Notes under the pieces: generated by a model
Told to the model about the DNA's origin: nothing
The model's database searches: none
What the model saw: the letters and a program-made list of their open reading frames with translations, nothing else
Made by a program: the position numbers and the translations under genes
Origin: Candidatus Sericytochromatia bacterium
Lineage (GTDB): Bacteria; Cyanobacteriota; Sericytochromatia; S15B-MN24; UBA4093
DNA: 19,506 nt
Reading direction: 5' to 3'
NCBI GenBank assembly: GCA_036676985.1
Contig: JAKFBU010000017.1
Span: 1 to 19,506 of the forward strand
Shown: positions 1 to 19,506 of the stretch, piece after piece
Layout: every line of letters begins with the position of its first letter
How positions within the stretch are numbered: the stretch's first letter is position 1

Positions 1-2
1 AC

Positions 3-1076
3 ATGTCCCTGGGCGGTCCCCAGCAGTCGCAGGCCCTCAAGGACGCCGTCGACCAGGTCACGGCCAAGGGCGTGCTCTGCGTCGTCGCGGCCGGCAACGA
101 CGGCAACTCGACGGCCAACTACCCCGCGGCCTACCCCAACGCCTTCTCGGTCGGCGCCACGGACCAGAGCGACAAGCGCACGAGCTTCTCGCAGTATGGC
201 AGCACCCTGGACATCGCGGCCCCCGGCCTCAACATCCTCTCGACCACCGAGAAGACCTACAAGGAGCACTCGGGCACGAGCATGGCCAGCCCGCACGTCG
301 CGGGTGCCGCGGCCCTCTTGCTCGCCAAGAACCCCAACCTGACGGTCCAGCAGCTCCGCGAGGCCCTGCAGAACACCGCCGAGCCCACCAGCGGCTTCTC
401 GGGCGCCACCGTCAAGCGGATCAACGTCGCCAAGGCCCTCGAGTCCGTCGGCGGCACGGCCCCTGCGCCCGCTCCCAGCGAGCCCACGGCTCCGTCGACG
501 CCCGGCGCCGACACCCAGGCTCCGAGCGTGCCCAACGGTCTGAAGGCGCTTGCGGCCTCCGCGTCCCAGGTCCAGCTCGACTGGAACGAGGCCACGGACA
601 ATACGGGCGTCTCGGGGTACCGCGTCTACCGTGACGGCCAGCTCATCGCGACCACCACGTCGACGTCCTACCAGGATTCTAACCTGTCGGCGGGTCGTAA
701 CTACGCCTACGCCGTGGCCGCCCTCGATGCGGCGGGCAACGTGTCGGGTCAGTCGACGCCGGCCAACGTCCAGACGCCCAGCTCCGACTCGCAGCTGACC
801 GTCTCGAACGTGGCCCTCAAGAGCCTGAGCCGCACCAGCGCCACTGTCGGCTGGAGCACGAGCGTCGAGGCCAACTCGCGCGTCGACTACACCTCGAGCG
901 CGACGTATTACAGCGGCTACTGGCAGAACGTCCGCGACGCTGCGATGACGACCGCCCACGCCGTGACCATGCCGAACCTCCAGCCGGGCGGCATCTACTA
1001 CCTCAAGCTCACGTCCGTGGACGCGCAGGGTCAGCGCGTGACCGCCGGCCTCTACGGTCTGCGCGTTCCTCGCTAA
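3..1076 (+). CDS. S8 (subtilisin-like) serine peptidase, C-terminal part, with Pro/Ala/Thr linker and two Fn3-like domains; 5'-truncated by the window edge
   Basis: Begins within the (N)MSLGG motif. Oxyanion-hole motif AAGN, DIAAPG and catalytic Ser motif [11 protein letters not shown] are present. DTQAPSVP...[19 protein letters not shown] is a bacterial Fn3 signature. The catalytic Asp/His lie upstream of the window. Confidence 0.93.
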
Positions 1077-1091
1077 GCCCCCGATAACCCG

Positions 1092-1120
1092 AGAGGCCGC
1101 CCCGTCGGGGCGGCCTCTTT
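1092..1120 (+). terminator. Intrinsic terminator hairpin between convergent genes (possibly bidirectional)
   Basis: Perfect 12-bp stem AGAGGCCGCCCC / GGGGCGGCCTCT with GTC loop and a short T run, 15 nt after the protease stop. Confidence 0.8.
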
Positions 1121-1126
1121 CGGCGT

Positions 1127-1585
1127 TTAGTAAACGATGAGGATGCGCATCCGGTCGATGAAGTGATCCTTGCCGTTGGCGGCCTTCAGCTTGGCGGCGT
1201 CCTCGCTCGAGAAGATGAGGCGATCGCCCCCCTCGACCCGGACGGGCTTGAGGACCATGGGCTTGGCGCCCACGCGCGGATTACCCGCCTGCTCGTCGAA
1301 CGATCGCACCCAGCGGGCGAAGCCGTCGCTGGTCACCTTGTCGGGGTCGAAGCTCAGCCCTTCCAGCAGGTTGTGGGCGCTGTCGTCGAACATGGCCGGC
1401 GACATGCGCGGCGCGAAGTCCAGGTCCCGCGCGTCGATGACGAGCCCCGTCACGTCCGGCTCGGCAGGCTTGGGGGTGGCAACGGGCGGCTTGGCCTTGG
1501 GGGCGGGTGCCTTGGGGGCCGCGACGGCCGGCAGGGCGACGAGGCACAGACCGAGGGCGAGCGTGGCGAACGATCGAAGGCGCAT
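1127..1585 (-). CDS. Exported hypothetical protein (152 aa), resembling the C-terminal domain found in some LPP20-annotated proteins
   Basis: ATG 1585 has a GAGGAG RBS. Signal peptide ends in AVA-A, then a Pro/Lys linker. The TGLVIDAR...P.MSP...NP....P.V.K pattern is recalled from that family (unverified). Confidence 0.7.
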   Translation of the reverse strand: MRLRSFATLALGLCLVALPAVAAPKAPAPKAKPPVATPKPAEPDVTGLVIDARDLDFAPRMSPAMFDDSAHNLLEGLSFDPDKVTSDGFARWVRSFDEQAGNPRVGAKPMVLKPVRVEGGDRLIFSSEDAAKLKAANGKDHFIDRMRILIVY

Positions 1586-1602
1586 GGAGTCTCCTCTCGA
1601 GA

Positions 1603-2319
1603 TCATGGGCGATCGCCGAGCTTGAGGCGCAGCGCTCGTTCCGTTTGACGTTGCGTGGGACGGAGCGGCAGCTTCACCACCGCATCGAGGGTCTTCCGGG
1701 CGAGCGGGCGGTTGCCCGCATCGAGCTGAGCCCTGGCCCGGGCGAGGCCCTGGTCCGCGCCGCGCTCGGCCCAGTCGGCCAGGAGCGCGCGGGCCTTGGG
1801 CAGCCAGTCCGGGTCGGCGATGGGCACGAGTTGCATGACCGCGCCGAAGAAGTCGCCCTCACCCTGCAGCCGGTAGCTTTCCAGGATGAGCGCCTCGGCA
1901 TCGGGTGCCGCGGGAGCCGCGGCAGCCGGTGGCGGTGTCGGCTGGGGCGGGAAGGTCGGGACGGGCGTCGGCACCACGACCACCGCCACGACGGGGGCCG
2001 GGCCGCGGGCCGTGAGGCTGGCCTTGAGGACCTGGCGTTCTCCTGCCTTGAAGGCCGCCTGGATGGTGCCTTCCCCCGGCCCCTTGACCTGGAAGGTGCC
2101 CGGCTCCGGTCCCGGCTCGAAGACGCCCCCGAACGTCCACTCGACGGCCTCGGACCGCAGGGAGGCGGTGGCGTCGTAGGCATAGACGAGGGCACGGTGC
2201 GTGCCGCGGGTGGAGACGTAGGTGCCGGCCTCGAGGTCGGTGACGTGGAGGCCGAAGCGCATGGGCTGGTAGGCGCAGCCGACGAGCGTCAGGGCGAGGA
2301 GCGGGAGGAGGCGCTTCAT
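1603..2319 (-). CDS. Hypothetical lipoprotein (238 aa): beta-rich N domain, Pro-rich linker, TPR-like helical C terminus
   Basis: MKRLLPLLALTLVGC lipobox; ATGA overlap with the upstream gene; PTPVPTFPPQPTPPP linker. Confidence 0.75.
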   Translation of the reverse strand: MKRLLPLLALTLVGCAYQPMRFGLHVTDLEAGTYVSTRGTHRALVYAYDATASLRSEAVEWTFGGVFEPGPEPGTFQVKGPGEGTIQAAFKAGERQVLKASLTARGPAPVVAVVVVPTPVPTFPPQPTPPPAAAAPAAPDAEALILESYRLQGEGDFFGAVMQLVPIADPDWLPKARALLADWAERGADQGLARARAQLDAGNRPLARKTLDAVVKLPLRPTQRQTERALRLKLGDRP

Positions 2320-2741
2320 GGGGCCACCTTGAGGGCGGGCTGCCGATCGTCGAGGCTGCGGCGCGCGTCGAGGGCGCTCACTATCCCGACCCCCAGCCAG
2401 CTGATGACGAAGCCCTGCAGGATCTCGGCCGCCACCTGCTCGGGGGGCACGAAGCTGGAGCTGCCGAAGAAGAGGGCATGCTGAGCCACCGCGAGGCCCG
2501 CCGTCAGGCCCACGGCCGTACCGGCGTAGAGCCAGCCCTTGGTGGTTTCGCCGAGGTAAAGCTGGGCGGCGCCCGGCAGGGCGAAGGACAGGCCAATGCC
2601 CGCTCCGGTGGGCACCTGCGCGGTCACGACCAGGGGTTTGCCGTCCGCTCCGAGGACCGGTTGCGCCAGGGGCGCCGCCTCGGTCGCAAGGGGCGTCAGG
2701 AACACCATGGAGGCCAGCAAAAGCGCGGTCTTACTACGCAT
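2316..2741 (-). CDS. Hypothetical membrane protein (141 aa)
   Basis: Signal peptide, then LSFALPGAAQLYLGETTKG (resembles the TM2-like PGxGQxYxG pattern) and 2-3 hydrophobic helices; stop overlaps the next start. Confidence 0.75.
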   Translation of the reverse strand: MRSKTALLLASMVFLTPLATEAAPLAQPVLGADGKPLVVTAQVPTGAGIGLSFALPGAAQLYLGETTKGWLYAGTAVGLTAGLAVAQHALFFGSSSFVPPEQVAAEILQGFVISWLGVGIVSALDARRSLDDRQPALKVAP

Positions 2742-2747
2742 GGCACT

Positions 2748-2776
2748 ATGCTAGCCCCCTTTTGCACCGTATGCAA
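2748..2776 (-). promoter_or_regulatory. Sigma70-type promoter, probably producing a leaderless mRNA
   Basis: Minus strand TTGCAT-17 bp-TAGCAT; the -10 box ends 6 nt before ATG 2741, with no SD in between. Confidence 0.55.
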
Positions 2777-2822
2777 GGGCTTTTCGGGCCGATTGCCCAT
2801 CTGGCCAAGTATGAAGCGGGTT

Positions 2823-2831
2823 TGCTACACT
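2823..2831 (+). promoter_or_regulatory. Extended -10 promoter of the LCP gene, probably leaderless
   Basis: TGcTACACT ends 6 nt before ATG 2838; no SD. Confidence 0.55.
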
Positions 2832-2837
2832 AGCGAC

Positions 2838-4241
2838 ATGAGCGCACGCCCTCCCCACGCAACTTCCGGCAGCTCGCCGCGCCCGACTCCGCCCAAGAAG
2901 GGCGGCAAGGCCGGTTGGATCGTCTTGCTCGCAGCCGGCATGCTCGTTTCCTTCGGAGCGGGGGCCGTCACGTGCCTCGGCATGCGCCAGTCGGGCTTGT
3001 TGCCCGAAGACGCCCCGCCGGTCCAGTCCCTGGCGGAGCTCCCGGGGACGATCGCGGCCGCCACCCTGAGCCGTACCAACGTCCTGCTGCTCGGCAGCGA
3101 CGTCGGCTATACCGGGCGCCGTCGCGACTCCGAAGCCCCCGTGCGGTCGGACACGATCATCGTCGCGTCCCTGGATCCGAAGAACGGCCAGGTCAACCTG
3201 CTGTCCATCCCCCGCGACACCCGGGTCGAGATTCCGGGGCGCCAAGGCTTCGACAAGATCAACGCGGCCTTCGCCTTCGGCGGCGCCGACCTGACGCGCG
3301 AGACGGTCGCGCAGTTCCTCGGCGTGCCCATCGACCATTACGTCCGCCTCAAGCTGGACGGGCTCATGCAGATCGTGGACGTGCTCGGCGGCATCGACGT
3401 CGAGGTCGAGAAGAACATGCGGTACCGCGATCGCGCAGGCGGCCTCAAGATCTCGCTCAAGAAGGGCCTTCAGACCCTCAACGGCCAACAGGCGCAGGAG
3501 TATGTCCGGTTCCGGCATGACGAGAACGGGGACATCGGTCGCGTTCAGCGCCAGCAGGTCTTCATCAAGGCGGTGGTCGCCAAGCTGCTGGAGCCTGCGA
3601 CCATCCTGAAGCTGCCCGCCATCATCGAGGTGGTCCAGCAGAACATCGAGACGGACTTCACGACCGACGAGATCCTCCGTTACGCCACCTGGGCCAAGGG
3701 CCTCCACGCGGAGGCGATCCATGCGGAGATGGTCCCGGGGGCCTTCTCGGGCAACAAGTTCCCCGTCAGCTACTGGTTGCCCGACGCGGAGGCGACCCGC
3801 CACCTGGCGAGCCGGCTCTTGACGGACGTCATGGCGACGGGCATGCCCCCGGCTGACCCGGCTCAGCCGGACGTTCCGGCCGTGACGGTCGACCCGACGA
3901 TCAAGGCGGGGGCCCGCATCACGATCCTGAACGGGACGGCGCGCACGGGGCTTGCGAGCGAGGCGGCGCGGGTGCTGCGCCAGGAGGGCTGGACCGTCTG
4001 GGTGGTCGGCAACGCGCCCCGCAAGGACGTGGCGGCGACCGAGTTCGCCGTCTCCCATGGCGACGGGGCCCTGGTCCGCCCGCTCGCGCAGACCCTGGGC
4101 GTCACCGGGGCGTTCAGTCGCGCTGCGGGGGACCCCTCGACGGACTATACGATCACGCTCGGAGAGGACTTTGCCGAGGCGCTGAGGCAGGAGCGGTTGC
4201 CGGCGCTCGGAAGTGCCGCTCCTACGGGGCCTCAACAGTAG
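2838..4241 (+). CDS. LCP (LytR-CpsA-Psr) family cell-wall glycopolymer transferase with C-terminal LytR_C domain (467 aa)
   Basis: One N-terminal TM helix. Motifs NVLLLGSD, RSDTIIV, LLSIPRDT, KINAAF, YVRFRHD..GDIGRVQRQQ, and LytR_C ILNGTARTGLAS...ITLGEDF. The ORF-track start at 2478 overlaps an opposite-strand gene, so the start is moved to ATG 2838. Confidence 0.93.
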   Translation: MSARPPHATSGSSPRPTPPKKGGKAGWIVLLAAGMLVSFGAGAVTCLGMRQSGLLPEDAPPVQSLAELPGTIAAATLSRTNVLLLGSDVGYTGRRRDSEAPVRSDTIIVASLDPKNGQVNLLSIPRDTRVEIPGRQGFDKINAAFAFGGADLTRETVAQFLGVPIDHYVRLKLDGLMQIVDVLGGIDVEVEKNMRYRDRAGGLKISLKKGLQTLNGQQAQEYVRFRHDENGDIGRVQRQQVFIKAVVAKLLEPATILKLPAIIEVVQQNIETDFTTDEILRYATWAKGLHAEAIHAEMVPGAFSGNKFPVSYWLPDAEATRHLASRLLTDVMATGMPPADPAQPDVPAVTVDPTIKAGARITILNGTARTGLASEAARVLRQEGWTVWVVGNAPRKDVAATEFAVSHGDGALVRPLAQTLGVTGAFSRAAGDPSTDYTITLGEDFAEALRQERLPALGSAAPTGPQQ

Positions 4242-4275
4242 GTCAATTGACCTGGCGCTCGGAGCTGACGCCCCC

Positions 4276-5406
4276 TTATTGTGCCGTGAGGCTGACGACC
4301 TTGTTGCCCGTGGGATCGGCGACCCAGACCTTGCCGGCCGGGTCGTAGGTGATCGAGACCGGTGACAATGGCAGGGTCACCGAGCCTTGCGCCGTCCCGT
4401 CGAGACCGAAGTAGCGCACCTTGTTGGGGCCGGCACAGGCCACCCAGAGACGGGATCCCTGCGCCACGAGCGACACGGGTGAGTCGCCGGCCAGGGCGTA
4501 AGTCTGCACCGAGCCCGCGCTCACCTTCGAGAGGCTCTGCCCGGTGCGATTCGCCGTCCAGACGGCCCCGGCGGAGTCCAGGGCGACTGCCACCGGATTG
4601 GCCCCCACGCTGTAGGTTGCGGCGACGGCCCCATCGGCCCGGCTCACCTGGTAGAGGACGTTGTCGGTCGCCGCGACCCAGGCGTGGGTCGAGGAAAGGG
4701 CGATCGCATTCGGGGTGGCCGGTAGCGCGAAGGTCTGACTCGCCCCCGTGGCCGTCGCGATTCGGGTCAAGGAGCCTCCCCGGTGGGCGATCCAGACCTG
4801 GGCGGTGTCGGCGGCGAGGCCGGCCGGGTTCACAGCAATGGACATCGAGGCGACAAAGCGCACGTTTGGCGAGGTTGCCACCTGGTCGACGCGGGCCGAT
4901 CCCGAGCTGACGATCCAGAGGTCGGCCCCGAGGCCGGATGGGACGGCCGCCAGGAAGCTCGGCTGGGATAGGCCGGTGCTGTAAGGCGTGCCGACCGGAC
5001 TGGTTCCGAGCGCTCCGGCTGAGCTCGCGCTGAGCGGAGCGATGTCGCCGGCACGCAGGATCCAGGTCCCCCCCGTCCCGGCAAACGCGAAGCTGCGCGG
5101 GCCGCCCGACACCGTGAGGGGCTGGCCCAGGGTCGCGAGCGGCGTGGGGCTCGGGGTGGGCTGCACGTAGACGGGAGGATTGGTCGGTAGGGTCACGGTG
5201 GGCTGAGCCGTGCTGATGCCGCTCGACACCTGCGCGGGGTCGGGCGTGGCGTCACCGGTCTGAATGCCGCCCGAGACGGTCGGAGCCGGAGTGGCCTTCT
5301 TGGTCTTAGGGGTGACGCCCGCGATCTCGTCCTCGGGACATCCCACCAGGCAGAACGTGGCAAGGACGGCGAGGGGGGCTGCAAACCGGCGCGGAAACGT
5401 AGACAT
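4276..5406 (-). CDS. Lipoprotein with Pro/Thr-rich stalk and C-terminal beta-propeller (Vgb/YncE-like repeats), ~376 aa
   Basis: LVGC lipobox, PT-rich linker, ~40-aa repeats such as VGANPVAVALDSAGAVWTAN and PVSITYDPAGKVWVAD. Start is ATG 5406 or GTG 5415. Confidence 0.8.
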   Translation of the reverse strand: MSTFPRRFAAPLAVLATFCLVGCPEDEIAGVTPKTKKATPAPTVSGGIQTGDATPDPAQVSSGISTAQPTVTLPTNPPVYVQPTPSPTPLATLGQPLTVSGGPRSFAFAGTGGTWILRAGDIAPLSASSAGALGTSPVGTPYSTGLSQPSFLAAVPSGLGADLWIVSSGSARVDQVATSPNVRFVASMSIAVNPAGLAADTAQVWIAHRGGSLTRIATATGASQTFALPATPNAIALSSTHAWVAATDNVLYQVSRADGAVAATYSVGANPVAVALDSAGAVWTANRTGQSLSKVSAGSVQTYALAGDSPVSLVAQGSRLWVACAGPNKVRYFGLDGTAQGSVTLPLSPVSITYDPAGKVWVADPTGNKVVSLTAQ

Positions 5407-5424
5407 GCTGCTCACAATCGAACG

Positions 5425-7311
5425 CTAGGGAACTACGACCCGGATGGCGAAATTCAAGAGATCCGTCACGAAGATCTTGCCGTCGGTCGCGACGGCCAGG
5501 CCCGCTACCGCCGAGAACCGCGCGTCCGCGTTCGGTCCGTCCGCGGAGCCCTGCGTGCCATTCCCCGCCAGGGTGCTGACCACGCCGGCCGGGGTGATCT
5601 TCCGTATCGAGCAGTTGTTGCCGTCCGTGACGATCAAATTACCGCCAGGGTCCAGGGCCACGCTCATCGGCGTGAAGAACCGAGCGCTACTCGTCGCCCC
5701 GTCCACGAAGCCCGGCGTCCCATCACCTGCGATCGTGGAGACGGTACCTCCGCTCGAGATCTTCCGGATGCGGTGGTTGAGCGCGTCGCACACGTAGATG
5801 TTGCCCGCGGAGTCCCGGCACATCCCCGCCACTCCACTGAACTTGGCCGTGGCAAGTGGGCCATCCTCGAAACCTTGACCCGCATCTCCTGCAAACGTTG
5901 AGACGACCCCGTTCTCGATCTTTCGGATCTTGTGGTTGAAGGTGTCGCCCACGTAGACGACGTCCCCCACCGCGAGGATGCCTTGCGGCATGCTGAACGA
6001 GGCCGACGCTGCGGGGCCGTCGGCGGCCCCCCAGGTTCCGTCGCCCGCCAGCGTGGTCACGACCCCCGTCGGCGTCACCTTGCGGATCCGCTGATTCCCG
6101 GTGTCCGCCACGTAGAGATTGTCATTGGCCCCCACTGACAGGGCCATCGCCGAGAAGAACTGGGCCGATCCTCCCGCGCCGTCCAGGTATCCTGCGGTCT
6201 TCTGGCCGGCCAGGGTCGTGACGGTTCCGTCGGGGGTCACCTTGCAGATTCGATTTCCAATCTGCGCTTCGGACACCAAGAGGTTGCCGCGAGAGTCCAT
6301 CGCCATGCCATAGGGAATCGAGATCTCACCCGAGCCCGGATACTTACCGGTGGTCCCGCGCACGCCCAGGAAGGTGGCGATCGTGATCACGTCCCCCCCG
6401 GGCACCATGAGGCTGAACGGGCCCGAAACGGCATTGTTGGGAACCGCGACCGTCGCCGTGGTCCGGTCGGCCGAAACGCTCCAGGTCGCCGCGGGCACAT
6501 CGCCGAACATAAAGGTGTTGCGGCCGTCGATGGGGTCGAACCCCGCTCCCTTGATGGTCAGGTTGGTACCGGGAATCGCCGAGGAGGGCGTGACCGAGGT
6601 GACCATCGGGCGCGGATTGGCAAAGGAATAGTCGCCGGAAGCCAGCGAGATCGCCGCCATCGGATCCTGATCCAGAAGGATGGCCGAGCTCACGAGGTTC
6701 ACCACGGGCAGGAAGTCCGTCGCGTTGGTGAGTCCCCCGGCCTCGGTGAACCCACCGGTGGTCGGGTTGATCTTGTTGATCAGCGCGACCAGGCCCGCCT
6801 GATCGAGCTGCTTGAGGTTGGCCGCTGCCGCGAGCGCGGTGGTGTAGACGCTGACGCTGATTCCCGAGTTGGGGGTGCTGTTGGTGAGGCTCTGCCAGCC
6901 GCCGTTCCAGAAGAGGAGGGTCCGGATCCGGACGACGCCTGCGCCCACGCGATTCGGCTGGCCCCCGACTGAGAGCCCCTTCACCGCCTCCAGGACGTAG
7001 GGCTTCCCGTCGATCGGCGTGAAGTTGGTGAAGGTGAGCACGAAACTGCCCGAGGCATCCGTGACCGAGCTGCTGACCGTGTTGCCGGTGACCGCATCGA
7101 TCAGCGACACCGTCGCCGCGTTGGCGACCTCGCCGAGCGTGGCCTGGGTCTGATACCGGGGTTGGAAGCTCACGGTCCCCCGGACGGTGTAGGCGCCCTG
7201 AGCCGTGGGGGAGTCCGCGAGGGTCGTTTTCGGGACCAAGGGCGCCGGACAGCCGGCCAGCAGCACGACGGCGGCCAGACCAGCCAGTAACTTGCGAGTC
7301 GCGACGGGCAT
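5425..7311 (-). CDS. Lipoprotein: unassigned N-terminal domain + IPT/TIG domain + NHL-repeat beta-propeller (628 aa)
   Basis: GAGGAG RBS before ATG 7311; LAGC lipobox; IPT-like PMVTSVTPSSAIPGTNLTIKGAGF; repeated LYVADTGNQRIRKVTPTGVVTTLAGDG..G..DG...A.F NHL units. Confidence 0.88.
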   Translation of the reverse strand: MPVATRKLLAGLAAVVLLAGCPAPLVPKTTLADSPTAQGAYTVRGTVSFQPRYQTQATLGEVANAATVSLIDAVTGNTVSSSVTDASGSFVLTFTNFTPIDGKPYVLEAVKGLSVGGQPNRVGAGVVRIRTLLFWNGGWQSLTNSTPNSGISVSVYTTALAAAANLKQLDQAGLVALINKINPTTGGFTEAGGLTNATDFLPVVNLVSSAILLDQDPMAAISLASGDYSFANPRPMVTSVTPSSAIPGTNLTIKGAGFDPIDGRNTFMFGDVPAATWSVSADRTTATVAVPNNAVSGPFSLMVPGGDVITIATFLGVRGTTGKYPGSGEISIPYGMAMDSRGNLLVSEAQIGNRICKVTPDGTVTTLAGQKTAGYLDGAGGSAQFFSAMALSVGANDNLYVADTGNQRIRKVTPTGVVTTLAGDGTWGAADGPAASASFSMPQGILAVGDVVYVGDTFNHKIRKIENGVVSTFAGDAGQGFEDGPLATAKFSGVAGMCRDSAGNIYVCDALNHRIRKISSGGTVSTIAGDGTPGFVDGATSSARFFTPMSVALDPGGNLIVTDGNNCSIRKITPAGVVSTLAGNGTQGSADGPNADARFSAVAGLAVATDGKIFVTDLLNFAIRVVVP

Positions 7312-7322
7312 GCTTGGTCTCC

Positions 7323-9284
7323 TCACGGGATCAGGACCCGGATGCGGCTGTTGATCAGGTAGTCGGCGATGTACAACCGTCCGTCATTCCCCGGCAGCAC
7401 CCCGTAGACGGCTCCGAACAGCGCCTCCGAGGGGACGGCGTCCATGAGGCCAAGCGAGGCGGTACCGGCCACCGTGGACACGACGCCGCCCGAAATCTTC
7501 CGGACGGTGGAGCCCATCCCGTCTCCGACGTAGACGTCGCCGTTCGCCGCCACTCCGATGCCGACCGCGCCCGCGAACCGGGCCGACGAGGTCGCGCCGT
7601 CCACCCAGCCGATGGTGCCGTCCCCGGCGAACGTGCTGACCATGCCCCCCGAGATGAGCCGGATGGTCGAGTTGTCGGCGACGTAGATCTGGCCGACGGC
7701 GTCGACGGCCACGGTGGAGGGGCTGTAGAAGGAGGCCGAGGCGGCTTCTCCGTCCTGAGTTCCCCAGTTGCCCGAGCCGGCGATGGTGGTCACCACCCCG
7801 GCAGGCGTCACCCGCCGGATCTTGTAGTTCGAGGTATCGGCCACGATCACGTCGCCGTTGGGAGCGACCGCTAGCCCGATGGGGTAGCTGAACTGCGCGT
7901 TGGTCCCGGTTCCGTCCAGATTGCCCGACGATCCGTCCGCCGCTCCCGCCAGGGTGCTCACCGTGCCATCGGCCGCGATCTTTCGAATCTGATTGCCCAT
8001 GTTGTCCGCCACGTAGAGGATTCCCCCGGGGGCCCACACGATGCCGGCCGGACCCTTGAAGCTCGCGCTCATGGCCGGTCCATCGACCGAGGCATTGGCG
8101 CCGTTGCCCGCGACGGTCGTGACGGTGCCGTCCGGCGCGATCTTCCGGATGCGGTTGTTGAGGTAGTCGGCGGTGTAGAGGTTGCCGCTGGGATCCTGGG
8201 TGAGGCAGACCGGGGTGTTGAAGAGGGCCCCGAGACCCTTGCGATCGCGGTAACCGGATCCTCCGCCGGCCCACGTGTGGACGGTGCCATGGACCACCAC
8301 GAAGGGGCCGTTCCACTTCTGGCTCCCCTGGGAGAGCGTGACCCAGCCACCGCCCTGGGTGGGGCCCAGCGTGACGGTGTACTGGTCGTGGGCCGCATTG
8401 ACGCTCCAGGTCGCCGGTTCCGCGTTGCCGATGGTCAAGATGGTCGAGACGCCCGGATCCGGGAGGTTTTGTCCGGACAGGGTGAAGGTTCCTCCGGGGT
8501 TGATTGCGGTGGGACTGGCGGCAGCCGCCAGTTGAACGGTCGGAAGCCGCTTGGCATAGCGGGACGCGGGATCCGCACCCGCCGCGGCGTCGTACCCGAG
8601 GACCTCGATCGGATCCTGGTTGGAGGAGAGCGCCGCGTCGACGAGGTTGAAGACGGCCGCGAACTCGGCATTCGTGATGACCGTCCCGCCTTCGACGAAC
8701 GACGTGCCCGAGACATGGCCCATCAGATCCGCCTGTTGCCCCAGCGTGAGGGCGCGCAGGTTGGCGATCGCCGCCACGGCCGTCGTGGCCCTGGATAGAC
8801 TGATAGTACCGCCCGGAGAGCCGCTCGACAGGCTCAGCCAACCATCACTAAACTGCATCAAGGTTCGGATGCGGATCAGCGCAGTCCCGGCACGGTTGCT
8901 GTTGCCCCCAAGGGCGAGGCCCTTCACGGCCTCGAGGTAGTAGGTCTGGCCCGGTACCGGATTGAAGCCCGCCCCGAACTTCAAGACGAACCCGCCGTCC
9001 GCTCCCGATACCGTGGTGCCCTTGGTCGTGCCCGAGGTGGCCTCGATCAGGGAGACCGTGGCTCCGCTCGCGACATCGGCGGTGGTCGCGAGGATGTTCC
9101 GGGTGGCCACCGGCTCGCCGAGCGGCAGGTCCTGGATCTGGCCGTAGATGGTGGGGGCATGCACGGCGGACTGCTGCGACGTCAACGGGAGGGGTTTGGT
9201 GGTGGGGCCGGCCTGACAGCTCAGGACTCCGAAGCTGAGGGCGAGCAGGAATGGCAGGTGCCAGATGGAACGCGGATGAGCCAT
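7323..9284 (-). CDS. Paralogous lipoprotein: same unassigned N-terminal domain + IPT-like domain + NHL-repeat beta-propeller (653 aa)
   Basis: AAGGGG before ATG 9284; VLSC lipobox; about six NHL units (e.g. LYTADYLNNRIRKIAPDGTVTTVAGNG); clear similarity to the downstream gene. Confidence 0.88.
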   Translation of the reverse strand: MAHPRSIWHLPFLLALSFGVLSCQAGPTTKPLPLTSQQSAVHAPTIYGQIQDLPLGEPVATRNILATTADVASGATVSLIEATSGTTKGTTVSGADGGFVLKFGAGFNPVPGQTYYLEAVKGLALGGNSNRAGTALIRIRTLMQFSDGWLSLSSGSPGGTISLSRATTAVAAIANLRALTLGQQADLMGHVSGTSFVEGGTVITNAEFAAVFNLVDAALSSNQDPIEVLGYDAAAGADPASRYAKRLPTVQLAAAASPTAINPGGTFTLSGQNLPDPGVSTILTIGNAEPATWSVNAAHDQYTVTLGPTQGGGWVTLSQGSQKWNGPFVVVHGTVHTWAGGGSGYRDRKGLGALFNTPVCLTQDPSGNLYTADYLNNRIRKIAPDGTVTTVAGNGANASVDGPAMSASFKGPAGIVWAPGGILYVADNMGNQIRKIAADGTVSTLAGAADGSSGNLDGTGTNAQFSYPIGLAVAPNGDVIVADTSNYKIRRVTPAGVVTTIAGSGNWGTQDGEAASASFYSPSTVAVDAVGQIYVADNSTIRLISGGMVSTFAGDGTIGWVDGATSSARFAGAVGIGVAANGDVYVGDGMGSTVRKISGGVVSTVAGTASLGLMDAVPSEALFGAVYGVLPGNDGRLYIADYLINSRIRVLIP

Positions 9285-9359
9285 CGAGCAGGTCCCCTTC
9301 ACAGAAACAGGTGCGCATGCCGTACCGGTGCGGTTAAAGCTGGCTAGCCCGAAATACCC

Positions 9360-9452
9360 GCGCAAACGGATGCGCAAACGATATGCGATTATTATGTGGG
9401 AACGATTCTACCTTAACCGTAGGGCGGACATGCTTGCAATTCCTTGCAAGCA
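9360..9452 (-). promoter_or_regulatory. AT-richer regulatory region of the lipoprotein cluster: candidate -10 box and several operator-like repeats
   Basis: Minus-strand TAGAAT at 9405-9410; GCGCAAACG twice (9360-9368, 9372-9380); perfect inverted repeat TGCTTGCAA-N4-TTGCAAGCA at 9431-9452. Confidence 0.45.
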
Positions 9453-9713
9453 CCGTGGGTGCGAGGTGCGAGACGGGGCGGGACCACTGTTTCAGGCTGC
9501 ACGGTGGGCTCGGGTCGAGGCCACGATCCGCGGCGACGTTTCGACCTCGCCGGAGCGGACCGCCGCCGTCTCCGTCCCGCGCGGCAGCAGGTGGCCAGCG
9601 CCCCCATGAGACCTACGACCCTCCGTTCATTCGGAGCCGTCAACGGTGGCGAAGGGGGCCGCCTGGGCATGGAGCCGCGCCGAAGGGCGACGTATGGCCG
9701 AGAGAAAAAGCCC

Positions 9714-10616
9714 CTACGGCTTGAACTTCAGCCCGATGGCCTTGTAGATCAGCTTGGCCACCAGGAAATCGGGCCCATGCAGGCTCGCGATGGGCGCGAG
9801 CTCGTTCACGTCCATGCCCACCACCTCGCGGGTCGTGAACAGCTCCGTCAGAACGAAGCAGGCCTGCTGCCAGCTCAGGCCGCCCGGCTCGGGCGTGCCC
9901 GTCGACGGCATGATCGAGGGATCCAGCCCGTCCACGTCGATGGTCAGGTACACGTGCTGCGGCAGCTTCGCGATGGCCGCGCGGACCTCCGCCTGCCAGT
10001 CACTCTCGGAGACCATGCGGCTGCCGCCCCAGACGATGCTCAGGTGGTTCTGCTGCCGCAGCCAGGTCCACTCGTCCTCGGAGATGTTGCGGATGCCCAC
10101 GCTCGTCACGTGCTGGAGCGGATGGTCCAGGGCGCGCCGGATGGCGCAGGCATGCGAGTTGGGGTTGTCGTCGTACTCCGCGCGCAGGTCGGCGTGGGCG
10201 TCGATCTGGAGGATGCCCAGGTCGGGATACTTCGCCAGGTAGTGCGGGACGACGGGCGGCATGACCGAGTGGTCCCCGCCGATGAGCACGGGGAACTTGC
10301 CGTCCGCGAGCAGCCCGGGCAGAACGCGGTCGACGGTCGCCTTCACGGCCTCGAAGGACTCCAGGGGGCGGCCGATCTGCTCGGGCTCGATGGTGGCGAT
10401 GCCGACCTCACATGGGTTCCAGCCCAGCTCGTGGTCGAAGAGTTCGACCTGCTGCGAGGCCTCGAGAACGGCGGCCGGGCCCTCCGAGGTGCCGTGGCCG
10501 TACGAGACGGCTCCCTCGAACGGGGTCGTGAACACGGCCGCCTTGGCCGTGCGATAGTCGCTCTGCTCCGCGGGCAGGCCGAAGAAGACGGTGGAAAGGT
10601 CGGTCGAAACGGTCAT
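9714..10616 (-). CDS. speB: Agmatinase (ureohydrolase family)
   Basis: Mn-binding motifs GGDHS, DAHADL, SHAC, DVDGLDPSIMPSTGTPEPGG; AAGGA RBS. The exact substrate within the family is inferred. Confidence 0.9.
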   Translation of the reverse strand: MTVSTDLSTVFFGLPAEQSDYRTAKAAVFTTPFEGAVSYGHGTSEGPAAVLEASQQVELFDHELGWNPCEVGIATIEPEQIGRPLESFEAVKATVDRVLPGLLADGKFPVLIGGDHSVMPPVVPHYLAKYPDLGILQIDAHADLRAEYDDNPNSHACAIRRALDHPLQHVTSVGIRNISEDEWTWLRQQNHLSIVWGGSRMVSESDWQAEVRAAIAKLPQHVYLTIDVDGLDPSIMPSTGTPEPGGLSWQQACFVLTELFTTREVVGMDVNELAPIASLHGPDFLVAKLIYKAIGLKFKP

Positions 10617-10648
10617 GGGGCATCCTTCGTAGGGGGCAACAGCTCCTT

Positions 10649-10657
10649 AGTGTACCA
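10649..10657 (-). promoter_or_regulatory. Extended -10 promoter of speB
   Basis: Minus strand TGgTACACT about 33 nt upstream of the ATG. Confidence 0.5.
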
Positions 10658-10693
10658 TTGCGGGGACCGACCGCCCCAGGCGGGAAACGATGG

Positions 10694-10723
10694 GGGCTCC
10701 CCGGCTGCCGGGGAGCCCTTTTT
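10694..10723. terminator. GC-rich hairpin immediately after the HU stop codon
   Basis: 11-bp perfect stem GGGCTCCCCGG / CCGGGGAGCCC. The T run is on the + strand and only weak on the HU (minus) strand. Confidence 0.6.
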
Positions 10724-11009
10724 AGCTCTCTTCCGGGATCTCGAGCCGATCCTTGAGCGCCTTGCCCGCCGTGAAGCACGGAATGCGCTTGGCGCCGATG
10801 GTGATGCTCTCGCCGGTGCGCGGGTTGCGCCCTTCGCGCTCGGCGCGCTCGCGGACCGCAAAGGTCCCGAACCCGATGATGGTGACCTTTTCGCTCTGCT
10901 CGAGGGCCTCGCTGATGGACTCGAGCGTCGCGTTGACCACGGCCTCCGCCGTCTTCCTCGGGGCGTGAGTGCGTTCGGCCACTGCTTGGACCAGATCGTC
11001 CTTATTCAA
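10722..11009 (-). CDS. hup: HU family DNA-binding protein (95 aa, TTG start)
   Basis: (M)NKDDLV...VTIIGFGTFAVRERAEREGRNPRTGESITI...P.F.AGKALKD; purine-rich RBS before TTG 11009. Confidence 0.93.
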   Translation of the reverse strand: MNKDDLVQAVAERTHAPRKTAEAVVNATLESISEALEQSEKVTIIGFGTFAVRERAEREGRNPRTGESITIGAKRIPCFTAGKALKDRLEIPEES

Positions 11010-11255
11010 CCCCTTCACCCCTTTCTCGGCGCGCCCCAAGTCGCGCGCGACCGATGCGAATTCAGGACCGATATAGCACACCCATGTCGCGGAGTCACCG
11101 CAAGACCGAGCTTTCGCGGGGCCGAGGGCGCCCCCATCGGCGAGCTTTCTTGCTTATGCCCCGGATCCTGTAGTAGCATGGGCGTTACCCTTTTTCGGCT
11201 CGCGGGTGTGCCCGCACCTGCTGGAGCCGGACGCACGACAAGGACACCTGGGACA

Positions 11256-11897
11256 GTGGAAGCGACGCGGATCAATCAGTCGGACGAGGCGGCCCGCCAC
11301 GCCTCGCGGCGGCGTTCGGGCATGCTCATCGTCATTTCGGGCCCGTCCGGCGTGGGCAAGGGGACGCTCGTCAAGGAGCTCCACCGCGAGATGCCGGAGC
11401 TGCGCTTCTCGGTCTCGGTGACCACCCGCCAGCCGCGCCCGGGCGAGGTGGACGGCAAGCACTACTTCTTCCGGACCGAAGAGCAGTTCCAGCAGATGGT
11501 CGAGCAGGGCGACCTCCTGGAGTACTCCCAGTTCGTCAACGGCCTCTTTTACGGCACGCCCCGCGCCTACGTCGAGGAGATGATCTCGGAAGGCCACGAC
11601 GTCCTGCTCGAGATCGACGTCAAGGGCGCCATCCAGGTCAAGGAGCGCTGGCCGCACGGCGTCTACGTCTTCATCCTCCCGCCCACGCTCGAGGCCCTGG
11701 AGCAGCGCCTGCGCAAGCGCCAGACCGAGGCGGCCGAGGCCATCCGCCAGCGCCTGTCGGTCGCGGTGGACGAGCTCAACTTCCTGCCGCTCTACGACTA
11801 CCAGGTCGTCAACGACGACCTCGCCAAGGCGGCGACCAAGCTTCATGCGATCATTACCGCGGAGCGGTGCCGGATTAGCCGCCACCTGCCCCACTAG
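11256..11897 (+). CDS. gmk: Guanylate kinase
   Basis: LIVISGPSGVGKGT P-loop, SVSVTTRQPRPGEVDGKHYFF, YGTP, LLEIDVKGA. Start uncertain (GTG 11256 or ATG 11322). This is the C-terminal part of the 817-aa track ORF. Confidence 0.95.
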   Translation: MEATRINQSDEAARHASRRRSGMLIVISGPSGVGKGTLVKELHREMPELRFSVSVTTRQPRPGEVDGKHYFFRTEEQFQQMVEQGDLLEYSQFVNGLFYGTPRAYVEEMISEGHDVLLEIDVKGAIQVKERWPHGVYVFILPPTLEALEQRLRKRQTEAAEAIRQRLSVAVDELNFLPLYDYQVVNDDLAKAATKLHAIITAERCRISRHLPH

Positions 11898-11912
11898 CAA
11901 GAAAGGTGAACG

Positions 11913-12107
11913 ATGCACAGCGAACTGTTGGCCAACAACGATAACAAGTACGAGCTGGTCCTCAAGGTCGCCCGCCGCGCCAAGCTCCTCAAGGACGACA
12001 TCCAGCGCGACGGCTCCATCGAGGTCAACAAGCCGATTCCTCTGGCCATCAACGAGCTCCTCCAGGAGGCCCGTGAGGCCGAGGATCAGCCCGAGACCCA
12101 AGCGTAA
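11913..12107 (+). CDS. rpoZ: RNA polymerase omega subunit
   Basis: NKYELVLKVARRAK...KPIPLAINEL; position between gmk and coaBC; AAAGG RBS. Confidence 0.9.
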   Translation: MHSELLANNDNKYELVLKVARRAKLLKDDIQRDGSIEVNKPIPLAINELLQEAREAEDQPETQA

Positions 12108-12112
12108 CGCCG

Positions 12113-13303
12113 ATGCCCGTCCTACTCCTCGGGGTCTCGGGCGGGATCGCGGTCTATAAAGCCGTCGAGCTGACCTCCTGGCTGCGCAAGCGCGGCTGGG
12201 AGGTTCGCGTCGTCATGACGGAGAACGCCACCCGCTTCGTCACGCCCCTCACCTTCCAGACCATGTCCCGGCACCCGGTGCACGTTGACCCCTTCGAGAC
12301 GGGGGCCGCGGGCGTCGAGCACATCGACCTGGCCCGCGGCTGCGACCTGGTGGCCGTGGTGCCCGCGACGGCCAACACCATGGCCAAGCTCGCCAACGGC
12401 ATCGCCGACGACCTGCTCTCCACCACCCTGCTCGCCACCCGGGCCCCGGTCCTGGTGGCGCCCGCCATGAACACGGCCATGTGGGAGCACCCGGCGACCC
12501 GGGCAAACCTTGCGACCCTGCAGGCGCGGGGCGTTCAGGTGGTCATGCCCCAGGCGTCCGGAGAGCTCGCCTGCGGCGAGGAAGGGGCGGGCAAGCTCGC
12601 CGAGGTCGAAGTCATTGCGGCGGCCATCGAGCGCCGCTACCGGCAGGGGGCCTCCTTGGCGGGCGTGAGGGTGCTGGTCACCGCGGGCGGGACCCGCGAG
12701 CCCATCGATCCCGTGCGCTACATCGGCAACCGCTCGAGCGGCAAGATGGGCCATGCGATCGCCCAGGCCGCGGCCGAGCGCGGAGCCGCGGTCACGCTCG
12801 TCACGAGCTCCGGCCTGCCCGTGCCCCCGGGGGTCGAGGCCGTGCGCGTCGCCACCGCGGCCGAGCTCACAGCCGCCGTCTCCGAGCGCTTCGCGGGCTC
12901 CGACGTGCTCGTGATGGCCGCGGCCGTCGCGGACTACCGCCCGGTCGTGGCCGCCGACAGCAAGATCAAGAAGGGAAAGGGCTCCATCCATCTGGAGCTC
13001 GAGCCAACGGTCGACGTCCTCTCCACGCTCGCCCCGAGGAAGCGTCCCGATCAGCTGGTCGTCGGCTTCGCGGCCGAGACCAACGACGTCCTCGGCTACG
13101 CGGAGGACAAGCTGCGACGCAAGGGCCTGGACCTCATCGTCGCCAACGACGTCTCGCGGGGGGACATCGGCTTCGAGACCGACCAGAACGCGGTGACCGT
13201 CATCGGCCCCCAGGGCGTGGTCGCCGAGATCGCCCGCATGCCTAAGCTCCAGGTGGCCGACCGACTCTGGGAGCTGGTGGCCGAACGGCTTCCCCGCGCA
13301 TGA
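12113..13303 (+). CDS. coaBC: Bifunctional phosphopantothenoylcysteine decarboxylase / phosphopantothenate-cysteine ligase
   Basis: GVSGGIAVYK, PATANTMAKLANGIADDLL, PAMNTAM, LACGEEGAGK, TAGGTREPIDPVRYIGNRSSGKMG, VGFAAET, IVANDV. Confidence 0.97.
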   Translation: MPVLLLGVSGGIAVYKAVELTSWLRKRGWEVRVVMTENATRFVTPLTFQTMSRHPVHVDPFETGAAGVEHIDLARGCDLVAVVPATANTMAKLANGIADDLLSTTLLATRAPVLVAPAMNTAMWEHPATRANLATLQARGVQVVMPQASGELACGEEGAGKLAEVEVIAAAIERRYRQGASLAGVRVLVTAGGTREPIDPVRYIGNRSSGKMGHAIAQAAAERGAAVTLVTSSGLPVPPGVEAVRVATAAELTAAVSERFAGSDVLVMAAAVADYRPVVAADSKIKKGKGSIHLELEPTVDVLSTLAPRKRPDQLVVGFAAETNDVLGYAEDKLRRKGLDLIVANDVSRGDIGFETDQNAVTVIGPQGVVAEIARMPKLQVADRLWELVAERLPRA

Positions 13304-15498
13304 CCCCTGGCGCCCCCGAGCCGCTCTACGCCGACGTCCTGATCGACTCCCTGCCGGTCGCGCAGCAACGGCCCTACACCTACCGCGTGCCCTTGGCTCT
13401 GCAGGAGCGCGTCGGCATCGGGTCGGCCGTGGTGGTGCCCTTCGGCGCACGAGCCCGGGCGAGCGGCTACGTGGTCGGGCTGCCGGCAAAGGCCCCTGAT
13501 GCCCCCACCCGCGAGATCCGCGAGGTCCTCGGCGAGGCGGCCGTGCCTCCGGCGCTGCAGCGCCTGTTCGCATGGCTTGCCGAGCATTACTGTTGCTCGC
13601 TCGCTCAGGTGTACCAGATGGCCCTGCCCCGGGGCACCATGCGCGGCGAGGCCAAGGAGAAGACCCAGCTCGTCGTCACCATGCAGGGCGGCCTCGCGGC
13701 GGATCTCTCCAAGCGCCAGGTCCAGGTGATGGGCGTGCTCGCGTCCGCCGGCGGCCAGATGCCCATGGCCGACCTGGTCCGCGCGGCCCAGACCACGCCC
13801 TCTTTGCTCCGGGGCCTCGAGGCCCGGGGAGCGGTCGCCATCGCCGCCCAGCGCGTCCGGCGCGCCCCCGATCTGCCCAAGGCCGCGCATGGGGGCGCGG
13901 TCGAGCCCACGGCCGAGCAGGCCGAGGCCATCCGCGCCATCACCCAGGCGGATCCCGGCGAGGTCTTTCTCCTCTTTGGCGTGACGGGCAGCGGCAAGAC
14001 GGAGGTGTACCTCCAGGCGATTGCCGACACCCTCGATCGGGGTGAGCAGGCGCTCGTGCTCGTGCCCGAGATCGCCCTCACTCCGCAGACGGTCGCGCGC
14101 TTCCGGGCCCGCTTCGGGGATCGGATCGCGGTGCTGCACAGCGCGCTCGGCCAGGGAGAGCGCTATGACGAATGGCAGCGCCTCCGGACAGGCGAGGCCC
14201 GGGTCGGCATCGGGGCCCGCTCGGCCATCTTCGCGCCGGTCGCGCGTCTCGGGCTCGTCATCATCGACGAGGAGCACGAGAGCTCCTACAAGCAGGACGT
14301 GGCCCCTCGCTACCATGCCCGCACCGTCGCCTTGCAGCGGGCGGCCTTTGAGGGGGCGCGGGTCGTCCTGGGCAGCGCCACGCCGGCGGTCGAGACCCAT
14401 CACCGCGCGGTCTCGGGCGAGTACGGCCTGTTGCGCCTGTCGCGTCGCATCCACGATCGGGCTATGCCGCCCGTCGAGGTGGTCGACATGCGCGCGGAGC
14501 TGGAAGCGGGACATCGCTCCATCTTCAGCCGGCGGTTGGGCGAGGAGCTCACGGCCTGTCTCGAACGCGGAGAGCAGGCGATCCTGCTCATCAACCGCCG
14601 GGGCTATGCGACCTTCGTGCTGTGCCGGAGCTGCGGGGAGGCCGTGCGGTGCCCCAACTGCTCGGTATCCCTGACCTACCACCGCGCGGGCGAGTCCCTG
14701 CGCTGCCACTACTGCGACTACCGAGAGGAGCCGCCGAAGCGTTGCCCCTCCTGTCGCAGCCCCTACATCAAGCACTTCGGAGCGGGTACCCAGCAGGTCT
14801 ATGAGGCGGCCGCCGAGCTCCTGCCGGGCGCGCGCATCCTCCGGCTCGACAAGGACACTACGACGCGCAAGGGCTCTCACCAGCGGATCCTCGACGCCTT
14901 CGCCCAGGGCGAGGCGGACGTCCTCATCGGCACGCAGATGGTCGCCAAGGGCCTGGATCTGCCCCGGGTCTCCCTGGTGGGCATCATGGCGGCCGACTCG
15001 TCGTTGAACCTGCCGGACTTCCGCGCGGGCGAACGTACCTTCCAGCTCCTGACGCAGGTGGCGGGTCGCGCGGGACGCGGGGACATCGCGGGCCGCGTGG
15101 TGCTGCAGACCTACGCGCCGGATCATCCGAGCGTGCGCTTCGCGCAGGCCCATGACTTCGAGGCGTTCTTCGATTACGAGGTTCGCGAGCGCGAGGATCT
15201 GCGCTACCCACCCTTCATTCACCTGATCAACGTGGTGGTGAGCGCGGAGGACGCCGGGGCGGCCTGGAAGGTGGCCGGCACCCTGGTCCAGCGTCTGGAG
15301 GCCTTTCCGGAGGTCGTGGCACTCGGGCCCGCCGAAGCGGTGCTCGCCCAGCTGCGCGGCCGGCATCGGGTCCAGGTTCTGATCAAGGCGGCGGATCTAG
15401 GCGCGGCGCGCCGGGCGCTGAGAGAGGCGGTCCGCCAGACCGAGCGCCCCCAAGGGGTGCGCATGGCCATCGACGTGGAGCCCGCCTCACTTCTATAG
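13300..15498 (+). CDS. priA: Primosomal protein N' (replication restart helicase)
   Basis: GVTGSGKTEVY, LVPEIALTPQ, IIDEEHESSYKQ, four CxxC Zn ligand pairs, GTQMVAKGLD, QVAGRAGR; ATGA overlap with coaBC. Confidence 0.97.
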   Translation: MTPGAPEPLYADVLIDSLPVAQQRPYTYRVPLALQERVGIGSAVVVPFGARARASGYVVGLPAKAPDAPTREIREVLGEAAVPPALQRLFAWLAEHYCCSLAQVYQMALPRGTMRGEAKEKTQLVVTMQGGLAADLSKRQVQVMGVLASAGGQMPMADLVRAAQTTPSLLRGLEARGAVAIAAQRVRRAPDLPKAAHGGAVEPTAEQAEAIRAITQADPGEVFLLFGVTGSGKTEVYLQAIADTLDRGEQALVLVPEIALTPQTVARFRARFGDRIAVLHSALGQGERYDEWQRLRTGEARVGIGARSAIFAPVARLGLVIIDEEHESSYKQDVAPRYHARTVALQRAAFEGARVVLGSATPAVETHHRAVSGEYGLLRLSRRIHDRAMPPVEVVDMRAELEAGHRSIFSRRLGEELTACLERGEQAILLINRRGYATFVLCRSCGEAVRCPNCSVSLTYHRAGESLRCHYCDYREEPPKRCPSCRSPYIKHFGAGTQQVYEAAAELLPGARILRLDKDTTTRKGSHQRILDAFAQGEADVLIGTQMVAKGLDLPRVSLVGIMAADSSLNLPDFRAGERTFQLLTQVAGRAGRGDIAGRVVLQTYAPDHPSVRFAQAHDFEAFFDYEVREREDLRYPPFIHLINVVVSAEDAGAAWKVAGTLVQRLEAFPEVVALGPAEAVLAQLRGRHRVQVLIKAADLGAARRALREAVRQTERPQGVRMAIDVEPASLL

Positions 15499-15526
15499 AA
15501 AAGAGCCCGAGGCGATCGCCTCGGGC
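15497..15526 (-). terminator. Intrinsic terminator for the Hsp20 gene (possibly bidirectional with priA)
   Basis: Stem GCCCGAGGC / GCCTCGGGC with GATC loop, followed on the minus strand by TCTTTTCT. Confidence 0.7.
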
Positions 15527-15614
15527 CATAGACGACCTGACGAAACCAGGGATGAAGGTCCGGCGCCGCCCACAGGGCGGCACCGGAACCGTTTCGCCAG
15601 GTGTCCGGTCGGTC

Positions 15615-16703
15615 CTACATCGTCGTAGGAACGTTCGAGTTGATGACGATGCTCGCCTGGGGCAGGCTCGCGCCGCTACCGCTCTTGGGGAGCACGATGG
15701 TCAGCAGGCCGTTGAGGAAGTTGGCCTGGATCTGACCGGGCAGCACGCCCACCGGCAGGGGCAGGACGCGACGGAGGGTGCCGAAGCGGCCCTCGGCGAA
15801 GTGGTAGTTCACGGTAACGGTCCCGTTGCTCCAGGTGGGGCGACGGAAGGCGTTGAGCACGAGGCTCGAGCCGTGGATCTGGAGGTTGACGTCCTTGAGG
15901 TCGACGCCGGGCAGCTCGACGACGAGCAGGAAGGCATCGGGGGTCTCGGCCGAGTTCACGGCGGGAATGCTGTAGGCATCGGTGCCGTAGGTCGGCATGC
16001 CCTCGATGGGCCGGATCATGTTCTCGCTGGTCCGGGCGTAGGGCAGCTGCTCCTGAGGACGCATGGTCTCGAAGGAGCGGTTGAAGTCATACGGACGGGC
16101 CTCGAACTGGCGCGCCCAATCGAACGAGCGGGCGTAGTCGTAGGGACGGGTGTAGTCGTACGAACGCTGCCAGTCGTACTGACGGGTGTAGTCGTACGGA
16201 CGGGCGTAGTCGAACTGCTGGCGGAAGTACTCCGGACGGTTGTAGTCGAACTGACGGAAGTACTCCGGACGGTTGTAGTCGAACTGGCGGAAGTACTCCG
16301 GACGGTTGTAGTCGAACTGACGGAAGTACTCCGGGCGGTTGTAGTCGAACTGGCGGAAGTACTCCGGACGGTTGTAGTCGAACTGGCGGAAGTACTCCGG
16401 GCGGTTGTAGTCGAACTGCTGCCGGAAGTACTCCGGACGGGCGTAGCCGAAGCGCGGATCGTAGCCCTGGTAGGCGGGGGTGTAGTAAGGGGCCGCGGCA
16501 TAGGCCGAGGTCGGCATGTAGCCCCACGGAGCAACCGCGTTATACCCGGAATAGAAGGGCGCGCCATAGACCTGAGGATCGATCATGCCCTGCCGCGAGT
16601 AGTCGCTGTAATAGAGGCGGTTGAGGTCGTGGCGAATGCCATCCTGGCCGAAGCCGGAAAAGCCCGGGTGGAACGAGGAAGTGAGCGAAGGGGTCATCAA
16701 CAT
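15615..16703 (-). CDS. Hsp20/alpha-crystallin family small heat-shock protein with a very long Tyr/Phe/Arg-rich repetitive N-terminal extension (362 aa)
   Basis: Alpha-crystallin domain motifs ETPDAFLLVVELPGVD, EGRFGTLRRVLPLP, IQANFLNGLLTIVLPK and C-terminal IVI (IxI). AAAGGAG RBS before ATG 16703. Confidence 0.9.
   Translation of the reverse strand: MLMTPSLTSSFHPGFSGFGQDGIRHDLNRLYYSDYSRQGMIDPQVYGAPFYSGYNAVAPWGYMPTSAYAAAPYYTPAYQGYDPRFGYARPEYFRQQFDYNRPEYFRQFDYNRPEYFRQFDYNRPEYFRQFDYNRPEYFRQFDYNRPEYFRQFDYNRPEYFRQQFDYARPYDYTRQYDWQRSYDYTRPYDYARSFDWARQFEARPYDFNRSFETMRPQEQLPYARTSENMIRPIEGMPTYGTDAYSIPAVNSAETPDAFLLVVELPGVDLKDVNLQIHGSSLVLNAFRRPTWSNGTVTVNYHFAEGRFGTLRRVLPLPVGVLPGQIQANFLNGLLTIVLPKSGSGASLPQASIVINSNVPTTM
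16203..16439 (-). repeat. Coding tandem repeat: 7 units (5 x 33 bp, outer two 36 bp) encoding RPEYFRQ(Q)FDY(N/A)
   Basis: GGAAGTACTCCGG recurs seven times at 33/36-bp spacing with no spacers. Units differ by synonymous Arg codons, one extra Gln codon in the outer units, and a final Asn to Ala change. Confidence 0.97.
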
Positions 16704-16823
16704 GAGTACGGTTACTCCTTTCGGGGGGCCGACGCACGGCCCGTCATGGGGGCGAGTGACGTTGGCCAGGGAACGTGAGGGTTCGTTGTCAGGGTGTTTG
16801 AGGTGCGCCTCGGAACAGGAAAG

Positions 16824-16852
16824 AACATATCGTTCGGATGGCAACCTGTCAA
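16824..16852 (-). promoter_or_regulatory. Sigma70-type promoter of the Hsp20 gene
   Basis: Minus strand TTGACA-17 bp-TATGTT; a further perfect TATAAT at 16859-16864. Confidence 0.65.
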
Positions 16853-17035
16853 ACGAACATTATAACGTCGTGGTGTCATCAATCCCGCTCGGCGAGCGAC
16901 TCAGCGGGGGGCTACAAAGCTGTAACCATCTAGGGTTGAGCATCAAGCACCCGGTTTGGCGGCAAGGGGCACCGGGCCGAGTCTTCCCCGGCGAAATTTC
17001 CTCGGGGGCTGAATCGGTGCGCCCCATGGAGGGTG

Positions 17036-17063
17036 TTGAGTTCAAGAGGCCGGATGATATAGT
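17036..17063 (+). promoter_or_regulatory. Sigma70-type promoter of the response regulator
   Basis: TTGAGT-16 bp-TATAGT with TG extension. Confidence 0.55.
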
Positions 17064-17103
17064 GGTTTGCGTCTGATCATTCAGCGTGAAAGCGGAACAG
17101 CGC

Positions 17104-17487
17104 ATGCCCCAAAAAATCTTGGTCGTGGAAGACGAAGTGACCAACCGCGAGGTGGCCGAGGTCATCCTCAAGAACCAGGGCTTCGAGGTGCTCGTGGCGA
17201 ACAATGGCCAGGAAGCCATCGAGATGGTCCAGCGGACCCCGCCCGACCTGATCGTGATGGACATCCTCATGCCGGTGCTGGACGGCCTCTCCGCGACGCG
17301 CGAGCTGAAGGCCGACCCGAAGACGGCCCACATCCCCATCCTCGTGGTGACCGCCAAGGCCTCCAACAGCGATCGCGACGCCGCCGAAGCGGCCGGTTGC
17401 GACGGCTTCCTTGCCAAACCCTACCGCAACAAGTCTCTGGTGGAGACGGTCCGCCAGTTCTTACCGGCGCAAGCCCCCAGTCCCTGA
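17104..17487 (+). CDS. Single-domain response regulator (CheY/DivK-like receiver)
   Basis: [23 protein letters not shown] (phospho-Asp), VTA, FLAKP; no output domain. Alternative start GTG 17086. Confidence 0.93.
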
Positions 17488-17538
17488 GCCGCGCGGCCCG
17501 ACCGGCCTTGCCGCAGGGCATCGACACTCCCTCGCAGC

Positions 17539-17566
17539 TTGTAATGGCGCCATTCGTGGCTATGAT
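17539..17566 (+). promoter_or_regulatory. Putative promoter of the sigma factor gene with an internal palindrome
   Basis: TTGTAA-16 bp-TATGAT; perfect palindrome AATGGCGCCATT at 17543-17554. Confidence 0.5.
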
Positions 17567-17654
17567 GGACCATGGATCGCCCTCAGATGGCTTGAGAGCT
17601 CGGTTTGGGTCCCTCTGGCCGTGGGCGTTCCATGCGAAGAGGGAGGCAGGTGCC

Positions 17655-18689
17655 ATGGATACGCACGGCGCAACAGATGGCCAGCTGTTCGACGAGCTCC
17701 TCACGGACGTGCCCGACGCGCCCGCCCACGACCTGGAGGAGATTGAGCATCAGCCGGAAGAACCCGGCTTGCGGGTGAGCTTCTTGGAAGAGGAGGCCCA
17801 ACCCTTCGAGGAGGCCCATCCTCCGGAGGCCGAAAAGGCCGAGAAGGTTGCCGCACCGGCCGATCCGGTCCAGGCGTACCTGCGCTCGATCGGAGCCATT
17901 CCGCTCCTGAAGGCGGACGAGGAGCTCAAGATCGCCCGCGACATGGGCCTGCCGGGACCGGTCGGCGAGCGCGCCCGCCAGCGCATGATCGAGGCGAACC
18001 TGCGACTGGTGGTCAGCGTCGCCAAGAAGTACCTGGGACGCGGCCTCTCCTTCCTGGACCTGATCCAGGAGGGAAACCTGGGCCTCATCCGGGCCGTCGA
18101 GAAGTTCGACTACACGCGCGGCTACAAGTTCTCGACCTACGCCACCTGGTGGATCCGCCAGGCCATCACGCGGGCCTTAGCCGACAAGGCCCGCACCATC
18201 CGGATCCCCGTCCACCTAGTCGAGACCATCAATCGTCTGCGGGCCATCTCCCAGCGCCTCACGCAGCGACTCGGCCGCAAGCCGACCGACGAGGAGATCG
18301 CGGCGGAGGCCAACGTGACGGTCGAGAAGATCAACGAGATCAAGAAGGTGGTCAAGGACACCATCTCGCTGGAGACGCCCATCGGCAAGGAAGAGGACAG
18401 CCGGCTCGGGGACTTCATCATCGATCGCGAGGCACCGGGCCCGGCCTCGGCGGTGGCCTCCCTCCTCCTGCAAGAGGAGATCCGCGGCATCCTGGGCACC
18501 CTGAGCGAGCGCGAGCGCCAGGTGGTGGAGCTGCGCTTCGGCATCGGCGACGGTCACGTCCACACCCTCGAGGAGATCGGACGCCTCTTCGGCGTCACTC
18601 GCGAACGGGTGCGCCAGATCGAGGGCAAGGCCCTCGCGAAGCTGAAGCATGCCATGACCGAGCGGCGCATGATCGAGTACATCGAATAG
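17655..18689 (+). CDS. RpoD/SigA-family sigma-70 factor, probably a group 2 (non-primary) paralogue (344 aa)
   Basis: GGAGG RBS. Region 1.2 [11 protein letters not shown]; region 2 [13 protein letters not shown]...[10 protein letters not shown]...[14 protein letters not shown]; region 3 ISLETPIG; region 4 [18 protein letters not shown]. Confidence 0.93.
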
Positions 18690-18711
18690 CCCGTCGAACG
18701 CCTCCTCATCG

Positions 18712-18749
18712 GCCTCTCCCGCCCGGCGCGGGGGAGGCTCGCTTTTCTT
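18712..18749 (+). terminator. Intrinsic terminator after the sigma factor gene
   Basis: 11-bp stem GCCTCTCCCGC / GCGGGGGAGGC (one G-U pair) followed by TCGCTTTTCTT. Confidence 0.7.
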
Positions 18750-18784
18750 GTGGTAGATCGTTTAGCAAGTGTGATCCCCCGCTC

Positions 18785-18813
18785 TTGATTTTCGAACAAA
18801 GATTCGATAGCAT
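18785..18813 (+). promoter_or_regulatory. recA promoter with a LexA (SOS/Cheo-type) box in the spacer
   Basis: TTGATT-17 bp-TAGCAT. The spacer contains TCGAAC-AAAG-ATTCGA, one mismatch from TCGAAC-N4-GTTCGA. Confidence 0.75.
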
Positions 18814-18865
18814 GAGCTAGTCAACTGAAAGGACGCCCATGCGCAGAAAAGGAGATCGGACCGAG

Positions 18866-19506
18866 ATGCCGAAAGAAGTAGCGACGCTGGTGCCGCGTGA
18901 GACCTCGAGCGAAAAGCGGAAGGCCCTGGACCTGGCCCTGGCCGGGATCGAAAAGCAGTTCGGCAAGGGCTCGATCATGAAGCTCGGGGACAACGCCCGC
19001 ATGAAGGTGGGCGTGGTGCCCACGGGCATCCTCCCCCTGGACATCGCGCTGGGCGTGGGCGGCCTGCCCAAGGGCCGTATCGTCGAGGTCTACGGCCCGG
19101 AGTCGGGCGGTAAGACCACCGTGAGCCTGACGGTCGTGGCCCAGGTCCAGAAGTTGGGCGGCATCGCGGCCTTCATCGACGCGGAGCACGCGCTGGATCC
19201 CCAGTACGCCGCCAAGCTCGGCGTGGACGTGGAGAACCTGCTGGTCTCGCAGCCCGACACCGGCGAGCAGGCGCTCGAGATCGCCGACGCCCTGGTCAAG
19301 AGCTGCGCGGTGGACATCATCGTCGTGGACTCGGTGGCGGCGCTCGTTCCCAAGGCCGAGATCGAGGGCGACATGGGCGACAGCCACGTGGGCCTGCAGG
19401 CCCGCCTCATGAGCCAGGCCCTGCGCAAGCTCACGGCGAGCATCGGCAAGTCCAACACCATCGTCATCTTCATCAACCAGCTGCGCGAGAAGGTCGGTGT
19501 CATGTT
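18866..19506 (+). CDS. recA: Recombinase RecA, 3'-truncated by the window edge (absent from the ORF track)
   Basis: Manual translation gives [25 protein letters not shown]...[21 protein letters not shown]...[10 protein letters not shown]...[12 protein letters not shown]...[16 protein letters not shown]...[12 protein letters not shown]...[13 protein letters not shown]. In-frame alternative ATG at 18839. Confidence 0.98.

Follow-up and report, generated by a model that had tools for sequence, protein, structure and literature searches.

An sHsp (small heat-shock protein) with an unusually long, lysine-free and repeat-bearing N-terminal arm is encoded in the 19,506 nucleotides of DNA analysed here (the window), which come from a Sericytochromatia soil bacterium of the cyanobacterial phylum. 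By analogy with yeast Hsp42, we propose that it may be a cytosolic sHsp whose multivalent sticker arm gathers both itself and its clients, acting as a sequestrase or scaffold, and we give this reading a probability of about 0.5.

Gene and protein layout

The gene lies on the minus strand at 16703..15615, with an ATG at 16703 and a stop codon at 15615-15617 in the list of open reading frames, and encodes 362 residues. Its parts and flanking signals are the following.

16824..16852, minus strand: sigma-70-like promoter TTGACA-17 nt-TATGTT (10 of 12 consensus matches)
16704..16817, minus strand: 5' leader of about 110 nt, with Shine-Dalgarno site AAGGAG at 16715-16720 (transcription start predicted from the promoter)
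15615..16703, minus strand: coding sequence of the 362-aa sHsp, including the stop codon (ORF and translation)
16602..16703, minus strand: conserved N-terminal head, aa 1-34, MLMTPSLTS..GIRHDLNRLYYSD (11-sequence alignment)
16437..16601, minus strand: Tyr/Pro/Gly/Ala-rich segment, aa 35-89, net charge +1 (translation)
16200..16436, minus strand: seven PEYFRQ(Q)FDYNR units, aa 90-168, net charge 0 (translation, Tandem Repeats Finder)
16059..16199, minus strand: degenerate [PSQ][YF]D[YW]xR 6-mers, aa 169-215, net charge 0 (translation, Tandem Repeats Finder)
15951..16058, minus strand: linker before the domain, aa 216-251, with the non-conserved M229 and M237 (translation, alignment)
15669..15950, minus strand: alpha-crystallin (HSP20) domain, aa 252-345 (Pfam PF00011)
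15642..15650, minus strand: C-terminal I-V-I (IxI) motif, I352-V353-I354 (translation)
15504..15527, minus strand: intrinsic terminator, a hairpin of 10 pairs (8 G-C) followed by a T-run

The sequence-only reading had seen an intact alpha-crystallin domain near 15684-15966, and Pfam indeed places one at 15669-15950 (PF00011, aa 252-345; score 36 bits, cut-off 20.8, E = 7.8e-9). The best solved relative is HspA (6ewn_A; E = 1.9e-14, aa 246-341). The IxI motif that was reported together with the domain is present, but outside that interval: it follows the domain, in the C-terminal tail (15642-15650), and neither I352 nor I354 varies among the 11 aligned sequences. This type of motif (IxI/V) is described as bridging neighbouring domains in sHsps (PMC9458469). 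The NCBIfam sHsp equivalogs score below their cut-offs (Hsp14 38.6 of 100 bits, archaeal Hsp20 36.5 of 140 and Hsp18_Clos 31.9 of 195).

At the other end of the protein, IRHDLNRLYY (aa 23-32) fits the R-x-x-[LM]-[ND]-R-[LM]-[FY] helix motif of sHsps, and M1, M3, R24, L27, N28, R29 and Y32 are nearly invariant among 11 sequences. The ordinary 158-aa sHsp of the same genome has an equivalent motif, LRDQLNRMFED. For a wider comparison we used 123 of 131 generic sHsp matches that could be anchored by E[LIV]PG; the 8 without this anchor were dropped and 4 repeat-only matches were excluded. The strict head motif occurs in 15 of the 123 and ends 18-39 aa ahead of the domain; in the 362-aa protein it ends at aa 31. 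In that generic set the N-terminal region has a median length of 58 aa and never exceeds 160; here it reaches 248 aa, in agreement with the earlier impression of an unusually long Tyr/Phe/Arg extension on an sHsp.

These features firmly support a predicted layout of an N-terminal helix motif, a low-complexity repeat insert of about 190-215 aa, an alpha-crystallin domain and an IxI tail. No hydrophobic N-terminal stretch, signal peptide or lipobox was seen on inspection of the translation, and the lack of a hydrophobic stretch suggests a cytosolic location. The domain search of the protein gave no RNA-binding domain, and an EF-hand_5 match at aa 104-112 was rejected (17.9 bits, cut-off 25.9). 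PsaA/PsaB and Photo_RC have no match in the genome (G000, 100% complete).

Translation of the arm and number of repeats

The N-terminal extension appears, from its coding signals, to be translated. An annotation artefact, either a start at M229 or M237 that would leave the extension unmade or a misassembled repeat array, seems very improbable to us. There are ATGs inside the ORF at aa 229 and 237, high-GC DNA leaves many frames open (a 408-aa ORF runs on the opposite strand), and the Logan contigs of all three DNA runs break within the 255-bp tandem array, with none bridging 16248-16388. Against an internal start, conservation extends to the head (MLMxPxLTS..RHDLNRLYY) and the AAGGAG site, which lie 5' of the extension, but not to M229 or M237 in the 11-sequence alignment. 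The frame also fits the GC content by codon position (0.58/0.43/0.88, against 0.75/0.49/0.89 in priA), with a GC3 of 0.885 in the repeats against 0.889 in priA. Among the strain differences listed for aa 1-245, 16 of 19 fall in third codon positions (binomial P = 7e-6) and 14 of 19 are synonymous; these counts cover the 27 in-CDS differences listed, and 46 more lie outside them. The length changes among those listed (+3, -3 and net -33 nt) are all in frame. Hence the start-near-domain alternative, raised beforehand as a possible refutation, failed.

The artefact reading is further opposed by four independent contigs (L040, L041, G016 and G018) that encode full-length proteins with head, arm and domain, and by unitig depths that match a multi-copy array: in run X1 the array unitigs have 0.9-3.5 times the flank depth, and the 31-mer multiplicity across the window is 1-3.3. 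An array of about seven units, plus or minus one or two, as read from the assembly through the 255-bp tandem array, fits these values. X1 is perhaps the source sample itself.

Regulatory signals and gene neighbourhood

The promoter scan gave two sites where shuffles predict 0.3, and L041 has a TTGACA upstream at a similar distance. The leader stretches GAAAGGAGTAACC and ATGTTGATG are identical in the window and L040, with AAAGGA in L041. The leader gave no good reason to assume an RNA thermometer or a known RNA family: folded as a single sequence it does not surpass shuffles (z = -0.45), the two-sequence consensus fold, in which an upstream CCUC pairs with the Shine-Dalgarno site, has one covarying pair, and Rfam gave P17 alone, below threshold (E = 0.31). 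With the CIRCE consensus, no site indicative of HrcA control was found in the window, and elsewhere in the genome there are three good ones (0-1 mismatch) and one with 4 mismatches.

The terminator scan is weak by itself, with a single site where 1.2 would be expected; the position of the site is nevertheless fitting, 88 nt past the stop codon and between convergent genes. Neighbouring genes encode PriA, CoaBC, a response regulator and a sigma factor. Linkage to the response-regulator/sigma pair was rejected, as it is not kept in G016 or G018. CGT is used for 13 of 29 Arg codons, against 5 of 76 in priA. A single RNA contig of 151 nt (depth 2) from a rhizosphere metatranscriptome covers nt 15692-15841 in the domain; this is too little to demonstrate expression, and DNA carry-over is possible. 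Altogether, the coding and flanking signals establish, at the level of sequence prediction, a real, monocistronic and translated sHsp gene of a non-photosynthetic member of the cyanobacterial phylum.

Composition of the arm

As the sequence-only reading had stated, residues 1-245 contain neither Lys nor Cys (Y38, R29, F23, P23, D19, Q18, K0, C0). Over the whole 248 aa, Tyr accounts for 15.3%, Phe for 9% and Arg for 12%, again with Lys and Cys at 0; aromatics make up 26% and there are just 12 Gly. In the genome background, taken from long high-GC3 ORFs, Lys is 3.49%, Tyr 2.5%, Phe 3.4% and Arg 7.2%, so that, at a level of about 3.5%, a 248-residue stretch should contain about 8.7 Lys.

The repeat block that had been called perfect is so in its five inner PEYFRQFDYNR units, which differ at CGC/CGT alone (synonymous), but not in the two 12-mers that flank them, which carry an extra Q and, in the last one, also N to A. 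Recounting gave the same contents for the 11-mers as before, with four aromatics, two Arg and two acidic residues each, and thus a net charge of zero. About seven 6-mers of the form [YF]D[YFW]xR follow the 11-mer block, and the degenerate block (aa 169-215) is likewise neutral. Tandem Repeats Finder detects a period of 33 (7.5 copies, 91% matches, 16197-16451) and a period of 18 at 16129-16212. In none of 500 shuffles are the aromatics as evenly spaced as in the arm (z = -3.05), whose charges also show better mixing (z = -4.3), with the same direction in 11 of 11 family members tested, although repeats space residues evenly by construction and these z-scores therefore overstate selection.

Charge-hydropathy (0.347 against a boundary of 0.415) places the arm on the disordered side. 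The label 'prion-like', in the sense of Q/N-rich and low in charge, does not suit it, as the low-complexity part has 12.3% N+Q and a charged fraction of 0.26; the idea of a functional amyloid also found no support, with Pro every 5-11 residues along the arm. An arm with so many aromatics (26%) could merely be insoluble.

The search for homologues of the repeats returned P0021, P0033, P0036 and P0051 alone, which have unrelated period-11 repeats without shared residues. No partner with the same mini-repeats was found among all genome ORFs of at least 80 aa, where at least three motif matches occur in the 362-aa ORF only.

Distribution and evolution of the family

Of 1.84 billion cluster representatives, 7 match the family at E <= 1e-30, and it occurs in 6 of 27 genomes of the same order and in 0 of 374 elsewhere in the phylum sample. 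Its absence from 21 of the 27 genomes suggests that the gene is dispensable on an evolutionary time scale, and in all five same-family genomes examined priA is directly followed by the response regulator and/or sigma gene. A metagenome scan added two loci (L040 and L041); a third, L042, proved to be a generic sHsp and was rejected. In the phylogenetic tree, from which the outgroups P0026 and P0030 were left out for want of an E[LIV]PG anchor, a long branch of length 1.17 leads to the family (support 100/97). All long members of three deep subclades have the arm, and arm-less short paralogues nest within the family as sister to the MMMSQ clade (support 92/82). Family members share an uncharged beta5-beta7 loop, RRPTWSNGTVTVNYH, with hardly any variation. 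The Atlas model of the homologue P0010 has a mean pLDDT of 0.54, and its neighbours, to be taken as leads only, are ordinary HSP20 clusters at 0.82-0.83.

Orthologues retain the aromatic/Arg/acidic extension, in line with the check proposed earlier. Across 18 members and 3,031 N-terminal residues we counted 0 Lys, 271 Arg and 303 Asp+Glu, pooled counts that are not independent because the members are related. The domains and tails of 15 full-length members contain 28 Lys in 1,729 residues. The net charge of the N-terminal region is -2 in 13 of the 18 members (range -3 to 0) while the Arg count runs from 4 to 29, and aromatics form 12-26% of these regions. P0010 was trimmed to the start MLMNP, which removed 39 upstream source-called residues, and the P0003, P0016 and G026 proteins are partial at contig ends.

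The repeat units differ by lineage (PEYFRQFDYNR, YDYARP, FEYGRP, DPRFV, AEYPR and EYPYARGFEG), and the N-terminal length of full-length members spans 121-253 aa. For instance, P0002 lacks the 11-mers although it shows 90% identity over aa 240-362. The alignments clearly point to quickly born and lost insert units, each combining a single Arg and a single Asp/Glu with one or two aromatics and, in most cases, a Pro. They show equally clearly three rules that the family keeps throughout: Lys is excluded, Asp+Glu offset the Arg residues, and the aromatics stand at even distances. Rapid repeat turnover is also a product of neutral slippage in a tolerant linker.

Comparison with known systems

Yeast Hsp42 offers the closest parallel in architecture. 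Its N-terminal extension is 242 aa long, against 248 here, and likewise precedes an alpha-crystallin domain; its disordered prion-like domain is reported to have 17.4% Tyr, against 15.3% in our arm, and to bind both itself and clients through its Tyr residues, while replacing Tyr with Ser abolishes CytoQ formation (PMC5881502). No search found homology between the arm sequences. Hsp42 is described as having a Tyr/Q/N-rich domain apart from an acidic disordered one, which restrains activity, whereas here there is no separate acidic domain and acidic residues are interleaved 1:1 with Arg, in tandem repeats without Lys and with only 12% N+Q. Moreover, the present sHsp is bacterial and confined to one order, with a function predicted from sequence.

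Canonical bacterial sHsps such as the cyanobacterial HspA (PDB 6ewn) and IbpA share the HSP20 domain (E = 1.9e-14 for HspA), the IxI tail and the R-x-x-L/M-N/D-R-L/M-F motif, and E. coli IbpA is reported to act as a sequestrase in a yeast assay (PMC9458469). The length of the N-terminal region, the long branch and the uncharged loop set our family apart from them. As the earlier reading had supposed, no bacterial sHsp with such an arm turned up in the literature searched, a search in which subscription journals were mostly outside scope. In C. elegans, Hsp-16.1 and Hsp-17 have extensions enriched in aromatic, Met and Arg residues, but these are about 39 aa long and non-repetitive; sequestrase activity is reported to need the aromatics, and N-terminal Arg to Lys or Arg to Ala changes increased activity (PMC9458469). 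This speaks against a simple sticker role for Arg, which is for this reason not a proven sticker in sHsp arms.

A different resemblance is seen with resilin-like polypeptides (GRGDSPYS, QYPSDGRG, GGRPSDSYGAPGGGN), which are built of tandem units with one Arg, one Asp, an aromatic and Pro. Repeats such as GRGDSPYS are reported to phase-separate upon cooling, with an upper critical solution temperature (UCST) raised by repeat number, aromatic content, and Arg more than Lys (PMC11826379). The units of all our lineages combine Arg, Asp/Glu, an aromatic and Pro in tandem in the same way. Resilin-like sequences are, in contrast, of insect or engineered origin, with Gly/Ser-rich spacers and one aromatic per 8-15 residues, while our arm is far richer in aromatics, poor in Gly and fused to an oligomerising chaperone domain. 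The likeness is one of composition alone.

Bacillus CotM and Stigmatella SP21 are sHsp-family spore proteins of resting-cell structures that share the alpha-crystallin domain, and some Bacillus coat proteins are rich in Tyr and Asp. Our protein differs from CotM and SP21 in having no export signal and no arm homology, and we know of no sporulation or cyst biology in its lineage.

Proposed function and alternative explanations

In the mechanism that we consider about as probable as all others together, the domain and the IxI tail would build an oligomer, as in other sHsps, and many arms would then be displayed on each particle. The arms may serve as multivalent stickers that use cation-pi contacts (Tyr/Phe-Arg), pi-pi contacts and salt bridges (Arg-Asp) to bind other arms as well as exposed hydrophobic or aromatic patches on unfolding proteins. 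Such arm-arm and arm-client binding would collect chaperone and clients in large assemblies. Given the match in composition to resilin-like polypeptides, the self-association may be sensitive to temperature, salt or hydration. A bolder version built on the same analogy, which we regard as doubtful, takes the arm as a natural thermoresponsive (UCST-type) polymer grafted on the sHsp oligomer. At ambient or cool temperatures, or in soil short of water, its charge-neutral Arg-Asp-aromatic mini-repeats would store the chaperone reversibly in a granule or gel, perhaps together with bound clients, and heating or rehydration would loosen the arms and free an active, aromatic-rich binding surface. The family rules would then be a selected 'grammar' that sets the transition point, with the unit number, varying between strains, as a tuning knob.

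It is possible, though we lean against it, that the protein is an ordinary holdase and the repeats a neutral, slippage-prone and tolerated linker between the N-terminal helix and the domain, with no role in higher-order assembly and a composition that mirrors nothing more than the tolerance of such regions in sHsps. The complete replacement of units between close relatives, as in P0002, agrees with such a linker, as do the twofold spread in N-terminal length, the nested arm-less paralogues, the many genomes of the order without the gene and the general enrichment of aromatics reported for sHsp N-terminal regions (PMC5881502). The exclusion of Lys is unexpected for filler, however: about 106 would be expected in the 3,031 residues at 3.49%. 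Nor does a neutral linker account for Arg minus (Asp+Glu) being held at -3 to 0 while Arg ranges from 4 to 29, for the largely synonymous strain differences listed in the arm, or for its presence in all long members of three deep subclades. Binding of a non-protein ligand by the arm (RNA, polyphosphate or membrane), or autoregulation of its own mRNA, would also dispense with protein assembly and seems quite improbable. Arg/Tyr-rich regions of many proteins bind RNA, and the leader of the sHsp gene, about 110 nt long, is conserved; a precedent is E. coli IbpA, reported to repress its own translation via the 5'UTR (PMC10474464). Each Arg of the arm is paired with an acidic residue, and the resulting net charge of about zero is unfavourable for polyanion binding; the domain search, too, gave nothing that binds RNA.

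A structural or material protein, in which the arm is a Tyr cross-linking substrate (for example for dityrosine) or forms solid matrix material of an envelope layer, cyst or resting cell, much as in the spore proteins CotM and SP21, is unlikely, if somewhat less so than ligand binding. The arm has 15% Tyr and a resilin-like composition (R, D/E, Y, P), with abundant Gly in P0008 and P0016, and the genome encodes other Tyr-rich proteins. Among the structural neighbour clusters of P0010 in the Atlas, one carries the automatic name 'Spore protein SP21 family', no more than a lead at a TM by query of 0.36, and the strong consensus promoter together with the CGT-rich Arg codons could mean high expression. 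The other Tyr-rich ORFs of the genome have lipoprotein-like leaders, however, while this protein has neither signal peptide nor lipobox; priA, coaBC, the response regulator and the sigma factor give no hint of envelope assembly, and no sporulation or cyst biology is known to us for the lineage.

Implications

Should the arm prove to be without effect, the family would be merely an sHsp with an odd linker. If it drives assembly as we propose, it would be an independently arisen bacterial counterpart of the yeast Hsp42 sequestrase, and the sticker-and-spacer rules of FUS-like proteins and engineered resilin-like polymers would be seen under selection in nature. Lineages have swapped the repeat unit many times while keeping the exclusion of Lys, the charge balance of the unit and the spacing of aromatics. 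Nature thus offers a comparative series, with no fewer than 15 full-length members whose arms measure 121-253 aa, in which the influence of unit sequence and number on assembly could be followed on a fixed oligomeric scaffold. They could also reveal how soil and groundwater bacteria of this little-studied, non-photosynthetic cyanobacterial lineage cope with heat or drying.

An sHsp with a charge-neutral aromatic arm

P0001, the 362-aa small heat-shock protein (sHsp) under study, is encoded on the minus strand within an ORF running from 16844 to 15615, and AAGGAG lies 11 nt upstream of its ATG at 16703. Pfam places the HSP20 domain at aa 252-345 (36 bits against a cut-off of 20.8), the closest solved structure being the HspA domain (6ewn; E 1.9e-14), and the tail carries the IxI motif I352-V353-I354. 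Residues 1-245 hold 38 Tyr, 29 Arg, 23 Phe, 23 Pro, 19 Asp and 18 Gln with neither Lys nor Cys, compared with 3.5% Lys, 2.5% Tyr, 3.4% Phe and 7.2% Arg in the long ORFs of the genome. Seven PEYFRQ(Q)FDYNR units, of which the inner five (PEYFRQFDYNR) are identical in protein and vary in DNA at CGC/CGT only, occupy residues 90-168 and are followed by 6-mers of the type [PSQ][YF]D[YW]xR at residues 169-215; the net charge is exactly 0 in each block. Tandem Repeats Finder reports a 33-nt array at 16197-16451 (7.5 copies, 91% matches), and neither Pfam nor an HMMER scan of cluster representatives gave a known domain matching the repeats.

Gene and arm are as the sequence-only reading described them, save for small details: the sHsp domain and the repeat blocks stand, whereas the IxI motif falls after the domain range it quoted and 12-mers account for two of the seven units. 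Its suggestion of a prion-like arm does not hold for the Q/N type, given 12.3% Asn plus Gln, a charged fraction of 0.26 and Pro at regular intervals. The hydropathy score of the arm is low (0.347 against a boundary of 0.415). CGT supplies 13 of the 29 Arg codons in aa 1-245 compared with 5 of 76 in priA, a bias that could be due to high expression or be inherited with the amplified unit.

The protein does not look secreted, because a hydrophobic leader is absent, unlike in other Tyr-rich ORFs of the genome, which have lipoprotein-like leaders. Four such ORFs (C23:195243-196061 and C56:241700-242353 and 243199-244839, all minus strand; C28:70122-70658, plus strand) combine leaders of the form ..A/T-G-C-S with tails extremely rich in Tyr (YYYPYY.., RFGYGR repeats; as many as 32 aromatics within 60 aa), and two end in cupredoxin-like sequence. 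The organism (67% GC) thus encodes several low-complexity proteins rich in Tyr and Arg that, by their leaders, are exported.

Position of the insert

The genome encodes one other sHsp, an ordinary protein of 158 aa (contig C1; Pfam 67.9 bits), which starts MALTRWEPSGMRTLRDQLNRMFED and shares the motif R-x-[DQ]-L-N-R-[LM]-[FY] with IRHDLNRLYY of P0001. Generic sHsps were anchored on E[LIV]PG (123 of 131 matches). In these, the N-terminal region measures 58 aa at the median and 160 aa at most, and in the 15 that have the strict N-terminal motif, 18-39 aa (median 25) separate its end from the domain. The corresponding points in P0001 are aa 31 for the end of the motif and about aa 249 for the start of the domain. 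By this comparison, therefore, the low-complexity sequence is an insert of some 190-215 aa at the junction of the canonical N-terminal helix and the domain.

Gene neighbourhood

The following features surround the gene.

13300-15498, priA, convergent with the sHsp gene
15527-15504, minus strand, GC-rich hairpin with a T-run (sequence scan)
16852-16824, minus strand, promoter-like TTGACA-17-TATGTT (sequence scan)
17086-17487, plus strand, single-domain CheY-like response regulator, divergent from the sHsp gene
17067-18689 (ORF; probable start 17655), plus strand, sigma-70 family gene with regions 1.2, 2, 3 and 4, after the response regulator

With a promoter-like site upstream and a T-run hairpin downstream, the sHsp gene therefore looks like a single-gene unit. 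The response regulator and sigma gene may form a conserved module; the sigma gene, with or without the regulator, comes directly after priA in each of the five same-family genomes examined in which the sHsp is missing. The window and L040, a metagenome contig with a family member, agree well in the leader of about 110 nt (16704-16817, minus strand). A stretch with CCUC some 85 nt upstream might base-pair with the Shine-Dalgarno sequence, support for this being limited to two sequences and one covarying pair. Escherichia coli IbpA reportedly represses its own mRNA via the 5'UTR (PMC10474464). No CIRCE site was found near the sHsp gene. Elsewhere in the window (4276-9377, minus strand), three NHL-repeat/beta-propeller proteins of 379, 633 and 684 aa lie in succession, one with an IPT/TIG domain.

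Translation and copy number of the repeats

Four independent lines say that the arm is translated. GC at codon positions 1/2/3 is 0.57/0.35/0.885 in the repeat part and 0.75/0.49/0.889 in priA. Upstream of the repeats, an alignment of 11 sequences shows next to no variation at M1, M3, R24, L27, N28, R29 and Y32. The DNA GAAAGGAGTAACC...ATGTTGATG is identical in the window and L040 (62% GC), and a further metagenome contig, L041, has AAAGGA...ATGCTGATG at the Shine-Dalgarno/start position. Initiation at M229 or M237, which the earlier reading had named as starts that would leave the arm unmade, is disfavoured, as these residues are not conserved while the head (aa 1-34) and Shine-Dalgarno sequence are. 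Logan contigs of related strains (runs X5 and X8) supply 27 listed differences within the coding sequence, with 46 more unlisted; among the 19 listed in aa 1-245, 16 affect the third position of a codon and 14 leave the amino acid unchanged (P 7e-6), and the listed length changes (+3, -3, and 64 nt to 31 nt, net -33) are all in frame.

No Logan contig spans 16248-16388. Unitig depths in run X1 (0.9-3.5 times flank depth) roughly follow the window's 31-mer multiplicities (1-3.3), and a copy number of about seven is therefore plausible.

Units replaced, rules kept

A word-seeded search with aa 240-362 returned ten relatives of 206-330 aa (67-90% identity over the domain). HMMER, run exhaustively over 1.84 billion cluster representatives, detected 9,904 sHsps at E<=1e-3 and only seven, including the query, at E<=1e-30. 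All long relatives share a head, aromatic repeats, domain and ..ASIVINS..-type tail. Orthologues keep the aromatic arm, and the sequence-only reading had listed its absence from them as one possible refutation. The unit itself differs by lineage: YDYARP/YEYARP in relatives P0002, P0004 and P0010, FEYGRP in L040, DPRA/DPRL in P0005 and P0006, AEYPR in P0007, EYPYARGFEGWARGT in P0008, DPR[FYW]xx in P0011-P0013 and genomes G016 and G018, and YGTDFRP..REYENYGDFRP in P0016. Over aa 240-362, P0002 and P0001 share 90% identity, yet P0002 lacks the 11-mers entirely; on this comparison, the window's array is therefore young.

Across 18 members (15 full-length, 3 partial), the 3,031 N-terminal residues contain 0 Lys, 271 Arg, 303 Asp plus Glu and 563 aromatics; domains and tails of the full-length members contain 28 Lys in 1,729 residues. 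Net charge of the arm is -2 in 13 of the 18 (range -3 to 0), while the Arg count runs from 4 to 29. In all 11 members tested, aromatics are more evenly spaced and charges better mixed than in shuffles (P0001: z -3.05 and -4.30; 0 of 500 shuffles as low), although pooled probabilities overstate the case because the sequences are related and repetitive. Replaced units with kept rules look like what selection on composition would produce.

Distribution and history

In a maximum-likelihood tree of domains and tails (34 rows; two planned outgroups omitted), the family forms a single clade (100/97) on a long branch. Armless short paralogues (P0014, P0017, P0019 and neighbours in G016 and G018) fall within this clade, where the MMMSQ subclade is their sister group (92/82), and are most simply derived by tandem duplication followed by arm loss. 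Short forms of 171 and 129 aa stand in tandem with long ones in G016 (C21, L029/L011) and G018 (C27, L012/L030); both forms may be made and could build mixed oligomers. Next to the G018 pair, an ORF of 1,238 aa or more (L030, 9540-13253, minus strand), open at the contig end, starts with PGLGVPDP tandem repeats.

In a phylum sample of 401 genomes, 6 of the 27 that belong to the window's order, representing 5 of 15 genera, yield a family match at E<=1e-25; the other 374 yield none. The coaBC-priA arrangement with a convergent sHsp is seen in the window's genome, G016 and G018, and on two short contigs, from G001 and G026, the convergent sHsp adjoins priA, the sole neighbour seen. Most simply, the gene would be old, bound to one locus and lost repeatedly; gain at the priA locus is conceivable.

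The genome (4.68 Mb, 67% GC, contamination 5.09%) is rated 100% complete and gave no PsaA/PsaB or Photo_RC match. Near-identical DNA was found in soil and groundwater metagenomes, and the records of relatives carry the labels 'Cyanobacteria bacterium' (groundwater) and 'Stenomitos sp.'. The latter label, on a same-genus MAG (L003/L009), is probably wrong, because Stenomitos is photosynthetic and the window's genome has no photosystem I/II core matches. The contig of that MAG stops within the repeat region, as expected if repeats break short-read assemblies.

Possible role of the arm

P0001 joins an sHsp core and an oligomerisation motif to a long arm of charge-neutral aromatic/Arg/acidic/Pro mini-repeats. 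N-terminal regions of sHsps are known to be aromatic-rich and client-binding. The Tyr-rich domain of Hsp42 reportedly mediates self-association and client binding, with Tyr-to-Ser exchange abolishing deposits (PMC5881502); the sequestrase activity of nematode sHsps is reported to require aromatics of their N-terminal extension, and IbpA is called a sequestrase (PMC9458469). Resilin-like Arg/Asp/Tyr/Pro repeats are described as phase-separating on cooling, increasingly so with repeat number, aromatic content and Arg over Lys (PMC11826379). The oligomer would display many arms, with stickers that could tie particles together and catch proteins as they unfold; P0001 would then act like a sequestrase or a scaffold, perhaps in a way that responds to temperature, salt or hydration. 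We give this reading a probability of about one half.

Its main competitor, which we consider unlikely though not negligible, is an ordinary holdase whose arm is a tolerated, slippage-prone linker. Loss of the gene in most relatives and complete turnover of the units would suit such a linker, but it accounts poorly for the exclusion of lysine, the coupling of charges and the mostly synonymous variation among strains. A structural or cross-linked role of the arm seems improbable, ligand or RNA binding slightly more so, and an artefactual arm would be very surprising.

Full-text searches, in a literature with few subscription journals, turned up no account of a bacterial sHsp carrying an arm of this kind. 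On its sequence, P0001 is an sHsp with an N-terminal region that has grown into a repeat polymer obeying set rules. The protein is an apparent independent parallel to Hsp42, and within the family natural variants of the arm form a series on a scaffold that stays constant.
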